Below, piece by piece: positions 1-64,000 of a stretch of 64,000 nucleotides of DNA; position 1 is the first letter of the stretch; each line of letters opens with the position of its first letter. Made by a program: the position numbers and the translations under genes. The notes beneath the pieces are model-generated. The model did not search any database. It saw nothing but the letters and a program-made list of their open reading frames with translations, and had not been told where the DNA came from. Location of the stretch: positions 96,001 through 160,000 of IMG/VR virus record IMGVR_UViG_3300049988_000245; one strand, written 5' to 3'. The stretch comes from a virus. Lineage: Duplodnaviria > Caudoviricetes.

Positions 1-26
1 CGTGGTCGAACCAGTGGACGCCCGCC

Positions 27-332
27 TTAAGTCCATTCATCGTCGGTGACGACCGCTCCATGCCATCTGAGCTTAAACGCGACCGCCGTGGCGTAGTCTT
101 GAAAGACGATCGCCGGAACGGAGGCCGAAGTCTTGACCGGGCAGAGCCGGTATCGATCCTGCGCGTGTTCGTCCAGCCAGCGCGCCACAGGGTTGATCGG
201 GGAGGTCGTCGTGCAGAACGGGTATACGAGCGGGCTATCCTCGGAGAAGATCGCGCTGACCGTCCCTGCATCTCGCATCGTCCAGGGCACGCGGGGATCA
301 CCGCCCGGATGCTCGACCAATTTGAAGCTCAT
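27..332 (-). CDS. FKMRW-family small protein (short C-terminal extension)
   Basis: YPF..W..E..F..DYATAVAFKLRW motif; ATGA overlap with upstream paralog. Confidence 0.75.
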   Translation of the reverse strand: MSFKLVEHPGGDPRVPWTMRDAGTVSAIFSEDSPLVYPFCTTTSPINPVARWLDEHAQDRYRLCPVKTSASVPAIVFQDYATAVAFKLRWHGAVVTDDEWT

Positions 333-568
333 TGCCAGCGCATCCGGTAGGCGAACGCATCTGCGGGATCGGCGAATAGAAACACGAACAGGCCCGCCGG
401 ATCGTAATGAGGAGCGAAGTCGCCCTTACAGAACTCTTTGCACCAATCCGACTGAGCGGAGATGAACGCAAGAATTTCACCTTCCTCACGCATTTCGATG
501 ATCATCCGCGTTAGGTTGAGGTGTCCGTCATTCTCTTCGAGGAGCATTTCGTTGGCGTTCCGTCGCAT
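329..568 (-). CDS. FKMRW-family small protein
   Basis: Ends FADPADAFAYRMRWQ; start ATG overlaps upstream stop (TAATG). Confidence 0.8.
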   Translation of the reverse strand: MRRNANEMLLEENDGHLNLTRMIIEMREEGEILAFISAQSDWCKEFCKGDFAPHYDPAGLFVFLFADPADAFAYRMRWQ

Positions 569-825
569 TAGCACCATCTCATCTTAAACGCGAACGCATC
601 GTCTTCGTAACGGAACAGGAATCCCGAGCCCTGTCGGACCCACCGGCCATTGAACCAATCGTCATGAGGGATCGGGAAATTCTCGACGCACCATGCGGCA
701 ACCACATCGACCTGTCTCGTTCGATCCTTGATCTTTGCCAAAGATTCCTGTGAACCTCGCAGGACCATAATGAATCGATACGGGTAGATCGAGCCGTCAT
801 TCCGATCGACTTGCCGCCAGCGCAT
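568..825 (-). CDS. FKMRW-family small protein
   Basis: MRWRQVD..YPYRF..WCVENF..FRYEDDAFAFKMRWC; start placed at TGATG overlap at 825 rather than ORF-track 1119. Confidence 0.8.
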   Translation of the reverse strand: MRWRQVDRNDGSIYPYRFIMVLRGSQESLAKIKDRTRQVDVVAAWCVENFPIPHDDWFNGRWVRQGSGFLFRYEDDAFAFKMRWC

Positions 826-986
826 CATCCCCACCGCATCTTGAATTCGAACGCCGTGTCCGGGTCGGAGAATGTCACACCAACGCGCCCAATGGGGAAC
901 GTGAATCGGCCCGGCCTGGATGGTTCTTGCAGCCATTTCGTCAGATCGGGCGCGTGAGCATCGTCGAACGCTTTGCTCTTCGACAT
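825..986 (-). CDS. FKMRW-family member missing from ORF track (53 aa; possibly 5'-frameshifted)
   Basis: Manual translation MSKSKAFDDAHAPDLTKWLQEPSRPGRFTFPIGRVGVTFSDPDTAFEFKMRWG*. Confidence 0.7.
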   Translation of the reverse strand: MSKSKAFDDAHAPDLTKWLQEPSRPGRFTFPIGRVGVTFSDPDTAFEFKMRWG

Positions 987-1037
987 ATCCACGAAGATCA
1001 CGCACTCGACGAGGTGGGTACTTCTCCCAGGTTGCCA

Positions 1038-1334
1038 TCAGCCCCATCGCATCTTGAATTCGAACGCGTCCTGCTCGAACCGGAATTTGAACGAGGTCCC
1101 CTCGGAGGTCCAGCGCCATAGGTTGAGCGCACGGGCCGCCAGACGGTCATCGGTGCCGAACTGGAGACGACACCACTCGCTGGTCTCGTAGGCCGCTCTA
1201 CGGCGATCCTTGATGGTCTGGCGACGGAGGGCGATCTGCGCGGGCAGTGCGGCGAGCGCGGAGGTGTCGAGCGCGAACACGTACGGATAGCGCTCCTGTC
1301 CGACATTCGGTGGTGGGCTCATCTGCCAGCGCAT
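1038..1334 (-). CDS. FKMRW-family small protein
   Basis: YPYVF..EWCRLQFG..FRFEQDAFEFKMRWG; TAATG start overlap. Confidence 0.8.
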   Translation of the reverse strand: MRWQMSPPPNVGQERYPYVFALDTSALAALPAQIALRRQTIKDRRRAAYETSEWCRLQFGTDDRLAARALNLWRWTSEGTSFKFRFEQDAFEFKMRWG

Positions 1335-1594
1335 TACCCGAACCTCATCTGAAGAGCAAAGGCGTCTTCGATACGCGCGAACAGGATGGTCGAACCATGA
1401 ACGGCCCAAACAGTATTCGTCTCCGGCCCGTACTGTTCACGGCACCACTCGATCATGTCGTCTCGAAACTTGGCGCGGTCTTCCCATCCGGGAGACGCCG
1501 CCGTTCCGAAATGAGAACCCGGCGGTAGCCATATCCCATGCTGGAGTTCGGCGCCTAAACCTTCGTAGCTGAGATATTCCAGCCGGGCAGTCAT
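1334..1594 (-). CDS. FKMRW-family small protein
   Basis: EWCREQYG..FARIEDAFALQMRFG; TGATG overlap. Confidence 0.8.
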   Translation of the reverse strand: MTARLEYLSYEGLGAELQHGIWLPPGSHFGTAASPGWEDRAKFRDDMIEWCREQYGPETNTVWAVHGSTILFARIEDAFALQMRFG

Positions 1595-1833
1595 CAGCAC
1601 CACCTCAGTTTGAACGCCGTGGCATCCGATTCCAGCCGGAAAAGGAATTCGCGCTGAGTCACCGTATAGGTCCAGCGATTTGGAATGGACCCGTCAAACT
1701 GTTCACCGCACCACGAAATCACTTTGGTGAACCGCCTGATATCGAGATCATGCCGATCGCGTTGATCCCGGAGCACGAACACGTACGGAAACGTGTAGTC
1801 CTGTTGATCCAGAATGAAGCGAAGCTCGTCCAT
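1594..1833 (-). CDS. FKMRW-family small protein
   Basis: FPYVF..WCGEQF..FRLESDATAFKLRWC. Confidence 0.8.
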   Translation of the reverse strand: MDELRFILDQQDYTFPYVFVLRDQRDRHDLDIRRFTKVISWCGEQFDGSIPNRWTYTVTQREFLFRLESDATAFKLRWC

Positions 1834-1834
1834 A

Positions 1835-2188
1835 TCAGGCCAGGACGCCGGGGGCGCCTTCTCTCAGCTTGAGATGGATGATCGTGGCGGTTCCGGGAAT
1901 CCGGTTGGTCATTCCATCGAGCCGGGGTGCCCAGACGGCGAGCGCGGACTTCGACATCTCGTACACCACCGTGGGAGTTCCGTTCTGAACCCCATAGTCA
2001 CCCTTGGAGGCGGTGTGGCCGACAGATGGTCCGGATGCCATGCCGATGTAGTTGACCTCGGATAGGAACGTCGCGCGCTCGTCCTCGGAGAGACGGTTGA
2101 GTAGACCGTCGTGGATGCACTGCTGAGCCTTTACGATTGCCTCGTAGTCCATGGAATCCTCCTGATGGATTCCAATCATATACCTCAA
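1835..2188 (-). CDS. hypothetical protein
   Basis: ORF tightly packed and co-oriented with neighbours. Confidence 0.55.
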   Translation of the reverse strand: MRYMIGIHQEDSMDYEAIVKAQQCIHDGLLNRLSEDERATFLSEVNYIGMASGPSVGHTASKGDYGVQNGTPTVVYEMSKSALAVWAPRLDGMTNRIPGTATIIHLKLREGAPGVLA

Positions 2189-2192
2189 AACG

Positions 2193-2221
2193 AAAAAAGG
2201 GCAACCAGAAGGCCGCCCTTT
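2193..2221 (-). terminator. intrinsic terminator
   Basis: Minus strand AAAGGGCGGCC-TTCT-GGTTGCCCTTTTTT downstream of the structural gene ending at 2245. Confidence 0.75.
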
Positions 2222-2244
2222 CCTCTCGACGATTCAGTTATGGT

Positions 2245-3306
2245 TTACGCGTAGGTGAAGCACACCAGGGCGGAACCGACCGTTGCCGTGCCAGTGACGG
2301 AGAGAACGAGGTTCGTCTCGGACGTGGTCGGGAAGCGGTAGGTTGGGGTCACAACGTAGGTACCCGGAACGCTGAGATCGATGGCATTGCCGTCGAGCAG
2401 GCGAGAGAGGTTCGCGTTGTCACCAACCGTGATGTCCAGGGTTCCGTCGAACGCCGTGGTGACTTCGACGGAAATCTCGACTACGCGGGCGCCGTTGCCG
2501 ATCGAACCGAGGACGGTCGAAGCAGCGGTTGCCGGGGTCAGGATGACCGAGGAGGTCAGGGCGTCGGAGCGAGCCGAGTCCTGGGTCGCCGTGCAGACGA
2601 AGGCTGAACCGGTCCACGTGTAGGTGGCCCACTCGCCAGACGCTGCGTCGGTTGCGATGCCGGAGGCGTCGGTGACGAACACGGTGTCACCCGCGTTGAG
2701 GCCGGTGAGGGCGTCACGTGCGGCGATGGTCGGGACGATGTTGTTCTTCGAGGCTGCACCGTTCGCGGCAACGCCCTTGGCGCCGACGTAGCGGTAAGCT
2801 TCGACGTAGATGCCATCGGCCGCGACCGTGACGTTGCCGCCCGGCGAGGTCTTTGTTCCCGGAATGCCACCGATGAACGTGAGCACGCCAGCGACGGAGT
2901 CGAACACCCACTCCTCGCCGGTTTGATCCGGGAAGATACGCGCGGACTTGGTCGTATTCGGATCGCCGATGTACGCCTTGACCGCGTAGGACGAACCGAA
3001 GGTCGCCGGGATGAAGTCACCGAGGCCCGCGAGCCATGTAAGGTTCAGGGTCGAGGTGCCATCGACGGACAGCTTGACGCGGTTCGCACCGGTCAGCTTC
3101 GAAACGACCGAGGTGGACGCCGCAGGAGCGACGGCCGGGATATCGGTGGTCTTGGTCTGGGTCCAGATGTTGTCCGCGAAGATGGTGATCGGCGAGGCAA
3201 TCGTCTCGTTCGAACCGGCCTTCTTAGCGGTGGTATCCGACTTGGATACGCCGAAGGCAACCTTCTTCCAGAGTAGGTCGAGCTTTTCGGAATCAGAAAT
3301 AGCCAT
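2245..3306 (-). CDS. virion structural protein (beta-rich, tail/baseplate-associated)
   Basis: Thr/Ala/Gly-rich 353 aa ORF, SD AGGAGG upstream, in structural operon. Confidence 0.6.
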   Translation of the reverse strand: MAISDSEKLDLLWKKVAFGVSKSDTTAKKAGSNETIASPITIFADNIWTQTKTTDIPAVAPAASTSVVSKLTGANRVKLSVDGTSTLNLTWLAGLGDFIPATFGSSYAVKAYIGDPNTTKSARIFPDQTGEEWVFDSVAGVLTFIGGIPGTKTSPGGNVTVAADGIYVEAYRYVGAKGVAANGAASKNNIVPTIAARDALTGLNAGDTVFVTDASGIATDAASGEWATYTWTGSAFVCTATQDSARSDALTSSVILTPATAASTVLGSIGNGARVVEISVEVTTAFDGTLDITVGDNANLSRLLDGNAIDLSVPGTYVVTPTYRFPTTSETNLVLSVTGTATVGSALVCFTYA

Positions 3307-3322
3307 GTGTCAATTCCTCCTA

Positions 3323-5146
3323 TTAGTTCGTGAACGAAAGCGAGGTGATTGACTGACCTGCGTTCAGCTTGAAGCGAACGAGAATCTGGTTACCCGTCGA
3401 GTTCGTCGAGGACTGAGTACCGAAGGTACCAACGAAGGTGCCACCGTTACCAGACATAACCGTACCCAGGGCGCAGCCCGTGGTCGGATCGCCTGCTTCA
3501 CCGGGGACGCCCGCGCCGTCGTACGGCAGGTACATGTTCCACCAACCGTTCGCGTCAGAGCCGGACGGGGAGATGGAGGAGTTGTCCGAGACGCCCGGAA
3601 GCTTGATCTGGCAACCGGCGTAGTTACCGGCAACGACGATCGAGAACTTGGAGACGGCCGAACGGTTGAACGAGAACGTCACGTACTGGACGCCAGCCTG
3701 CGTGGACAGGTTCGGACCAGCCGGGAGGTAACCGACCGAGTAGTTGGTCTGATCGGCGCGGAGGACACCAGCGACGACAGCGGCTTCGTACGTGGCAAGA
3801 GCGACGGACGGGTCGAAGGTCGTCGCGGCAGCGGCCGGGGTATCGCCGTTCGCGGTGTTGACGCGAACCGCATTGTTGTTGTTCGGGAGAGCGCCGAGTC
3901 CGGAGACAGGTACGTTCATCTCGTAGACCTTGCCAGCCTGGGTACCAGCCATGACGAGGACGTTCGTGGCAAGACCAGCAGCGCCGGAGCCGTTGACGTT
4001 CTTAGCAGTGGCCGAGAGCGTACCGACAGCGAACACGTTCGAGCCGTTAACGTTGACGGTCACCGGGGTGATCGCCGTGGCAGCGGTGGTGTTGCGTGCG
4101 ATCGGGGTGGTGATACCCTGAGCGCCGTAGGTGTAGCTCTGAGCGCCGATGATGCCGTTTGAGCCCGAGACGACGAGCGGATCAGAACCACCGTAGTAGG
4201 TCTCGCCGGAAAGGTTGGCGACCGAGAGACCGAGCGTCAGGGTTCCGCCAGCGTTGTAGTGAGGAACACCCGAGGAGTACGAAACCGTGCCGAGGGTGCT
4301 CTGAGCCACAGTAGCCAGCGTCACAGCCGGAACCGCAGTCATACCGTCCTTGACGAAGTAGATTTCGTTGGATGCCGAAGCAGCCGTATCAGTGAGCTTG
4401 ATCTTGTTGACACCGTTCGAGGAGGTCGGACCAGCCACGGCAACATCGATCGACTTCCAGAATCCAGGGGTGGAAACCGGGTAGTCCTTCTGGTCGCTGA
4501 TCTGGAGACCGCCGAACGTACCAGCGTCGCCCGAACCGGTGAGCGTCTTAGAACCGACAACTGCGCCGTTTAGAAGGAGCGAGATGGTGCCGGAATCCCC
4601 CGGACCAACGTCATTGAGTGTGTTGGTGGTCGGATTGTTGACGATACGAGTAACCGACTGGCCAGCCGCATACGGCGAGGTGGTCGAGTTGTCCGGAACG
4701 CCGCCAGCGGCGAGGAGCGGGGTGTTACCGGTAGCGTTGTTGATCGAGATCGCGCCGTTCGGGAACTGCGGGGGCTGTGACGGGATGAGCTTCGCCAGAA
4801 CTTCGTTCAGCGAATCCACGGCGTCAGACACCTTGGTCGTATTGGTCAGTGCGATCGCGCCGGGTTGCCAGGAGCCGTCACCTTTGGAGGAAACGTCGCC
4901 TAGATTGAGATCAAATCCATCGACGTTGCCGATCGCCGTAGAGGCGTTAGACTGCACCTGCTGAAGCTGGGAGAGCGTCACGAGATCGTTCAGCGCCACG
5001 GCGTCCTTACCCTTGACGTTCGTCAGGGAGCCGGTTGCAGTGACGGCTTCGAAATGTCCCGAGTTAGCGACGAACTTAGGTCCAGCCTTACCGAACTGAA
5101 CCTGCGTACCAACGCCAACAAGGCCGAAATTCTTTGTATCAGCCAT
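3323..5146 (-). CDS. virion structural protein (607 aa, Gly/Ser/Thr/Asn-rich)
   Basis: Long ORF with beta-rich composition; SD AGGAGA and TAAATA box upstream. Confidence 0.6.
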   Translation of the reverse strand: MADTKNFGLVGVGTQVQFGKAGPKFVANSGHFEAVTATGSLTNVKGKDAVALNDLVTLSQLQQVQSNASTAIGNVDGFDLNLGDVSSKGDGSWQPGAIALTNTTKVSDAVDSLNEVLAKLIPSQPPQFPNGAISINNATGNTPLLAAGGVPDNSTTSPYAAGQSVTRIVNNPTTNTLNDVGPGDSGTISLLLNGAVVGSKTLTGSGDAGTFGGLQISDQKDYPVSTPGFWKSIDVAVAGPTSSNGVNKIKLTDTAASASNEIYFVKDGMTAVPAVTLATVAQSTLGTVSYSSGVPHYNAGGTLTLGLSVANLSGETYYGGSDPLVVSGSNGIIGAQSYTYGAQGITTPIARNTTAATAITPVTVNVNGSNVFAVGTLSATAKNVNGSGAAGLATNVLVMAGTQAGKVYEMNVPVSGLGALPNNNNAVRVNTANGDTPAAAATTFDPSVALATYEAAVVAGVLRADQTNYSVGYLPAGPNLSTQAGVQYVTFSFNRSAVSKFSIVVAGNYAGCQIKLPGVSDNSSISPSGSDANGWWNMYLPYDGAGVPGEAGDPTTGCALGTVMSGNGGTFVGTFGTQSSTNSTGNQILVRFKLNAGQSITSLSFTN

Positions 5147-5203
5147 TCAAATATCTCCTAATGTATTGGAGGGTTGGCCCCGTTAATAGGCGGGGCGTAA
5201 GTG

Positions 5204-5209
5204 TATTTA
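5204..5209 (-). promoter_or_regulatory. T4-like late promoter core TAAATA
   Basis: TAAATA in AT-rich intergenic gap upstream of structural operon; motif recurs in many intergenic gaps of the window. Confidence 0.55.
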
Positions 5210-5483
5210 GGGTGTGATAAGAACTACAAAGCAGAACAGTTAATAATTTTTAATACATTTGGCTCAAAAATAATAAATGATTCAGTATAAAGCTTGTCGG
5301 AGTAGTGCGTGAAGATTCGTTATAAAAAGATGCGTCGCAAGCTCCTAGCTGAACTCATCGTCCTCCGGGGCATCGTGACGATCGCCCAGGCCCAACGTCA
5401 AACGGACACCGTGATGGTGTCCGGAATGAAGTTATGGGAGGTCCAGATGGAGCTTGTCCGGCTAAGGCATTCGCGCGTGAAAA

Positions 5484-8015
5484 CTACTCGTGTAGTTTCC
5501 CCGTCGTCGGCTGAGTAAAGGGAACGAAAGGTGTCGCAGCAAGTCTGTCATATTCCTGCTTGGACACGACTTCGCCATTCACCGTGTATCTCTCGTTTGT
5601 ATTGAACTTCGTCAAACTTTCGGAAGCCGTAACTGGAACCTGAGGGATTGTCCGCTGGTCCGTATTTGATTGATTCAGCGCGCTGACCTGCTCCGATGTG
5701 AAACCGGATTCGTCATTTCCCGAGAGGGAGCGGGTTGCTTCCTTGTTAATCTCGTTCACCTGAGCGGATGTGAATCCGGTCTCATCGTTTCCGTACAATG
5801 GGGGCGTGCTGACCTGATCGATGTACTGCTGGTTCAGCGCCGTGCTGGCACCGCCGATTCCATCACCGGAGCCGTTCGTATTGGTGAACGCGCTGGCGCT
5901 CTGCGACTCCACCGGCCTGATGATGTCCGCACCATTCCCGTCGAGAGAGAAATCGCTGCTCGTCGAGGTGTCAAGAGAGCCGTTGGACAGGTCATTGTCT
6001 TCGATCTTACTGCTGGTGCCGTCGTAGAGCGACGCGTTGGGGCCGCCAAATAAATCGTCCTTACCGCCTAGCTCGAACTCGCTCGAACCCGTACCAGTAG
6101 ATGTGCCCATATCACTCGAAGACGTCCCTCCGGAGCTACCTCCTTGGGCGGACTTCAGTGCGTCCGAACCGACATTCCCAAGTACGCTTCCCGCGCAGGC
6201 GTTGTTCTTGAGCGCCTTCAGGTTGAAAGAGCCAGCGATGATCTTAAGCGCGTTCGTAGCCGCTCCGAGCATGCCCTTCTCGCCGCCGATCATACCGCCA
6301 ACACCGCCCATGATCCCACCGAGGCCGCCCCCTCCCATAAGGCTGCTCAACTGACCAGAAATACCGCCCAGGCCGCCGGGAAGCATCCTGAGCATCCCAG
6401 AGATGTTGCCCATGCCGAGGCCGCCCATGAGCCCGCTTAGTTGACCAGTGAGGCCGCCAAGATTTCCGATGACGCCGGAGATGTTACCGTTCAGGAGGCT
6501 TCCAAACGAGCCCATCATCCCCTGCATGTTACCAACAAGGGAACCCACGATGGGAAGCTGCGACAGGCCAGGGATGGAGCCAAGGCCGCCCAGACGCGAG
6601 AGAATGCCCTGACCCATGCCGATGATCGAGGCGACGTTGCCGAATCCCGTGGTCCCGCCGTAATCCCCCAGAGTGGTCCCTAGGGTACCCATCTGGGTAA
6701 CCAGGGACTGCATGTTGTTGATCTGTACCAAGTAAGACAGAACCTTAACCATACGAGCAAGGATATCGGTCTTCTCGGACGAGGCTGGCACGTAGGTGTC
6801 GATCGAAGTTTTGAACACCGTGAGGTCGGTGATGATCGGGGTGATGTCGCCAACCTGCGAGATGTTGCCGGGCACGCGCAGATAGTCGGACAGCCCGTAA
6901 AGCTGACCGGTCAGAACCGTGACGTTGCCGACCGCTGCGGTGGATTTTGTCTGCGAGAGAGACCCACCAGAGAGCGCCAGGGGCACCGAGGTGGTCTCGG
7001 CGATGTTGAGCAGTGCGGTAAGCTTGTCGGCCAACGCGATGATCTCGTTGACCAGATCGGACACGTCGTAGGTCGCCAGCGTGTTGACGACACCGTTTAG
7101 CTGGGTTTGGACCGCGTAGGGGCTTTGGGCAGAGATCAGCGGAACCCCACCGATCGACTGTGACTGGTTTACGAACCCGCCCATTGCCGAGATGATGCCA
7201 CCGAGCTTGGTCAGATTCCCGAGTGCACTTCCGGCGCCGCCCATGATGTTGGTCAACTGCGAGCCGAGCGCCGCAACATTTCCAAAGCTACCGATCGAGG
7301 AAATCATCGATCCGATCTGGCCGATGTTCCCGATGTTGCCAAGATTCCCAACGAGCCCGGAGATATTACCGATACCGGGAATCGCGCCAAGCCCGCCGAG
7401 GTTGCCAAATCTACCCAGCATGTTGAGAACACCCCCGCCCATAAGGTTGCCCATCATGCCCTGGACTTGCCCGAGAACGCCCATGGCCTGCCCCATGAAC
7501 TGAGAGGCTTTACCCATGATGGAGCCAAACGCATTACCCATGGACGAGCACTGCCCACCGGTAACCGACGCCGCGCCGCTGCCCGACCCGGTTTCGGCAG
7601 CGAAGTTGATCATCAGGGCCATCGGGGAAACCTGCGACTGGCGCATATAAGCGCCTGACGCGACAGATTTTGAGGCCGGAGCCGATGCATCATTGAAGCC
7701 GGGCAGACGCTGAAGCGCGGCGAGGTCACTGATGTATCCGGAGACAAGACCGAGATTCGTCGTAAGATTGTCGAACTGATCATTCAGGTGGATGACGAGG
7801 TCGTTCATAACGCCCTGCTGAAAATATCCAAGCTGGGTCGAATGCGGGTTCAGGTCGGGCAGATCGAGATCGGACATGAGCTTGGACAATGAGCCGATGC
7901 CGTCGCGCACACCCGAGGCGTGGCCGACGCAATCCTTATTGAAAGCCTTGTCGTTCTGGAGCAGGTCATAGACCGCAAGAATCTCTGCGGTATCCGGATC
8001 GATCGCGTCTGCCAT
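5484..8015 (-). CDS. large Gly-rich low-complexity protein next to PAAR (tail tip/baseplate-associated?)
   Basis: Start MADAIDP at 8015 after AAAGG SD; long GGLMG/GNI-type repeats. Confidence 0.6.
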   Translation of the reverse strand: MADAIDPDTAEILAVYDLLQNDKAFNKDCVGHASGVRDGIGSLSKLMSDLDLPDLNPHSTQLGYFQQGVMNDLVIHLNDQFDNLTTNLGLVSGYISDLAALQRLPGFNDASAPASKSVASGAYMRQSQVSPMALMINFAAETGSGSGAASVTGGQCSSMGNAFGSIMGKASQFMGQAMGVLGQVQGMMGNLMGGGVLNMLGRFGNLGGLGAIPGIGNISGLVGNLGNIGNIGQIGSMISSIGSFGNVAALGSQLTNIMGGAGSALGNLTKLGGIISAMGGFVNQSQSIGGVPLISAQSPYAVQTQLNGVVNTLATYDVSDLVNEIIALADKLTALLNIAETTSVPLALSGGSLSQTKSTAAVGNVTVLTGQLYGLSDYLRVPGNISQVGDITPIITDLTVFKTSIDTYVPASSEKTDILARMVKVLSYLVQINNMQSLVTQMGTLGTTLGDYGGTTGFGNVASIIGMGQGILSRLGGLGSIPGLSQLPIVGSLVGNMQGMMGSFGSLLNGNISGVIGNLGGLTGQLSGLMGGLGMGNISGMLRMLPGGLGGISGQLSSLMGGGGLGGIMGGVGGMIGGEKGMLGAATNALKIIAGSFNLKALKNNACAGSVLGNVGSDALKSAQGGSSGGTSSSDMGTSTGTGSSEFELGGKDDLFGGPNASLYDGTSSKIEDNDLSNGSLDTSTSSDFSLDGNGADIIRPVESQSASAFTNTNGSGDGIGGASTALNQQYIDQVSTPPLYGNDETGFTSAQVNEINKEATRSLSGNDESGFTSEQVSALNQSNTDQRTIPQVPVTASESLTKFNTNERYTVNGEVVSKQEYDRLAATPFVPFTQPTTGKLHE

Positions 8016-8022
8016 AGCGCCT

Positions 8023-8289
8023 TTACTTGTCGAGGTAGGTGAGGTCTGAGCCGGTGATGAGAATCGCTCCACAGGCCGCCCTGGAGGCAAGGTGAGCGGT
8101 CTCCGGACCGGTGGTCTTCACGGGGTTTGAGATCGTGCTGATGATCGGCTGAACCCCGTGGAGGGGGCACGAAACGAGGTCGCCACGGCGGGCGACCTTT
8201 TTGCCTTCGACCGTACGGATGCTCTCTCCCGTGATGACCACCGCACCATGAGAGAGATTGTCGCCGATTCGCGTGATCTTGAACGACAT
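8023..8289 (-). CDS. PAAR-domain spike tip protein (T4 gp5.4-like)
   Basis: RIGD..SHG, VARRGDLVSCPLHG, ACGA..ITGS motifs. Confidence 0.9.
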   Translation of the reverse strand: MSFKITRIGDNLSHGAVVITGESIRTVEGKKVARRGDLVSCPLHGVQPIISTISNPVKTTGPETAHLASRAACGAILITGSDLTYLDK

Positions 8290-8296
8290 GCCGTCC

Positions 8297-8644
8297 TTAC
8301 GGGATCAGCAGGCCGGGAGACTTCGGCTGCACGATCTCGGAGGTTGCTGCGCGATAGCTCGCGGCCACGTCGGTGTTCGACTTAATCGGGGCGAGGGACA
8401 GCTTGGTGTGGCTGAACTCAAACGACGATGATTCGGCAACCGAGTACATGAACGGGGCAAACTGAATCTGGGCACCAACCGCACCATCGTCGCCCTGAAC
8501 CATGCGGGCGAGAACGTGGACGGGCTTCGTCAGGGTGATCGAGTCATCACGCAGCACGGTGACGCGACCGACGATCTCTTCACCCGAGGTGAGACGAACC
8601 GTTGCAATGTCGTTGACAGAAAGAGACTTGTTTTCGATAAGCAT
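8297..8644 (-). CDS. Sm/LSm-like domain protein
   Basis: DIATVRLTSGEEIVGRV..ITLTKP pattern typical of Sm1 motif in large phages. Confidence 0.55.
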   Translation of the reverse strand: MLIENKSLSVNDIATVRLTSGEEIVGRVTVLRDDSITLTKPVHVLARMVQGDDGAVGAQIQFAPFMYSVAESSSFEFSHTKLSLAPIKSNTDVAASYRAATSEIVQPKSPGLLIP

Positions 8645-8718
8645 TGATAAAATCCAAAAAGGGTAATAACCAAATATACCCTTAATGCTACTTATCGTTC
8701 CATAAAAACCGTATAGAA

Positions 8719-8931
8719 CTACTTCTTATTCAGGTAATCGAGCGCGATCTGAACCTTGTTGATGCTTTCGAGCTTGTCTTTCATGAGTAAACGGACCACG
8801 GCGGTGGGCGAAAGCCTCTTCCCGGAAATGCTCTCGTAGTGCTCTTTCAGCGCCTTGAGGTGGATTTCGTCGGCTGACTGCAAATTGATGCTCATCATGT
8901 GGAGTACTCCTCTGATGCCCAAAATGTACAC
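8719..8931 (-). CDS. small putative DNA-binding protein
   Basis: 70 aa helical basic ORF (LSPTAVVRLLM). Confidence 0.4.
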   Translation of the reverse strand: MYILGIRGVLHMMSINLQSADEIHLKALKEHYESISGKRLSPTAVVRLLMKDKLESINKVQIALDYLNKK

Positions 8932-9076
8932 CGAATAGAAAAGATGTCAAGTTGACGGGAATCTTAAACCGCGCCAAGGTGGGGTGTCAGCGGGCTCCCC
9001 CAACCTGCCCGTTGGCGAAGAAGGCTCGTGTGGACCCACCGATCGTTCGCACGAGCCTTCTGCATAAGGGTATTGC

Positions 9077-9370
9077 GTGACTTATCCCCCGCTCGTTCGC
9101 GCTATCTGTAAGAAACATCCAGATCGCATTTTGGTCCTAAAAATTATCGGGGCAACGATCAGCGATCAGACCGAGGTAAGCAAGGCTTATTTTCGTCTTG
9201 GAAGGGCATGTGAGCGCGTTGGCGCCCGAATATCATTCAAGACCTTGCCACCATACAACGGACGATACTTCATTGTTATTTTGTCAAAGACGCCCGAGGA
9301 AGCGGTTGCGCTTCGCGTCGCATCAAAGGACCTATTGGTCCCGGCTAGCAACATCCTCAATAGCGAATAG
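9077..9370 (+). CDS. hypothetical protein
   Basis: 97 aa ORF on plus strand after AT-rich promoter-like gap. Confidence 0.5.
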   Translation: MTYPPLVRAICKKHPDRILVLKIIGATISDQTEVSKAYFRLGRACERVGARISFKTLPPYNGRYFIVILSKTPEEAVALRVASKDLLVPASNILNSE

Positions 9371-9662
9371 ACTCTTCCCCGTTCGGATCGCGACGACGAC
9401 CACTCAGCGGGTGGCGATGCCATCCCTCAGGCTCACCCTTGCCATCCCAGGCTTCGAGAGCCGCACGGGCCGCATCCTCGTCGTGATAGCACCAACGATC
9501 TGAATAGGTATTGCGGTCGCCCATCTCGCCCACAATGATTGCCCAGGTGAACATCAGCCGGAGCAAGCCGGTCCAGCGTCCATCGCCGATCGGGCGCGGG
9601 TCGATGTAGCCGCCATCGGTTTTCAAGTAGTGGAGGAAAGAGAGTTCTTCGAGTCGAGTCAT
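9357..9662 (-). CDS. hypothetical protein
   Basis: MTRLEELSF..RWCYHD..A..AL..WDG; ATGA-type overlap with upstream gene. Confidence 0.6.
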   Translation of the reverse strand: MTRLEELSFLHYLKTDGGYIDPRPIGDGRWTGLLRLMFTWAIIVGEMGDRNTYSDRWCYHDEDAARAALEAWDGKGEPEGWHRHPLSGRRRDPNGEESIRY

Positions 9663-9958
9663 AGCATGATCCTGAATAGGAGAGCGGCGTCCGGATCGGA
9701 GAAATACGCGACGCAGCGCTCGACCGTCGCCCATTTCTCCTCTTGCCCTTCATTGAGGTGCGTCGTCCAGCGCCGGATATGGACGCGGCCCACGTCACGC
9801 TCTCTGATGAATTCCCGAGGATAGCGAACCAGGGCGGCAGAGCCGGAGAGCGTCCGGATCATCCGCTGGAAATCCTGCTTGGTCAGCGGCACGAGCAATT
9901 CCACCGGGGTGTACCCGGCGTAGTACTCCGCGTTGTTCCATTTAATAAAGGTCGCCAT
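9659..9958 (-). CDS. divergent FKMRW-like protein
   Basis: Ends YFSDPDAALLFRIML. Confidence 0.55.
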   Translation of the reverse strand: MATFIKWNNAEYYAGYTPVELLVPLTKQDFQRMIRTLSGSAALVRYPREFIRERDVGRVHIRRWTTHLNEGQEEKWATVERCVAYFSDPDAALLFRIML

Positions 9959-9988
9959 ACCCGGAATATACCCGGATATGGCGAAAAA

Positions 9989-10261
9989 TCAATCCCTAAG
10001 AATCCGATCTACCTCATCCGTGACCTGCTCAGGGCGAAGCTGCTGGAGCGCGGCATTACCGCCCTCGACGAGAATCTTGCTACCCACGTAAAGCTGAGGC
10101 ACGGTCTTGTGACCACGATCCTTAATGAACGCCAGAGCTTCTGGATTCGTCGTCACATCGACGGTCTCGAAATAAATCTCGTTTCGGGTCAGATATTCCT
10201 TCGCCTGGACACAATGTGGGCAGTTCGGCTTCGAGTATAAAGTAATCACAATGAACCTCAA
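9989..10261 (-). CDS. glutaredoxin (NrdH-like)
   Basis: YSKPNCPHCVQAK and TVPQ motifs; near nrdB. Confidence 0.92.
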   Translation of the reverse strand: MRFIVITLYSKPNCPHCVQAKEYLTRNEIYFETVDVTTNPEALAFIKDRGHKTVPQLYVGSKILVEGGNAALQQLRPEQVTDEVDRILRD

Positions 10262-10289
10262 AAAATGAGGCTCTATAATATCTTAAAGT

Positions 10290-10321
10290 AAAAGCCGTCA
10301 GCAATATTGCTAACGGCTTTT
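10290..10321. terminator. near-perfect inverted repeat, terminator-like
   Basis: AAAAGCCGTCAGCAAT/ATTGCTAACGGCTTTT. Confidence 0.6.
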
Positions 10322-10324
10322 GGT

Positions 10325-10555
10325 TCAGAAGCTTATTTCGATTATTATCTTAGGAGTAACATCCTGTGTTTCCCGAACGCCTGGATCGAAGAAGATCGTC
10401 TTGGCGATGACCTCTCCGGACAAAGAGTCTTCGATCAGCGGTAGAACGAAGTACTCACCCAATTCGGGAGCATGGAAATTCTCGTATGGACCGTACTCGA
10501 ACCGCTTTTCCGATTCCACGTGGTTGACGTGGAAGTGATACTCGATCTTCTGCAT
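10325..10555 (-). CDS. hypothetical protein
   Basis: 76 aa ORF with AGGAA SD. Confidence 0.5.
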   Translation of the reverse strand: MQKIEYHFHVNHVESEKRFEYGPYENFHAPELGEYFVLPLIEDSLSGEVIAKTIFFDPGVRETQDVTPKIIIEISF

Positions 10556-10687
10556 TGTGATTCCTTATGTAGGAATTAGATCGGTATAACGGTCGATAAT
10601 GACCAGCCATCCAGCAACAAGAGCCAATAGAAGTACTATGATGGCAGCAAATGATTTGGTATGATTCTTACTTGACATTAGAATCCC

Positions 10688-10948
10688 TTAATAGCGCGGA
10701 CCATTGGTCGTGTTACCAAGCTGCTGCTGGTAGCCTTCCTGATGAGGGTTGCGCGAATTTGGATTCCCGTAATGATGGGTTTGCGTCCGGCGATGCTGGC
10801 GCTCCTCCTTCGTCGTGTCCGGACGCCCATAATGGTAATGATGGGGATGAGCGATTCCCGCACTGGACGGATGAGGATGATACGGGGAAGCCACGGCGAC
10901 GTTCGTCGCAGCAACAAGGGATAGAACGAGAGCAGACATAAACTTCAT
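10688..10948 (-). CDS. secreted His-rich small protein
   Basis: Sec signal MKFMSALVLSLVAATNVAVA followed by His/Arg/Gln-rich low-complexity region. Confidence 0.55.
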   Translation of the reverse strand: MKFMSALVLSLVAATNVAVASPYHPHPSSAGIAHPHHYHYGRPDTTKEERQHRRTQTHHYGNPNSRNPHQEGYQQQLGNTTNGPRY

Positions 10949-11134
10949 AACGTAGATAATCTCACTTCTAATAGAGTTTGGTTATTAACCCATATTAGAC
11001 TGAAATGTTTCTCAGTTGTATTATTATAAGTGCTTCAACTGTGCGTAATCACACAGTGCTCTCAATGACGATCGACGAATCTCGCTTATCCATCTCCACG
11101 TCAATGACGCGGAGATGGTATTCGATCTTCTATA

Positions 11135-12271
11135 TCAGAGCTTGAAATCCGAGAAAGTACCTGAATCCACGTCCTGCTTGGTCTGACCGATCGTGTATTG
11201 CGTGATCTCGGTCTCCTGCGGTGCCACCTGCACCTCAGCACCGGAAATCCACTTGGCCGTCCACGGGAGAGGATTAGCCTTCTGCGGGTAGATCGGCGAC
11301 AGGCCGACCGCGACCAGACGCTTGTTGGCGATCCATTCGACATAGTCGGACAGGAGCGCATAGTTGAGGCCGATCATGCTCCCGTCCTTGAACAGGTACT
11401 CGGCCCACTCCTTCTCCTGGGTGACCGCGTCGGAGAACAGCTTGGTGCATTCCTCCTTGGTCTCCTCGGCGATCTTGGCGAAGTCCGGATCGTCCTGTGG
11501 TAGAATCTTGATCAGCGTCTGGGTGGCGGCGAGGTGAAGATTCTCGTCGCGGCAGATCAGCTTGATGATCTTCGCGTTGCCTTCCATCCGCTTAACCTCG
11601 GCATACGCCCAGGAGCAGGCAAAGCTCACGTAGAACCGAACACCCTCAAGGATGTTCACGCTCATGATGGCCATCCACAGAGCCTTCTTAAGCTCGTATA
11701 GGTCCACCTTGACGGATTCGCCGTTGATCGTGTGCGTACCCTCGCCGAAGAGGTTGTACAGCCCCTCCAGGCGAATCAGGTTGTCATAGTGCTCGGAGAT
11801 GTCCTTGGCGCAATCGACGATCTCGCCGATGTCCATCATCTCATCGAACACCTGGGATGGATTCGGGTAGACGTTCCTGATGATGTGGGTGTACGACCGG
11901 CTGTGAATCGTCTCCGAGAACGCCCACGTGGTGATGAACGCCTCTAGCTCGGGGAGCGAGACGATCGGCAGGAACGCGATGTTGGGGGACCGACCCTGAA
12001 CGGAGTCCAGTAGAATCTGACGCTTCAGATTCGACGTGAAGATGTGCCGTTCGTGATCAGTGAGTTCCTTGAAGTCTTTTGCGTCCTTCATCACGTCAAC
12101 CTCCTGAGGTTGCCAGAAGAACGATAGTTGCTTCTCGGTTAGTTTGTCGAACTGACGATACTTCATCGTATCGAATCGCTGAACGGAGACGCCTCCATTG
12201 GGGTCCAAGAACGCAAGCGCCTGAGTATGGTCTTTACGAGAATTTGCATCAAATACGGACATAAGTAACAC
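11135..12271 (-). CDS. nrdB: ribonucleotide reductase class Ia beta subunit
   Basis: FFWQPQEVD, DSVQGR, ETIHSRSY, DENLH, PQETE motifs. Confidence 0.97.
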   Translation of the reverse strand: MLLMSVFDANSRKDHTQALAFLDPNGGVSVQRFDTMKYRQFDKLTEKQLSFFWQPQEVDVMKDAKDFKELTDHERHIFTSNLKRQILLDSVQGRSPNIAFLPIVSLPELEAFITTWAFSETIHSRSYTHIIRNVYPNPSQVFDEMMDIGEIVDCAKDISEHYDNLIRLEGLYNLFGEGTHTINGESVKVDLYELKKALWMAIMSVNILEGVRFYVSFACSWAYAEVKRMEGNAKIIKLICRDENLHLAATQTLIKILPQDDPDFAKIAEETKEECTKLFSDAVTQEKEWAEYLFKDGSMIGLNYALLSDYVEWIANKRLVAVGLSPIYPQKANPLPWTAKWISGAEVQVAPQETEITQYTIGQTKQDVDSGTFSDFKL

Positions 12272-12851
12272 TCCAATCTTTGCAGTTGCCGCGTTTGGCG
12301 GGATAATCTTGTTTCTTCGTCAAGCGATCTCGAAAGGCTTGATAAACTTTCGGCCACGCTACCTTAAATCTATGCTCGTTTTCTTGGCACCAAGATTTTA
12401 GGCAGTCGGACGCGAAAATCTCGCCCTCCGGTGACCGAATTTCAGAAGCTTTGCTGTTTGGATTGCTGCTTCCAGTCCGAGACACCCCATACATGCCATT
12501 GGCCTCGCCGTAGTGAGGACGGTGATTGGGATGAGTCTTCCCGTACATGCCATTCCGACACCCTGACACATCCCGTCCGTTGTTCCCTCCATATGCGCTG
12601 GGGCTTATGTTGTAGAAATCCGGACTTTTGGCTGCATCATAGGAATCAAGGTAGTGCTGCTCGCGCTCCTGAATTCGAGAATCATCAACGTATTCAAGAA
12701 TGATTCGTTCAAATGAATCTCTACCATATTTTATGTAGGCTCGGCGGAAGTGCTTACCTGATCCGACGTACGAGCTAGAATCTAAGCCAGAATGTCGGCC
12801 AATATACTTCTTACCGTCAAGCTTATTAGTCCAAAGATATATGAATCCCAT
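12249..12851 (-). CDS. GIY-YIG homing endonuclease with NUMOD3-like repeats
   Basis: GFIYLWTNKLDGKKYIGRH; NGMYGK/NGMYG repeats; AT-rich; overlaps nrdB 5' end. Confidence 0.9.
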   Translation of the reverse strand: MGFIYLWTNKLDGKKYIGRHSGLDSSSYVGSGKHFRRAYIKYGRDSFERIILEYVDDSRIQEREQHYLDSYDAAKSPDFYNISPSAYGGNNGRDVSGCRNGMYGKTHPNHRPHYGEANGMYGVSRTGSSNPNSKASEIRSPEGEIFASDCLKSWCQENEHRFKVAWPKVYQAFRDRLTKKQDYPAKRGNCKDWSVTYVRI

Positions 12852-12904
12852 GAACGGATGATACCAAAGGGTATCACCCGTTCTCAACTTCGAAATGTCG
12901 AGAC

Positions 12905-13129
12905 TTAGAGGGTCTCGAACTCGAAGCGATTCTTGATCGACTCGTTGAGGAACTTGGTCTTGCTGTCCGCCGACTCGAAGTTGCTTGCCGTCGAAGCATC
13001 GACGTTGTTGTACCGGTAGGTCTTGCCGCCGATGAAGGCGACTTCGAGCGTCTGCGCGGACGAATCGTAGGCGATGCGGTCGATGTTACCGCTGTTGAAA
13101 TCCGTGCCATTGGTCTTGGTGAAGGACAT
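12905..13129 (-). CDS. KTSC domain protein
   Basis: SGNIDRIAYD..TLEVAF..G..YRY.NV..F..ADSK..F.N..IK.RF. Confidence 0.9.
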   Translation of the reverse strand: MSFTKTNGTDFNSGNIDRIAYDSSAQTLEVAFIGGKTYRYNNVDASTASNFESADSKTKFLNESIKNRFEFETL

Positions 13130-13244
13130 CTGAATCTCTCTCGTATAAGGATTCGACGAACAAATTTGGTTCGACGAAAATACCAATTGCATGGTTAACG
13201 GGTGTTTGGCAAGGTGGACGTACGAAAATCAGAAAGGTTCTAAT

Positions 13245-14096
13245 ATGCCGTTTAACCGTCGCGGGATTCTCGCTGGCCTCCTGGGAACGCCCCTGGGGAT
13301 CACCGCACTGAAGGCGATGCCGCTTCCGGCAGAGACCCAGAAGGCCATCGCGTTCACCCCCGAGGTGCAGAAGGCGGTCGAGAACATTCCCCCGCTCCCG
13401 ACCCCGAAACGCAATCTGCATCCGTTATTCGGATTCCAGACGATCGATGCCGAGCTTGGGTTCGCCTATACCCTGCGCAGCCGATACTCAGATGCGGTGA
13501 CCCTTGCGAATCCTGAGCCGCGCATCTCGATCCAGATTAACAAGGTGGTTGCTGGGGGTACATATTACCCGACGATGGACGCGGCCGAGGACGCGATCTT
13601 CAGTAAGTTCGCCATCACCCATCGCGAGGTGAGAAGCCCAGACAACCCCGAGCATACCAAGTTTCACCTCGTGCGGGCGGCGAACCGGATCGCCCAGACG
13701 ACCCGGCGCGGCATGGGTAACGTCATTCTCGTCCATCGGGATGACCTGCATCTACTCGATACCCCGTGGGTGGCCAACGTGATCCCCGAGCGAATCGGGC
13801 GGTGGTCGAACGTCGGGTTCACCCACAACCGAGTCTCCCAGGTCTGGGTCACCGACCGCCGTGTTCCTGCGATCCCGCACGGGAACGCGCTTGTGGGTTA
13901 TCGCGGATCGGAGTTAGACGCCCCTGCCGTTCTCACGTATCATCCGGGCTTTGGATACAGCTACGCGATGAACGAGAAGCCGGAAACCTACATGCACGTA
14001 GTCGGACTGACTGTGAAAGCCCGAGCGCCCCATACGGACGAGGCTATATGGGCGGAAGAGAAGCGGGGTGCCGTACGCCCCGTTCGCGCCGCATGA
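13245..14096 (+). CDS. Tat-leader protein made of T4-type major capsid protein segments
   Basis: N-terminal NRRGILAGLLG; GFQ...LG..YTLRSRY, RISIQINK, RAANRIAQTTRRGMGN, LVGYRGSELDA match gp23-family motifs. Confidence 0.75.
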   Translation: MPFNRRGILAGLLGTPLGITALKAMPLPAETQKAIAFTPEVQKAVENIPPLPTPKRNLHPLFGFQTIDAELGFAYTLRSRYSDAVTLANPEPRISIQINKVVAGGTYYPTMDAAEDAIFSKFAITHREVRSPDNPEHTKFHLVRAANRIAQTTRRGMGNVILVHRDDLHLLDTPWVANVIPERIGRWSNVGFTHNRVSQVWVTDRRVPAIPHGNALVGYRGSELDAPAVLTYHPGFGYSYAMNEKPETYMHVVGLTVKARAPHTDEAIWAEEKRGAVRPVRAA

Positions 14097-14287
14097 AGCG
14101 GCCTTCCTTAGAGAAGATCGCCCAGGCCCTTCCTCGCTCGCGTATCATGGCAGGCGAGTACACCTACCCGTACGCCGAGGGTGGGCCTCAGCGGCGGGTC
14201 TTCTACGCAGATGTGGGCACGCTTCCCCCGGAGGCGGCCAACCGATTCATCAAATCGCTCATGGAGAAGTACGATGGAACGTCGTAG
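14093..14287 (+). CDS. 64-aa portal (gp20) fragment-like protein
   Basis: GPQRRVFYADVGTLPPEAANRFIKSLMEKY resembles gp20 APERRIFYIDVGNLP..KA..Y...VM..Y; ATGA coupling to upstream gene. Confidence 0.65.
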   Translation: MKRPSLEKIAQALPRSRIMAGEYTYPYAEGGPQRRVFYADVGTLPPEAANRFIKSLMEKYDGTS

Positions 14288-14810
14288 CCTTCTCGCGGCC
14301 GGTGCTGCCGCGATCACCGGTCTGTTCGGCGCCAAGTCGGCTCAGGCGGCGCCCTCGGGCGCTCTCACTCTGGACGAAGCCACGCGGATCGTCGTCGGCA
14401 ACGTTCGTAATCCGCCTGCCCCGGAGGAGATTCAGCGTCTCATCGCGGGGATCAATATGCAGGTAATGAACCGGCTTACCCAAGCTGGCATCGTTGACCC
14501 GCAATACGTAATGACGAGCGCCGTGGTTCGCTTCCGGGGGCAGGTGGTCGAGGCCAAGACACGTAGGCTCTCTTCGCGTTACACGTTCGGAGAGAATGTC
14601 CCGCCGATCGTGCAGGCCGAGGTCGAAGCCACGTTGGTCGAGAGCATCGTGCAGGAGATCACCGCAGAGTTGGTCCGGCCCGAGAACAAGGGTATCCAGT
14701 ATTGTCCATACGAGTTGGTCACCAGTTCCGGGGTCATCCTCGATCCGGAAACGCTCAACCCCACGATATTCTTTCTGACCCGTTTTGGGACCTTCGTGAA
14801 AGCCGCATAG
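14274..14810 (+). CDS. Tat-leader protein made of major capsid protein segments
   Basis: MERRSLLAAG..AQA leader; VEAKTRRLSSRYTF, QEITAE, YCPY..SSGVILDPETLNP..F.TRFG. Confidence 0.78.
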   Translation: MERRSLLAAGAAAITGLFGAKSAQAAPSGALTLDEATRIVVGNVRNPPAPEEIQRLIAGINMQVMNRLTQAGIVDPQYVMTSAVVRFRGQVVEAKTRRLSSRYTFGENVPPIVQAEVEATLVESIVQEITAELVRPENKGIQYCPYELVTSSGVILDPETLNPTIFFLTRFGTFVKAA

Positions 14811-15250
14811 AGTCCTGGCATCCGACCACACATGAGGAAGCGTTGGGCGTTCTCTTGAAGAATGCCCAACGCGACAAGCCGCGTTCGCGCATCGAACAGG
14901 TCGTTGAATGTATCAACCGGCGTGTTTTCGAAAATGTTCGGGAGATCATCAACCCACGTCTGGTCATGGTCGAGCGCGTCATGATGCTCGATTGGGCCGT
15001 CGAGGCTCGGACTCGGAATCTTCGGACACACATGGACTGCGCCGATTTTCGCCAGAGCGGCTACGTCCCCGAGATGATCGAGGCGGCCATTGACGGTATC
15101 ACGGGTGAAATTCTGGAGATGCAGGCCGGGACGAGTTTATCGTACTGTCCCTACGCGCTGGTGACCGGGCACGAGCAAATTGTCGATCCGACCACCTCTG
15201 GTGAATACGTCTATTTCCGTACCTGTTACGGATTGTACGAGCTACCTTAG
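14807..15250 (+). CDS. third major capsid protein fragment paralog (start uncertain)
   Basis: VEARTRNL, ITGEI, YCPY..DPTT..YFRTCYG; start could be ATA at 14807 or TTG at 14843. Confidence 0.65.
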   Translation: MESWHPTTHEEALGVLLKNAQRDKPRSRIEQVVECINRRVFENVREIINPRLVMVERVMMLDWAVEARTRNLRTHMDCADFRQSGYVPEMIEAAIDGITGEILEMQAGTSLSYCPYALVTGHEQIVDPTTSGEYVYFRTCYGLYELP

Positions 15251-15507
15251 CTGTTGAGCGCGCGCAGCAGGCTGTCGAAGCCGTGGCCTCGTGCGCGCCC
15301 CTTCAGGAAGCGCCACTTGCCCGTGCTGGGCCAGTAATCGACAGACTCGATAATGCGAAGGTGAGGCCCGTGGGGGCTCAACTCGCGAACCATGAAGCCC
15401 AAATGCTCCAGCTTCGCGATCTGCTCTGGCGCCTTGTCTGCGCGCTCCTGGCGCTGTTCCTTACGGTGCGCACGCAGGTCGTTGAAGATGTCTCCCATGT
15501 CGCCCAT
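15247..15507 (-). CDS. hypothetical protein
   Basis: 86 aa ORF, DYWPSTGKW motif. Confidence 0.6.
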   Translation of the reverse strand: MGDMGDIFNDLRAHRKEQRQERADKAPEQIAKLEHLGFMVRELSPHGPHLRIIESVDYWPSTGKWRFLKGRARGHGFDSLLRALNS

Positions 15508-15510
15508 GAT

Positions 15511-15960
15511 TCAGCCCTCGATCTCGCCAACCTCGTAGTGATTCCCCACCTTACCACCATATTTGATTCGGAAGTGAAATGCATCGTTCGGATTCCCGAA
15601 AAAGAACACGTTGGTTAACGGGAGAACCTTGCCGTACTCGATTGGCATCTGGGATCGGAACAGGCTCACCCGCATGTGCCAGAGCGAAGATACGTTCTCG
15701 ATGATCCACTCGTGCATCTCGCGATCGTACGGATGCGCGTACAGCGTCACCATATGGGGGAACGTTTCTTCCACCCAGGCCCAATACTGCTTGTTATTGG
15801 ACGTGTTGAGTTCGTCCTTGGCGTGAACCCGTTTTGTTTCCGGGTCCATCACCGCCAGCGGATGGATATGGCCCTGGATGATGTAGAGACGGCGCAATAA
15901 CTTACGTCGTAAAATTCTTGTTATTCGAAATAATCTTGCTAGTAGCACGTTTACCCCCAT
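15511..15960 (-). CDS. FKMRW-family protein (extended)
   Basis: FPH..EWIIENV..FFFGNPNDAFHFRIKYG. Confidence 0.65.
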   Translation of the reverse strand: MGVNVLLARLFRITRILRRKLLRRLYIIQGHIHPLAVMDPETKRVHAKDELNTSNNKQYWAWVEETFPHMVTLYAHPYDREMHEWIIENVSSLWHMRVSLFRSQMPIEYGKVLPLTNVFFFGNPNDAFHFRIKYGGKVGNHYEVGEIEG

Positions 15961-16160
15961 GACATTTTGAATTCCAGGGCTGTCGTATCGTTTTTGATCA
16001 AGACATTTCCACAAAGTGTAAGTTCCCAATCAAGAAATTCTATTCCTACGTGCTCTTTCAACCACGAGCGAATATTATATCGATCAATCTCAGATTCTGA
16101 AGTGAACATGTGTGGTAAGTCAACGTTGTGATTTGCAATTTTGTGATATCGAAACCTCAT
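15951..16160 (-). CDS. FKMRW-family small protein
   Basis: MRFRYH..WLKEHVG..IKNDTTALEFKMSWG; ATGA overlap. Confidence 0.75.
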   Translation of the reverse strand: MRFRYHKIANHNVDLPHMFTSESEIDRYNIRSWLKEHVGIEFLDWELTLCGNVLIKNDTTALEFKMSWG

Positions 16161-16414
16161 CCCCACCTCACGCGAAACGCCGTGGCATCGACATCTGTCG
16201 AGATGTCGATGGTCGTCATGTCGGCGCGCCAGCGGGGTACGACCGGCTTCACCCCGTAGGCGTAGTCGGGCGGGCCGAACTGCTCGCGGCACCAATGGAT
16301 CGCCTCGATCATGTTGGCGTTCGTGGTGAAATAGGTTGGGGAAACAATCATCTCGAAACCGAACGGGTATTTGGTTCCCTTCAGCCGATAAAGCGGTTTG
16401 AACTTGATCTCCAT
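16157..16414 (-). CDS. FKMRW-family small protein
   Basis: YPFGF..WCREQFG..DVDATAFRVRWG. Confidence 0.8.
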   Translation of the reverse strand: MEIKFKPLYRLKGTKYPFGFEMIVSPTYFTTNANMIEAIHWCREQFGPPDYAYGVKPVVPRWRADMTTIDISTDVDATAFRVRWG

Positions 16415-16662
16415 CAGCACCACCGCATTTTGAAGGCGAGCGCATCGGGCTCATTTTGGAATACAATATGGAATCCGTTGCACCGGAACGCTTCGCTTTG
16501 GTATCCGATTTGATCCATGCACCAGCGTAAGGCGAGGTCGCGCGTCTCGTAGTAGCTATCTCCGTCGAAGACATGCTGTTTTAGAGAGAACTGATACGGG
16601 TAGGTTAGTTTCCGCCCTTTCCGGTCCTCGAATACAGTCGGCTCTTGAAACCAGTCCACCAT
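16414..16662 (-). CDS. FKMRW-family small protein
   Basis: YPYQF..WCMDQIG..FQNEPDALAFKMRWC. Confidence 0.8.
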   Translation of the reverse strand: MVDWFQEPTVFEDRKGRKLTYPYQFSLKQHVFDGDSYYETRDLALRWCMDQIGYQSEAFRCNGFHIVFQNEPDALAFKMRWC

Positions 16663-16928
16663 CAGCAGTACCTCAACTTGAATTCGAGCGCCTGTGGGAG
16701 GTCTCGCATATAAATGGTTCCACGGTGTCCGACGCGCCAATCCTTTCCGTGCGGGCCGACGTTCTCGACCAGCCATTCGGCGATGAAATCGGGTGTGTAA
16801 TCGGCACCGGCCCCAATATCAGGATTGGTGGTTTCAACGCAGCCCGTTCCGAACACCAGCCGATGATGGCGTGGTTGGAACATGTGCTCGTTCGCGTTCA
16901 CCACGTGATGGTATGAGATTCTGGTCAT
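16662..16928 (-). CDS. FKMRW-family small protein
   Basis: WLVENVG..RDLPQALEFKLRYC. Confidence 0.75.
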   Translation of the reverse strand: MTRISYHHVVNANEHMFQPRHHRLVFGTGCVETTNPDIGAGADYTPDFIAEWLVENVGPHGKDWRVGHRGTIYMRDLPQALEFKLRYC

Positions 16929-16958
16929 TTTACGAATATGACCGGAATTGTTAGTTTG

Positions 16959-17405
16959 TCAATTCCCGTAGTACCAGAACAGGAACGAGCGCTTACCATC
17001 CTCGCCCTTGTCGATCTGGAAGCCGAAATCGTTGTCGATCATCTCCTGAAGCATCGCTCCAAGAGCAGGTACGCCCGCGATTTTACAGAGGTCAATGAAA
17101 TCCTTGTCCGATTCGTATCCACCGAAGTTGTGACCCCGCATGGCTGTGGAGAAGGGTTCTTCGATGCCATCCGGTAGAGGAATCTTGTAGTACTCCATTT
17201 GCGTGATCGTACGATCTTCCATCATGATCGCCTCAAGGTTCTCCAGGGTGATCAGTTGGGCGAACTCCTCCAAAATGATACGGGATTCGACCGCTGCCAG
17301 GGCCTGCTTCTCTTTGGCTGCGCGGATAAGTCGATCGCGCTCCTCAAATTTGTTATGGGCGATCATGCTGGCGTAGGCCGAGCCGAGTTGCTTCAATTTG
17401 CTCAT
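16959..17405 (-). CDS. hypothetical protein
   Basis: 148 aa ORF between nrdA terminator and FKMRW array. Confidence 0.6.
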   Translation of the reverse strand: MSKLKQLGSAYASMIAHNKFEERDRLIRAAKEKQALAAVESRIILEEFAQLITLENLEAIMMEDRTITQMEYYKIPLPDGIEEPFSTAMRGHNFGGYESDKDFIDLCKIAGVPALGAMLQEMIDNDFGFQIDKGEDGKRSFLFWYYGN

Positions 17406-17416
17406 CTCAAATGCTC

Positions 17417-17446
17417 ATAAAAGAGGAGCGGGGTTTCCCCCGCTCC
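17417..17446 (-). terminator. intrinsic terminator after nrdA
   Basis: GGAGCGGGG-loop-CCCCGCTCC followed by TCTTTT on minus strand. Confidence 0.7.
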
Positions 17447-17453
17447 GGTCCAT

Positions 17454-19934
17454 TCAAATCCGGCAGGCGTCGCACTCTTCTTCGTCTGCGGAGATATTTT
17501 CGTCTTCGGCGACAGCTTCCTTCGCGTGAACGTCGATCTCACCGGCGGAATCATTGGTGTTGTTGTAGTAGAGTGTCTTACCGCCCCACTTGTAGTGCAG
17601 CATGATGTGCTTTAGCAGTTCTGACATCGGCACGCGATCGTCTTCGTAGAACTTCGGGTTATACGAGGTGTTAACCGAAATGGCCTGATCGATGTACTTC
17701 TGAAGAATCGCGCAAAGCTGAAGGTAGCCGAGCGGGCTCTTCTGGTCCCAGAGGAGTTCGTAGTTCTTCTTGAGCTTGCGAATCTCAGGAACGACCTGCT
17801 TGAGCACGCCGTGCTTGGACTGCTTCACCGAGACGTACGAGCGCGGCGCTTCGATTCCGTTGGTCGCGTTGGCGATCTGGGCGGAGGTCTCGGCGGGCAT
17901 CAGCGCCATCAGCGTGGCATTGCGGATTCCATACTTCTTCAGGTCGGCGCGGAGAGAATCCCAATCCAGGCGCTCTTCGTGGGCGATCAATTCGTCCACT
18001 TCGGCCTTGCGGGTGTCGATCGGGACGATGCCTCGATGATATTTTGTATTTTTGGAGAGTAGGCAAGCGCCCTTCTCCTTGGCAAGCTCCACCGACGCCT
18101 TAATCAAATAGTACGACCATGCCTCGGCGTACTGATCGACCAGGGCGATACCCGAGCCATCCGTGTACTTGACGCCGTTCTTCGCGAGGAAATACGCGAA
18201 GTTGATGATGCCGATACCGAGCGGACGGTACTCCTGGGTGTGCTTCTGAGCGGCCAGAACAGGGTATTCCTGATGGTCGAGCAGGTTGTCGAGGGCGCGG
18301 ACCGCAAGGCGGCAGATGCGCTCGAAATCGTGCGGCGACTTGATCACGCCCCAATTGATCGCGGAGAGCGTGCACAGGGCGATGCGGGACATGTCGTCCT
18401 CGCGCTCAACCTCGACCATGTTGGTCTTCGAGTACCAGGGCGTACCGGCCTCATCCAAACCGGATTCGGTTTTCACGGAGGAGCCGACCACATTGACGAT
18501 CGCGTTGTTCGCGCGAGCCGCTTCCATGAAGGTCACGAGTTCGGCCACCGGGATCGAGAGGCGCTGCGTCTGCACGGTACCCATCGGGGTCGTGGTGAGG
18601 GTAATCTCGCAGCAGAGGTTCGACATATGGACGGGCGCCACCTTCTCGTCGAACGACGAATGGGTGTTGGCGTTGTCCACGTTCATCAGGTAGATTCGGC
18701 CAGTGTCCTTGCGCTCGTTCACGAACGTGGTGAACAGTTCGAGGGCCTTGACCTTCTTCTTGCGCAGGCGGGTGTTGCGCTCGGCGGTCTCGTAAAGCTG
18801 CTTGAACTTGTCCTGATCGGCGAAGAACGCCTCGTACAGCCCAGGGACATCCGAAGGAGAGAACAGGGTGATCTCACCGCCAGTGATCAGTCGCTCATAG
18901 AAGAGCTTCGAGAACTGAACGCCGTAGTCCATGTGACGGACGCGGTTCTCTTCGACGCCCTTGTTGTTCTTCAGAACGAGGAGGCTTTCCACCTCAAGGT
19001 GCCAGATCGGGTAGTAGAGAGTCGCCGAGCCCTTGCGGACGCCGCCCTGGTTGCAGGAATTCACAGCCGACTGGAAATGCTTGAAGAACGGCGTCAGACC
19101 GGTGTGAGAGGCGTCACCGTTCCGGATGGGCGAGCCGAGCGCGCGGATCGAGCCCGCGCCGATGCCGATACCGGCACGCTGAGATACGTAGTCGATGACG
19201 GCGGCCGAGGTCGCGTTGATCGACTTCAGGGAGTCGCCGCACTCAATCAGGGTGCACGAGGAGTACTGACGCACAGCCGTACGCACGCCCGACATAATCG
19301 GCGTGGGGAGGGAGATTTCGTGCTTCGAGATGGACTCGTAGTAGTCCCGCACCCACTGGAGGCGGGTTTCCTTGGGGTATCGGGCGAACAGCACCGCCGC
19401 GACGAGGATGTAGAGAATCTGTGGGGTCTCAAGAATCTCGCCTGTGACGCGATTCTGGACTAGATACTTGCCGCGCATCTGCTCCATGGCGACGTAGGTC
19501 AGCGCCATGTCTCGCTCATGATTGACGAATCCGCCGATCTCGTCCCACTCGGACTCGGTGTAGTCGGTGAGCAGCGCGGGGTCGTAAAAACCCTTCTCGA
19601 CGTTCGTCTTGATCACGTCGAACAGGCGAAGCGCCTGAAAGCGGCCATGGACCTGCTTGCGCAGATGATAGTTGACCAGACGACCAGCAACGTACTGGTA
19701 GTTGGGGTGATCTTCGGAGATCAGGTCGGCCGCAGCCTTGATCAGAGTCTCTTGAATATCAGAGGTCTTCATACCATCGAAGAACTGAATCTGCGAACGC
19801 AGTTCGACTTCGGATGCGCTGACGCCGGACAAGCCCTCGGTCGCCCAGAAGACGACCTTGTGCAGCTTTTCCAGATTCAGGGGTTCTTTAGTGCCATCAC
19901 GCTTCGTGACGTTGATCTTCATACCAATATCCAT
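17454..19934 (-). CDS. nrdA: ribonucleotide reductase class Ia alpha subunit with ATP cone
   Basis: VTKRDG ATP cone, PTPIM, SSC, NLCCEI finger loop, PAETSAQ, C-terminal CDAC. Confidence 0.97.
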   Translation of the reverse strand: MDIGMKINVTKRDGTKEPLNLEKLHKVVFWATEGLSGVSASEVELRSQIQFFDGMKTSDIQETLIKAAADLISEDHPNYQYVAGRLVNYHLRKQVHGRFQALRLFDVIKTNVEKGFYDPALLTDYTESEWDEIGGFVNHERDMALTYVAMEQMRGKYLVQNRVTGEILETPQILYILVAAVLFARYPKETRLQWVRDYYESISKHEISLPTPIMSGVRTAVRQYSSCTLIECGDSLKSINATSAAVIDYVSQRAGIGIGAGSIRALGSPIRNGDASHTGLTPFFKHFQSAVNSCNQGGVRKGSATLYYPIWHLEVESLLVLKNNKGVEENRVRHMDYGVQFSKLFYERLITGGEITLFSPSDVPGLYEAFFADQDKFKQLYETAERNTRLRKKKVKALELFTTFVNERKDTGRIYLMNVDNANTHSSFDEKVAPVHMSNLCCEITLTTTPMGTVQTQRLSIPVAELVTFMEAARANNAIVNVVGSSVKTESGLDEAGTPWYSKTNMVEVEREDDMSRIALCTLSAINWGVIKSPHDFERICRLAVRALDNLLDHQEYPVLAAQKHTQEYRPLGIGIINFAYFLAKNGVKYTDGSGIALVDQYAEAWSYYLIKASVELAKEKGACLLSKNTKYHRGIVPIDTRKAEVDELIAHEERLDWDSLRADLKKYGIRNATLMALMPAETSAQIANATNGIEAPRSYVSVKQSKHGVLKQVVPEIRKLKKNYELLWDQKSPLGYLQLCAILQKYIDQAISVNTSYNPKFYEDDRVPMSELLKHIMLHYKWGGKTLYYNNTNDSAGEIDVHAKEAVAEDENISADEEECDACRI

Positions 19935-20046
19935 CTGTAAAATGCTCTCTCTAAATTTAAACGGGAGTTATTTACGCGAGTAAAAACCTGTTTAAAGTCA
20001 CAGAGAATAAAGAAAAATCTGAGATAAAATGAGAGAGCAAAGCCTA

Positions 20047-20514
20047 CTAAGGCTTCAGTGGTTCTGCAATTTCTTTGTCGATGATGATGGGGAATTCTGG
20101 TACGGGCAGAGATTCCACATCGAATCCTTCACCCGCGTCGTACGAGAACGAGATATGCGGGTTGTATTCTGGAAAGTCGTACGAGGCGCCACGGCTCATC
20201 GCGAGGTCGAATCGCGTCCGCAGGTACGAGGATTCCAGATGGAGCACCAGAACGGGCTTCTTCGTGTTGTGGTCTTCCCAGACCTCCCAACCGGTTGCTT
20301 TGGCTTCATGACCGATGTCGTGCTCGGCTCGCCAGAAGAGCGGCTTCTTGCTGTACACGATGGTGGTGTGATAGCGAGATGGGACGATTGGATTTTTGAT
20401 CTTGAAGTCATCGACAAACTTTGAGAGGTCTTTGACCGTCTGTTTGTCAAACTTCACGCATACGTACAGGCCGTTTTTCGGCTCTGAGTCTTCCATAATT
20501 TCAGCAAAACGCAT
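20047..20514 (-). CDS. acb1: anti-CBASS 2H phosphodiesterase Acb1 / T4 57B-like
   Basis: GLYV..KF, NP.VP, HTTIVYS, LVLHLESSYL, GASYDF..YNPHISFSY, EPLK align with recalled T4 57B sequence. Confidence 0.85.
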   Translation of the reverse strand: MRFAEIMEDSEPKNGLYVCVKFDKQTVKDLSKFVDDFKIKNPIVPSRYHTTIVYSKKPLFWRAEHDIGHEAKATGWEVWEDHNTKKPVLVLHLESSYLRTRFDLAMSRGASYDFPEYNPHISFSYDAGEGFDVESLPVPEFPIIIDKEIAEPLKP

Positions 20515-20576
20515 TGGGGGCTCACAAAATGATCCCCCAATGATACTATTCTGACATTCGAATTAGCAATAATCTG

Positions 20577-21041
20577 TTAAGATTTGCAGTCGATGGCTTT
20601 GTAACCTCGACCAACATTCTGCCAGCAAACAAGAATTTCCTTACGAGTATTAGGAATTTCTACAACAGTATCAAACTCATAGTTGAGCCAGAATTTGTTA
20701 TCTACTTGAACAACAAGCATCATATCGGAAAGATCATGATCCTTTACCAGTGCTAGCTTCAAACGAGAGCCGTCCCATCCGGATAGCCTTAGCGTTTGCT
20801 CCATTCCAATCGCTACACTATTGCGGCACCAATCGTTTTCCGCGATCATCTCCCAGATTGTCGGCCACGTCTTCGCATCTTCCGCGTCATAGGCAAAGCG
20901 TGAAAGTGGAGCTTTAGACCAGTGATTGGCGACCCGTGCAAGCTGTTCGTCCTCCGGCATACCCGAGAGGGAATTCCGGAGGTCTTTCCAATCTTTGAGA
21001 CGTTCGCGTGGATTCAATAGAAAAGGATTCATAGTACGCAT
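20577..21041 (-). CDS. conserved jumbo-phage hypothetical protein
   Basis: W..AP..WPTIWEMI.EN..C..S..GM..TL pattern. Confidence 0.55.
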   Translation of the reverse strand: MRTMNPFLLNPRERLKDWKDLRNSLSGMPEDEQLARVANHWSKAPLSRFAYDAEDAKTWPTIWEMIAENDWCRNSVAIGMEQTLRLSGWDGSRLKLALVKDHDLSDMMLVVQVDNKFWLNYEFDTVVEIPNTRKEILVCWQNVGRGYKAIDCKS

Positions 21042-21074
21042 AGTGTAGACCGGACTTTCTATGAAATCGATATA

Positions 21075-23393
21075 TTAGGTACCGAAAGCGCGGATAGTAA
21101 ATTCGAGAGATCGTGGGTCGTACATGGTGCCATTCTGGTTCGGTGTCTTCATAGTGATGCGATTCACTGTGAAATCCTGACCTGTCTTTCTCATAAATTC
21201 CACACGCGTTGACCAGTTATCGTCGAACGTTCCATATTGAGCGCTGGCGGAGACATGTACCGCAGTATCAGGAAGCGGAGTGGTGAAATTGAAAGTAAAC
21301 ACTCCGGTATCCTGTCGAACAATACTGGCGATATTCAGCAGCTTCGACTTTGTATAGTCGATAGTTCCATTATCGTTCACGTAGATGTAACATGCCACCA
21401 ATGGTGCGGTTCCCCCACCGCCCGATCCGCCGCCGGACGACGATCCGGCCGGACCCTGGGGGCCAGCCGGACCTTGAGGACCAGCGGGACCGGCAGGGCC
21501 GGTGGGTCCCGCAGGACCCTGGGGGCCAGCCGGACCGGTCGCTCCAGAGCCCGATCCATCGGCAGACGTTGGGACGAGAAGCCACGCAGAATCTGCACCC
21601 GGTACCGAGGGCGTGTTAGCCTGTAGGCATAGGTATGTTTTGCAATTGTATGTGACTGTATCGGAGTAATAATAGGCTGAACCCGTGGGCACGGACGATG
21701 ATGCAGGAACGTTAATCTGTGAGAAATAGACATTGTCAAACCCACGGAACGAGCTACCGTCCTTACTGTACGAAAATCTAGCAGTATGCGAGCCAACGGC
21801 TAGGGCTCGGCTCGTATACGTTTTATAGTCCGAGTAAACTCCGCTATCTTGAAAATCTTCTACGCCGTCGATTAGGACGCGAAATTTGTCATAAACGTTC
21901 TCAGACTGAAGAAAGTAACGCGCCGTTAAATGGTTATCAACGCCCTCTTCAACGACGAAATCGATGTCAAAGTATGTATTCTCGCTGTTACCGATTGTCT
22001 GCATACGCAAAGCGTTCGACGTTCCGATAGTCACATCCGGCTTAGATTCAACCACCCAATCAGTGTTTGAGAGTGAGAATCGGAAAGAAGACGGGACGGC
22101 GTTGCGATCGGCAAACTGAATGACGCCAGAGGCTAACACCGGAGGAGCGACCCATGCGCCACGGAAGCTGGCTACAGGCGCGGTTGTTCCACTGGACCCA
22201 CCCGTGATCACCACGCTGGCCTTCCCATTGCCTCCATTGGTCACCGTCACGCCGGTACCAGAGAACGCAATCTCGCTCACCGTGCTGATCGAGGTTGCAG
22301 CGGATGAGACCTTGAGTGGAGATACAGGGGCGGCCCCGACCGCCGAGATGGTGATCTCGTTGGTCGTCGTGGCCATGTTAATACCCGTACCCGGACGCAG
22401 GGTGCGGAACTGAATCTCGCGCGACGGCGTGATGGTGGCGAACAGGCCGAGGCCGGAGCCAACGTTCGAGACCGTGTAGTCAGTGCTCGACGTGTCGCCA
22501 TCCTGAAGCACGTTGAAGTCAAGCTTACCCTGGGTGTCGTTATAGGTGACCGAGATGCCAACCTGAACATCACGGGTGACCATTTCACCGACGATGTCTT
22601 CGATGTCCTCGCGCGAGAACTTCGACACGCCCTGGGTGGAGAATTCGCTCGACGTGCTGAAGCCGTTGTCGAATGGGCTCGCCGTGTTGGTGAGCGGTCG
22701 CTCCAGGCGGAACCACAGGTACACCGGGGCATCGAGCGAGGAGCAGTACTGAAGGCGGAAATAACGGTCGCCGATAGCGCCACCACGAATCACACGAAAC
22801 TGCACGTTGTCGTAAGCCAGCGCAGGGTTAATGGCGTCTGGCATAGTTAGGTCGAGACGACGGGCGGTGAGGGCATCGTCCTTGATCAGGGCTTCTTCCG
22901 CATTGGGTTCAGACATGAAACGAAGATGACCCGTGCGCAGAGGGGTGCTGTCGCGGTCGTCTGCTACCACGTGATAGTCGAGTGCTGCGACGATCTCTTC
23001 CCCAGGTAGACGAAAGGCTGAGGCTGTACCGTAAGAGCGCTCGACACGCACGTCAGTCCAGTCATCCACACCCGTTGGTGAGAGGACAGCCTTGAAGAAT
23101 CCACCGGAGCCGATATCACGCTGGAGAAAGCTGAAAATCCGCTGCAACGCGTCAGTGGACGCCTCGGTGAGAATTTCGAGGTTCTGGTACGGGAAAGCAG
23201 TGCGTTTGTAATTGGGTTGCCCATAGCTGGGCGTCTGGCCGATGAAGAGACGGCCAGAATCGACGGTGAACGCGATCTCACCTGTTGCGAGCGCGTTCTC
23301 GAACACCAGGGGCGTGAGGCTCAGTGGCTTGCCGGGCAGGTCCAATTCTGCGCCACGACGGTACTGAAGCTTGCTAACTTGAAAAACTGGCAT
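21075..23393 (-). CDS. tail fibre-like protein with collagen repeat and carbohydrate-binding-like modules
   Basis: GPAGPQ repeats; SENVYDKFRVLIDG jelly-roll-like motif; Y..SDTVTYN..TY.C..AN..PG...W CBM5/12-like segment; TAAATA upstream. Confidence 0.7.
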   Translation of the reverse strand: MPVFQVSKLQYRRGAELDLPGKPLSLTPLVFENALATGEIAFTVDSGRLFIGQTPSYGQPNYKRTAFPYQNLEILTEASTDALQRIFSFLQRDIGSGGFFKAVLSPTGVDDWTDVRVERSYGTASAFRLPGEEIVAALDYHVVADDRDSTPLRTGHLRFMSEPNAEEALIKDDALTARRLDLTMPDAINPALAYDNVQFRVIRGGAIGDRYFRLQYCSSLDAPVYLWFRLERPLTNTASPFDNGFSTSSEFSTQGVSKFSREDIEDIVGEMVTRDVQVGISVTYNDTQGKLDFNVLQDGDTSSTDYTVSNVGSGLGLFATITPSREIQFRTLRPGTGINMATTTNEITISAVGAAPVSPLKVSSAATSISTVSEIAFSGTGVTVTNGGNGKASVVITGGSSGTTAPVASFRGAWVAPPVLASGVIQFADRNAVPSSFRFSLSNTDWVVESKPDVTIGTSNALRMQTIGNSENTYFDIDFVVEEGVDNHLTARYFLQSENVYDKFRVLIDGVEDFQDSGVYSDYKTYTSRALAVGSHTARFSYSKDGSSFRGFDNVYFSQINVPASSSVPTGSAYYYSDTVTYNCKTYLCLQANTPSVPGADSAWLLVPTSADGSGSGATGPAGPQGPAGPTGPAGPAGPQGPAGPQGPAGSSSGGGSGGGGTAPLVACYIYVNDNGTIDYTKSKLLNIASIVRQDTGVFTFNFTTPLPDTAVHVSASAQYGTFDDNWSTRVEFMRKTGQDFTVNRITMKTPNQNGTMYDPRSLEFTIRAFGT
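21447..21541 (-). repeat. collagen-like Gly-X-Y coding repeat
   Basis: GPAGPQGPAGPTGPAGPAGPQGPAGPQGPAG; GGACCCTGGGGGCCAGCCGGACC occurs twice. Confidence 0.9.
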
Positions 23394-23421
23394 ATGTCAA
23401 AAAACCCCGTCGTTAACCATT

Positions 23422-24093
23422 TTGGTTATTTATTCGAAGCTTAAGGGGTTGAGATTTTTCGATTCTGATGTATCGTCGTTGGGCGAAGCTCCTTGCGAGG
23501 ACCCCATGGGCTATCAAAATCCACAAGAAGACATGATGAAGGAGGCGGAGGGTGTCGGTACTCTGCTCCAAAACCTTGAAGCGATGGGGATAAGCTGTCC
23601 CGAACTGATACAGGCTTCGATCGAGTCGGAAACGAATTTCGTCGAGGTGGTCGAAGCTCAGCTTAAGGCGGCTGGCGAAGTCCAGGCGATGATCGACGGC
23701 CTCGACGAATATACGAAGTCACTCGGCGAGCGGAAGGCGCGCTTCAAGAAGATGGTCGATCAGATTCGCGAGGGCATCGCGGAAGCACTCAGTCGGGCCG
23801 AGAAGAAGTCCCTGGTCACCGCATTCGGCACAGTCAGCGCCGGAAAGGCACCGGCCAGCCTTAAGGTTACCTCCGAGGCGCAGGTACCGGAGCATTACTT
23901 CGGCATGACCCTGAACACGGCCGATCTGAAGCGCGACATGGTTGCGTGGCAGAAGGCGTACGACGCGCTGGACAAGATCAAGGACGACGACGAGCGCACC
24001 AAGGCTCGCGCCGAATACGTGAAGAAGCACCCGCCCATTCCGGGTGCCGAACTGATCGAGGGTAAGCAGACCCTGACGATCCGGAGGAAGTGA
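23422..24093 (+). CDS. siphovirus Gp157-like protein
   Basis: Coiled coil then KKSLVTAFGTVS..KAP.SL.V..E..VP..Y and G..L.IR C-terminus; true start probably 23506 or later. Confidence 0.75.
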   Translation: MVIYSKLKGLRFFDSDVSSLGEAPCEDPMGYQNPQEDMMKEAEGVGTLLQNLEAMGISCPELIQASIESETNFVEVVEAQLKAAGEVQAMIDGLDEYTKSLGERKARFKKMVDQIREGIAEALSRAEKKSLVTAFGTVSAGKAPASLKVTSEAQVPEHYFGMTLNTADLKRDMVAWQKAYDALDKIKDDDERTKARAEYVKKHPPIPGAELIEGKQTLTIRRK

Positions 24094-25124
24094 TGCCCAA
24101 GGCCGTTGTGACCCCCGAGGAGGGGGAGAACCTGAACTTCGCACTCGATCTGGAGCTTTGGGGTCCGGATCATATCAAGAGGTGCCGCGAGCGCTTCCGG
24201 GAAGCTACCCTGGAAACGTTCATCGACGTGATGCGCAGGGCCAAAAAGCTTGGGCGCGATCCGCTCACCGATATTTGGCAGGCGTCGGACGGCGCTTTCC
24301 TCATGCACGCCCATGCGATGTTCGATTATGCCAGTTCGACCGGCCGTTATGCGCCCGGAGATACCGTCCCTGTATACGAGACCACTGAGAAGGTGGATTC
24401 GACGAACCCGCACGGGCTCATTCGCTGCACCGTCACGATCAAGGTCAAGACGGACGACGGCAAATGGCATGACTGTCCGGGCGAGGCATTCTGGGACGAT
24501 CTCGTTCCCCTGGTGAACACCCGGTTCGACAACGTCACGGGCCAATTCGTCGGCGGTGTGGTCTCGAACGCCTCCGGCTGGGCGTCGATGCCCCACATTC
24601 TGCTGCGCAAGTGCGCTTACGTGGACGCGCTGAAGCGCGCATTCCCGGAGCTTGCCTCGTTCACCGTTCGCGAGGAGAACGAGCGCGGCGCCAGCATGGA
24701 TCAGCAGCGCCCGGCCGCACCGAAGATGCCCTCGGCAGATGTGCCGGTGGCCGACCCCACCGGGGGCGAGCGGGTCGATCGGACCTACTACATCGACACG
24801 AACTGGCTCGACGGCGATTCCGAAATGGTCGCCGAGACCGATTTCTTCGACCGGGTTACCGCGTTCCTGGCCGGTGAGATCGAAGAGGGTCGCCCCGCCA
24901 GGGCGGCCGAGTGGTTCCGCAAGAACGAGCCCGCCTTCGATGAGTTCTGGCTGCGCGATCAGCGCCTCACCAAGCGTAAGAATGCCGTGGCGATCAAGAA
25001 GTACCTCTCGGCCGCCATAGACGCCGCTGCGGCCCAGGACGCGGCTCAGAGCAGCGAAGTGATCGGGGCCGCCCCAGCGACCATTGCAAGGCCCCGTAGG
25101 AGCCGTGTGAGCATCGTCGAATGA
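24093..25124 (+). CDS. bet: Bet/RecT-like single-strand annealing protein
   Basis: AKKLGRDPL..I, GRYAP, W..MP.ILLRKCA...ALKRAFP motif; coupled to Gp157 gene. Confidence 0.8.
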   Translation: MPKAVVTPEEGENLNFALDLELWGPDHIKRCRERFREATLETFIDVMRRAKKLGRDPLTDIWQASDGAFLMHAHAMFDYASSTGRYAPGDTVPVYETTEKVDSTNPHGLIRCTVTIKVKTDDGKWHDCPGEAFWDDLVPLVNTRFDNVTGQFVGGVVSNASGWASMPHILLRKCAYVDALKRAFPELASFTVREENERGASMDQQRPAAPKMPSADVPVADPTGGERVDRTYYIDTNWLDGDSEMVAETDFFDRVTAFLAGEIEEGRPARAAEWFRKNEPAFDEFWLRDQRLTKRKNAVAIKKYLSAAIDAAAAQDAAQSSEVIGAAPATIARPRRSRVSIVE

Positions 25125-25351
25125 GATGGATGGTCAAGGTCGTTCGGGTTGATCTCGCCGATGTGGAAGCGGATTCGATTCCACGTCTGTGTGAGGACGC
25201 CCTGGAAAACGCGATGGACGGTATCGGGGACAAGACGGTGGTCTCGATCAGCCAGAGTCAGGTGCGGACCACGTACGATTCGTCGAGCGACTATCGCTCG
25301 AACATGGTCGGGGAGAATTCCCTCGTCTATACGATCGTCTACAAGGCTTGA
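25121..25351 (+). CDS. hypothetical protein
   Basis: ATGA overlap with bet. Confidence 0.55.
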   Translation: MRWMVKVVRVDLADVEADSIPRLCEDALENAMDGIGDKTVVSISQSQVRTTYDSSSDYRSNMVGENSLVYTIVYKA

Positions 25352-25453
25352 ACGAATATGGCCCCGGTGAGTAATCACCGGGGCCATAATGTTTAATAAA
25401 TATACACACATAACTGAATATATTATCAGTATATAACCATACAAAGGAATACT

Positions 25454-26284
25454 ATGAGCGTTATTCTGAGAGGAAGATTCTCTTCCAATCTAAATGTCAG
25501 AATTAGACTTAAGAATGTTCTTCCAAAGATAGTAACAGGTATTAGCTCATCTCTGATCACGTCAAGCTCTTTTACGTTGTCGTTTGTTCGAGAATTAGGA
25601 GTTACGTATCAGTACACTTTCAATAATGGCGCTACATGGCTTAATCTACCTTTGGACGGTTCAATAACAGGATTGATTAGTCAGACTTCGTATTCAGTTC
25701 GAGTTCGGGGTGTTAACCGGTATGGTGTCGGCCTAATTTCTGCTGCGACTGTTGTGACGACGCTTTCGGCGTTTGCCTCGTTTGACCCAGCTAGGCTTGG
25801 GTCGGGAGTGACACTCAGCAACAGTAACACTACGGTGACCATGCCGGGCAGTTGGAAGAGTGCTTTGTGCACTCGGCCTAAGTTCCCAGGAACAGGGCGA
25901 TACTATCTGGAATTTCAAGGCGGAACTAATGTGAGAATTGGTATCGTTGATGGCTCTGTAAATCTTGAGACTGAAATTCTTTCTCAGGGATACCCATGTA
26001 TCTATCCATATGGTGGTATTTTATACAATAAGGGCAGCAACCAAGAGACTTCAACGGAGGGAAGTATTATTGCAAATCCGCCTCAAGTTTACGGAATGCT
26101 ATGGGATAGTTATTCAAGAAAAATAACATTCACTAGAGATGGTAGAATTCTTTTCGTGCATAGCACTTCTGACCAAATTTCTGGATCGCCGATTTATGCC
26201 GCTGTCTCGGCAATCAGTGATTCAATAACCTTGAATTTTGGTCCTACGTTTAAATACCTTCCGTCCGGGTATACAGCTTGGTAG
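25454..26284 (+). CDS. FN3 + SPRY/B30.2 domain protein
   Basis: Y.VRVRGVNRYG FN3 strand; G.YYLEF, VYGMLWD, IYAAVS, LNFG..F...P.GY..W SPRY pattern; AT-rich. Confidence 0.8.
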   Translation: MSVILRGRFSSNLNVRIRLKNVLPKIVTGISSSLITSSSFTLSFVRELGVTYQYTFNNGATWLNLPLDGSITGLISQTSYSVRVRGVNRYGVGLISAATVVTTLSAFASFDPARLGSGVTLSNSNTTVTMPGSWKSALCTRPKFPGTGRYYLEFQGGTNVRIGIVDGSVNLETEILSQGYPCIYPYGGILYNKGSNQETSTEGSIIANPPQVYGMLWDSYSRKITFTRDGRILFVHSTSDQISGSPIYAAVSAISDSITLNFGPTFKYLPSGYTAW

Positions 26285-26312
26285 CGTTTGATTTTTGGCT
26301 ATGATATGAATC

Positions 26313-26344
26313 GAAGACCCCTGATGAGATTATCAGGGGTTTTC
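26313..26344 (+). terminator. intrinsic terminator
   Basis: GAAGACCCCTGAT..ATCAGGGGTTTTC hairpin. Confidence 0.65.
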
Positions 26345-26365
26345 AGCTTGTGGTGAGTTAATCTA

Positions 26366-27289
26366 GTGAGAATCTACGCTCTCCTAATACTAACTCTGGT
26401 CCCAATAAATGCTAATGCGCGTGGGTTCAATGATTCCCGGCGAACCTCAGAAGAGGCCATGCGTACGGGAATCCCACAGAGTGTCGAGTCGGTACCGACC
26501 GTACCCGGACTTGACGTGTTCGGTACCACCGCGCCGACCGATCCTGGCGATCCCGGTGACCTCACGATCACGAACACCAACGACGGACGCATGGGCAAGA
26601 GTGGAGGAATCTTCCGCTCGGTCCAATCGAAGACCCAGCTTGGATACACGTTCGCACCAGATGCATGGATCGCGGTCGCGGCGTTTGATACCGGGACGCG
26701 CCTGCGAGGACTTCCAGACATCGGCCCGGACAAGGATCGGTTCAACTTCGACGGCGGTACCCTGGAATTTCAGTACCGGGTCCTGCATCGCTCCGAAACC
26801 AATCCGTTCGCCATCGCACTCGATGTGGAGCCCGCGTGGAATCGAATGGACCCCTACTCGGGTCGGACCGAAAGCACGTTCTCGGTCACCCCTAAGATTT
26901 TCATCGACGCCGTGGTGATCCCACACGTGCTCTTCTGGGGGCTGAACCTCTCCTACACCCCGCAGGCCGAACGTGTCGCGGGTCGTTATGTTCGAAGCTC
27001 GGGTACGCTGACCTCTACCGCCCTGGTCGTCCAGATTAATTCGGACGTGTTTTTGGGTGCCGAAGCGCGATATTTCGACGGGTTTTCATCTCTCTCGATC
27101 TCGCGAATCTCCGATCAGGCCCTGTTCGTCGGCCCGACCGTGGTATGGCAGGTGAACGAGAAGCTTGCCGTCAACGCGGCGTTCTCCCCGCAGGTGTTCG
27201 GTCGCGCCAAAGGACAGCAGACGGGCAAGCTCGACACTCAAGCGTTCGAACGTCAAAACTTCCGGCTCAACATCAATTATCAGTTTTAG
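26366..27289 (+). CDS. putative outer-membrane beta-barrel protein
   Basis: Signal peptide, alternating amphipathic strands, C-terminal NINYQF. Confidence 0.7.
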   Translation: MRIYALLILTLVPINANARGFNDSRRTSEEAMRTGIPQSVESVPTVPGLDVFGTTAPTDPGDPGDLTITNTNDGRMGKSGGIFRSVQSKTQLGYTFAPDAWIAVAAFDTGTRLRGLPDIGPDKDRFNFDGGTLEFQYRVLHRSETNPFAIALDVEPAWNRMDPYSGRTESTFSVTPKIFIDAVVIPHVLFWGLNLSYTPQAERVAGRYVRSSGTLTSTALVVQINSDVFLGAEARYFDGFSSLSISRISDQALFVGPTVVWQVNEKLAVNAAFSPQVFGRAKGQQTGKLDTQAFERQNFRLNINYQF

Positions 27290-27588
27290 AGCCAGCGCAT
27301 CTTGAACGCGAACAGATATTCGGGCTTGCTGAATCCGATTGGCCAAAGGTCGCCATAGTTCTCGTAGATCGCCCATTCCGGATCGAGTTCGTCGCACCAC
27401 GCCGCCATCTCATTAGTAAAGCCGCGAGTATAGTTATAGTCGATCCGACAATCTTCCGGGTACTTGACCCGGAAGTCATACAGGAATTGATTGCAATAGG
27501 CCGCATACATGGCACAGGCGTAATGCTCGTTCCGATCCAGACCTTCCATGCAATAGTATACGTCAGGGGAAAGACGTTTGAGCCTCAT
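27286..27588 (-). CDS. FKMRW-family small protein (singleton)
   Basis: AWCDEL..FSKPEYLFAFKMRWL. Confidence 0.75.
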   Translation of the reverse strand: MRLKRLSPDVYYCMEGLDRNEHYACAMYAAYCNQFLYDFRVKYPEDCRIDYNYTRGFTNEMAAWCDELDPEWAIYENYGDLWPIGFSKPEYLFAFKMRWL

Positions 27589-28271
27589 GCGGCGGCCTTT
27601 AGATACGCGTCAACGCGGTTCAAGAACGAGTCCATGTGTTTGTCGAATTCCAACCCCTCAAGGACGAATTCCTTGTAGTCGAGTTCGCGCGAAACCATGA
27701 AGATCACACCTCGTTTGATGTCAGTCCCGTACACCTCGTTGTGAGCGAGCGAGTACGCGCACATCTGATCGAAATAGTCCACGATCATGTCGCGGGTGCG
27801 CATCTTCTTCGCCGTCTTGTGATCCATGATCGACGGAATGCCCTCGTGGACGCCGACGAGATCGGTCATGCCCCCGTAGAGGCCGGGGAAGTACATCGCA
27901 ACTTCCTGGCCCCAGACCTCGTCCACCTTGGGTAGGCCCTTGGTGATGATCTGGTCGGCCATCCTGGCGGCCTGGATACGCACGAGGTTGTTCCCGCCCG
28001 GCCGGGGAATCCCCATGACGTAGTTCTCGATATGCGTGTGCATGAGCGTACCGAGACCGGTCGCTTCCTTGCGCACCCTGTCGGCTTTCTCCTTACCGAC
28101 CCGCTCCTCCCAAAGCTTGATCTGGGTCTTGTCTGAGGTACCCGATAGGATCGTCGTCACGCTCGGGAGCGGTGTTCCATCGGTCGGGTCCATATAGAAC
28201 CGCGTACCGTCCTCATGGGTGATTCGGGAAATCTCCGGGTATTCGAAAAGACGATTCAGTTTAACCGACAT
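27585..28271 (-). CDS. Cas4-like PD-(D/E)XK exonuclease
   Basis: LPSVTTIL, GTLMH, DLVG..DHKT, DYFDQ..AY..AHNE.YG motifs. Confidence 0.85.
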   Translation of the reverse strand: MSVKLNRLFEYPEISRITHEDGTRFYMDPTDGTPLPSVTTILSGTSDKTQIKLWEERVGKEKADRVRKEATGLGTLMHTHIENYVMGIPRPGGNNLVRIQAARMADQIITKGLPKVDEVWGQEVAMYFPGLYGGMTDLVGVHEGIPSIMDHKTAKKMRTRDMIVDYFDQMCAYSLAHNEVYGTDIKRGVIFMVSRELDYKEFVLEGLEFDKHMDSFLNRVDAYLKAAA

Positions 28272-28344
28272 TTGAAATGCTTTGCCAAAATCAAGAAGGA
28301 TTTTAGCCTAACAAATCACGCAGTTAATGGTCATAAATATCTAC

Positions 28345-28572
28345 ATGGATACGATCAAGCACTACATCGGAAGGAATTGGTTCGAGCATAAGGAAGCCCT
28401 GGCGAAGCACGCGCACGCCAAGGGGTTGAGCACGAATCTCAAGGTCTACGGTGATCTGATCGAGGGTACGAACAAGCCGCTGAAGGATTTCGCGGATATC
28501 TGCACGGACGATCAGCGACTGACCATCACGATCTGCCCCAAGGGTCAGATTCTCAAGATCAAGATCGGCTAA
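28345..28572 (+). CDS. hypothetical protein
   Basis: TAAATA-N5-ATG start. Confidence 0.55.
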   Translation: MDTIKHYIGRNWFEHKEALAKHAHAKGLSTNLKVYGDLIEGTNKPLKDFADICTDDQRLTITICPKGQILKIKIG

Positions 28573-28695
28573 CGAACCACGGCGGTTGTTGGGTCGATTC
28601 GACCGGACCTCGCAAACTCTTCGACCTGATCACCCAAGATTCCCGATACGGGGTCGTACGATAGAACTTCGACCAAGCGCTCACGAGTGAGGGTG

Positions 28696-28902
28696 TTATT
28701 CCTTCTCTTCAAAGCGGTCCCAATCCTGCATCGCCTCGGGAAGCTCAGCCTCAAGCTCAGCCGACCACGGCTCGGGCTCGTCGCCCCAATTCCGGATGAT
28801 GTAGTTCTCACGAGTGAACGGGATGGAGTCGCGCTTCATCCCATAGAGCACCGGATCGGACTCGATCTCTTCCTGCGAGAAGTGAATGACCTTGTCCGAC
28901 AT
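28696..28902 (-). CDS. acidic hypothetical protein
   Basis: TGATG coupling to upstream gene. Confidence 0.55.
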   Translation of the reverse strand: MSDKVIHFSQEEIESDPVLYGMKRDSIPFTRENYIIRNWGDEPEPWSAELEAELPEAMQDWDRFEEKE

Positions 28903-30233
28903 CAGATATCCCTCTTCTTTGCCCAATCGGGTGTCTCAATACCACCGGAGATGTCGTGTATTTGGTTGCGAACCTCGTCGCCACTAACCTTCCCGTCTTG
29001 ATAAGAATGCCATAGACTCTTGATCGTATCAAGATGCTTGGCCTTTCCATTGCCATTACCGTTAAAAAGTCCCTTCGCGGCTTCCCAGGTAATCGACTGC
29101 ATCTCGCGCGGCAGGATGTTACGCTCCTTCGCGGCGCGGCGGTAGGCATCCGCATAGAGCGGGTACGTCCCGTGGACGCCCGTGATGATCGAGCCCTTTG
29201 CCGGGGTGAACGGGGCGCCACCCTGGGCGGTCGCCGGGAGGGTGTTCTTGAAGTTGTGTGCGACCTCGGTGGTGTTGCCACCGAGGGGGTGCAGAAGGCC
29301 AGCGGCGACCGCGTGCGTGTCAATGGTCACGTCGCCGTGGTGGCCGTTGGGATCGACGATGTTGTTGTAGAAGTTTCGAACCTTGTGACGCTCACCCATG
29401 AGGCGAGAAATCTTGTCGATATCCGAATTCGCTTCGATCGCACCGATGGCCTTGCTGATCTCCGCAACGGAGCCCCAGCGGAGCTTGGCGTGCTGGTCCG
29501 CGTTGTTCGCACCCGCCCCGTAGGCGTCACCGTTCGTGTAGGTGCGTCCCAGGCGGCCCTCAGGCTCCACCATGGGATAGTAGCTCGGATTGTGAGCCTC
29601 GTCGTACGTGCGAATCCAGGCGGCCTTGTGATCGATGTCCACGAGCTTTTCCAGCGGTAGGCCACGGATGGCCTCATGGATCGGCTTGTTCCGATCGTTG
29701 TGCCAGATACGAAGGGCGGTCTCTTCCATTTCCGGAGTCCACGGGGCGTCGCGACGGTTCAGATAGGCGTCGAGCACGCGGTCGCCGATAGAGGCGTTCT
29801 CGTGCCATGTCTTCTGCGGACTAAGCGCCGCGTAGACTGCCGCGACCGCCGCATGGGGGAGGCCGTACTCGTCCGCACGATCCTTGGTCAGCTTGTTCGC
29901 GCCGTCGTACCAAAGACGGGCACGGGCGCGCTGATCTTCCGGCATCTTGTCGTGAAGGAACAGGAGGTTGTCCTTGACGTGGTCGATGAACTTATTCGCC
30001 ACACGCTCGGACTTGCCCCGGCGATCGTTATGCGGGAGCGCCGCGTACTTTTTCACCAAGCCGATGTTGTGGTCGAACGACTTCGGATCAGCCTTGGCCG
30101 AATCCAAGTCCACAGTCAGATCATGACGGATGTCATCGACCTTCTTCGAGGTCGGCATACGGGTGGAGATTCGATTAGGATTCTGGGTGACCGCTTCGAT
30201 CAACCCTTCGATCAGCTTAATAAAATTGCGCAT
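28902..30233 (-). CDS. 443-aa protein with WY..A / AALSPQ..W..N / IDTH motifs (DUF7178-like)
   Basis: Motif recognition; MRNFIKLIE N-terminus. Confidence 0.55.
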   Translation of the reverse strand: MRNFIKLIEGLIEAVTQNPNRISTRMPTSKKVDDIRHDLTVDLDSAKADPKSFDHNIGLVKKYAALPHNDRRGKSERVANKFIDHVKDNLLFLHDKMPEDQRARARLWYDGANKLTKDRADEYGLPHAAVAAVYAALSPQKTWHENASIGDRVLDAYLNRRDAPWTPEMEETALRIWHNDRNKPIHEAIRGLPLEKLVDIDHKAAWIRTYDEAHNPSYYPMVEPEGRLGRTYTNGDAYGAGANNADQHAKLRWGSVAEISKAIGAIEANSDIDKISRLMGERHKVRNFYNNIVDPNGHHGDVTIDTHAVAAGLLHPLGGNTTEVAHNFKNTLPATAQGGAPFTPAKGSIITGVHGTYPLYADAYRRAAKERNILPREMQSITWEAAKGLFNGNGNGKAKHLDTIKSLWHSYQDGKVSGDEVRNQIHDISGGIETPDWAKKRDI

Positions 30234-30835
30234 TACTTAGCCGCGAGAATCGTAAGAGTGGGGGCTTCGAACCGAACGACAAAGTAGGGCGCAAGAGCCT
30301 GATTGAGGCGTGCCCACTGTTCCGGCGTGACCTTATTGATCGGGCTGCGCTGGTCGATCTCACGAGAGAACGAGCGATCCTGCTCCAGGGCACGGGCCAG
30401 CTTGTTCATACCGGATTCGTGAATGTTCAGAGACGAGCAGAGGTTGTCAAAGGCCGCTTCCATACCCTGATCAGTACCATCGAAGGCGAGTTCATTAACG
30501 ACTTGCTCGCGCACCTGGGGAGCTTCAGCGTGCTCAACCCAATACTGATACTCTTTGATGTAGTGGGACTGCTTCACGTCGTTGTGGTCAAGGATATTGT
30601 GACCACCCGGATTTGCATGGTTCGCAACCAGATCAGCGTCAGCTTCTTCGTAGCTCTTGAATGGGCCGTAGCAATCGACCTCTTCATCGCGCCAGTTGTA
30701 CTTTTCCTCGTCGCTAGTAAACCGCTCGAACGCGTAATACCACTGACCGGGCTTCCACTCGATGAATTCGCATTCCGCGCCAGTGCTTTCTTGAAGCTTA
30801 GCGGATTCGTTGATGATGTTCATGTAATCGCGCAT
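30233..30835 (-). CDS. hypothetical (candidate internal head) protein
   Basis: MRDYMNIINE N-terminus; TAAATA upstream. Confidence 0.5.
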   Translation of the reverse strand: MRDYMNIINESAKLQESTGAECEFIEWKPGQWYYAFERFTSDEEKYNWRDEEVDCYGPFKSYEEADADLVANHANPGGHNILDHNDVKQSHYIKEYQYWVEHAEAPQVREQVVNELAFDGTDQGMEAAFDNLCSSLNIHESGMNKLARALEQDRSFSREIDQRSPINKVTPEQWARLNQALAPYFVVRFEAPTLTILAAK

Positions 30836-30860
30836 GATAGAAACCCACAATCTAATGGGT

Positions 30861-31454
30861 TTATTTATCACTAAACGGTATATCGCTTCCGGAGTATGGA
30901 TCGGATATTACGATCGTCGTATCGCGATACATGAAGTTTCCCTCATGGAGATCAAGATGAGAGCCAGCAGGTTTGGCCCTTAGCAGATTTTCGATTGATT
31001 CCATCAGACTCTCAAGATGAAACTTCGCATTATTAGAATTGAAGATGTCAATCTCCGCCTGAACCATAGGCACACCATAGAAACGACGCTGAATATGATC
31101 GACTTGGTCGTGGAGCCTCATATATCGGTATTGCTGGTCAGACATCTCGCGGAGAACTTCAATCCGAACCATCGCGCCGTATCCGGGCAGGCGTATGACC
31201 TTCCCGATGATCTTAGGCATATGCGGGTCTTGGCGATTCTTGATTGCATAGTTGAGGAATTGCTCGTAAAAAGGGTCCTTGAACACCTTCAAGACGTATC
31301 GAGAATCGAATGAGGGGTGATCGAATACCGCACCATACGATCCTGATCCGAGATAGTCGAACCCGCGATCTTCCAGATAATCCACAACGTCCTGCACCTT
31401 TTTAAAGGTGGCGGCGACGTGTGAGCGAACGCCCTGTAGCTCGTCCAGACGCAT
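30861..31454 (-). CDS. protein kinase-like protein
   Basis: LGSGSYGAVF glycine loop, VLK lysine, DLHEGNFM catalytic loop, ISDP metal-binding site. Confidence 0.8.
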   Translation of the reverse strand: MRLDELQGVRSHVAATFKKVQDVVDYLEDRGFDYLGSGSYGAVFDHPSFDSRYVLKVFKDPFYEQFLNYAIKNRQDPHMPKIIGKVIRLPGYGAMVRIEVLREMSDQQYRYMRLHDQVDHIQRRFYGVPMVQAEIDIFNSNNAKFHLESLMESIENLLRAKPAGSHLDLHEGNFMYRDTTIVISDPYSGSDIPFSDK

Positions 31455-31879
31455 TAGAACGGGCCTGCGTCCCCAGGAGCGGCATCGGCGCCAACAACGC
31501 CATTCTGCTTCTTCATGTTCGTCTTGGCCTGCGAGACGGCCATGCTGGAGACCTTCTTGGCGTTCTTCTCAGCCTCGGCTTCGCCATTCGCGTTGTCGCC
31601 TTCACCTTCACCCGGATTGTTCAGGGCAAAATACACACGATCGCCTTCAATCTTGGTAATCATCTTGACCTCGGCCGGGTCGAGTACATGCATGACCAGG
31701 GCACGGTCCACGGACACGCCAGATTCAAGTTCTCCCATCTTATCGACGATCGCCTGAATCGACACATATGGGACACCCTGGGCCGCGAGCGGCATCAGCA
31801 TGTCCAGCATGGAGTCGCGTAGTTCCTGAACGACACTGCCGCCCTCCGGCTTTTGTTCAAAGATTTCGAGTAGCAGCAT
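31454..31879 (-). CDS. hypothetical head-associated protein
   Basis: In head-gene cluster; ends KKVSSMA..AK pattern. Confidence 0.5.
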   Translation of the reverse strand: MLLLEIFEQKPEGGSVVQELRDSMLDMLMPLAAQGVPYVSIQAIVDKMGELESGVSVDRALVMHVLDPAEVKMITKIEGDRVYFALNNPGEGEGDNANGEAEAEKNAKKVSSMAVSQAKTNMKKQNGVVGADAAPGDAGPF

Positions 31880-31891
31880 CGTTCTGGGTCC

Positions 31892-32344
31892 TTACTTGAT
31901 CTTGTTCGGGTCGAGGGCGCCTGTCTGCATAAGCTGAGCAGTAACCAGATCGGTCATAACGGGCGAATCAGACGTCTTCGCCCCGACCGTACCAGCCAGA
32001 GCCTTTACGCGATTCGCCATCGCAGCCTTGTTGCCAAGGTTGGGATCGGTCTTCATCTTATCAGCGAGCTTGGCCGCCTGACCCATCATCTGCGAGGAGA
32101 TGGGCTTGGAGGGCGTCTGCGTACCGGTCTGGCCGGGCTTGGCCGTGCTCGTGATGCCGGGGGCTCCGTTGGTGGAGTTCGGCTGTGTTTGACCGCCAGC
32201 AGGCGTCGGAGGAACCGGAGCGACCGTATCCTCGTCAACCTCTTTGCGATCGAAGAGACGGCCAACGATGCTGGCCGAACCCTTCTTCTTCGGGGCGGAA
32301 TCGCCCGCACACGCCTTGTCTGCGTGGCGGGACGTTATTTTCCC
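31892..32344 (-). CDS. -1 frameshift extension of upstream scaffold-like protein
   Basis: Open -1 frame from slippery G GGA AAA; no own ATG until late in the frame. Confidence 0.7.
   Translation of the reverse strand, partial: GKITSRHADKACAGDSAPKKKGSASIVGRLFDRKEVDEDTVAPVPPTPAGGQTQPNSTNGAPGITSTAKPGQTGTQTPSKPISSQMMGQAAKLADKMKTDPNLGNKAAMANRVKALAGTVGAKTSDSPVMTDLVTAQLMQTGALDPNKIK
32304..32344 (-). other. programmed -1 ribosomal frameshift element
   Basis: GGGAAAA heptamer, 6-nt spacer TAACGT, hairpin CCCGCCACGC-AGACAAG-GCGTG(T)GCGGG. Confidence 0.75.
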
Positions 32345-33252
32345 GGCGCAGACTCCCGAACGATCTCGACAACATCGGAGAAGTCGATGCCAAAGTGGCG
32401 AGCGATGGTCTTCGCGGCCGGGACCGGCTTGGCACCCTCGCGGATCGCACGACGGAACATCTTCAGGATACGAGCGTCGGACTCGGAGACTTCGTCCTTC
32501 TTGGCGAACGGATTCTCGTCCTTGTCGCAATCCTTGTCCTCATCCTCACAATCGTCCTTCTTCTCGGACTTGTCGGCATCCTTGGGAGCGAACGGGTTCA
32601 CACCCTTCTTGCCCTTGACGAACTCGCCTTCCTTGATGGCCTTGCCACGCGGAGCGGCGGATTCCTTCTTAGCGCGGCCAGCGGCGGTTGACGCGTCGGC
32701 GCCGAAGGCGTCGTCCAGACCAGCGTCCGCATCAACCACACCCGCCTCAGGCGCCACAGGGGCGCCCATCTCGGGAGCGATGGCCGGAGACGCCGCGTCC
32801 ATGCCGCCCATGTCGGGAGCCGGAGCCGCAGCAGCCGGGTCACCCATGGCGGACATATCGTTGCCGGGGGTCTCGCCGTTCATGATGCCTTCGAACTTGC
32901 CGACCTCGGAAGAGATCGCGTCCTTGGCCTGGGAGACCGCCATAACGGTGGCGTTGATCTTCTCGGAAACGATCGACTGGAACTGCTCGGCCATCTGCGG
33001 ACCGAAGGCCGCCTTCAGGGGCTCCATGATCGGCATGATCTCATCGCCGTTCACCTTGGCAAGGTCTTCGGCAATCTTCTGGAGCTTGTCCACGATGGAC
33101 TTCGCGGCGAGGACAACCTCAGCCTTCTCAAGCTCGGACTCGATGAGGAAGGCTAGACCAGTCTTCGACTGAGCTTCCTTCAGGTTCTTAAGCTGCGCCT
33201 GAAGAGCATTCTTTCGACGCATCATCTCAGCCAGTTTGGTCTTCTTGCTCAT
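32335..33252 (-). CDS. prohead scaffold/core-like protein
   Basis: LIESELEKAEVVLAAK..DKLQK coiled coil, acidic Ala/Pro/Gly linker, KKGVNPFA motif. Confidence 0.6.
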   Translation of the reverse strand: MSKKTKLAEMMRRKNALQAQLKNLKEAQSKTGLAFLIESELEKAEVVLAAKSIVDKLQKIAEDLAKVNGDEIMPIMEPLKAAFGPQMAEQFQSIVSEKINATVMAVSQAKDAISSEVGKFEGIMNGETPGNDMSAMGDPAAAAPAPDMGGMDAASPAIAPEMGAPVAPEAGVVDADAGLDDAFGADASTAAGRAKKESAAPRGKAIKEGEFVKGKKGVNPFAPKDADKSEKKDDCEDEDKDCDKDENPFAKKDEVSESDARILKMFRRAIREGAKPVPAAKTIARHFGIDFSDVVEIVRESAPGK

Positions 33253-33266
33253 AATAACTCCTTGAA

Positions 33267-33533
33267 TTATTTGCGTTTACGGATGCGCTTTGGCGCGATT
33301 TCTTTAAGCAGCAGGTGGACTGCTTCACTGATCAGGACTGCTTTGGCGTAGTCGGGGTTGCGCATCGAATCGGCTTCCCCCAAAGTGGCCAAGAACACTT
33401 TTCGCTTAGACTCGTAGAGATTCCGAACATCTACCAGATGTTCAAACGTACCGAACTCCACTCGAACGCCGAATCGACTTTCAAGCAGAGTATTAATCGG
33501 TTCGATTTTCTTGAGGATGGCCCTCTCGTTCAT
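33267..33533 (-). CDS. hypothetical head-assembly protein
   Basis: INTLLESRFG motif; TAAATA upstream at 33563-33568. Confidence 0.5.
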   Translation of the reverse strand: MNERAILKKIEPINTLLESRFGVRVEFGTFEHLVDVRNLYESKRKVFLATLGEADSMRNPDYAKAVLISEAVHLLLKEIAPKRIRKRK

Positions 33534-33596
33534 AAGCTTCCCCGGATCATGCGATACAATGGTATTTATTAAACCGCGAGAAGCCTGGGGACGGGC

Positions 33597-33962
33597 TCAA
33601 ATATTGTACTTATCTTGGTCAGGATCGGTCATCTTAAGGAGTAGGCAGAAATTCGCCCACTCGTTCATCAGGGTTGGATTCTGAAGAATCGTCTCCTGCA
33701 TAGTTTTGTAGAAATTTGCGTACGGCTCGATGTCCATGATTCGATCTTGCAGACCACGAATGATCTGGTTGTTATCCTGGGTGATCGTCTGCACAATCCC
33801 TTCTAGAGAGACGATGTGATTGCAGAGCCGGTTGATTTTCTCTGCGTCGGAAAGCTCAACCTGCGCGATTTGCTCGTCTAACGAGCGTAGATCGCGCATC
33901 TGAATCTTTCCATCGGGGAGTCTCTTGAAGTAGTAACTCCCCTGCATTGGGTTGTCGGGCAT
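33597..33962 (-). CDS. hypothetical coiled-coil protein
   Basis: TGATG coupling to upstream gene. Confidence 0.55.
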   Translation of the reverse strand: MPDNPMQGSYYFKRLPDGKIQMRDLRSLDEQIAQVELSDAEKINRLCNHIVSLEGIVQTITQDNNQIIRGLQDRIMDIEPYANFYKTMQETILQNPTLMNEWANFCLLLKMTDPDQDKYNI

Positions 33963-34594
33963 CAGCGGCGGATACCCGCGAGACGCAGGATTTCTTCGTG
34001 TGCAGATGTCGCCTCGCCCTGGGCACGGTCGAAACGATCCTCGGCCACGAGAGCCCGGCGGGTCTCGCCCTTGGCGTGCAGATTCTGCGAGCGGGCCTTG
34101 TAGGAGACCGCATCGTTGCGAGCACGGGCGAAGTTTTCTTCCAGCACCATCAGGTCGCGGATCGGCTTGTCATTGATCGCCACGCCCTCGTTGAGACGAC
34201 GGACCAGACCGAGTGCCGCCTCGTACAGGTACAGCCCACGGGCGATGACAACCTCACCATCCTCAGAGCACACATCGTAGGTCTTCACCTGACCTTCGTT
34301 GACGACGATCTCCCACGCACCAATGCGGGCACCGCGCGGGGTTGGCTCCGTGATCAGGGCCTCTTCCACCTCAGCGTCACGCGGCTGGACCGACTCGTTT
34401 ACCACCGGGGCGGCGCCGTTCATGGCCAAGAGAATCTTCTTCATCGCCTCGATGCCAGGATCACCCATCAGGGCCGGGGACGGCTGCTGACCAGATTCCA
34501 TCAGATCATCGGCCTCCGCCGCCGCTATGGACTTCCCGTTCAGGGCGTTCATGATTTTCGCCATATCGTCGATGGCTTTACGATCAACACTCAT
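33962..34594 (-). CDS. conserved jumbo-phage hypothetical protein
   Basis: M..IL, LYLYEAA..LV..LN.G pattern. Confidence 0.55.
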   Translation of the reverse strand: MSVDRKAIDDMAKIMNALNGKSIAAAEADDLMESGQQPSPALMGDPGIEAMKKILLAMNGAAPVVNESVQPRDAEVEEALITEPTPRGARIGAWEIVVNEGQVKTYDVCSEDGEVVIARGLYLYEAALGLVRRLNEGVAINDKPIRDLMVLEENFARARNDAVSYKARSQNLHAKGETRRALVAEDRFDRAQGEATSAHEEILRLAGIRR

Positions 34595-34595
34595 T

Positions 34596-34823
34596 TCAAA
34601 ACCTCCAAAGATCGGCACAATCGTTTACAGTATAGAATTCACCCTCATCGTCTTGGTCGCGGTTGAGGAGTCCACGGGAAACCATCTGACGCGCAACTTC
34701 ACCGTCGCGCTCCTCCAGTTCCTCAAAACGAATACGCTTCGATTCGGTGGCCCGGTTAATCAAGGTCTGTTCTTCCTCGTTCACCGGGAGCCGCATTCCG
34801 CTGGAAATTTCATAAAAACGCAT
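34596..34823 (-). CDS. hypothetical protein
   Basis: MRFYEI N-terminus; TAAATA upstream. Confidence 0.55.
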   Translation of the reverse strand: MRFYEISSGMRLPVNEEEQTLINRATESKRIRFEELEERDGEVARQMVSRGLLNRDQDDEGEFYTVNDCADLWRF

Positions 34824-34845
34824 CGTAGTACCTTAGCTGAAATGA

Positions 34846-35316
34846 TTATTTAGAATCAGCCGCTTCTAAGGTGTCGATGTGAGCCATCATGAATTCGTAG
34901 AGGACAGCATTAAGCTCAACGTCCCGCTCACAGTAGGGAACCATCTCAGGATGAAAATTGTCGAAACCCTTATCGTACTTGATTTTCGGAAATTCGAAAA
35001 TTTCACCCCAGGTTTCTAGCCGATGATTAGGCATTTGCTTGAAGAGCTTACGGCTCAGTTCCACGGTATCGATGATCTTGGATTCGTCCAACTTGATCAA
35101 TCCATCGGTAAGATTCTCGATGACTTTTGCGTCGTACGATTTGAAGTTGTGTCCAATAATAATATCAGCTTCCGCTAGACGCATAAGCCCTTCTGGAACT
35201 TCGTCGTCCCCAACGTATGATTTGTACTCGCCGGTCTCCATATCTTTGATTCCAACAACGTAAATCTTGGTCGGTTTAAGTCCATTTGTCTCAAGATCGC
35301 CGACGAGTATACTCAT
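34846..35316 (-). CDS. stand-alone 3'-5' exonuclease (DEDDy, T7 gp5 exo-like)
   Basis: GDLETNG, IGHN...YD, IDT..LSR, YCERDV. Confidence 0.88.
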   Translation of the reverse strand: MSILVGDLETNGLKPTKIYVVGIKDMETGEYKSYVGDDEVPEGLMRLAEADIIIGHNFKSYDAKVIENLTDGLIKLDESKIIDTVELSRKLFKQMPNHRLETWGEIFEFPKIKYDKGFDNFHPEMVPYCERDVELNAVLYEFMMAHIDTLEAADSK

Positions 35317-35386
35317 TTTAAACCTAAAAAAATATGATTCTATAATGGAACTCTGCCAAATAGAATAAGTCAAAGCTATATAAAAA

Positions 35387-35953
35387 TTATGGTAGACCAG
35401 CGGGTCTTAAGCTGCCTGCACGAAAATCAAAACGAACTTCGATTCTAGTCACATTATTGCGAGCGTTGTACTGAAACGCCGAAAAAACCCAGATCGTGGA
35501 TGACACCGGGGTGGGACTGACAATTCTCTGCCGGGTAGGGGATTTTTCACCCGCAATAACCAATGTATTTCTTCTGCTGTCATAGTAGAAGAGCGAGATT
35601 TCACCATTAGTTGCTGCGCTAGGCGGCCTAAAAAACTCACCATCCGCGAATACGGTATACAAAGATACAGGCGTGTCAAATACAAGGTAGTAAAGAGGGG
35701 CGACCGTGTTTTGGTCGATAGGGTAACTTGGACGTTGAATATTCAGATAGTAAAGAGAATCATCTACTTTCTGAATCTGGTATGGAATGTTTATATAGAA
35801 ATCAAAACCTTTGCCCGCAAATTCGGGATAGTTTAAGTCTGCCTCTCTCGGCTTTTCAGGAGCGTATCTTCCAAACCTTAGAGAAAAAAGTTCTTTTTTT
35901 ACGGCTTTGAATTTCACACAACCGTCAACGTTAACCAGACCTCCGATATCCAT
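35387..35953 (-). CDS. hypothetical protein (AT-rich)
   Basis: 188 aa ORF with lower GC than flanks. Confidence 0.5.
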   Translation of the reverse strand: MDIGGLVNVDGCVKFKAVKKELFSLRFGRYAPEKPREADLNYPEFAGKGFDFYINIPYQIQKVDDSLYYLNIQRPSYPIDQNTVAPLYYLVFDTPVSLYTVFADGEFFRPPSAATNGEISLFYYDSRRNTLVIAGEKSPTRQRIVSPTPVSSTIWVFSAFQYNARNNVTRIEVRFDFRAGSLRPAGLP

Positions 35954-36513
35954 AATTTATTCCCCATAATAAAAAAGTATTTATTTCTAGTTGCAATTCA
36001 TCTCCATGCCCATCTTGAACTGTCGCCCTTGCATTTCTCTCGATTGAGTGTATCTTACGAGAATCAACTCATGGAGAACACCGATGGCCAAGACGCTCAA
36101 GAGCTTCCTCGTTCAGCACAACGACCCGAACGCTGAGGCGATCGCCAAGCGTCTCCGCGTGTTCGCAAAGGAAGCCAAGGTTGCGTTTGCCGCCCAGGTG
36201 GTGACGGTGAATCAAGCGGAGAACCGCACTGGTCATCTGATCAGCCTGAATGCGTCCACCATGACCAGCGGGCGCAAGCTCAAGGACTTTGCGCGTAAGA
36301 TCGATTGGAAGTACCACTACTGATGGATCATCCGCTTTCCCATGTGAAGCTCTACTATGGGCTCAAGCTGGTTGATCAGTTTATGCGAGATGGAAATCCG
36401 TCTAAGGCGGTTGCTACGCTGACGATCATCCGGGATATGTACGGATTCGACCATGCCCAGGCGATCATCGCGTTCTGGGCTTTTCAGGAACCGATTTTGA
36501 AGAGGCCATTGCA

Positions 36514-36984
36514 GTGAGAAATACACCCGAGAACAAGCGCACGATCGACGCGATCCTGTACCGGATACTCGCCGACCAAGTCCTCGAAGTGATGGAGTCG
36601 AACGACTTCGGCAAGGACCGCGATCTCTGCCTGGAGATTCTGAACCTTCACTCCGGACAGGAGTGGAAGAAGATGCAGAACTTCAAGGGCACGATCGTGC
36701 TGGAGACGTGGGGACCGAACGCGCCCGGAAACCCCGTGGGTGAGATTCCCAATTTCACCGCGTCCATGAAGGAAACTCTTGGGCTGTTCCGTAGCGGTAT
36801 CACGTCGCATTTGCGTCCGGTGATGCGGCAGTACCCGGACGAGCAGTGGTGCGTAACGTTCGACTTCGGCACGCCTATGCTGAACGCCCCCAGGGTGTAC
36901 GGGGAAGACCCGATCTCAACCCTGTTGATCTGCGGGCTTCTGTCGGCCGCATTCCTGCTCGATCCGAACAAGGCGGCGCTGTGA
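36514..36984 (+). CDS. phage ABA-sandwich-like protein
   Basis: IPNFTAS...L.L..W..G..P...LL..LL.A pattern, similar to 62905-63231. Confidence 0.45.
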   Translation: MRNTPENKRTIDAILYRILADQVLEVMESNDFGKDRDLCLEILNLHSGQEWKKMQNFKGTIVLETWGPNAPGNPVGEIPNFTASMKETLGLFRSGITSHLRPVMRQYPDEQWCVTFDFGTPMLNAPRVYGEDPISTLLICGLLSAAFLLDPNKAAL

Positions 36985-37229
36985 GCGATTACGATGATCT
37001 GGAACGCCAATACCCGTTCCCGCACGTCGTCGAGATTCGCGACTTCTCTAACAAGCGTGAGGCCAAGCTCTGGTGCATCCAGCGCTTTGGAAAGAACATC
37101 CGCCTGCGTGATACGAATGACGTGATGTGGATGTCCACCACCACGATGTGGCAGAGCGCCTTGGGGGCGAGTACATACCGGTTTCGCAATCCCGATCACG
37201 CGTTCGAGTTCAAGATGAGGTGGGGATGA
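36981..37229 (+). CDS. FKMRW-family small protein
   Basis: YPFPH..WCIQRFG..FRNPDHAFEFKMRWG; GTGA overlap. Confidence 0.8.
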   Translation: MSDYDDLERQYPFPHVVEIRDFSNKREAKLWCIQRFGKNIRLRDTNDVMWMSTTTMWQSALGASTYRFRNPDHAFEFKMRWG

Positions 37230-37498
37230 CTCGCATCCATATCATTCAATTCCCACCAACGCATTCGTACTTCGGCAGGATGTATATTGTCGATCAGATA
37301 CTGCCTCACGTGACGCTTGAAACCAACCCTCACTCGTTGGTCGAATTTCTCGTGGACAGCCAGGATTTCAACACATGGTGCTATGACCGGCGAATTCCGA
37401 TCCATGGGAAGAAGTATGCTCATCTTCCAAATGAGTGTGAATATGTCGATCTGAGCGATGATCAGCGATTCGAATTCAAAATGCGTTGGGGTTACTGA
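37226..37498 (+). CDS. FKMRW-family small protein
   Basis: Ends LSDDQRFEFKMRWGY. Confidence 0.8.
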   Translation: MTRIHIIQFPPTHSYFGRMYIVDQILPHVTLETNPHSLVEFLVDSQDFNTWCYDRRIPIHGKKYAHLPNECEYVDLSDDQRFEFKMRWGY

Positions 37499-37782
37499 TG
37501 CATCCCATTTTGTTAGCTGCGGTCCAGTTTTTTCGGTTCGACGATGGCGTAACGCCCGCGATTGTAGTGTTCGTGGGTGATCTCGCGGCGCGATGTCACA
37601 TGGAAGATGAATTCTTGAAACACTTGCCACCCCGGCATGACGCAGTGGAATTCTTTGATTGGTGTGATGAACGCGGACTGAAACCCATGCTGGAGCAAGA
37701 TGAGCCGGATGAAAACCTCTGGACGGTCAAAATTCCTGACCCGACGATTCGGTTCGAATTCCGTATGCGCTGGGGCAACTGA
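37498..37782 (+). CDS. FKMRW-family small protein
   Basis: DWCDERG..IPDPTIRFEFRMRWGN. Confidence 0.8.
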   Translation: MHPILLAAVQFFRFDDGVTPAIVVFVGDLAARCHMEDEFLKHLPPRHDAVEFFDWCDERGLKPMLEQDEPDENLWTVKIPDPTIRFEFRMRWGN

Positions 37783-38114
37783 TGGCAACGTTCTTCGACA
37801 TCGACGACCCGATCATCCGGAGGCTCAATTTCAAGCAAATTGGGGACGATTTCGCTGGTCTGTACCGGGTCGCACCGAGGTGGGACCCCCTGGTGGAGCA
37901 TACGATTAACCCTCAGGAGGATTATGCGCCTGACTTTCAGGAAATGATCGACTTTGTCCAGTCGGATGCTTTGCTCGGACAGATGTATGTGGAATACTAC
38001 GACCCGTTCAAGATGGCTGCTTCCAATGGTGGACGAATCGTCCGCTACCACAGCATCAATTTCTATTTTACCGACTCGGCTACGGCGTTCGCATTTAAGA
38101 TGAGGTTCGGCTGA
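37782..38114 (+). CDS. FKMRW-family small protein
   Basis: Ends FTDSATAFAFKMRFG. Confidence 0.8.
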   Translation: MATFFDIDDPIIRRLNFKQIGDDFAGLYRVAPRWDPLVEHTINPQEDYAPDFQEMIDFVQSDALLGQMYVEYYDPFKMAASNGGRIVRYHSINFYFTDSATAFAFKMRFG

Positions 38115-38338
38115 TGGCCAAGCAGGCGGTATATTCGAGTTCCGAGTGGAAACAACCGGCGCGTATGCCCCATGGGGTAAGGATAAAAGTGGATTCTCAT
38201 CCCTGGTCTGAGATCAAAGGGTGGCTTAGAGACCGCAGTCATATTGGGGTGTTCCGGTTCGACGAAGGTGCGTTTCACAACGTATTCTGGTTTTCGAACG
38301 AGAACACGGCGTTCGAGTTCAAGGTACGATTTGGATGA
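38114..38338 (+). CDS. FKMRW-family small protein
   Basis: Ends FSNENTAFEFKVRFG. Confidence 0.8.
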   Translation: MAKQAVYSSSEWKQPARMPHGVRIKVDSHPWSEIKGWLRDRSHIGVFRFDEGAFHNVFWFSNENTAFEFKVRFG

Positions 38339-38955
38339 AAATTTTCTTCAAACCGGAAGATCGCTCGTACTTGTATTATGCGAACGCCCGTGGTCGCGAC
38401 ATCTGCGCGAAGCTAAACTTCATGGGGCGGCTGGTCCTGCGTGCGGAGGGATGGCGGGTCGAGCCGAACAGCATCTTCCATCCTGATGGTTCTTATCGAT
38501 TTTTCGAGAACGGTTTTCTTGGAAATGGTGCCGGAGAGGGCGTACCGTTCATCGACGATCTGCGGATGGCCAAGCGTCAGGCGAGGGAGATGTTCCGAAG
38601 GATCGAGCGGCGGACCTACCGGAACGCTTTCCGCATGTGCCGGTCAGATATCTTCCGTGAGCGGATGTCTGGCCTTACAAGTGAGAAGAAGGTCCGCCGC
38701 TGGAGTCAGAACGGAGAACTTCGACACGCTCCGAAGGCGCTGCGGTATCCGATGTTCATTGGGGATGACTTCGATTCCCTCCCCGAGGGGATGGAGGAGT
38801 GGCTGAACACGCGCGACTGCACTCTTCCTACGTTGGAAGGGACCTGCTTCACCACCAAGCGGATGACCCGCTCGATTACCCACCGGGTGCATGACGTGAT
38901 GATCGACTTTCCCGATCGAGAGACGGCGTTCGAGTTCAAAATGAGGTGGCTTTGA
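38335..38955 (+). CDS. FKMRW-family protein with long N-terminal domain
   Basis: Ends FPDRETAFEFKMRWL. Confidence 0.8.
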   Translation: MKIFFKPEDRSYLYYANARGRDICAKLNFMGRLVLRAEGWRVEPNSIFHPDGSYRFFENGFLGNGAGEGVPFIDDLRMAKRQAREMFRRIERRTYRNAFRMCRSDIFRERMSGLTSEKKVRRWSQNGELRHAPKALRYPMFIGDDFDSLPEGMEEWLNTRDCTLPTLEGTCFTTKRMTRSITHRVHDVMIDFPDRETAFEFKMRWL

Positions 38956-39037
38956 TGTTGCGCAAGCTGTTCGGACGCAATGACGGCATGGGGATTACCA
39001 TCTGTCTGAAGGCGATTGATGCGATCAGGATTTCCGT

Positions 39038-39406
39038 ATGAAAATATCTGCGCTTGCTGTAATCGCTTGTGTCGTAACCGGTTCTCTCGTGCTCGGAGTG
39101 TACTGGCTTGCCTTGGCATACCAAAATCGAGTCAACAAAATAAAATATCTGGAGTATACTAGGGAATTAAGAAACGCGATAAAGAATCCACATTATAGGA
39201 TTGTATGGGACTTTAGAAATAAAACATCAATTAATCAATGTATAAATTGGAACGTTAACGAACAAAAAATTGACCTTAGCCAAGAAGTTATCAGTTGGCT
39301 TGATGAAAACTGTCCAGAAGTACGGGTTATGCAGGACGATTACGATCTCCTAATAATTTTTACGAACGAAGAGGACAAATTCCATTTTAAGATGAGATGG
39401 ATGTGA
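39038..39406 (+). CDS. membrane-anchored FKMRW-family protein
   Basis: N-terminal TM helix; ends FTNEEDKFHFKMRWM; AT-rich. Confidence 0.8.
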   Translation: MKISALAVIACVVTGSLVLGVYWLALAYQNRVNKIKYLEYTRELRNAIKNPHYRIVWDFRNKTSINQCINWNVNEQKIDLSQEVISWLDENCPEVRVMQDDYDLLIIFTNEEDKFHFKMRWM

Positions 39407-39762
39407 TGGACCTGCAATTCTGGATCGGATTCTGGATAATATGGGGGAGTTGGATTCCGGCGATCTTTGCAATCCTCTCCGACTTGGATGGGGATCGGGT
39501 ACGACGTGAGCGCAAGGCGATTCTGCGCGGGCCATCCTTGTGCATCGAAGGAAAGCCCTTGATACAGGAGTTTCCGGAGATTCAGAAGCTGGAGCGCTCT
39601 GCCAGACCCGTCAGATCGGGTGGGGCGCTGTACGCCGAGGTGTGCGAATGGTGCGATAAATTCCTCAAGAGCCCTCCCCGGTACTATCGGGACAATCGGC
39701 GCCCCTACGCGGTGTTCCGTTATCCGGACGACGCGTTCCAGTTCAAGCTGCGGTGGCTATGA
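39406..39762 (+). CDS. membrane-anchored FKMRW-family protein
   Basis: Trp-rich N-terminal TM; ends FRYPDDAFQFKLRWL. Confidence 0.8.
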   Translation: MDLQFWIGFWIIWGSWIPAIFAILSDLDGDRVRRERKAILRGPSLCIEGKPLIQEFPEIQKLERSARPVRSGGALYAEVCEWCDKFLKSPPRYYRDNRRPYAVFRYPDDAFQFKLRWL

Positions 39763-40154
39763 TGCTAGTGGGGATTCTGACAGGAGTGATCCTCTCGGTT
39801 GGATTTATCGGCGGGGCTATCGGTCTGAAGAAGTATCGCGCAAGGATGCAGGAGTTCGATCGAAGAATCCGGGAGTATGATCTCCTCCTGCTCCGAGCGA
39901 AGCCGAATTTCATCTTTTCCCTGGGCAATATTTCAGACACGCGCGGTACCCATATATCTTCGCCAGCTTCCCAATACGAATGGATTCGCTATGACCTGCG
40001 GCATGGTCTGTTCGAGGTTCATCCTGACGTGATCAAGTGGTGCGACGAACTTGCACCCGGATATGTGGTGGAGAATGACGAGCAATCTGGTGAGATGATC
40101 CTCGCCTTTGCCAACGAGAACGACAGGTTTCATTTTAAGATGAGGTGGTTGTGA
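39762..40154 (+). CDS. membrane-anchored FKMRW-family protein
   Basis: N-terminal TM; ends FANENDRFHFKMRWL. Confidence 0.8.
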   Translation: MLVGILTGVILSVGFIGGAIGLKKYRARMQEFDRRIREYDLLLLRAKPNFIFSLGNISDTRGTHISSPASQYEWIRYDLRHGLFEVHPDVIKWCDELAPGYVVENDEQSGEMILAFANENDRFHFKMRWL

Positions 40155-40348
40155 TGCCAATATTCTTCGTACCCCCGCAGCATCGCACATGCCCGGATTG
40201 TGATGTCCTTGTTCCGATAGCTATTTCGGTTGCAGTCGTAGTTTTTACGATAGTCTTTCTCTGTGCCGCTGTATTCCTGATCGGATTCGTAGAAAGGCGA
40301 ATTTGTAAGAAGCCAATCAGTAATCGGATCATAGAGAAACCAAAATGA
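40154..40348 (+). CDS. small membrane protein
   Basis: TGATG start, CPDC then long hydrophobic helix. Confidence 0.55.
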   Translation: MPIFFVPPQHRTCPDCDVLVPIAISVAVVVFTIVFLCAAVFLIGFVERRICKKPISNRIIEKPK

Positions 40349-41114
40349 TACTGAGAGGCCGAGCTACGCTCAGCCTGCTGTGTGCTTGCTTGTTCACTGA
40401 CGTTCACTTCGCTTCACCACAGCGAAATATCTTAAAGATCATTCATCCTTGATCTCGAAAGATCATCGCTTTATTCTCCCCCTCCACTTGAGACATAATG
40501 GTTTCAAGAAACAATTATCACTCAAGTGGAAGAGAAGATGGTTCGGTTGTCTCGATGAGTCAATCGTTCAACAAGCCACGTAGCTGATTCTACTCAGCGC
40601 AGGCGGTTACCCGGTACCTGCTTTGCAGCCCAATCTCGGCATGATTCCTTCTGAAACTGATGTAGGGAGGGTCCACGCATGTGCTCATCGAGCCCTTTCA
40701 TGCCTGGGTCTTGCCATCCAGCGAATCTGTTTTATCTGCCTAACGGTCGTTGCTTTTGCAACACTCACACCACCAGACTGTTGAAGCATCGGTGGTGCGC
40801 AGGAACGGGCCAAAGGTCGTCGAAGGCACACGTTTCCTGTCATTTTAGGTGCGTTTTGCGAAAATCCCTTGGGATTCGCCGAGCCGCCGTTTTCGTCGCC
40901 CGAGGGGCGCATCGATCCGTCTCGTGGGCCGTCTTTGCCGAGGGTCCGGTCTACAGGTCGATGACCCTCAGTTCCCGGATGCCAGTTTGTGGGCGGAGCA
41001 ACCCGATGACGCAGGCTCCTAGACGTATGCTTGGTTCAAGATGGTTATATTTATCGTTCATCGTTTTCAATATATTTCGTTGAACCAAAAATGAATTTCT
41101 GCTATTGCCCCATC

Positions 41115-41609
41115 ATGTGTGATCTCCTTTCGCTCCCCAAGCTCGACCATCCTCTGCTCGATCCTCACGCGATCATCGCCTGGGATATGGACGGGACGCT
41201 CATCGACGGTCCGAACGCGAAGTTTTTTCGCGCGTACATTCTCGCTCATCCCGAGAAGCAACATCACATTGTCACGTTCCGGACCGGACCGGCTCTGCGA
41301 ATCACTGAGGTGGAGATGTGGAAGGACGAGTGCGTGTACGAGTTGTTCCACCTCGGCGTCCCCCATGGGACGATCAAGCAGACTCACTCGATGCCCGACC
41401 ACCTCTATCACGCCTGGGCGCAGCGGAAGAGCTTCATCCAAGAGACCGAGGTCGCCGCGTTCCTTGACTGGAAGGGGAAGACCGCCGCAGAGATAGGCGC
41501 CACCGTGATGATCGATGATATGCCCGGAATGGTGAAGAAGGGCTGCGCCAAGTACGGAGTGACGTTCATCGACGCCCATAGTAAACAGTTCGGCTACGAG
41601 GGCGAATGA
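41115..41609 (+). CDS. HAD-superfamily hydrolase
   Basis: AWDMDGTLID motif I, K motif III, MIDD motif IV. Confidence 0.85.
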   Translation: MCDLLSLPKLDHPLLDPHAIIAWDMDGTLIDGPNAKFFRAYILAHPEKQHHIVTFRTGPALRITEVEMWKDECVYELFHLGVPHGTIKQTHSMPDHLYHAWAQRKSFIQETEVAAFLDWKGKTAAEIGATVMIDDMPGMVKKGCAKYGVTFIDAHSKQFGYEGE

Positions 41610-41836
41610 TGTGGTCGCAGGACGAGGACGAAACTGAGGTTTGGCGCCGGACCGATGGGGCTACGGTGAAACGTATGTCAGGCGCGACGCTGAATCCATA
41701 TTCGGTCCATGACCGGACCGGATGCGCGATGCAAAACTTCTATCCCGGACGCAAACCGGTTCGTAGGATGTTCAAGTCGCCTGAGTTCGCCATGCTCGCG
41801 GCGGACAAGCACTGGCCACTGAAGGTGGACGCATGA
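41606..41836 (+). CDS. hypothetical protein
   Basis: Coupled to neighbours by overlapping stop/start. Confidence 0.55.
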   Translation: MMWSQDEDETEVWRRTDGATVKRMSGATLNPYSVHDRTGCAMQNFYPGRKPVRRMFKSPEFAMLAADKHWPLKVDA

Positions 41837-42351
41837 GGTTGCTCCGGTACGTCGTCGAGCATCACCGGGCCAAGGGTCTCTGCCCGTATCAGATCGGCTT
41901 CAGGTCGTGGATCACCGACGAGGAGCGGGACGAGATGATTGCCTGGGCTCAGGCGAACTTGTCGGCGAACGCTGATTGGCACCCGCGCGCACATACGTGG
42001 CACTTCCCCACAGAGGAAGAGCTAAACGCGTTCATCGCGCATCGTCGGATGGACACCTGGGAAACGCGGATTCCACAGTGCATATGGGATGATGCCCCGT
42101 TCGAAGTGGCTGGATGGGTGACGGTGGACTCCCGAAAGCACCAGCGCCTCGATTTCGAAGAGAATTCTATCGACTGGTTCTGGTGCCGGGTGGACAAATG
42201 GGTCGTCGAGAATTGTCAGAAGCAGGTCATCAATTCGTCGCTCTCTCCGGGTCAGAATCGGGGGCGCGGTGCGCTTCTATCCAACTATGAGTCGCATTTT
42301 GGATTCGAGAGCGCCGAGGAAGCCACGTTGTTTCGAATTCGCTGGAACTAG
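41833..42351 (+). CDS. FKMRW-family protein with two tandem family-like domains
   Basis: PYQIGF..AW....WHFPTEEELNAF, then second unit ending FESAEEATLFRIRWN. Confidence 0.7.
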   Translation: MRLLRYVVEHHRAKGLCPYQIGFRSWITDEERDEMIAWAQANLSANADWHPRAHTWHFPTEEELNAFIAHRRMDTWETRIPQCIWDDAPFEVAGWVTVDSRKHQRLDFEENSIDWFWCRVDKWVVENCQKQVINSSLSPGQNRGRGALLSNYESHFGFESAEEATLFRIRWN

Positions 42352-42677
42352 CGCCTCTTTAGGGTGACCCGGTAGGCGCCGCCACCATTGAGGATTTCGA
42401 TCGAGCGAACCCCGTTGGCCCGCTCCATCCAGTGGGGAAACTCCCGGCAGATTGCCCCGGACTTTCCCGTGACGACGACGAAGCTCGCCACCCCGGCCTT
42501 GCGCTTCTCTTCGACCATCCCGAGTGTTCGGGTGTGAGCGGACGCGATCGTGTCCCCGTGGAGGTCGATCGATTCTAGGGGTAAGTATGGCTCCAGCCGT
42601 GGGTCACGGCGAATCTCGCCCTGGCCCAGCGGGGTTATAGAGCGTTTCACATATTCCCAGAGTGAATCTTTCTTCAT
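42348..42677 (-). CDS. Smr domain protein
   Basis: IDLHG, VVTGKSG, GGGA..V.LK motifs. Confidence 0.9.
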   Translation of the reverse strand: MKKDSLWEYVKRSITPLGQGEIRRDPRLEPYLPLESIDLHGDTIASAHTRTLGMVEEKRKAGVASFVVVTGKSGAICREFPHWMERANGVRSIEILNGGGAYRVTLKRR

Positions 42678-42902
42678 GGCTCGATTCGGCTAAAAAATTA
42701 ATCCACTTTACCGAATCTGCTTGCGCGGTCGCAATATCAAATTAGGTTTCTCACCGTACGGCTATGGCGTGAGAGCACGCATGCAGCAATGCATTCATTC
42801 GGCCGTGCAGATTCGAGACCCAAGCTAACCCTGAACGTCTCGTTTCGACCCTCGGTGCCGGTCTTTGTCTGGGTGCCCTTGGATGGGACCGGCACCGTTG
42901 GC

Positions 42903-43148
42903 TCAATACCAACGCAGCTTGAACTCCATCGCCGCGTCTGGATCGGTAAACGCGAATCCCGTCTTCTTCGATCCATACCAGCGACGCGCGAAATCCGTCT
43001 CGAATCGCGATCCGGGCGGGTCCATCGGCCCGAAGCGATCGACCACCCACCCTAGGATGGAAATATATTCGGCGAAGGCTTCCTCTTCGGCCCAAATGAA
43101 CCCGTAGGGATACCCGTGGAGGTTCTGGTGCTCTTTGAATCTTACCAT
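42903..43148 (-). CDS. FKMRW-family small protein
   Basis: YPYGF..WVVDRFG..FTDPDAAMEFKLRWY. Confidence 0.8.
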   Translation of the reverse strand: MVRFKEHQNLHGYPYGFIWAEEEAFAEYISILGWVVDRFGPMDPPGSRFETDFARRWYGSKKTGFAFTDPDAAMEFKLRWY

Positions 43149-43426
43149 TAGCACCACCGCATCTTGAAACCGAAAGCATCCTCTGAGTTGGCGAAGTAGA
43201 TGTTATAGGCTAAAGGCCGATAGCGGGTGAAATCCATGCCGTCGTACTGGTTTCTACACCACCACAGGATTTCATCCAGAAAATCTTCCGGATTTCCTAA
43301 GCCTTTATCGGTGAACGCCGTCGTCTTGAGGCGAAACCGGTATGGATAGGCAGTGCCTTCGGCTGTAGCCTCCTCCCACACGCGTATCCCTTCCCACTCC
43401 GGCTTCATCTGACTGATCCGTCGCAT
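43148..43426 (-). CDS. FKMRW-family small protein
   Basis: YPYRF..WCRNQY..FANSEDAFGFKMRWC. Confidence 0.8.
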   Translation of the reverse strand: MRRISQMKPEWEGIRVWEEATAEGTAYPYRFRLKTTAFTDKGLGNPEDFLDEILWWCRNQYDGMDFTRYRPLAYNIYFANSEDAFGFKMRWC

Positions 43427-43662
43427 CAGGTCCACCGCAGTCGAAATTCCATGATGTCGTCCGGTTGTGTGAGGACGATCGCATAGGGGTAGTAGGCCCA
43501 GCGCTTCGGTACGTCGGTAACCTGCTGGATTTCTTCCGCCTCACCGAATCGCGATATGCACCAGATCACCACGGCGTTGTAACGGACCATATCGGCGGCC
43601 TTGCCGACGAAGTGAACGGTGCCTTCGACTGAATGGTCTATGTGAAATCGAAGATCGTCCAT
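43426..43662 (-). CDS. FKMRW-family small protein
   Basis: WCISRFG..LTQPDDIMEFRLRWT. Confidence 0.8.
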   Translation of the reverse strand: MDDLRFHIDHSVEGTVHFVGKAADMVRYNAVVIWCISRFGEAEEIQQVTDVPKRWAYYPYAIVLTQPDDIMEFRLRWT

Positions 43663-43979
43663 CACCCCTGAGCCCATTTGGCTTGGCCATTTTCGTACAT
43701 GGTAAACCTCTTGCCCCGTAGGAGATCGGTCGTCAGAGCGAACCGACCGTTGACGAGCCGTTCCGTGCCTCCCGAGCAGGCGTAGAGAAGCCCGTCGTTG
43801 GGATTGCGCAGATAGGTGGGGCCGCCGCAGACCATGTCGCGCGCATCCATAGAATGAAATAGCTCCGTCTCTTCGTCCTCGTGCCAGCCCTTGGCCTTGA
43901 GCGCATCGACCTGAGCGAAACGACCATACTCCATCGGGGATGCTCCTAAAATTGGTTCGACGAAAATTATTGCGCGCAT
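43662..43979 (-). CDS. hypothetical protein
   Basis: Co-oriented and coupled to FKMRW array. Confidence 0.5.
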   Translation of the reverse strand: MRAIIFVEPILGASPMEYGRFAQVDALKAKGWHEDEETELFHSMDARDMVCGGPTYLRNPNDGLLYACSGGTERLVNGRFALTTDLLRGKRFTMYENGQAKWAQG

Positions 43980-44018
43980 GGTTAATGCCCGCTATGGTCC
44001 CTTCATCGAACAGGGGAT

Positions 44019-44447
44019 GTGCCTGACCCTAGTCGAGTGATTAAAATTTTTCCAGGCATTCTTGATTTTTCCAAGGTTACTATTTTCATGTCCGACTCCG
44101 TTGCTGCAACCGAAGCCCGTCGTCCGCGCGCCCCCAAGGGTGGTCGCGTCAAGGAGCGCGCCCGCCGCGTCATCGACACCGCCAGCCTCGCCGACTACCT
44201 CGCCGGTCTCGATCTCGGTGTGAACCCGTCCATCCATGTGAACGGCCACGCCTTCCAGATGGCCCTTGTCACGGTCGATTTCGGCCAGCCCCTCAAGTCG
44301 ATCAAGCTCACCCAGGAGCAGAACGCCGAGTTCACCGATCGCCTTCGCAAGCTCGGTCGCGAAGTCCTCGGCCGTGGCGAGAACGCCGCCGTGCGCGTCT
44401 CCCACGACCTCACCGCTGGTCTGGTTTACTACGTCAGCGCGGTCTAA
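44019..44447 (+). CDS. hypothetical basic protein (start probably 44088)
   Basis: Strong host-like codon bias, followed by terminator. Confidence 0.6.
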   Translation: MPDPSRVIKIFPGILDFSKVTIFMSDSVAATEARRPRAPKGGRVKERARRVIDTASLADYLAGLDLGVNPSIHVNGHAFQMALVTVDFGQPLKSIKLTQEQNAEFTDRLRKLGREVLGRGENAAVRVSHDLTAGLVYYVSAV

Positions 44448-44517
44448 CTCGAATCCCCGTGCTCCGAGGGGTTATTCGGGCGGACTCCTCTTTTGTTCCC
44501 ACTTGGGTAACCAACTT

Positions 44518-44548
44518 GGGCGTCACCTTCGCGGGTGTCGCCCTTTTT
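44518..44548 (+). terminator. intrinsic terminator
   Basis: GGGCGTCACC-loop-GGTGTCGCCC-TTTTT. Confidence 0.65.
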
Positions 44549-44552
44549 CGTG

Positions 44553-45284
44553 TCAGTCGTCGTCCTGGGGAATCGACCGGGGAGGTACCGGGACCCCATA
44601 GTAGGGATCGACCTCCTGCCGATCATACGGGGACGGCTCCCGGCGGGTCTCCGCTCGCACGTATGGGGGCGGAACCCGGCGCGGCTCTTCCAGGCTGAAC
44701 GTCGGGGGCTCTCGGCGCGGCTCCGCTTGAACGGTCCGTCTGGGAACCTCGCCGACCGGCTTAGGCTCGTACAGGGACAGAATTTCGTCCGGACGCTTCA
44801 ACGGCATCGCGCGGACCGTCTCGACCACCCTGGGGTAGCCTAGAGACTCCGCCACGCCTGATCGGCTCGCCACAGACGCCCGACCCATCTCGATCCCGTG
44901 GCAAGCGGTAAAATAGATGGCCGTGAAGTTCGCTGACTTGCGAATCGTCTCCGGTGGATCGGGATTGAACGGCGCGATCATCAGGGCGACCACCTTGCCC
45001 GGACGCTCTGCGATCAGCGTGGGATGGCGCTTCGAGCAGTACACGTAGGATTTTTCCTTCGCCGCTGCCTGCCGTCCTGCGTGGCTGGCCTTGTACATAT
45101 CGATGGAAACCTGTCGAAGCGTCCCATCGGGAATCTCCCGGACCACGCTGTTCTGGGTGATCTGGAACTCGTCGCACCCGTCCTTGTGGCACAGCGCGCG
45201 TACCAGATCGGGGCGCGGTCCTCCCGGCTCCGCATAGGCGTATGAAACTAGCAACACGGATGCTATGGCAGCGACGGCGCGCAT
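44553..45284 (-). CDS. secreted protein with Pro/Arg-rich tail
   Basis: Signal MRAVAAIASVLLVSYAYA; Cys pairs; repeated EPRR..PP C-terminus. Confidence 0.6.
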   Translation of the reverse strand: MRAVAAIASVLLVSYAYAEPGGPRPDLVRALCHKDGCDEFQITQNSVVREIPDGTLRQVSIDMYKASHAGRQAAAKEKSYVYCSKRHPTLIAERPGKVVALMIAPFNPDPPETIRKSANFTAIYFTACHGIEMGRASVASRSGVAESLGYPRVVETVRAMPLKRPDEILSLYEPKPVGEVPRRTVQAEPRREPPTFSLEEPRRVPPPYVRAETRREPSPYDRQEVDPYYGVPVPPRSIPQDDD

Positions 45285-45376
45285 AAAGTTCCCCCTTGGA
45301 ATGACACCCATCCATAGGCAAAAACTTTGCCGAGATCGAGGCGAATCCCGGACACAACGCGACAATAAATACCGTC

Positions 45377-46057
45377 ATGCGTTACCAAGAATTTGCCCGA
45401 CCCATTGTGAATGAGATCGAAACGAACGCCCAGATGGGCGATGACGCGTTTATTGATCATCTCCATAAAGATGACTTCAGCGGTCGTCAGTTGGACCTGT
45501 TCAGGGAAATCCCGTCGCTGGAGCCAGACATTCCACCGAACTATAAGTTCGTGGGTCGGCTCGGTGAATTCTTCGTCGCCAAACGGAACAAAGAACGCGG
45601 GAATCCCTACACCAGCTACGTATTCTTCAATCGAGATTCAGCACTCGGATATGTCTCGCTCGCCGCGTATGACCGGTCGGCCTCGCAGTATCCCGCCCAT
45701 GCCCCGGAGGCGCCCGAACTGTCCGGCATCGGACTTCGCATCCATGGGGTGCAAGTACAGCCGAAGTTCCGAGGTCAGGGCCTGGGTTTGAAAATGTACA
45801 AGTGGCTGTTGGAGAACGTCTGCGACTACTTGATGGCCGATGACGTACAGACTCCCGATGGCGTCGCGCTGTGGAAACGCCTCCAGGCGCAATCGAACAT
45901 CTTCACCGTCGAGGTCTGGGACGGTGAGAAGTTCGAATCTCGCTTCCGAAAGCGTGGGCGGGATTTTAATTACGTGTACGACAAATGCCACCTCATCCCA
46001 TGGGTAACGATCCCGTCGAAATACGAAATGGTTATCGAACATCCTGACAACAACTAA
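45377..46057 (+). CDS. GNAT-family acetyltransferase
   Basis: VQVQPKFRGQGLGLKMY acetyl-CoA motif, D..QTPDG..LW. Confidence 0.8.
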   Translation: MRYQEFARPIVNEIETNAQMGDDAFIDHLHKDDFSGRQLDLFREIPSLEPDIPPNYKFVGRLGEFFVAKRNKERGNPYTSYVFFNRDSALGYVSLAAYDRSASQYPAHAPEAPELSGIGLRIHGVQVQPKFRGQGLGLKMYKWLLENVCDYLMADDVQTPDGVALWKRLQAQSNIFTVEVWDGEKFESRFRKRGRDFNYVYDKCHLIPWVTIPSKYEMVIEHPDNN

Positions 46058-46359
46058 GCTGGATTCCCTCGTAGGATTCGTGTACCCCGCAGGGCATGCG
46101 ACACCTCCCTATAATCGGCTCCGTTCTCGTTGGCCTCTCGATCGTCCCCGCGCTCTACCTGGGCCTGCTTTACAGCCGTGGGCAGACCTTTCCGGGGATG
46201 CCTCGCTGGATGGTCCCGGTGAGTCCCACGGGGGTCGTGAGGCTCCCTGATCCGGTCGAATTGGTTGAGCCCATTCAGGTGGCCGTACTGGCGCCCCCGA
46301 AGTCTATTCAGGCACGTGCGGGTAAGCTAAAGTAGCCGCTGATCTCTCATGGATATCTC

Positions 46360-46638
46360 ATGGCCGTCGAATCGTGGACGCTGATCTTCTCCCTCCTGTT
46401 CCTCCAGCAGGAGAGCGGTACCCCAGCGAAAATCGAGCACATGCCACCGATCCTGGGAATCGAGTCGGAGAAACTGTGCACGGCGGCCAAGGACGCGATG
46501 ATCGACGCGTATGAGGGCGAGGCGACCGAGCCGATGGCCGACTACGAGCCTCCGAAGGATCAGCCGGACAAGGCTCAGCCGTTGGATGAGCAGTTCCACT
46601 TGATGCGCCCGATCGGGGTCTGCATCAAAGTGAGGTGA
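46360..46638 (+). CDS. small exported/membrane protein
   Basis: Hydrophobic N-terminus, C...K..C pattern. Confidence 0.45.
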   Translation: MAVESWTLIFSLLFLQQESGTPAKIEHMPPILGIESEKLCTAAKDAMIDAYEGEATEPMADYEPPKDQPDKAQPLDEQFHLMRPIGVCIKVR

Positions 46639-47029
46639 TACGCTCCTCGTAATGGAGCTTGCGGTGGCAGTTTGCGCAGAGAACAATGCATTTGGCGATC
46701 TCCCGCATGACACGTTTTCGCGCGGCTCGTGCGATCAGCGTGGCGACTCCGCCATCTTCCTTGTCGCCATTGGGATGGTGAAAATCGAGACAACCGGGGT
46801 GATTTTCTGGACAGCGCTCACATACAAGCGTTGACTTGTATTCGTGAAACCAAATCTTAGTTGTCTTCCTCTGAATAACTCTTTTCTTGAGATAAAAATC
46901 CTTATTTTCGAGGTAATGTTCTCGACGATAGGATTTTTGACAAACTTTACACTTTGATTGATGTCCGTTCCCACGCTTATTAAAGCAGGAAAACTCTTTC
47001 TGTTCTTTACAGTCACTGCATGTTCTCAT
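46625..47029 (-). CDS. HNH endonuclease (tRNA-cluster associated)
   Basis: CSDC..C..C N-terminal Zn motif, CERC..LDFHH, KCIVLCANCHRKLH; AT-rich. Confidence 0.9.
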   Translation of the reverse strand: MRTCSDCKEQKEFSCFNKRGNGHQSKCKVCQKSYRREHYLENKDFYLKKRVIQRKTTKIWFHEYKSTLVCERCPENHPGCLDFHHPNGDKEDGGVATLIARAARKRVMREIAKCIVLCANCHRKLHYEERITSL

Positions 47030-47061
47030 CCATTATTTATGTTGAGAACAGAACAGATATT

Positions 47062-47139
47062 TGGCGCGTCGTAACGGAGTCGAACCGATATTGCCCTGAG
47101 TGAAGGTCAGGTTTCCTAAGCCAATTAGAAGAACGACGC
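47062..47139 (-). tRNA. trnE: tRNA-Glu(TTC), C33 variant
   Basis: GCGTCGT/ACGACGC acceptor, anticodon loop CCTTCAC, TTCGA T-loop, encoded CCA. Confidence 0.88.
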
Positions 47140-47169
47140 ATTTCACCCGTCACGGTGAAAACTGGTAAA

Positions 47170-47245
47170 TGGCGCCCCCAGCCGAAGTCGAATCGGCGTC
47201 CCTGCACTGAGAATGCAGTATCCTGGGCCACTAGACGATGGGGGC
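47170..47245 (-). tRNA. trnE: tRNA-Glu(CTC)
   Basis: GCCCCCA/TGGGGGC acceptor, loop TTCTCAG, encoded CCA. Confidence 0.92.
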
Positions 47246-47247
47246 AT

Positions 47248-47322
47248 TGGCGCACACGACGAGGATCGAACTCGCGACAACCGCATCGACAGTGCGGTAC
47301 TCTACCACTGAGCTACGTGTGC
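47248..47322 (-). tRNA. trnD: tRNA-Asp(GTC)
   Basis: GCACACG/CGTGTGC acceptor, loop CTGTCGA, encoded CCA. Confidence 0.92.
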
Positions 47323-47365
47323 ATCTCGATCCCGTGGGATCAAGAAACTGGTAACCGGTAAGGCC

Positions 47366-47400
47366 AAAGAAAAAGGCCCAACCGGGGTGCGGTGGGCCTT
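47366..47400 (-). terminator. intrinsic terminator upstream of tRNA cluster
   Basis: AAGGCCCACCG-CACCC-CGGTTGGGCCTT-TTTCTTT. Confidence 0.75.
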
Positions 47401-47464
47401 GGATCAGATCGCTCAGAAGCGCTCAGATGGTCAGGTCACCGCGTTAGCGATGACCCACGAACGG

Positions 47465-47527
47465 TCACCGCTGGAAGGTATCTTCCTCGCGTTCATCAAG
47501 ACGGATGCTGGTGAAGTTCGTGTTCAT
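47465..47527 (-). CDS. 20-aa putative leader peptide MNTNFTSIRLDEREEDTFQR
   Basis: TAAATA-N5-ATG start; Asp/Glu run; followed by alternative hairpins and terminator. Confidence 0.5.
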   Translation of the reverse strand: MNTNFTSIRLDEREEDTFQR

Positions 47528-47806
47528 GATTCTATTTATGTCAGAGTGCTGAATCGGAGTCAACCAATTTCGTCAAACTTTTTTCACGAGGGGTGTTTGC
47601 CCTCGTAAAGGGCCACCGATCGTAGTGCGACGAGGACGGCCAGATTGACGAACATGACGAGAAGAGATGCCCCGCTGGGGTGCATCATGACGGCAGTGAG
47701 TGAGAACGAGATAAAAATGAGCCAAACCGAGACCCGGTTGGTGATAAGGAATCTCCCCATGGGAGCGCTCCGAGGTTGTCCCGCACCATCTAACGCGGGA
47801 CAATAT

Positions 47807-48199
47807 TTAGCTTGCGAGCACGGCAGCGCGGCGCGCGATAGCGAGGAACGTTCCGTTCTGGCAGGCCGAGGCAAGAAGCCCTTCGACGAACCTTTCTTGG
47901 CGGATCATCGCGGTGATGACCTTCCGGATTTCCTCCTCCGTGGCCACACTGAAGTCGGATTGGACCCGGTCGGCGTCCGCAGTATGAATCCATTCGGGCC
48001 ACGCAAATCCCTTCAGCATCAAGGGGTAGCAGGCATCGAGGAACGCAGACATATCCTTGCCGTGGTCGAACCACGGCATCGTCATGGTGTTCTCGGCGAC
48101 CGTCTCCCCGCCTGCCCACTTCCCGGAGTCAAACGTGCCTGCCTCCAGCGCGGGGATGAAAGCCGCAAGGGCTGCAAAATGCTCTTTCATGGTGCTCAC
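47807..48199 (-). CDS. DUF6508-like protein
   Basis: F.W..W, I.K.ITA.IRQERF.EG.L..A..NG..L.I.RR pattern. Confidence 0.65.
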   Translation of the reverse strand: MSTMKEHFAALAAFIPALEAGTFDSGKWAGGETVAENTMTMPWFDHGKDMSAFLDACYPLMLKGFAWPEWIHTADADRVQSDFSVATEEEIRKVITAMIRQERFVEGLLASACQNGTFLAIARRAAVLAS

Positions 48200-49137
48200 C
48201 TTAGACGGAGGGAATCACGCTTGGCCGTGACCCGATCGATGATTTTCTTGTCGATCGGGAATGTTCCGACCTCCGCCAGGATCGCGGTAGCCAGATAGTC
48301 GTCCGCGTAGACGATACCGGAGAACGGCTTCGCAGTGGGGCGCTTCGATCCGCGTGAACCGACACCCATCAACTGATCGTACAGGTTCCGCCACGCGCCA
48401 CCATCGATCACGACCCCACCGGGCTTCGTCGCGAGCTTCACGCTCAGGTTTCCGCTAACTCGGCTGAGGACGTTCGCAAGCTCGGGCGACGGCGCCGGTA
48501 GGGCCACACGGGCGGAACGCTCCTTCTTGTCCTTGCCCGCCCGCATGATCCGGGTGAGAACCCCTGTAGGACGGTTCCACAATAGGTGGATGAATATCTT
48601 CCAGTGCGTTTTCACGAATTTCGGGGACGCCGCATAGAAGGCCGCCGCCATCACTCCACCGAGTACACCCGCGAAGAAAACTAGAAACGACACCTTTCCG
48701 ACGTCGAGCCCGTCGAAGCGAAGGTGGGTAAATGAGCCTGATCGGGCGACCATCATGATGTAGACACCAACGATCCAGCAGAGACCAAACAGCGTGTACC
48801 ATGCGATCAGGCCGCTGACACGCTTTGCTTCCTTGACCGCGTTGATAGCAACGAACCCATCCGAATCGGGCTCGACCTGCCAGAGGTTCGATTCTTTGCA
48901 GATACTGTCCCACCACACATTAGGGAGGATTACCAACGGCGCCACGCCGCTCGCCGTGAGCCTGCTCTGAAGGCGTGCCGCCGCTTGTTCGTAATCCTTC
49001 GCGCTGAGTGTCCAGTCTTCGCTGGCCCTTTGCGGCGCCTCGACCGCGAACCCGCCGACGTACTTCACCGTGGTTGGTGTCGGACCCTGATCGATGGCGG
49101 AGCCGGTGACCTTCGAGAGGTAGGAAAAGTTCGACAT
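48196..49137 (-). CDS. two-TM membrane protein
   Basis: Two hydrophobic helices mid-protein; TAATG coupling to FKMRW gene. Confidence 0.6.
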   Translation of the reverse strand: MSNFSYLSKVTGSAIDQGPTPTTVKYVGGFAVEAPQRASEDWTLSAKDYEQAAARLQSRLTASGVAPLVILPNVWWDSICKESNLWQVEPDSDGFVAINAVKEAKRVSGLIAWYTLFGLCWIVGVYIMMVARSGSFTHLRFDGLDVGKVSFLVFFAGVLGGVMAAAFYAASPKFVKTHWKIFIHLLWNRPTGVLTRIMRAGKDKKERSARVALPAPSPELANVLSRVSGNLSVKLATKPGGVVIDGGAWRNLYDQLMGVGSRGSKRPTAKPFSGIVYADDYLATAILAEVGTFPIDKKIIDRVTAKRDSLRLR

Positions 49138-49391
49138 TAAATCCATCTCATCTTGAACGCGAAGGCGTCGTGCGTGGCGTAGAAATCCATAAAGATGCGA
49201 TGTTGATCGATCCCACCGAGAAGCGGACCCGCGACCACTCCGAAATGGCACTGATAGGCAATGTCATTTTCGTACATCCACTCTCGAACGGCATGGCTCG
49301 GACCCGTGAAATACCATCTTCGGTTAAGTGAACCTAACCGTGGCCGAAGCTCCATCTCGTGCTCCAGCCAAGGTAGGGCGACCGAATACAT
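49137..49391 (-). CDS. FKMRW-family small protein
   Basis: EWMYEN..FYATHDAFAFKMRWI. Confidence 0.8.
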   Translation of the reverse strand: MYSVALPWLEHEMELRPRLGSLNRRWYFTGPSHAVREWMYENDIAYQCHFGVVAGPLLGGIDQHRIFMDFYATHDAFAFKMRWI

Positions 49392-49393
49392 GG

Positions 49394-49651
49394 TTATCCC
49401 CAGCGCATTTTGAACGCGAATGCCTGATCGGCGGACATGGAAAGCGCAACCATGCCGGTGACTGATCGGTAGCAGTACCATCCCGGCGCGTTTTCGTCCA
49501 ACCAAATAAGCACGTTCGTCCGTAGGCTGAGTGGTAAGCTCCCCCATTCCTCTGCTGGTCCATATGCGATACCGACGACCTGCGGATGACTCAGATCATC
49601 AATAAAGGTGCGCATGAGGCCCGTGTGAGGGGGAACGGATTGGAATCTCAT
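49394..49651 (-). CDS. FKMRW-family small protein
   Basis: WLDENA..MSADQAFAFKMRWG. Confidence 0.8.
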   Translation of the reverse strand: MRFQSVPPHTGLMRTFIDDLSHPQVVGIAYGPAEEWGSLPLSLRTNVLIWLDENAPGWYCYRSVTGMVALSMSADQAFAFKMRWG

Positions 49652-49789
49652 AGCTCCGTTCTAACAGATTTCAGTAAATTTGGTCGATCAGGATTGTGGA
49701 TTGGTTAACAGCGCATAGATTAACTCCCGAGCAATCCGGTGCAGGATTCGACATAAATACATAGCACACTCCCGCACTGGAGACCTATC

Positions 49790-50155
49790 ATGAAGCCTAT
49801 TTCGAACCAGAACTTCGGCAATCTTGCCGGTAAGATCAAGATGACCTACCACAACGGTACCGCCGTTGTTGACGGTTACATTGTCAAGCAGATCGGCACT
49901 GGCCGTTTCGTTTGCGCGCCCCTGGCGAACTCGACCACGCAGAGCACGGTCGTTCTCGCATCCACCACCCCGGCTGCGACCACCCTGACCCCCGGCTACG
50001 GCACGATCAAGGGCTCGACCTTCGGTTCGAATGCTGTTGAGTACGTCTCGGTCATCCGTGGCGCGACCTGCGTGACAACTGGTGGCGTCAGCTACTCGTG
50101 GAATATCGGTGGTGCTTCCAAGCCGGGCAACCTCGGCCTCTCGTCCATCATCTAA
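49790..50155 (+). CDS. small late/structural protein
   Basis: TAAATA box at 49754, GGAG SD, Thr/Gly-rich. Confidence 0.55.
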   Translation: MKPISNQNFGNLAGKIKMTYHNGTAVVDGYIVKQIGTGRFVCAPLANSTTQSTVVLASTTPAATTLTPGYGTIKGSTFGSNAVEYVSVIRGATCVTTGGVSYSWNIGGASKPGNLGLSSII

Positions 50156-50164
50156 GAAGGCAGA

Positions 50165-50180
50165 GGGGGCTTCGGCCCCC
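50165..50180 (+). terminator. UUCG-tetraloop hairpin
   Basis: GGGGGC-TTCG-GCCCCC; lacks a clear U-tract. Confidence 0.45.
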
Positions 50181-50188
50181 GATTCCCC

Positions 50189-50590
50189 ATGCGTTTCTTC
50201 ATCGACCTGATTGAATCTGCTGGCGCGATCACCTGGGAAACCCCCAAGGGTCGGCACAACGATGTGCCCGTATGGATCGACATCCAGGCGCTCGACCACT
50301 CATGGGCTCAGGATGAGCTTCACGTGGGCCAGGGCGGCGAAGGTGGAATGAAGCGTCGGTACGACGGGTTCGGCCGGTGGATCGCCTCAGCGACCGTTCC
50401 TGTGCAAATGCCAGAGGTTGCTCTGAGCCACCGCAATGAGGTGGCTTTCACCAATGGGCGTCACCGGTTTTCATGGCTGCGCGATCATGGTGCCGAGGCC
50501 ATGCCGGTGCTTGTGGACAAGTCCCAGGCCGGGGAATTCGCCCGCCGTTTCGGCACCTCAGTAAGAATCACAAAATACCACCCAGAGTAA
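50189..50590 (+). CDS. ParB/Srx-like domain protein
   Basis: MPEV..VAFTNGRHR..WLRD.G...MPV motif. Confidence 0.7.
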   Translation: MRFFIDLIESAGAITWETPKGRHNDVPVWIDIQALDHSWAQDELHVGQGGEGGMKRRYDGFGRWIASATVPVQMPEVALSHRNEVAFTNGRHRFSWLRDHGAEAMPVLVDKSQAGEFARRFGTSVRITKYHPE

Positions 50591-50671
50591 GTTGACATCC
50601 TCACGGATTGCTGTACATTACGGACATCGGCAAGGGAAACCAACCAGTCCACAGCATCAGGAGAGATTCAA

Positions 50672-50917
50672 ATGGGTGAAGCCAAGCGTCGCGCTCTGTA
50701 CCGTGCCAACCTCGCCGCCCTGGCGCGGATCGACCGCGAGGCTGAGGAAGCTCTCTACCAAAAGCGTCTCGCCGCTTCCCGTAAGGGCGTGGCCACCCGT
50801 GCGGCTAACAAGGAAGCTGCCGCCAAGCGCTCCGAGGCGGCCAAGCGCGCCGCCCAGACCCGCCGCCTCAATCGCGAGACCGCCCTCGACAATGCTGGCT
50901 GGAACCCGCGCCTCTAA
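50672..50917 (+). CDS. small basic helical protein
   Basis: MGEAKRR start, GGAG SD. Confidence 0.6.
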   Translation: MGEAKRRALYRANLAALARIDREAEEALYQKRLAASRKGVATRAANKEAAAKRSEAAKRAAQTRRLNRETALDNAGWNPRL

Positions 50918-50990
50918 GCAACCCCGGCCTATTGATTAGCGTTCACGCTCCGTGCTTAGTCGCGGGGCGTGAATCCGTTTGGGGTAACTG

Positions 50991-51254
50991 ATGCTTATAG
51001 AACACCGCGATACGGCTATGCGGCTGAAAGAACACCTCAAGACCCAGCGGGCCATCGACCCTACCGTGGGCGTGGGGTCGGCATTCCGGCCCGGCCTGAC
51101 CGAGGGTAGCGTCGTCGTGCCCGCGTTGTACGTGTATCTGAGCGAGGTCGATATGAAGCGCATCTCGCTGCCCCTGAACGAGTTCGAGGGGATGCCGGTG
51201 ATCTACCGGGTCGGGGAAGCTCGAATCTCGGGGACCAAGGCCGGGCAGTGGTGA
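50991..51254 (+). CDS. hypothetical protein
   Basis: Coupled to FKMRW pair downstream. Confidence 0.5.
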   Translation: MLIEHRDTAMRLKEHLKTQRAIDPTVGVGSAFRPGLTEGSVVVPALYVYLSEVDMKRISLPLNEFEGMPVIYRVGEARISGTKAGQW

Positions 51255-51514
51255 TCGAACGCTCCGGTCTGGGATTTGCCCTAAGCCCGGATGGGCTGGA
51301 CGTGTTCCGTGAGATCAAATCCATGCAAGGGTCTGTATATGGGTTCGATTTCGTCGCCATCGGCGATTGGTTGATCGATAACGATTATCATCTCTATCTG
51401 CTCTATAGAGAGAAAGTGATGAAGAAAGGAGTTACGTATGATTCTAATTGCATAGGTGGTTTCTTTATGGAATCTGAGGAGCATCACGTGGCGTTCCGGA
51501 TGCGTTGGTTCTGA
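51251..51514 (+). CDS. FKMRW-family small protein
   Basis: DWLIDN..MESEEHHVAFRMRWF. Confidence 0.75.
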   Translation: MIERSGLGFALSPDGLDVFREIKSMQGSVYGFDFVAIGDWLIDNDYHLYLLYREKVMKKGVTYDSNCIGGFFMESEEHHVAFRMRWF

Positions 51515-51801
51515 TGCCGCTGATTCGGATATCCGACACGATGACGTTCCGAGAGACCGACACTTTGGTGATCAAAGAATGCGAGGACGGCTGGTGGGGC
51601 TATGCTTTCATCCGGCCGTATCCGGATAACATGCTCCCTCCAGGGGATCACAGTTTCGAAACAGTCTACTCCGACGCCCTAGCATGGTGTCAGGAGCGAT
51701 TCGGAATTCCAATCAAACGCTGGAAGCCCGCAATCAGCGATCTATTCATCCTGCTCCACCGCGAGTCAGACGCGTTCGAATTTAATCTTCGCTGGTGTTA
51801 A
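51514..51801 (+). CDS. FKMRW-family small protein
   Basis: RPYP..AWCQERFG..LHRESDAFEFNLRWC. Confidence 0.78.
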   Translation: MPLIRISDTMTFRETDTLVIKECEDGWWGYAFIRPYPDNMLPPGDHSFETVYSDALAWCQERFGIPIKRWKPAISDLFILLHRESDAFEFNLRWC

Positions 51802-51855
51802 CCAAACGACCAGGATCGGTTTGACGAATCGCATGATTCGGGTTATCTTAGCCGT

Positions 51856-52368
51856 ATGAATTATTACGACATCGCATACAAGTTCGCGGAGGAAGGTCAC
51901 GCGAATCAGACTGATAAGGCCGGTCTCCCGTATTTCGGGCATGTTCTCCGGGTTGTCGAGGGCGTCCGTCGCCATCTGGCGCGGCTTCCCCCTGGACTGC
52001 TCACCCAAGACCAGATCACCGCGATCCTCTGCGCCGCCGTGCTCCACGATGTGGTTGAGGACGAGGAGATCACCGGCAAGACCTACGCGATGTTGGAGGC
52101 CCTGGGCCTTCCCGATGAAGTCCTAGTCATGGTTCGCCGCCTTGACAAGCGATTCAAGATCGGTACCTACGTGAACAACATCGAGTTGATCGCCATGGAG
52201 GGGAACATTGGCGTCATCATGATCAAAAAGTCCGACACCGAGGACAACAACGATCCCGAGCGGATCGCTTCTCTGCCGGAGTCGGAGCGGTCAATCACCA
52301 ACCGATACAATCGGACGGGATCAATCCTGAACGCAGCGTTCGAAGAGTACGTTAGGGATCGCACCTAA
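51856..52368 (+). CDS. HD-domain hydrolase, (p)ppGpp hydrolase (MESH1/SpoT HD)-like
   Basis: A...H..Q.DKAG.PY..H, AAVLHDVVED, IK.SD..DN motifs. Confidence 0.85.
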   Translation: MNYYDIAYKFAEEGHANQTDKAGLPYFGHVLRVVEGVRRHLARLPPGLLTQDQITAILCAAVLHDVVEDEEITGKTYAMLEALGLPDEVLVMVRRLDKRFKIGTYVNNIELIAMEGNIGVIMIKKSDTEDNNDPERIASLPESERSITNRYNRTGSILNAAFEEYVRDRT

Positions 52369-52390
52369 CGGATCATATATGATCCGTTAG
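52365..52390. repeat. 26-bp perfect palindrome
   Basis: CTAACGGATCATATATGATCCGTTAG equals its own reverse complement. Confidence 0.95.
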
Positions 52391-52578
52391 ACCAGATTAC
52401 GTTTCATGTATGAGACGTTACGAGATGCGCGGAAGCTCTTGGGTCCAGACCCGTAAATGAGCGCCACTGCCCGTTGGGCGAAGAGGGCCGTCGATCCGGC
52501 ACCGCGCATAGGATCGTCTGTCGCTGGGAACGGCGGATGATGGGGGGAGGGGCCGTGCTGGGAACACGGCCCTAACCT

Positions 52579-52788
52579 TCAATCCGATGGAGGTTTGTCG
52601 TCCGGTTTTGCCGCGACCGACCCGATGATGAAGCCGACCATCATCGCCTGTTGCTCCGCCTCGGTCTTGGGAAGCATCCCGAGCTTGTCGAGGAGCAGGC
52701 AGGCCCCGAGAAGAACTATAAACGTCACGCCGAACTGAAATACGAGCGCCATCAAGGCGAAGAGAACGTTCAGCAGAACCTCGTTCAT
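52579..52788 (-). CDS. small membrane protein
   Basis: Hydrophobic helices; ATGA overlap with topoisomerase gene. Confidence 0.55.
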   Translation of the reverse strand: MNEVLLNVLFALMALVFQFGVTFIVLLGACLLLDKLGMLPKTEAEQQAMMVGFIIGSVAAKPDDKPPSD

Positions 52789-54134
52789 TTTAACTTCACC
52801 AGTTCGTCGAGTTCGGACAAGTAGACGGCCTTCAATTTTGCCGGGTCTTCCAGGGTGGCCTTATAGTCGAAAATGCTTGTGCTCAGCGCAGCAATTTTCG
52901 TTTCCACCTCCGCTTCGAATTCCTTGGTCCAGCGGTACGTCGCAAGGTTTAGCACGCGATCCATCTGGCTGTCGATGACGAAAAGCTTCGCTTTCTTAAC
53001 CACCTTGGAGACTTCTTCCGCCATGGCTGCGCGATCCGTAAACGTCCCAAGCTTCTTAGTGAATCCGGCCTGGAACAGTGCCCGCAGCACCAGCCAGTAG
53101 TTTCGCTCGTGATCGGTATCCGCGAGTAGCTTTTCAAACCGCTTCGTATACCAACTCAGACGCCATTCGACGAAGTCTCGAACCACCGAGGCGGCGTCCG
53201 AGTACGTGCGGATGGAAATGCCGTTCCAATCGATCACCACGATGCGTTCGGTGGTCTTCTCCCGAAGTTTGAAGTAGTCGATGGCCGTGTCTGGCTTCCA
53301 ATTCTTGATTGAGCCGCGTTTGAACTTTACCGAAATATCAATCGAATCAGTTGAACGATCGGTGAATGAGACAATCGTATCGAGTTCTTCCATCTGAATC
53401 AGGCGCTTGCGGAAATTCTCCAGGGAGAGGTCCGGGGGAAGCTCAATGATCCGCACGGTGGACGAATCTTCGATCACCGCCTTGCCAGAAAACTCGTACT
53501 GATTCAGGCCAGTACCCTTCACGGTGATGTTGTAGCGGTCGTACGAGGGCTCCAACCCCTTCAGGGTCTCCTTCTCGTTCAATGCGTCCTTCGTGGCCTG
53601 TACGAGGCCCTTCAGGGCGCGCGGAAGGATTTCCGTGGACCATCCCACGGCAATCCCGGAGATGCCGTTGAGCAGCACCAGGGGAACCAGTGGGAGGAAG
53701 TGGATCGGCTCCTTGTTCGAGCCATCGTAATTGTCCTTCAGGGGAACCAGATCGAGATCGCGGTAGAGAAGCATCTCGGCGGTCTTCGCCCTCCGAACCT
53801 CGGTGTAACGGGGTGCGCCGATGCCCTCGACAGGAGCAACGCGGTTGCCGAACTGGCCCAGGCCCTCGATCAGCGGGGCGTTGTTCTTATAGGGTGCGGC
53901 CAGCAGGCCGATCATGTTGTTCGCTGAGGTCTCACCGTGCACGTACAGGCGCTCGTACCCCATCAGGCCGGAGAGCGCGAACGTCTTGAGCTTGTCCGGG
54001 CGATTGCGTAGCAGCCACAGGGCAATCCGCTGACCGTGCTTGAGCCCGTCTTGAACAGCGGGAATCGCGCGGGTCGCGCAGACGTAAATGGAATACTCGC
54101 GAGAGGAGTTGATCAGATATTGGCTGGCCGTCAT
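52785..54134 (-). CDS. gp52: type II topoisomerase, GyrA/ParC-like subunit (T4 gp52-like)
   Basis: DGLKHGQR, YVHGE, GQFG, GAPRYTE catalytic Tyr. Confidence 0.95.
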   Translation of the reverse strand: MTASQYLINSSREYSIYVCATRAIPAVQDGLKHGQRIALWLLRNRPDKLKTFALSGLMGYERLYVHGETSANNMIGLLAAPYKNNAPLIEGLGQFGNRVAPVEGIGAPRYTEVRRAKTAEMLLYRDLDLVPLKDNYDGSNKEPIHFLPLVPLVLLNGISGIAVGWSTEILPRALKGLVQATKDALNEKETLKGLEPSYDRYNITVKGTGLNQYEFSGKAVIEDSSTVRIIELPPDLSLENFRKRLIQMEELDTIVSFTDRSTDSIDISVKFKRGSIKNWKPDTAIDYFKLREKTTERIVVIDWNGISIRTYSDAASVVRDFVEWRLSWYTKRFEKLLADTDHERNYWLVLRALFQAGFTKKLGTFTDRAAMAEEVSKVVKKAKLFVIDSQMDRVLNLATYRWTKEFEAEVETKIAALSTSIFDYKATLEDPAKLKAVYLSELDELVKLK

Positions 54135-54184
54135 AATGCTCTTTACAAAATTAGACTAATATATATTCCAAAATCGCCGAATGA

Positions 54185-54613
54185 CTACCGATAAGTCAAC
54201 TTGAAAAAGATTGCGTCTTCGCTGCGCGTGAAATGGTAATTCATTCCATTGTCCGAGAACACCAGCATGATGCCAAACATGTTCTCGGCAAAATCCTGCA
54301 ATTCTCCGAACGGAACCGCTTTCGCATAAGACAGAACGACCGAACTCGGAGCAACCTCACGGGCGATCTGCGCGAAGGCAATGCGCGATTCCATATAGGC
54401 TTTCTGTTGCTGGTACTCGGCCTCGACGAATCGTGTCGAGTAGTGGTCCGTATCGACCATCTTCACTTGGAAGTCGCTGCTGCGTCGAATCTCGCCTGGA
54501 TTCAAGCTGGCAACGAATAGCCGCGCCTCATTCATGATGAGGGGCATATCCTTGCTATATCTACTACTTCCGGTAGGGGTGGAATCGTTTAAGATCGGGA
54601 CTATCGAGGACAA
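54185..54613 (-). CDS. divergent FKMRW-like protein
   Basis: Ends YHFTRSEDAIFFKLTYR. Confidence 0.55.
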   Translation of the reverse strand: MSSIVPILNDSTPTGSSRYSKDMPLIMNEARLFVASLNPGEIRRSSDFQVKMVDTDHYSTRFVEAEYQQQKAYMESRIAFAQIAREVAPSSVVLSYAKAVPFGELQDFAENMFGIMLVFSDNGMNYHFTRSEDAIFFKLTYR

Positions 54614-55088
54614 ATTTAGCCATCACTGCTTCTTTTATGTCCGAAAAGTACAGGATGGTACCTATGGAGTAACTATAAAAACGCGCGGCACGGCCCGATC
54701 GCCATGTTCCGTTCTGGTTACGGAATTCGCGAAGACTGTCCTCGTTCAGATTTGCCCCCGAGAGCACAACCTTATGTGGGGTGATACGTTCGAGTGCGAT
54801 CAGATGAGATTGCATCATGTCCATCATCTGCTGCTCCGTCTCAACCTTCCCGAAGGTGGTCTCGTACAGTTCATGGACTTTGCGGGAGAGCACAACCCGA
54901 CCCTCCTGGGCACCGAACACCGAAATGATCAGGGACGATGCCGCAATGATCAGATCGGTGCGTTCCAGGGAGAGTAGGTGGTCAGGTCTCACGTAAAGCG
55001 CGTTGAACACGGCCCGTTGTGCCTCCCTATGGCATTCCTCTGGGTAGTACGCGGTATAGCACCGCGTACACCCGCAATACAGAGGCAT
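54564..55088 (-). CDS. divergent FKMRW-like protein
   Basis: LYFSDIKEAVMAKF near C-terminus. Confidence 0.45.
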   Translation of the reverse strand: MPLYCGCTRCYTAYYPEECHREAQRAVFNALYVRPDHLLSLERTDLIIAASSLIISVFGAQEGRVVLSRKVHELYETTFGKVETEQQMMDMMQSHLIALERITPHKVVLSGANLNEDSLREFRNQNGTWRSGRAARFYSYSIGTILYFSDIKEAVMAKFVLDSPDLKRFHPYRK

Positions 55089-55100
55089 GGCCTAGGATGG

Positions 55101-55769
55101 TTAAAACGCCATCCGGGCGAATGCAGCTTCACCGGGATCGGAGAAATAGTAGGTCGCCGAGAGCGCGTCGATTGCCTCTTGCTTCCCAAAGTAGGCGCCG
55201 CTACTCAAGAATTTTTCCAGCTTGATCCGGGCTTCGCGATCAACCGAACCACCAACGATGCCCGAGGCGCCGTATTGCTGAAAGAACTTGATCCACTCTT
55301 CCGCTTTGATGATCCTGGGAGACTCGAACCGATGCAAGTAACGAGTCTCAAGAACCTCCTCGTACGCATCCAGCGCGGCGGTCTTGGTAAAGAACAGGTC
55401 GTGGTTGGTCTGAGACCAATGGTTGAACGCACCGAAGCTCAGAACGAGCGGGCGAGCGGTCTGCTCATCGATCCAGCGGTTGATCCACGGGATAAGGGAT
55501 TCGGATTCGAGGGCAATCACGGGATTCTCAATACCGGTCGCGTTAATGTAGTTGAAAATAGACAGTTCGTTCTCAAACAGGGTCGCATCAGTCACCGGAG
55601 GGACGATAATCTCATCCCCTGCGTCTTCGTTCTGTTTTGCCAGCCATGCGAGGTATTCCTCGTCCGTCTCCGTCTCGGGTTCTGGTTTCGGCTCAAACTC
55701 GTATGGCGCCCAGGCGGGATTCAACTTATTTTGTTTGAGCGTCCACTCTTGAATTTCTTGTTCTGTCAT
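55101..55769 (-). CDS. divergent FKMRW-like protein, two-domain
   Basis: WIDEQ..LFFTKTAALDAY, then YYFSDPGEAAFARMAF. Confidence 0.5.
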   Translation of the reverse strand: MTEQEIQEWTLKQNKLNPAWAPYEFEPKPEPETETDEEYLAWLAKQNEDAGDEIIVPPVTDATLFENELSIFNYINATGIENPVIALESESLIPWINRWIDEQTARPLVLSFGAFNHWSQTNHDLFFTKTAALDAYEEVLETRYLHRFESPRIIKAEEWIKFFQQYGASGIVGGSVDREARIKLEKFLSSGAYFGKQEAIDALSATYYFSDPGEAAFARMAF

Positions 55770-55990
55770 CAGTCGCCTATAGCCCAAAATGTCTTCAACA
55801 ACGTTGCTGAGTTAACGTCGTACATTACAATATTAGCCTGCCATGAAACCACGTCTTTTTCATCATAAATCTCCCAGCATGACATGGCGGCCACCGAATC
55901 CTCCGGGAGGTTTTCCTTGCACCACGCGCGGAGTGCTTCAGGGTCCTTGATCCGGATGGTGAAGTCGAACGCGTCGGATTCGGTGGCCAT
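55769..55990 (-). CDS. divergent FKMRW-like small protein
   Basis: AWCKENL..MYDVNSATLLKTFW. Confidence 0.5.
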   Translation of the reverse strand: MATESDAFDFTIRIKDPEALRAWCKENLPEDSVAAMSCWEIYDEKDVVSWQANIVMYDVNSATLLKTFWAIGD

Positions 55991-55994
55991 CGTA

Positions 55995-56228
55995 TTAACC
56001 CTGGGTGATTTCGCTGATCGTCATCGTCTTGGGATCATACCACACGCGGGCGCGATTCGCCCGGTATTCCATCGTGGTGATCATCCCGTCCTCGATAAAA
56101 CTCACGTCGTCCACACCGGGGATGGCGGCGAGCACTTCGATGATCAGGCGCTTGCGGGTTTCGCTTGGCTCGCCGATCGTGCTCACCCCACCGATATCGC
56201 GGCCAATGAATGCGGCTTTCTCAGGCAT
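55995..56228 (-). CDS. I78/I13-type peptidase inhibitor domain protein
   Basis: G...TMEYRANRARVWYD...ISEITQG resembles VTMDYRPDRL...I....G. Confidence 0.7.
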   Translation of the reverse strand: MPEKAAFIGRDIGGVSTIGEPSETRKRLIIEVLAAIPGVDDVSFIEDGMITTMEYRANRARVWYDPKTMTISEITQG

Positions 56229-56231
56229 TTC

Positions 56232-58115
56232 TCACATTCCAATAAATTGCTTGCGATCGTCCGACCGCTTGTCGTTGAACAGAAGGTCCAGCGACTCCTT
56301 CAGCATACCATCGTCAATGATCGGTTGCACCTTCGGCGTGGCCAGGGCGTAGCGCCAATCGTCCCGCTTCAGCGCGGCCAACCCCTTCGCGCGAGTGATG
56401 TCCCAGCCCTTATGCGCATCACCATCGAAGGTGTCGTAATTGTCGTTGAACCAGTATTTGCGCGTCTTTCCCTTGACTGCGATGATCAACGGGGTATCGA
56501 AGATGTAGATGAACGGCTCCTGCTTGGGATCGAACAGATCAGGCCAAAGAGTGTAGAAGAAATTCACTAGAAGGGCTGCAATATTCTTGCCATCCTCGTC
56601 CGCGTCCGTGGCGAAGTAGACCTTGCCGTACCGCAGGGTGTGACGGTTGACCCGCTGGCCCGGCACGAGACCGATCGACTGCATGATCTTGCGGAGCGCT
56701 TCGTTCTCCCAGACCGTCTTGTGTGACTTTCCGAACACGTTCAGAACCTTTCCCCGCAGGGGTAGGCCGCCGTGGATATCGGCGTCTCGGGCCTCGACCA
56801 TGCCGGAGATCGCGCTCTTGCCCTCACCGAGGAAGAGTACGCACTTCTGCCGGTTAATCCCGGAGGCGTCCTCAAGGTCTTCCACCTTGGTGCGGGAACT
56901 CTTCTTGGCGAGCTTGGCCGCGTCGGCGTTGTCCTTCTTCTGGGTCCGCTCGGCGCAGCGCGTATAGACCTCTTCGATCCAGTCGGCGTTGTTCTTGATG
57001 ACCTTCTTGAAAAACTCTGGCTCGGCCAGGGCGCGTTCGACGGTCTTGGCGGATTCCTCATTGATCAACCGGGTCTTGTTCTGGGAATCGAACTTCGGCG
57101 CGTTCATCTCGGTGATGTTGAACACGAGCAGGCCATCGGCGATGTCCGAGCGATTTGGCGTCAGGCGGCGCTTCTTCGACACCGGGGCGAGCGCGTCGAT
57201 CAGGCCGGAGAAGAACTTGCGCTTAAATGCGTCCACGTGGGTTCCGCCGTTGAACGTCGGAATCGCATTCACCAGGGTGTGGCTCATCTCGGAACCATCC
57301 TGGGTGAAGTTCGGCACCAGCCAGAATTGCGAGATAAAGCCGGGTTCACGTACCGTGAAGGCGATCGGCTTGGTGTCCGGGAACACCGTGCGCTCCACCG
57401 TCCCGGCGGTCTCCACCCGCTTACCGTTGTAGTAGACGCGAAGCTGGGGGTAGCACAGAGCCACGTCGAACACGCGGGCACGCACGAACGGCTCGGGCAG
57501 GTCCATCCGGGGGAACACCTTGGAGGACAGCTTGAACTCCACGCGGGTCCCCGTGGGGGCGTTCTTCTTCGCGGGGAGAATCATCGCGTCTTCGATCACC
57601 AGCTTGTCTCCACCGTCGCTGAACCGTTGGGTGAAGCTCTTCTTGTCCCTGGTAATGTCGAGTTGGAAGTACTCCGAGCACATGTTGACGATCGACGCGC
57701 CGATGCCGTTCATACCACGTGAGTTGCCACGATCCTCAAAGTTGCGGCCCGCCTTGGTCTCTGACAGGAGAACTGTTGCCGCATACTGCTGCTCTTCTTC
57801 GTCGAAGTTGATCGGGATTCCCCGGCCGTTGTCGGTGATCGAGAAGATCATGTTCTTCAGGTCGTACGTAATATCGACCCGATCGCCGTGCCCGTGCGTG
57901 ACAATCTCGTCGAGCGCATTGTCGAGCACTTCGCGGAATGCCGTGAACACCGCTGGAATCCACGTATGCGTCTGGATTACCGGCTTTCCGCCCTCGTAAC
58001 CAAGCACCGTTTGGGTGTGTTCGTCACGTGAGCCGAAATACATCTCGTTGTTGTTGCGGGCATGCTGGAAGTCGTTAAGCTTCTTCCATTCCTTTTTTAC
58101 GACCATTTGAATCAC
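56232..58115 (-). CDS. gp39: type II topoisomerase, GyrB/ParE-like subunit (T4 gp39+60-like)
   Basis: EVLDNALDE, DNGRGIP, GMNGIGA GHKL motifs; EGKSA, PLRGK, DADEDG TOPRIM motifs. Confidence 0.95.
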   Translation of the reverse strand: MIQMVVKKEWKKLNDFQHARNNNEMYFGSRDEHTQTVLGYEGGKPVIQTHTWIPAVFTAFREVLDNALDEIVTHGHGDRVDITYDLKNMIFSITDNGRGIPINFDEEEQQYAATVLLSETKAGRNFEDRGNSRGMNGIGASIVNMCSEYFQLDITRDKKSFTQRFSDGGDKLVIEDAMILPAKKNAPTGTRVEFKLSSKVFPRMDLPEPFVRARVFDVALCYPQLRVYYNGKRVETAGTVERTVFPDTKPIAFTVREPGFISQFWLVPNFTQDGSEMSHTLVNAIPTFNGGTHVDAFKRKFFSGLIDALAPVSKKRRLTPNRSDIADGLLVFNITEMNAPKFDSQNKTRLINEESAKTVERALAEPEFFKKVIKNNADWIEEVYTRCAERTQKKDNADAAKLAKKSSRTKVEDLEDASGINRQKCVLFLGEGKSAISGMVEARDADIHGGLPLRGKVLNVFGKSHKTVWENEALRKIMQSIGLVPGQRVNRHTLRYGKVYFATDADEDGKNIAALLVNFFYTLWPDLFDPKQEPFIYIFDTPLIIAVKGKTRKYWFNDNYDTFDGDAHKGWDITRAKGLAALKRDDWRYALATPKVQPIIDDGMLKESLDLLFNDKRSDDRKQFIGM

Positions 58116-58162
58116 TTCACCTAAAACGCTAAATATAAAACCATTTATTTTGGAGTACTAAA

Positions 58163-58708
58163 ATGCTCAGCACACTCTATAGCGTCACGATCGCTGGCGT
58201 CAACAATGCTGCACCGGCCGATGGATTCATCGATTACACGACGATTGAGCAGTACATGGCTCAGGGTTCGATTCCGACCACGTATGCGCAGACCACCGCT
58301 AAGGAACGCGCGAATATTCGCTTCAAGTTCCTTCAACAGCAGATTCAGAACGAAGCCAACGTCTACCTGACTAACTTCGTTGCCGCTGGCGGTTCGTCCA
58401 CCGCTGCCCCGTCGAGCTTTACCTTCACGGCCGAGGTCGAGCGTGGTGATTCCGTTCTGTTCACCCGCGACGAGACCAACAACAATGCCGAGATGACCGG
58501 CATGGACGCGCTGACTCGCTGGATCGCTCGTGCGCTGATCGAGTCCCGCACGACCATCTCGGACGTGTACGACCCCACCAAGGAGACCACACCGGGTAAC
58601 TCCACTCCGGCGGCTCGTTTTGGTGTTCGCGAGACCTCAATCACCGTTGGCAAGCTGTATTCTAATTTGACCACAGCCACTGCGGCGATTACGGTTACCA
58701 AGCTTTAA
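58163..58708 (+). CDS. hypothetical late/structural protein
   Basis: TAAATA at 58130, GGAG SD. Confidence 0.55.
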   Translation: MLSTLYSVTIAGVNNAAPADGFIDYTTIEQYMAQGSIPTTYAQTTAKERANIRFKFLQQQIQNEANVYLTNFVAAGGSSTAAPSSFTFTAEVERGDSVLFTRDETNNNAEMTGMDALTRWIARALIESRTTISDVYDPTKETTPGNSTPAARFGVRETSITVGKLYSNLTTATAAITVTKL

Positions 58709-58736
58709 TTTTCACGAATTATTTTAGAGGTATTTT

Positions 58737-59603
58737 TTGATGCAAGATTTGGATCACAAGCATCTTATCGTAACGGCAACTCTTCGTAACCCGCCCCGGA
58801 CTGCTGAAGCCGTAGACGACTGGATGCGTCGTGTCGTTGATGCTGTCAACATGAAGATTCTTTTCGGGCCGCATGTGATTCGATGCGACACTCCCGGAAA
58901 TGAGGGTGTTACAGGAATCGTCTGTATCGAAACCAGTCATGCCTCAATTCATGTTTGGGATACTTTGGAAGTTCCGTTTCTCAAGTTCGATATCTATTCG
59001 TGCATGCGCTTCGATCCAACCGTGGTCACCGACCTAATCAAAGAGTTCGATCCCTATTACATCCGATCGATGATGCTCGATCGAAACGAAGAGATCAAGA
59101 TCGTAGCAACACACGACGAACAGGTGGCAAGCATTATCGAGATGATGCCGGACGACCTGAGACAGGCATATCTAGAATCGCAGCGCGTTTCTCGTGTTGA
59201 AAATACGGACATTCAGAAGAAAGCCCGGACCGCTTATAATCGATTGGCCTCTAAGTTTTCACTTAAGGCAATTCTTCGTCAGCGGAAGTACGTTGCCGAG
59301 CATCGGTCTACGATCAATTGCATCCGGGCTCGTGCAAAGTTGAAAAATCTTGCCTTCGATCTTGATATCGGATGGTATAATTCGGCACTCGAAGAAGCTC
59401 AGAAGCGATGGCCAAAGCTTATCACGCATGCATCGGAGGATGTTTTCTGGCGAGCCGAAGTTGATCGAATCGATTCCAAGCAGGGGTACACAAAGGACAA
59501 CTGTCGCATTATTCCGGGAGCCCTCAACAAGGCAAAGTGGAATTGGACGCAAGCTGAACTTGGCCTCCTGATTAGTCTTTTGAACGAGGAATTTTCGCGG
59601 TGA
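58737..59603 (+). CDS. speD: S-adenosylmethionine decarboxylase fused to HNH-like C-terminal domain
   Basis: HKHLIV, G.TG.V.IETSHASIHVW, FDIYSC; C-terminal DRIDSKQGYTKDN..I....N..K. Confidence 0.8.
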   Translation: MMQDLDHKHLIVTATLRNPPRTAEAVDDWMRRVVDAVNMKILFGPHVIRCDTPGNEGVTGIVCIETSHASIHVWDTLEVPFLKFDIYSCMRFDPTVVTDLIKEFDPYYIRSMMLDRNEEIKIVATHDEQVASIIEMMPDDLRQAYLESQRVSRVENTDIQKKARTAYNRLASKFSLKAILRQRKYVAEHRSTINCIRARAKLKNLAFDLDIGWYNSALEEAQKRWPKLITHASEDVFWRAEVDRIDSKQGYTKDNCRIIPGALNKAKWNWTQAELGLLISLLNEEFSR

Positions 59604-60961
59604 AACTGATCGGAGCCGTACTTACGCTCCTTGTCGCCCTGATGATCGAGATCGTTGCCGGATACTTCTCCGTCATCGGTCTCGCCGCGTTGTTTGCCGC
59701 TGCGTTCTGGCCTGTCGTCATCATGGGCGGTACGCTGGAGGCGGGCAAGCTCGTGGCCGCCACGTGGCTCAAGGCGAATCTAAAGAACCCGAACGTCGCG
59801 GCCATCCATAAGGGGTTCCTGCTCGTGGCGATTCTCGCGCTCATGGCGATCACATCGCTTGGAATCTACGGATATCTGGCCAAGGCCCATTTGGAGCAGG
59901 AGGCCAACCTTCCGGCGATCGAGCTTCAAATCAAGCAGTCCGAGACACGCATCGCCCAGGCGGATGCCGAACGTCTGCGCCAGGAAGCCCGCCTGGGTCA
60001 GTTGGACCAGAGCGTGTCCGTTCTGCTGTCCAACGCGACCAACGCCAAGGACGCCCGTTCTGCGAACCTCGCGCGTGATGCACAGCGCCGCGACCGCGCG
60101 GACATCCAGAAGCAGATCACCGCGCTCAATCGGGAGGTGAACACCCTGAACGAGGCCCTGGTGCCGCTGCGTCTGAAGGTGTCGGACGTGTCGGCCAAGC
60201 TCGGTCCGGTTAAGTACGTGGCCTCGTTGTTCGGCTGGAAAGACCCGAACTCGGCCGTCCAATTGGTGATCCTCCTGATCATGATCGCGTTCGATCCGCT
60301 CGCCGTCGTCATGGTGCTGTCCGGTACCCTGTCGCTGTCCGAAGCGGTCCGCGAGATGTCGGAGAAGCGAGAGAAGCGCCGCCGCGAGAAGGCCACCAAA
60401 GTAACGGAACTTCCTAAGGGTGAAACCCTGGGGGACCTCGACTTCTTCACGAAAAGACCTGCGATCTCGGTGCCGATCCCGGAGTCGTATTTCAAGCTGG
60501 GCGAGGAAGAACCTCTGGTGACCAGCGTGGATGAGATTCTGGCCCGCCAGAAGCGCGATAAGAAGGCCAAGGAAGACAGCGCCGCCGCCGCCCTACTCCG
60601 TCAGGATGGAGTTGCCTCGAACCTCTCACCGGTCTCCCCTGAGCCCGCAAAGGGCGTTCCTGTGTTTATGTTTGACCCCAACGAGCAGGCGTCGTCCGAG
60701 CCCGCGCCGTCGCCGGTCATCACCCAGACGGTCGAGGTGGAACAGCTACAGCGTGTCCACGAGGACAATGCCCGTCTTACCCGTGCGCTCGACGAGCAGA
60801 ACGCCACATTCGAGGCACTTCAGGCGGAAATTGCCCGTCTTAAGGCGCTGCCAGTCGAGAAAGAAAAATTGACCGATGAACCTAAAACCGAGATGATCGA
60901 ACCTGTGACATCGGCCGGTTTCAACGATTTTATCGACTCACGTATTCAGCCGAGTAAATAA
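59600..60961 (+). CDS. multi-TM coiled-coil membrane protein
   Basis: AGYFSVIGL..LF..LE.GKLV...WL N-terminal TMs, long coiled coil, IAFDPLAV TM. Confidence 0.7.
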   Translation: MKLIGAVLTLLVALMIEIVAGYFSVIGLAALFAAAFWPVVIMGGTLEAGKLVAATWLKANLKNPNVAAIHKGFLLVAILALMAITSLGIYGYLAKAHLEQEANLPAIELQIKQSETRIAQADAERLRQEARLGQLDQSVSVLLSNATNAKDARSANLARDAQRRDRADIQKQITALNREVNTLNEALVPLRLKVSDVSAKLGPVKYVASLFGWKDPNSAVQLVILLIMIAFDPLAVVMVLSGTLSLSEAVREMSEKREKRRREKATKVTELPKGETLGDLDFFTKRPAISVPIPESYFKLGEEEPLVTSVDEILARQKRDKKAKEDSAAAALLRQDGVASNLSPVSPEPAKGVPVFMFDPNEQASSEPAPSPVITQTVEVEQLQRVHEDNARLTRALDEQNATFEALQAEIARLKALPVEKEKLTDEPKTEMIEPVTSAGFNDFIDSRIQPSK

Positions 60962-60986
60962 TAGACGGCTTTAAGAGGACCCTATT

Positions 60987-62294
60987 GTGTCTGAACTCGA
61001 TTCAAACCTGTTTTGCTCATTCTGCACTAAGCCATCCACCGAGGTGAAGAAGCTTATCGCTGGTGATGCCGTCTATATTTGCGACGAATGCATTGATCTT
61101 TGCCACGGAATTCTTCATGAGGCTCCGGTGGAGAAGCGTGAATCTGGGTCCAAGTCGGTTGGATCATCCAAAAAGGTCGAGGAGGAAGAGGAAGAGGAAG
61201 TTCCGACGCCGCGTTCGATCAAGGCTCATCTGGATCAGTACATCATCGGTCAGGACGTGGCAAAGACCGCCGTCGCCGTCGCGGTGTACAACCACTATAA
61301 GCGGCTGGCCAACCCGATCGTCGATGAGGTGGAGTTGGAGAAGTCCAACATCCTACTCCTCGGACCGACCGGCTGCGGTAAGACGCTGATTGCGCAGTCC
61401 ATCGCCCGCCTGCTCGACGTGCCGTTCGCGATTGCCGACTGCACCGCACTGACCGAAGCCGGATACGTCGGCGACGACGTGGAATCGGTCATCACCAAGC
61501 TGCTCCAGAACGCCGATTACGACGTGGAGAAGGCTCAGCGGGGCATCGTCTATTTGGACGAGATCGACAAGAAGGCCCGCCGGGGCGAGACCGCATCGGG
61601 ATCGCGCGACGTGTCCGGTGAGGGCGTGCAGCAATCCTTGCTGAAGCTCCTCGAAGGTTCCGACATCATGGTGCCTGCGGCGGGTGGGCGGAAGTCCGCC
61701 ACCGGAGAGATGTACAAGGTCAACACCAAGAACATCCTCTTCATCTGCGGCGGCGCATTCGTGGGGATCGACAAGATCATCGAACAGGAACTCAACAAGG
61801 GTTCGGGTCAAATTGGATTCGGTGCCAAGTCGGTTGGCAAGAGCAAGATCGAGGTTTCCGCGCTGTTCAAGATGGTTGAGCCTGAGCATGTGGCCAAGTA
61901 TGGACTCATCCCTGAGCTTGTTGGGCGTCTACCGATTCTCGCGCCTCTCCATGAACTCACCGAGGATCAGCTTGTTCACGTGCTGACCGAGCCCCGCAAC
62001 GCGGTGACGAAGCAGTTCGAGAAGCTGTTCAAGCTCGACGGGGTCGAACTCACCTTCACCACGGACGCACTCCAGGCGGTGGCGAATCTCGCGCGCAAGC
62101 GTAAGACGGGTGCCCGTGGCCTGCGCGGGGTTATCGAACAGTATCTGATCTCGCTCCAATTTGATCTTCCGGACCTTGCCAAGGACGGTGTAACCGGTGT
62201 GATCATCGACGAGAAGGTGATCCGATCTGGCGGCACCCCCGAGTTGATCCGTGCGGTTATCGAGACCCCCGCAACCCCCGCCACAGGAGAGTAA
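60987..62294 (+). CDS. clpX: ATP-dependent Clp protease ATPase subunit ClpX
   Basis: CSFC..CDEC Zn-binding domain, GPTGCGKT, GYVG, LDEIDK, IGF loop, GARGLR. Confidence 0.97.
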   Translation: MSELDSNLFCSFCTKPSTEVKKLIAGDAVYICDECIDLCHGILHEAPVEKRESGSKSVGSSKKVEEEEEEEVPTPRSIKAHLDQYIIGQDVAKTAVAVAVYNHYKRLANPIVDEVELEKSNILLLGPTGCGKTLIAQSIARLLDVPFAIADCTALTEAGYVGDDVESVITKLLQNADYDVEKAQRGIVYLDEIDKKARRGETASGSRDVSGEGVQQSLLKLLEGSDIMVPAAGGRKSATGEMYKVNTKNILFICGGAFVGIDKIIEQELNKGSGQIGFGAKSVGKSKIEVSALFKMVEPEHVAKYGLIPELVGRLPILAPLHELTEDQLVHVLTEPRNAVTKQFEKLFKLDGVELTFTTDALQAVANLARKRKTGARGLRGVIEQYLISLQFDLPDLAKDGVTGVIIDEKVIRSGGTPELIRAVIETPATPATGE

Positions 62295-62577
62295 GTTGGC
62301 TTTTACCTATCTGGTCGAGCGGCGCGTACAGCCGCTCGAATCGATGAACCAAGGTGATGCCCATGAGGTGTCGTTCGAGATTCATCGGGATGACCTGTAC
62401 ACACCCGACGCTCCGGTCCTCTCCGGTGTGGTGGACTGGCAGGATGGGGTGAATTTCTACTATCAGCAGTTCATCGATCCGGGCGAATTCACCGAGATCA
62501 TGGCGTGCGCATTCGAGGCGGTCAAAGAAGCCCGAATTATGATTGGCGAAAGATGGTGCCAGTCCGAACCAAAGTAA
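62251..62577 (+). CDS. hypothetical protein
   Basis: Follows clpX; start probably TTG near 62296. Confidence 0.5.
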   Translation: MRLSRPPQPPPQESKLAFTYLVERRVQPLESMNQGDAHEVSFEIHRDDLYTPDAPVLSGVVDWQDGVNFYYQQFIDPGEFTEIMACAFEAVKEARIMIGERWCQSEPK

Positions 62578-62653
62578 TATTGCGAGATTCTCACAATAAT
62601 ACTAAGATAAAATCGTCAACATTCTTTTGAATTTACTGGAGTTTCATTTTTAA

Positions 62654-62890
62654 ATGTCTGATAAGCACCGTAACGGCCCGTTCGAAAACAAGCGTGGCCT
62701 CTGCGTCGAAGTCCGTAACAACTCGATCGAAGGCGCCATCCGTCTGCTCGGCCGCAAGGTCAAGCAGGAGGGCCTGATTCGTGAAGTCCGCCGCCGTCAG
62801 TACTACGAGAAGCCCTCTGTGATTCGTTGCCGCCGCGACGCGGAAGCAATCATTCGTCGCAAGAAGGCCGATTCGCGCCGCGATCAGTGA
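62654..62890 (+). CDS. rpsU: 30S ribosomal protein bS21 homolog
   Basis: V.VRNNSIE.A.R.L.RK...EG...E.RRR.YYEKPS..R.R...A..RR.K. Confidence 0.9.
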   Translation: MSDKHRNGPFENKRGLCVEVRNNSIEGAIRLLGRKVKQEGLIREVRRRQYYEKPSVIRCRRDAEAIIRRKKADSRRDQ

Positions 62891-62904
62891 CGCCCGGTCC
62901 ACTT

Positions 62905-63231
62905 ATGGACGCAAAGATCGCCCGCCGTCTCTGGCGGGCGGTTGTGTTTATGGAGGGGAACGTCGCGTACCTCGTCCAGCAGGGTGATTACGCCCGCGTT
63001 CCGCTCCCACCCTACTCCACCGACCTCGACGAGTCCCACCGCGTAGTCCGGTATATGCAGTCGAAGGGTTTCTACGCCCGGATTCGTCATGATCCGGAGA
63101 CGGGTGAGTACCGTGCGTGCTTTACCCTACAGGATGATCGTGTGTACGTGTGGAGCAAGGCCCGGATCATGCCTATGGCGATCTGTCTGGCCGCGCTCGC
63201 GGCTTTCGACGGGTCGAACGTCACTAAATAG
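62905..63231 (+). CDS. phage ABA-sandwich domain protein
   Basis: PPYSTDL..S..VV, A...PMAICLAAL motifs. Confidence 0.7.
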   Translation: MDAKIARRLWRAVVFMEGNVAYLVQQGDYARVPLPPYSTDLDESHRVVRYMQSKGFYARIRHDPETGEYRACFTLQDDRVYVWSKARIMPMAICLAALAAFDGSNVTK

Positions 63232-63235
63232 ACCC

Positions 63236-63838
63236 ATGCGATATCACGAATTTTCCTCCCCCGAGATCGACGAAGCCTTCATCGACCTGGGCCGGAACGA
63301 CCCCGCCACGCTGATCAAGGGTCAGTCTCTCGACCCCAATGAGGAAGAGAACTTCCATCGTGTTGATTCTCGGACGTTCTTCCGGGTGATTTCCCGGCTG
63401 CGGCAGAACGATTTCAAGCGCCTCAACGCGAATCTCCCTTCGAAGGGTCTGCACACGCTGAGCGTCTATCCGCTCAATGACTACGCGGGGATGGATTGCT
63501 TCATCGGAAAGAACAACTCCTCGGGATTCGCTCTGCATGATGGCGAACTCGTCTCGGTGTTCTCGACCCAGCGTAGCTCGGGTGACGCGATTGTGTCCTC
63601 AGCGGTCAAGAACGGCGCCAAGCGCCTCGACTGCTTCGCGATTCGTCAGAACGGTAAGATCACCGGGCCGCTCTATCGGCTGTATTCCCGCCACGGCTTT
63701 GTGGTGGACAGTGAGAACAACTCGGGCACTCCGGGGGAGCCCTACGCGACCGTTGCGGGCGTCTCGGATTTCGTCAACGACGCCGGGGAGGTTGAACCTC
63801 ATAACCCCGCCGTCGTCGTGTTCATGAAGCGCCGCTAA
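63236..63838 (+). CDS. GNAT-like domain protein
   Basis: GELVSVFS..GDAIV..AVKNGA.RLDCF..L..LY..HGF; TAAATA-N5-ATG; MRYHEF start. Confidence 0.6.
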   Translation: MRYHEFSSPEIDEAFIDLGRNDPATLIKGQSLDPNEEENFHRVDSRTFFRVISRLRQNDFKRLNANLPSKGLHTLSVYPLNDYAGMDCFIGKNNSSGFALHDGELVSVFSTQRSSGDAIVSSAVKNGAKRLDCFAIRQNGKITGPLYRLYSRHGFVVDSENNSGTPGEPYATVAGVSDFVNDAGEVEPHNPAVVVFMKRR

Positions 63839-64000
63839 TTCGATTTGATCATCGCGGTGGCCTCGTTCAAGGCGAGTTGCAGGCGGGCGAACCCCCTGTG
63901 GTTCTTCGTCAGATTGGCGTTCAGATAGAGCCGCTTGTGGACCTCGAACATCATCGCCGACAGGCCCGAATAACCCCGCATCCCCGTGGGGACCATCGTG

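Follow-up and report, generated by a model that had tools for sequence, protein, structure and literature searches.

Three tRNA genes of a T4-like jumbo phage from leaf samples are preceded by an element that is probably a ribosome-mediated (leader-peptide) transcription attenuator, predicted to set the output of the phage tRNA-Asp, tRNA-Glu(CUC) and tRNA-Glu(UUC). Coordinates are those of the window, the whole 64,000 nt stretch of phage DNA analysed, and the entire element is read on the minus strand. Its parts, their conservation, and the match between the codons of a mini-ORF and the downstream tRNAs are established by sequence and comparison; where transcription starts, that the ORF is translated, which way the switch turns and what signal it senses, we infer. 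The core of the proposal is strongly supported by a distant homologue and by independent parallel cases. The initial annotation, which first proposed the attenuator, knew of no described leader-peptide attenuator for phage tRNA genes; we found no publication of one, and a literature search for any published case of leader-peptide attenuation of tRNA genes returned none. The features are as follows.

47558..47563, minus strand: −35-like box TTGACT (TTGAC and the 17-nt spacing conserved)
47533..47540, minus strand: CATAAATA box, comprising a −10 element (CATAAA, with TGa in front) and a T4-late-type TAAATA box
47465..47527, minus strand: leader ORF of 20 codons plus TGA, MNTNFTSIRLDEREEDTFQR (stop TGA at 47467-47465; frame kept in the distant relative G001)
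47510..47522, minus strand: segment 0 (CACGAAC-U-UCACC), the 5′ strand of helix P1 (from the MFE helices)
47480..47497, minus strand: regulatory codons GAT GAA CGC GAG GAA GAT (codons 11-16; D-E-R-E-E-D)
47456..47471, minus strand: segment 1 GCGGTGACC (47471-47463, over the stop codon) plus the loop GTTCGTG
47447..47455, minus strand: segment 2 GGTCATCGC, able to pair with either segment 1 or segment 3
47434..47442, minus strand: segment 3 GCGGTGACC, an exact repeat of segment 1, pairs with segment 2 or the terminator arm
47403..47428, minus strand: hairpin H3, separating segment 3 from the terminator (from folding; contains a covarying pair)
47366..47400, minus strand: intrinsic terminator (stem 47400-47373, U-tract 47374-47366)
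47328..47341, minus strand: palindromic hairpin GATCC-CACG-GGATC just 5′ of tRNA-Asp, conserved in relatives
47248..47322, minus strand: tRNA-Asp(GTC) (ARAGORN, Rfam)
47170..47245, minus strand: tRNA-Glu(CTC) (ARAGORN, Rfam)
47062..47139, minus strand: tRNA-Glu(TTC), with C at position 33 (ARAGORN, Rfam)

Promoter, leader ORF and pairing segments

The TAAATA-N5-ATG, the 20-residue ORF and its D-E-R-E-E-D codons described in the initial annotation are all present and depart far from chance. TAAATA occupies 47538-47533 within CATAAATA and is followed by five bases and then the ATG at 47527. Because TTGACT is located 17 nt ahead of CATAAA, the box is best read as a promoter −10 element and not as a ribosome-binding site. 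TTGAC with 17-nt spacing is retained in the close relatives L001 (TTGACC) and X25 (TTGACG), as well as in the promoters of six G001 leaders, with a variable spacer sequence. Genome-wide, TAAATA-N5-ATG opens at least 15 ORFs of at least 40 aa (versus ~1.4 expected by chance) and TAAATA-N4-ATG opens six more. The TAAATA-type box and its spacing are enriched before start codons, and the conserved TTGAC at 17 nt suggests sigma-70 use as well. T4 late promoters (TATAAATA, −13 to −6) likewise have a TAAATA-type box, and the predicted start 6 nt downstream fits them; here, though, the box is CATAAATA, has TTGAC 17 nt upstream as in sigma-70 promoters, and is itself fused to the ATG. This fusion of TTGACT-N17-(TG)aCATAAATA to the ATG suggests a leaderless message, with transcription predicted to start at or adjacent to the A of the ATG. 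In the relatives the bases immediately 5′ of the ATG are variable, and conservation starts at the ATG.

The leader ORF is predicted to be translated. Its regulatory run includes at least one codon for each of the downstream anticodons (GUC, UUC and CUC), with Asp or Glu specified by five of six consecutive codons. Of the 2,996 ORFs of 10-40 codons that start with ATG in this genome, only three, the leader included, reach such a density (at least five Asp/Glu codons per six-codon window). A whole-ORF test of cognate codons is weak for this leader alone (5/19, p = 0.07), so the significance of its codons derives from their clustering together with the parallel cases described below.

Segments 1 to 3, the terminator with its CACCGC and the three tRNA genes are likewise where the initial annotation placed them. 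MFE folding adds one competing helix to its list, between 47522-47510 and segment 1 with its loop (47469-47456), such that segment 1 has either segment 0 or segment 2 as its partner. The terminator, GGCCCACCG-CACCC-CGG-U-UGGGCC (47398-47375) followed by UUUUUCUUU (47374-47366), is formed in every fold, and GCGGUG of segment 3 can alternatively pair with CACCGC in its 5′ arm. The palindromic hairpin ahead of tRNA-Asp possibly has a role in processing; among the relatives it has a single change, in the loop (CACG versus TACG). An independent tRNA promoter in the interval 47366-47322, between the terminator and tRNA-Asp, had been named as a finding that would undermine the proposal, and no consensus promoter is present there; a non-consensus one is possible. 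The other tRNAs in this genome have a promoter directly upstream and no leader. A Cys-rich ORF 3′ of the tRNAs, considered as an HNH endonuclease, gave no match in a Pfam scan and is not called as such; six other neighbouring ORFs also had no Pfam match.

With no ribosome on the leader, or with one that has finished, helices 0:1 and 2:3 would pair, the terminator would form, and transcription would stop before the tRNAs. When charged tRNA-Asp or tRNA-Glu is scarce, the first ribosome would stall on GAU GAA (CGC) GAG GAA GAU and hold segment 0 off segment 1, which would then take segment 2; segment 3, now free, would pair with CACCGC of the terminator 5′ arm ahead of synthesis of the 3′ arm, letting the polymerase continue into the tRNA genes. 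A ribosome at the stop codon inside segment 1 would cover segment 1 and its loop and leave segment 2 free, giving 2:3 and the terminator. The predicted outcome is negative feedback on decoding capacity for the codons of these three tRNAs.

The leader has a folding stability z of −4.3, and a 9-nt repeat / complement / repeat arrangement like that of segments 1 to 3 arose in one of 20,000 dinucleotide shuffles. Folding with a ribosome mask reproduces the stall/stop logic of the initial annotation within the model: the probability that the terminator 5′ arm pairs upstream is 0.72 for a stalled ribosome and 0.29 for one at the stop (0.64 and 0.39 in G001), a difference matched by 3 of 300 shuffles for the window and 7 of 300 for G001. 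This outcome is footprint-dependent, in that a mask 3 nt longer abolished the difference in the window. Full-length equilibrium folds with a masked ribosome retain the terminator at all ribosome positions, and the switch must therefore be assumed to be kinetic, as the trp attenuator is understood to be. Pairings 0:1, 1:2 and 2:3, of which the initial annotation proposed the last two, can all be drawn in the window and persist in G001 in altered sequence. Segment 3 and the terminator arm can form only a short helix, of 6 bp in the window and 4 solid bp in G001, for which there is no covariation, and this is the weakest link of the attenuator model.

Conservation in close and distant relatives

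In the close relatives the 63-nt leader ORF differs by a single non-synonymous change, with synonymous ones absent, and the constraint there acts on the nucleotides and not on the peptide alone. With so few substitutions in near-identical relatives, the window and these relatives cannot by themselves decide the interpretation. The 5′ 63 nt of the ORF are more tightly conserved than the downstream hairpins. Segment 3 is unchanged in every relative compared; segment 2 reads GGTCGCCGC in X25-X27, preserving pairing with both partners; a pair in H3 varies from U-A in the window to U-G in L001 and C-G in X28; and the loop is the sole part of the terminator that is changed. The four sequencing runs compared are contigs and contribute variants only, and no RNA run was listed among the sequencing runs in which we sought expression evidence. 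A relative with 55% identity (L081), reached through homologues of the DUF6508 neighbour, has the locus without the leader or the tRNAs; bacterial genes are also among these homologues.

A more informative comparison is with G001, a distantly related 607-kb IMG/VR phage matched by a codon-degenerate leader pattern, in which the Asp/Glu tRNA block is likewise preceded by this element, next to a topoisomerase that is 73% identical. The initial annotation had suggested looking for conservation upstream of tRNA-Asp/Glu clusters, and the leader frame and D-E-R-E-E-D are indeed kept here in a heavily diverged sequence. The start and frame of the G001 leader ORF (MSTMHTIMAFTASDEREEDIFSR) are maintained across a 9-nt (3-codon) indel, the promoter is also kept, and the two peptides share the ending DEREEDxFxR. 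The G001 ORF has GAC in place of GAT (synonymous for Asp) and ends in TAA in place of TGA, at the cost of one pair of helix 1:2. G001 has helices P1, P2, P3, 1:2, 2:3 and H3 as well as the terminator, mostly formed from different sequence: the equivalent of P1 is AUGAGCACG:CGUGCUCAU, segment 2 is GGTCACCGC, and the place of H3 is taken by an unrelated 8-bp UUCG hairpin. RNAalifold analysis of the three-sequence alignment was limited by register shifts. In G001 a ATAAAATA motif lying 3′ of the terminator and 5′ of tRNA-Asp might act as a promoter that bypasses the leader.

Nucleotide-level conservation over 63 nt without synonymous changes, tighter than in the hairpins downstream, together with the very stable fold (z = −4.3) and hairpin covariation indicating that RNA structure is under selection, would also fit a constitutive structured leader or small RNA of ~160 nt that has a function of its own or serves as a processing leader, with a leaky terminator giving fixed partial read-through and an incidental ORF. 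Small stable RNAs are found within the tRNA clusters of T4-type phages. We nonetheless consider such an RNA an unlikely explanation, because it does not account for a frame, start and stop that survive a 9-nt indel and the TGA/TAA difference, for an exact 9-nt repeat around its complement (1 in 20,000 shuffles), or for five unrelated G001 leaders and three phiCbK leaders whose codons match the tRNAs of the block behind each (see below).

Additional relatives were sought widely. Megablast, blastn and tblastn searches of GenBank phages with the region and a neighbouring protein gave no match, exact and semi-exact leader patterns matched nothing in IMG/VR apart from the G001 hit of the codon-degenerate pattern, and a 30-mer is absent from JGI metagenomes and GTDB genomes. 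An opposite-strand open frame of 98 codons, used as bait for short contigs, found nothing. A looser hairpin pattern matched 33 and 46 loci in the JGI metagenomes and GTDB respectively, mostly in high-GC Actinobacteria; by blastn, similarity to the leader was confined to a 45-nt match over the searched pattern in three of these loci, and we treat them as chance matches.

Leaders of other phage tRNA blocks

Five more tRNA blocks in G001 (Asn; His; Ile/Thr/Val; Phe/Leu/Trp/Arg/Lys/Val; and Tyr/Pro/Leu/Met/Cys) are each preceded by a promoter, then an unrelated mini-ORF and then a terminator, and within every mini-ORF codons for the tRNAs of that block occur in runs. The leader with CUU UAC CCA AUG CCG UGC UAU CCC, for instance, precedes tRNAs for Tyr, Pro(UGG), Leu(GAG), Pro(CGG), Met, Cys and Pro(GGG) and has one codon for each of the three Pro isoacceptors. 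The matching of leaders to blocks is significant (Fisher p = 1.6e-10), with the real assignment ranking first among 720 permutations; G001 mini-ORFs before tRNA-Met(CAT) and tRNA-Leu(UAA), which have no convincing codon match, were omitted from these statistics. Some leaders other than that of the window have 8-11 cognate codons in succession, and the sole G001 leader with a 5′ UTR has a GAGGAA ribosome-binding site 7 nt before its ATG. In four of the five, a strong antiterminator strand (−16 to −20 kcal/mol) lies within the ORF, right after the regulatory codons. The cultured Caulobacter phage phiCbK similarly has mini-ORFs and annotated terminators before three tRNA blocks, with 21/44, 10/31 and 3/19 cognate codons in the three leaders. 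In JX100813 these units occupy 48081-48166, 49540-49769 and 51341-51502. In its Glu/Asp leader the terminator 5′ arm is inside the ORF, which permits other logic.

These leaders bear on two further explanations. One is that the element depends on translation and is not an Asp/Glu-specific feedback, responding instead to general translational capacity or ribosome-polymerase coupling, working with reversed polarity, or acting in trans as an RNA or peptide. The weakness of the antiterminator, the dependence of the folding result on the assumed footprint (lost with a mask 3 nt longer), the position of the phiCbK Glu/Asp terminator arm, and nucleotide-level conservation of the ORF that hints at an additional RNA function all lean this way, and in Sinorhizobium the trpL attenuator RNA and leader peptide are described as acting in trans (PMC7968998, PMC7298713). 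Against this, the matching to downstream anticodons runs codon by codon and in G001 extends to the three Pro isoacceptors, which makes little sense unless those particular tRNAs are sensed; four G001 leaders moreover have the classic layout, with the antiterminator strand directly after the regulatory codons. We think this explanation improbable. The other is sensing without a ribosome, by a riboswitch- or T-box-like RNA in which the P1/P2/P3 junction binds a ligand, a protein or tRNAs, with anticodons pairing to the codon-like triplets; this seems highly improbable, since the aptamer-like appearance of a conserved Y-shaped 5′ fold whose closing helix competes with a less conserved expression platform is set against triplets in one frame from start to stop that are kept across an indel, other leaders with 8-11 consecutive cognate codons (one with a ribosome-binding site), and no Rfam family, T-box included, at E ≤ 1. 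At that threshold a cmscan of 45000-50000 recovered the three tRNAs, two antisense artefacts of tRNAs and, below its gathering threshold, mmgR, and nothing else; RF00230 was absent. The mmgR / suhB sRNA match (RF00519; 22.6 bits, E = 0.21, against a threshold of 41 bits) covers H3 and the terminator only and was rejected.

Comparison with other attenuation systems

Leader-peptide attenuators are familiar from proteobacterial amino-acid operons (trpL, hisL, pheL, leuL and the multivalent thrL and ilvL). The proposed attenuator resembles the trpL/hisL type in having a mini-ORF close to the promoter, with clustered regulatory codons and a stop in or beside the first pairing segment, and in its predicted series of mutually exclusive helices that leads up to an intrinsic terminator, termination being the expected default when there is no translation; the mixed-codon leaders of G001 parallel thrL and ilvL. 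It differs from the amino-acid operons in that its targets are tRNA genes, so that the supply of a decoder would be sensed and the decoder itself would be the output, in its apparently leaderless message with a promoter fused to the ATG, and in having five pairing elements, an inserted hairpin and a short antiterminator.

The E. coli pheST operon also has an attenuator, with the pheM leader peptide. A His leader is reported to precede hisS paralogues in Firmicutes (PMC2965389). As in pheST and hisS, the phage leader would apply attenuation to a component of the translation apparatus for the same amino acid, although those systems control aminoacyl-tRNA synthetase genes and the phage leader would control tRNA genes. 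A Phe leader for E. coli tRNA-Phe genes was considered as a precedent and dropped, as MG1655 pheV has a promoter only and no leader ORF. T-boxes have a single specifier codon and bind uncharged tRNA directly, with no ribosome needed. Like them, the phage leader would read the state of specific tRNAs by attenuation and act on genes of the same amino-acid pathway; unlike them, it has no T-box match and its triplets form a conserved reading frame.

Among phages, the window copy shares with phiCbK and G001 the order of promoter, mini-ORF spelling the codons of the block, terminator and tRNA block. It differs from other codon-matched leaders in being small and single-purpose (Asp/Glu), and its proposed switch relies on an exact 9-nt repeat flanking a complement, not on an antiterminator strand within the ORF.

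The role of phage tRNA genes is debated, with codon compensation and escape from tRNA-targeting defences both proposed (eLife 2023, PMC10264068; Nat Commun 2024, PMC11555353). If the attenuator model is correct, the phage would gauge decoding speed codon by codon and replenish only those decoders that are short, and classic attenuation, familiar from amino-acid operons, would gain tRNA genes as a new kind of target. It would also provide a direct and testable read-out of tRNA supply during infection, predicting stresses and defences that switch phage tRNAs on, and such leaders could serve as reporters, being compact orthogonal sensors of codon speed. A more speculative proposal, which we advance only tentatively, is that codon-barcoded leader attenuators act as tRNA homeostats in large phages generally, each block being transcribed only when the pioneer ribosome is slow on the codons of that block, so that the phage compensates in real time for host tRNA shortage, shut-off or cleavage by defence nucleases, with the terminated 160-nt leader RNA, invariant or nearly so among close relatives, perhaps acting in trans as well and the Asp/Glu module perhaps being an old mobile unit. 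The last of these is suggested by the triplet run GAA CGC GAG, which is common to the window phage, G001 and the Glu/Asp leader of the siphovirus phiCbK.

Leader anatomy and start-fused promoters

The window is part (bases 96001-160000) of one 265,895-bp contig of 56% G+C, and the runs containing the leader stretch are mainly leaf, phyllosphere and silage metagenomes. The leader elements listed in the initial annotation (box, ORF, segments, terminator and tRNAs) are exact in position:

47538-47533, minus: TAAATA box, followed after 5 bases by the ATG at 47527
ATG 47527 to stop TGA 47467-47465, minus: leader ORF MNTNFTSIRLDEREEDTFQR, 20 codons
minus, in this order: segment 1 GCGGTGACC, segment 2 GGTCATCGC, segment 3 GCGGTGACC
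47400-47366, minus: good intrinsic terminator
minus, behind the terminator: tRNA-Asp(GTC), tRNA-Glu(CTC), tRNA-Glu(TTC)

TAAATA is a predicted promoter -10 box, because TTGACT lies 17 nt upstream of CATAAA. Codons 2-6 of the ORF (47522-47510) form a helix, P1, with segment 1 plus the loop that follows it (47469-47456), and P1 thereby closes the whole ORF. The leader fold has z = -4.3 relative to shuffles, a 9-nt repeat flanking its own complement is found in one of 20,000 shuffles, and five Asp/Glu codons within six occur in 3 of the 2,996 short ATG ORFs of the whole genome. Genome-wide, ORFs of 40 aa or more open with TAAATA-N5-ATG in 15 cases and with an N4 spacing in six more (by chance, ~1.4 of the 88 TAAATA boxes would have an ATG at any one set distance). 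Fusing the promoter box to the start codon therefore appears to be a regular mode of expression in this phage, which seems to make late or promoter-fused messages without a leader as a matter of course. Boxes 5 or 4 nt before an ATG in the window are, for example, those at 45366, 47039 and 47538, with no space for a ribosome-binding site.

We note several features near the tRNA genes. A palindrome, GATCC-CACG-GGATC (47328-47341, minus), ends 5 nt before tRNA-Asp, is kept in the relatives L001 (a Logan contig, altered in the loop alone) and X27 (contigs of one sequencing run), and may be a processing signal or protein site. The tRNA-Glu(UUC) at 47062-47139 (minus) has the anticodon loop CCUUCAC, with C at position 33 rather than the near-universal U; U33 is present in the homologues of L001 and G001 (a distantly related phage) and in the second tRNA-Glu(UUC) of this genome (genome 224539-224614). 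Right after the tRNAs is a 134-aa ORF (46625-47029, minus) with its own CATAAATA-N4-ATG, starting MRTCSDCKEQKEFSCF..CKVC with two Cys pairs; it has no Pfam match and resembles an insert of the zinc-finger or homing-endonuclease type. Outside the window, genome 59598-59752 and 91133-91526 contain two adjacent CUA-anticodon tRNAs (amber-suppressor type) and a permuted tmRNA-like gene (ARAGORN); G001 also has two CUA tRNAs (L096).

Variation in close and distant relatives

Exact leader patterns have no match in GenBank phages, IMG/VR, JGI metagenomes or GTDB genomes. Conservation before tRNA-Asp/Glu clusters of relatives, which the initial annotation had proposed as a check, was found in L001 and, diverged, in G001. 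The leader of L001 matches that of the window at every base (100%) between the -10 box and the end of segment 3, and its tRNA-Asp is identical too, even though a neighbouring protein shares just 71% identity. Contigs of four more runs supplied further variants. A segment 2 variant, GGTCGCCGC, can still pair with segment 1 as well as with segment 3, H3 (the hairpin between segment 3 and the terminator) has a pair that is U-A, U-G or C-G, the terminator has loop changes only, and the spacer past it varies. The sole change in the 63-nt ORF is non-synonymous (Ile8 to Thr). At the level of sequence comparison these variants prove selection on the RNA; coding is not demonstrable from them, and before the G001 comparison a structured non-coding RNA was the leading reading. 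Among close relatives the ORF may be frozen at the nucleotide level because coding and pairing constraints overlap there, or because the terminated RNA has an additional function.

G001 is a 607,744-bp IMG/VR phage whose topoisomerase is 73% identical, and its diverged leader precedes tRNA-Asp(GTC), Glu(CTC), Glu(TTC) and Glu(TTC). The promoter is TTGACG-N17-TATATAAATA-ggatc-ATG and the ORF is MSTMHTIMAFTASDEREEDIFSR, which differs from that of the window by a 9-nt indel that retains the frame. The C-terminal DEREEDxFxR is kept, unlike the N-terminal half. GAC stands in place of the GAT that is the first Asp codon in the window, and TAA in place of the TGA stop, although TAA costs helix 1:2 a base pair. 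The P1 counterpart pairs 5' AUGAGCACG with CGUGCUCAU right after the stop (CACGAAC:GUUCGUG in the window), a P2 hairpin is present but differs, P3 is retained via G-U pairs, helix 1:2 is longer (GCGGUAACCGUG with CACGGUCACCGC) and helix 2:3 is perfect; H3 is unrelated and the terminator different, in the same positions. The frame is kept and the helices are largely rebuilt from other sequence, and both the reading frame and the mutually exclusive helices are therefore under selection. As judged from sequence, this is the signature of a ribosome-dependent attenuator. Between terminator and tRNA-Asp, G001 has a ATAAAATA motif that might be a bypass promoter; that interval of the window has neither this motif nor a consensus promoter.

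The surroundings of the leader also vary. A 58-codon hydrophobic ORF (MGRFLITNRVSVWLIF..., 47584-47760, minus) separates the DUF6508 gene from the leader promoter and is absent from L001, where the DUF6508 gene adjoins the promoter. In L081 (JGI contig Ga0456065_0021052), a more distant relative with a DUF6508 protein 55% identical, a convergent metallophosphatase gene takes the place of the leader and tRNAs; not every member of the clade therefore carries the module.

Leaders of other tRNA blocks

G001 has 56 tRNA genes, and the DNA upstream of every tRNA block was examined. Besides Asp/Glu, five blocks lie behind a like promoter, mini-ORF and terminator; the mini-ORFs are mutually unrelated and each spells codons of its own block.

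Mini-ORFs of the five further G001 leaders and their tRNA blocks
MMMNRNNSNNIEGHA: Asn, Asn
..SHQHSHH..: His
..VTTTVVIITTV..: Ile, Thr(CGU), Thr(UGU), Thr(GGU), Val(GAC)
..LFNKRFWRRVR..: Phe, Leu(CAA), Trp, Arg(ACG), Arg(UCG), Lys(CUU), Lys(UUU), Val(UAC)
..LYPMPCYP.. (CUU UAC CCA AUG CCG UGC UAU CCC): Tyr, Pro(UGG), Leu(GAG), Pro(CGG), Met, Cys, Pro(GGG), Cys

The last leader has one own codon for each Pro isoacceptor (3/3). Codon matches have p from 0.085 to 7.6e-5 per leader (binomial, against phage codon usage) and 1.6e-10 combined, and the true pairing of leaders with blocks ranks best among all 720 permutations. The single leader with a 5' UTR has GAGGAA upstream of its ATG, which argues that the mini-ORFs are meant for translation. 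Where a tRNA gene stands singly, in G001 as in this genome, its promoter instead lies immediately before it. In Caulobacter phage phiCbK, mini-ORFs and depositor-annotated terminators precede three tRNA blocks, with cognate codons at 21/44, 10/31 and a weak 3/19 (the Glu/Asp block), as against 0-3 in mismatched pairs.

Two further observations concern these leaders. The run GAA CGC GAG (E-R-E) is common to the Glu/Asp leaders of phiCbK (L116, JX100813 48081-48166), the window (47480-47497) and G001 (L087 1552-1569), and may stem from shared ancestry of the module or from a structural requirement that these leaders have in common. Two tandem terminators with near-identical stems (GCCCUCC..GGAGGGU/C) stand behind the Phe/Leu/Trp/Arg/Lys leader (L099, G001:C1:136100-138400, ~760-830).

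Folding of the proposed switch

The initial annotation proposed that ribosome position decides between helices 1:2 and 2:3 and hence termination. Equilibrium folds retain the terminator under every mask, as they do for the trp attenuator, and the decision would therefore have to fall during RNA synthesis. We folded the transcript with polymerase at the terminator loop and the ribosome masking from the 5' end to 11 nt beyond the first base of the A-site codon. In the window, a ribosome placed on any of the Asp/Glu codons gives as best fold helix 1:2 together with segment 3 paired to CACCGC of the terminator arm (probability of the arm being paired upstream, 0.72), and one placed at the stop gives 2:3 with the arm free (0.29). 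The G001 homologue gives 0.64 (stalled) versus 0.39 (stop), and the value drops at the stop in the other five leaders. Shuffled ribosome-to-arm RNA matches the observed difference in 3/300 (window) and 7/300 (G001) cases. The arrangement leaves little slack: the leading edge of the stop-positioned ribosome reaches the border of segment 2, and a mask 3 bases longer removes the difference in the window.

Four sequence-level defining features of leader-peptide attenuators are present (a short 5' ORF, a cluster of regulatory codons, an intrinsic terminator before the tRNAs with no consensus promoter behind it, and a conserved reading frame), and competing helices are predicted. The last link, an antiterminator of 6 bp in the window and 4 solid bp in G001, is short, and this pairing of segment 3 with the terminator arm is the least secure step of the proposed switch. 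Four G001 leaders have a much stronger antiterminator (-16 to -20 kcal/mol) within the ORF, right behind the regulatory codons. The predicted mechanism is of the trp/his/thr/ilv type; the leader is not a T-box and matches no Rfam family. A full-text literature search found no published leader-peptide attenuation of tRNA genes, phage or bacterial, and E. coli pheV, considered as a precedent, is without such a leader. If true, the attenuator reading would extend a classic mechanism to a target and a sensed quantity that are both new.

The start site, translation, switch direction and sensed signal are all inferred. In the predicted switch, a ribosome on the Asp/Glu codons would let 1:2 form and segment 3 take CACCGC of the terminator arm, and one at the stop would let 2:3 form and leave the arm free. 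Transcription of the region past the stop codon would allow P1 to close off the start site, and the first ribosome alone would then be read out. The P1 counterpart includes the AUG itself in G001 and two other leaders.
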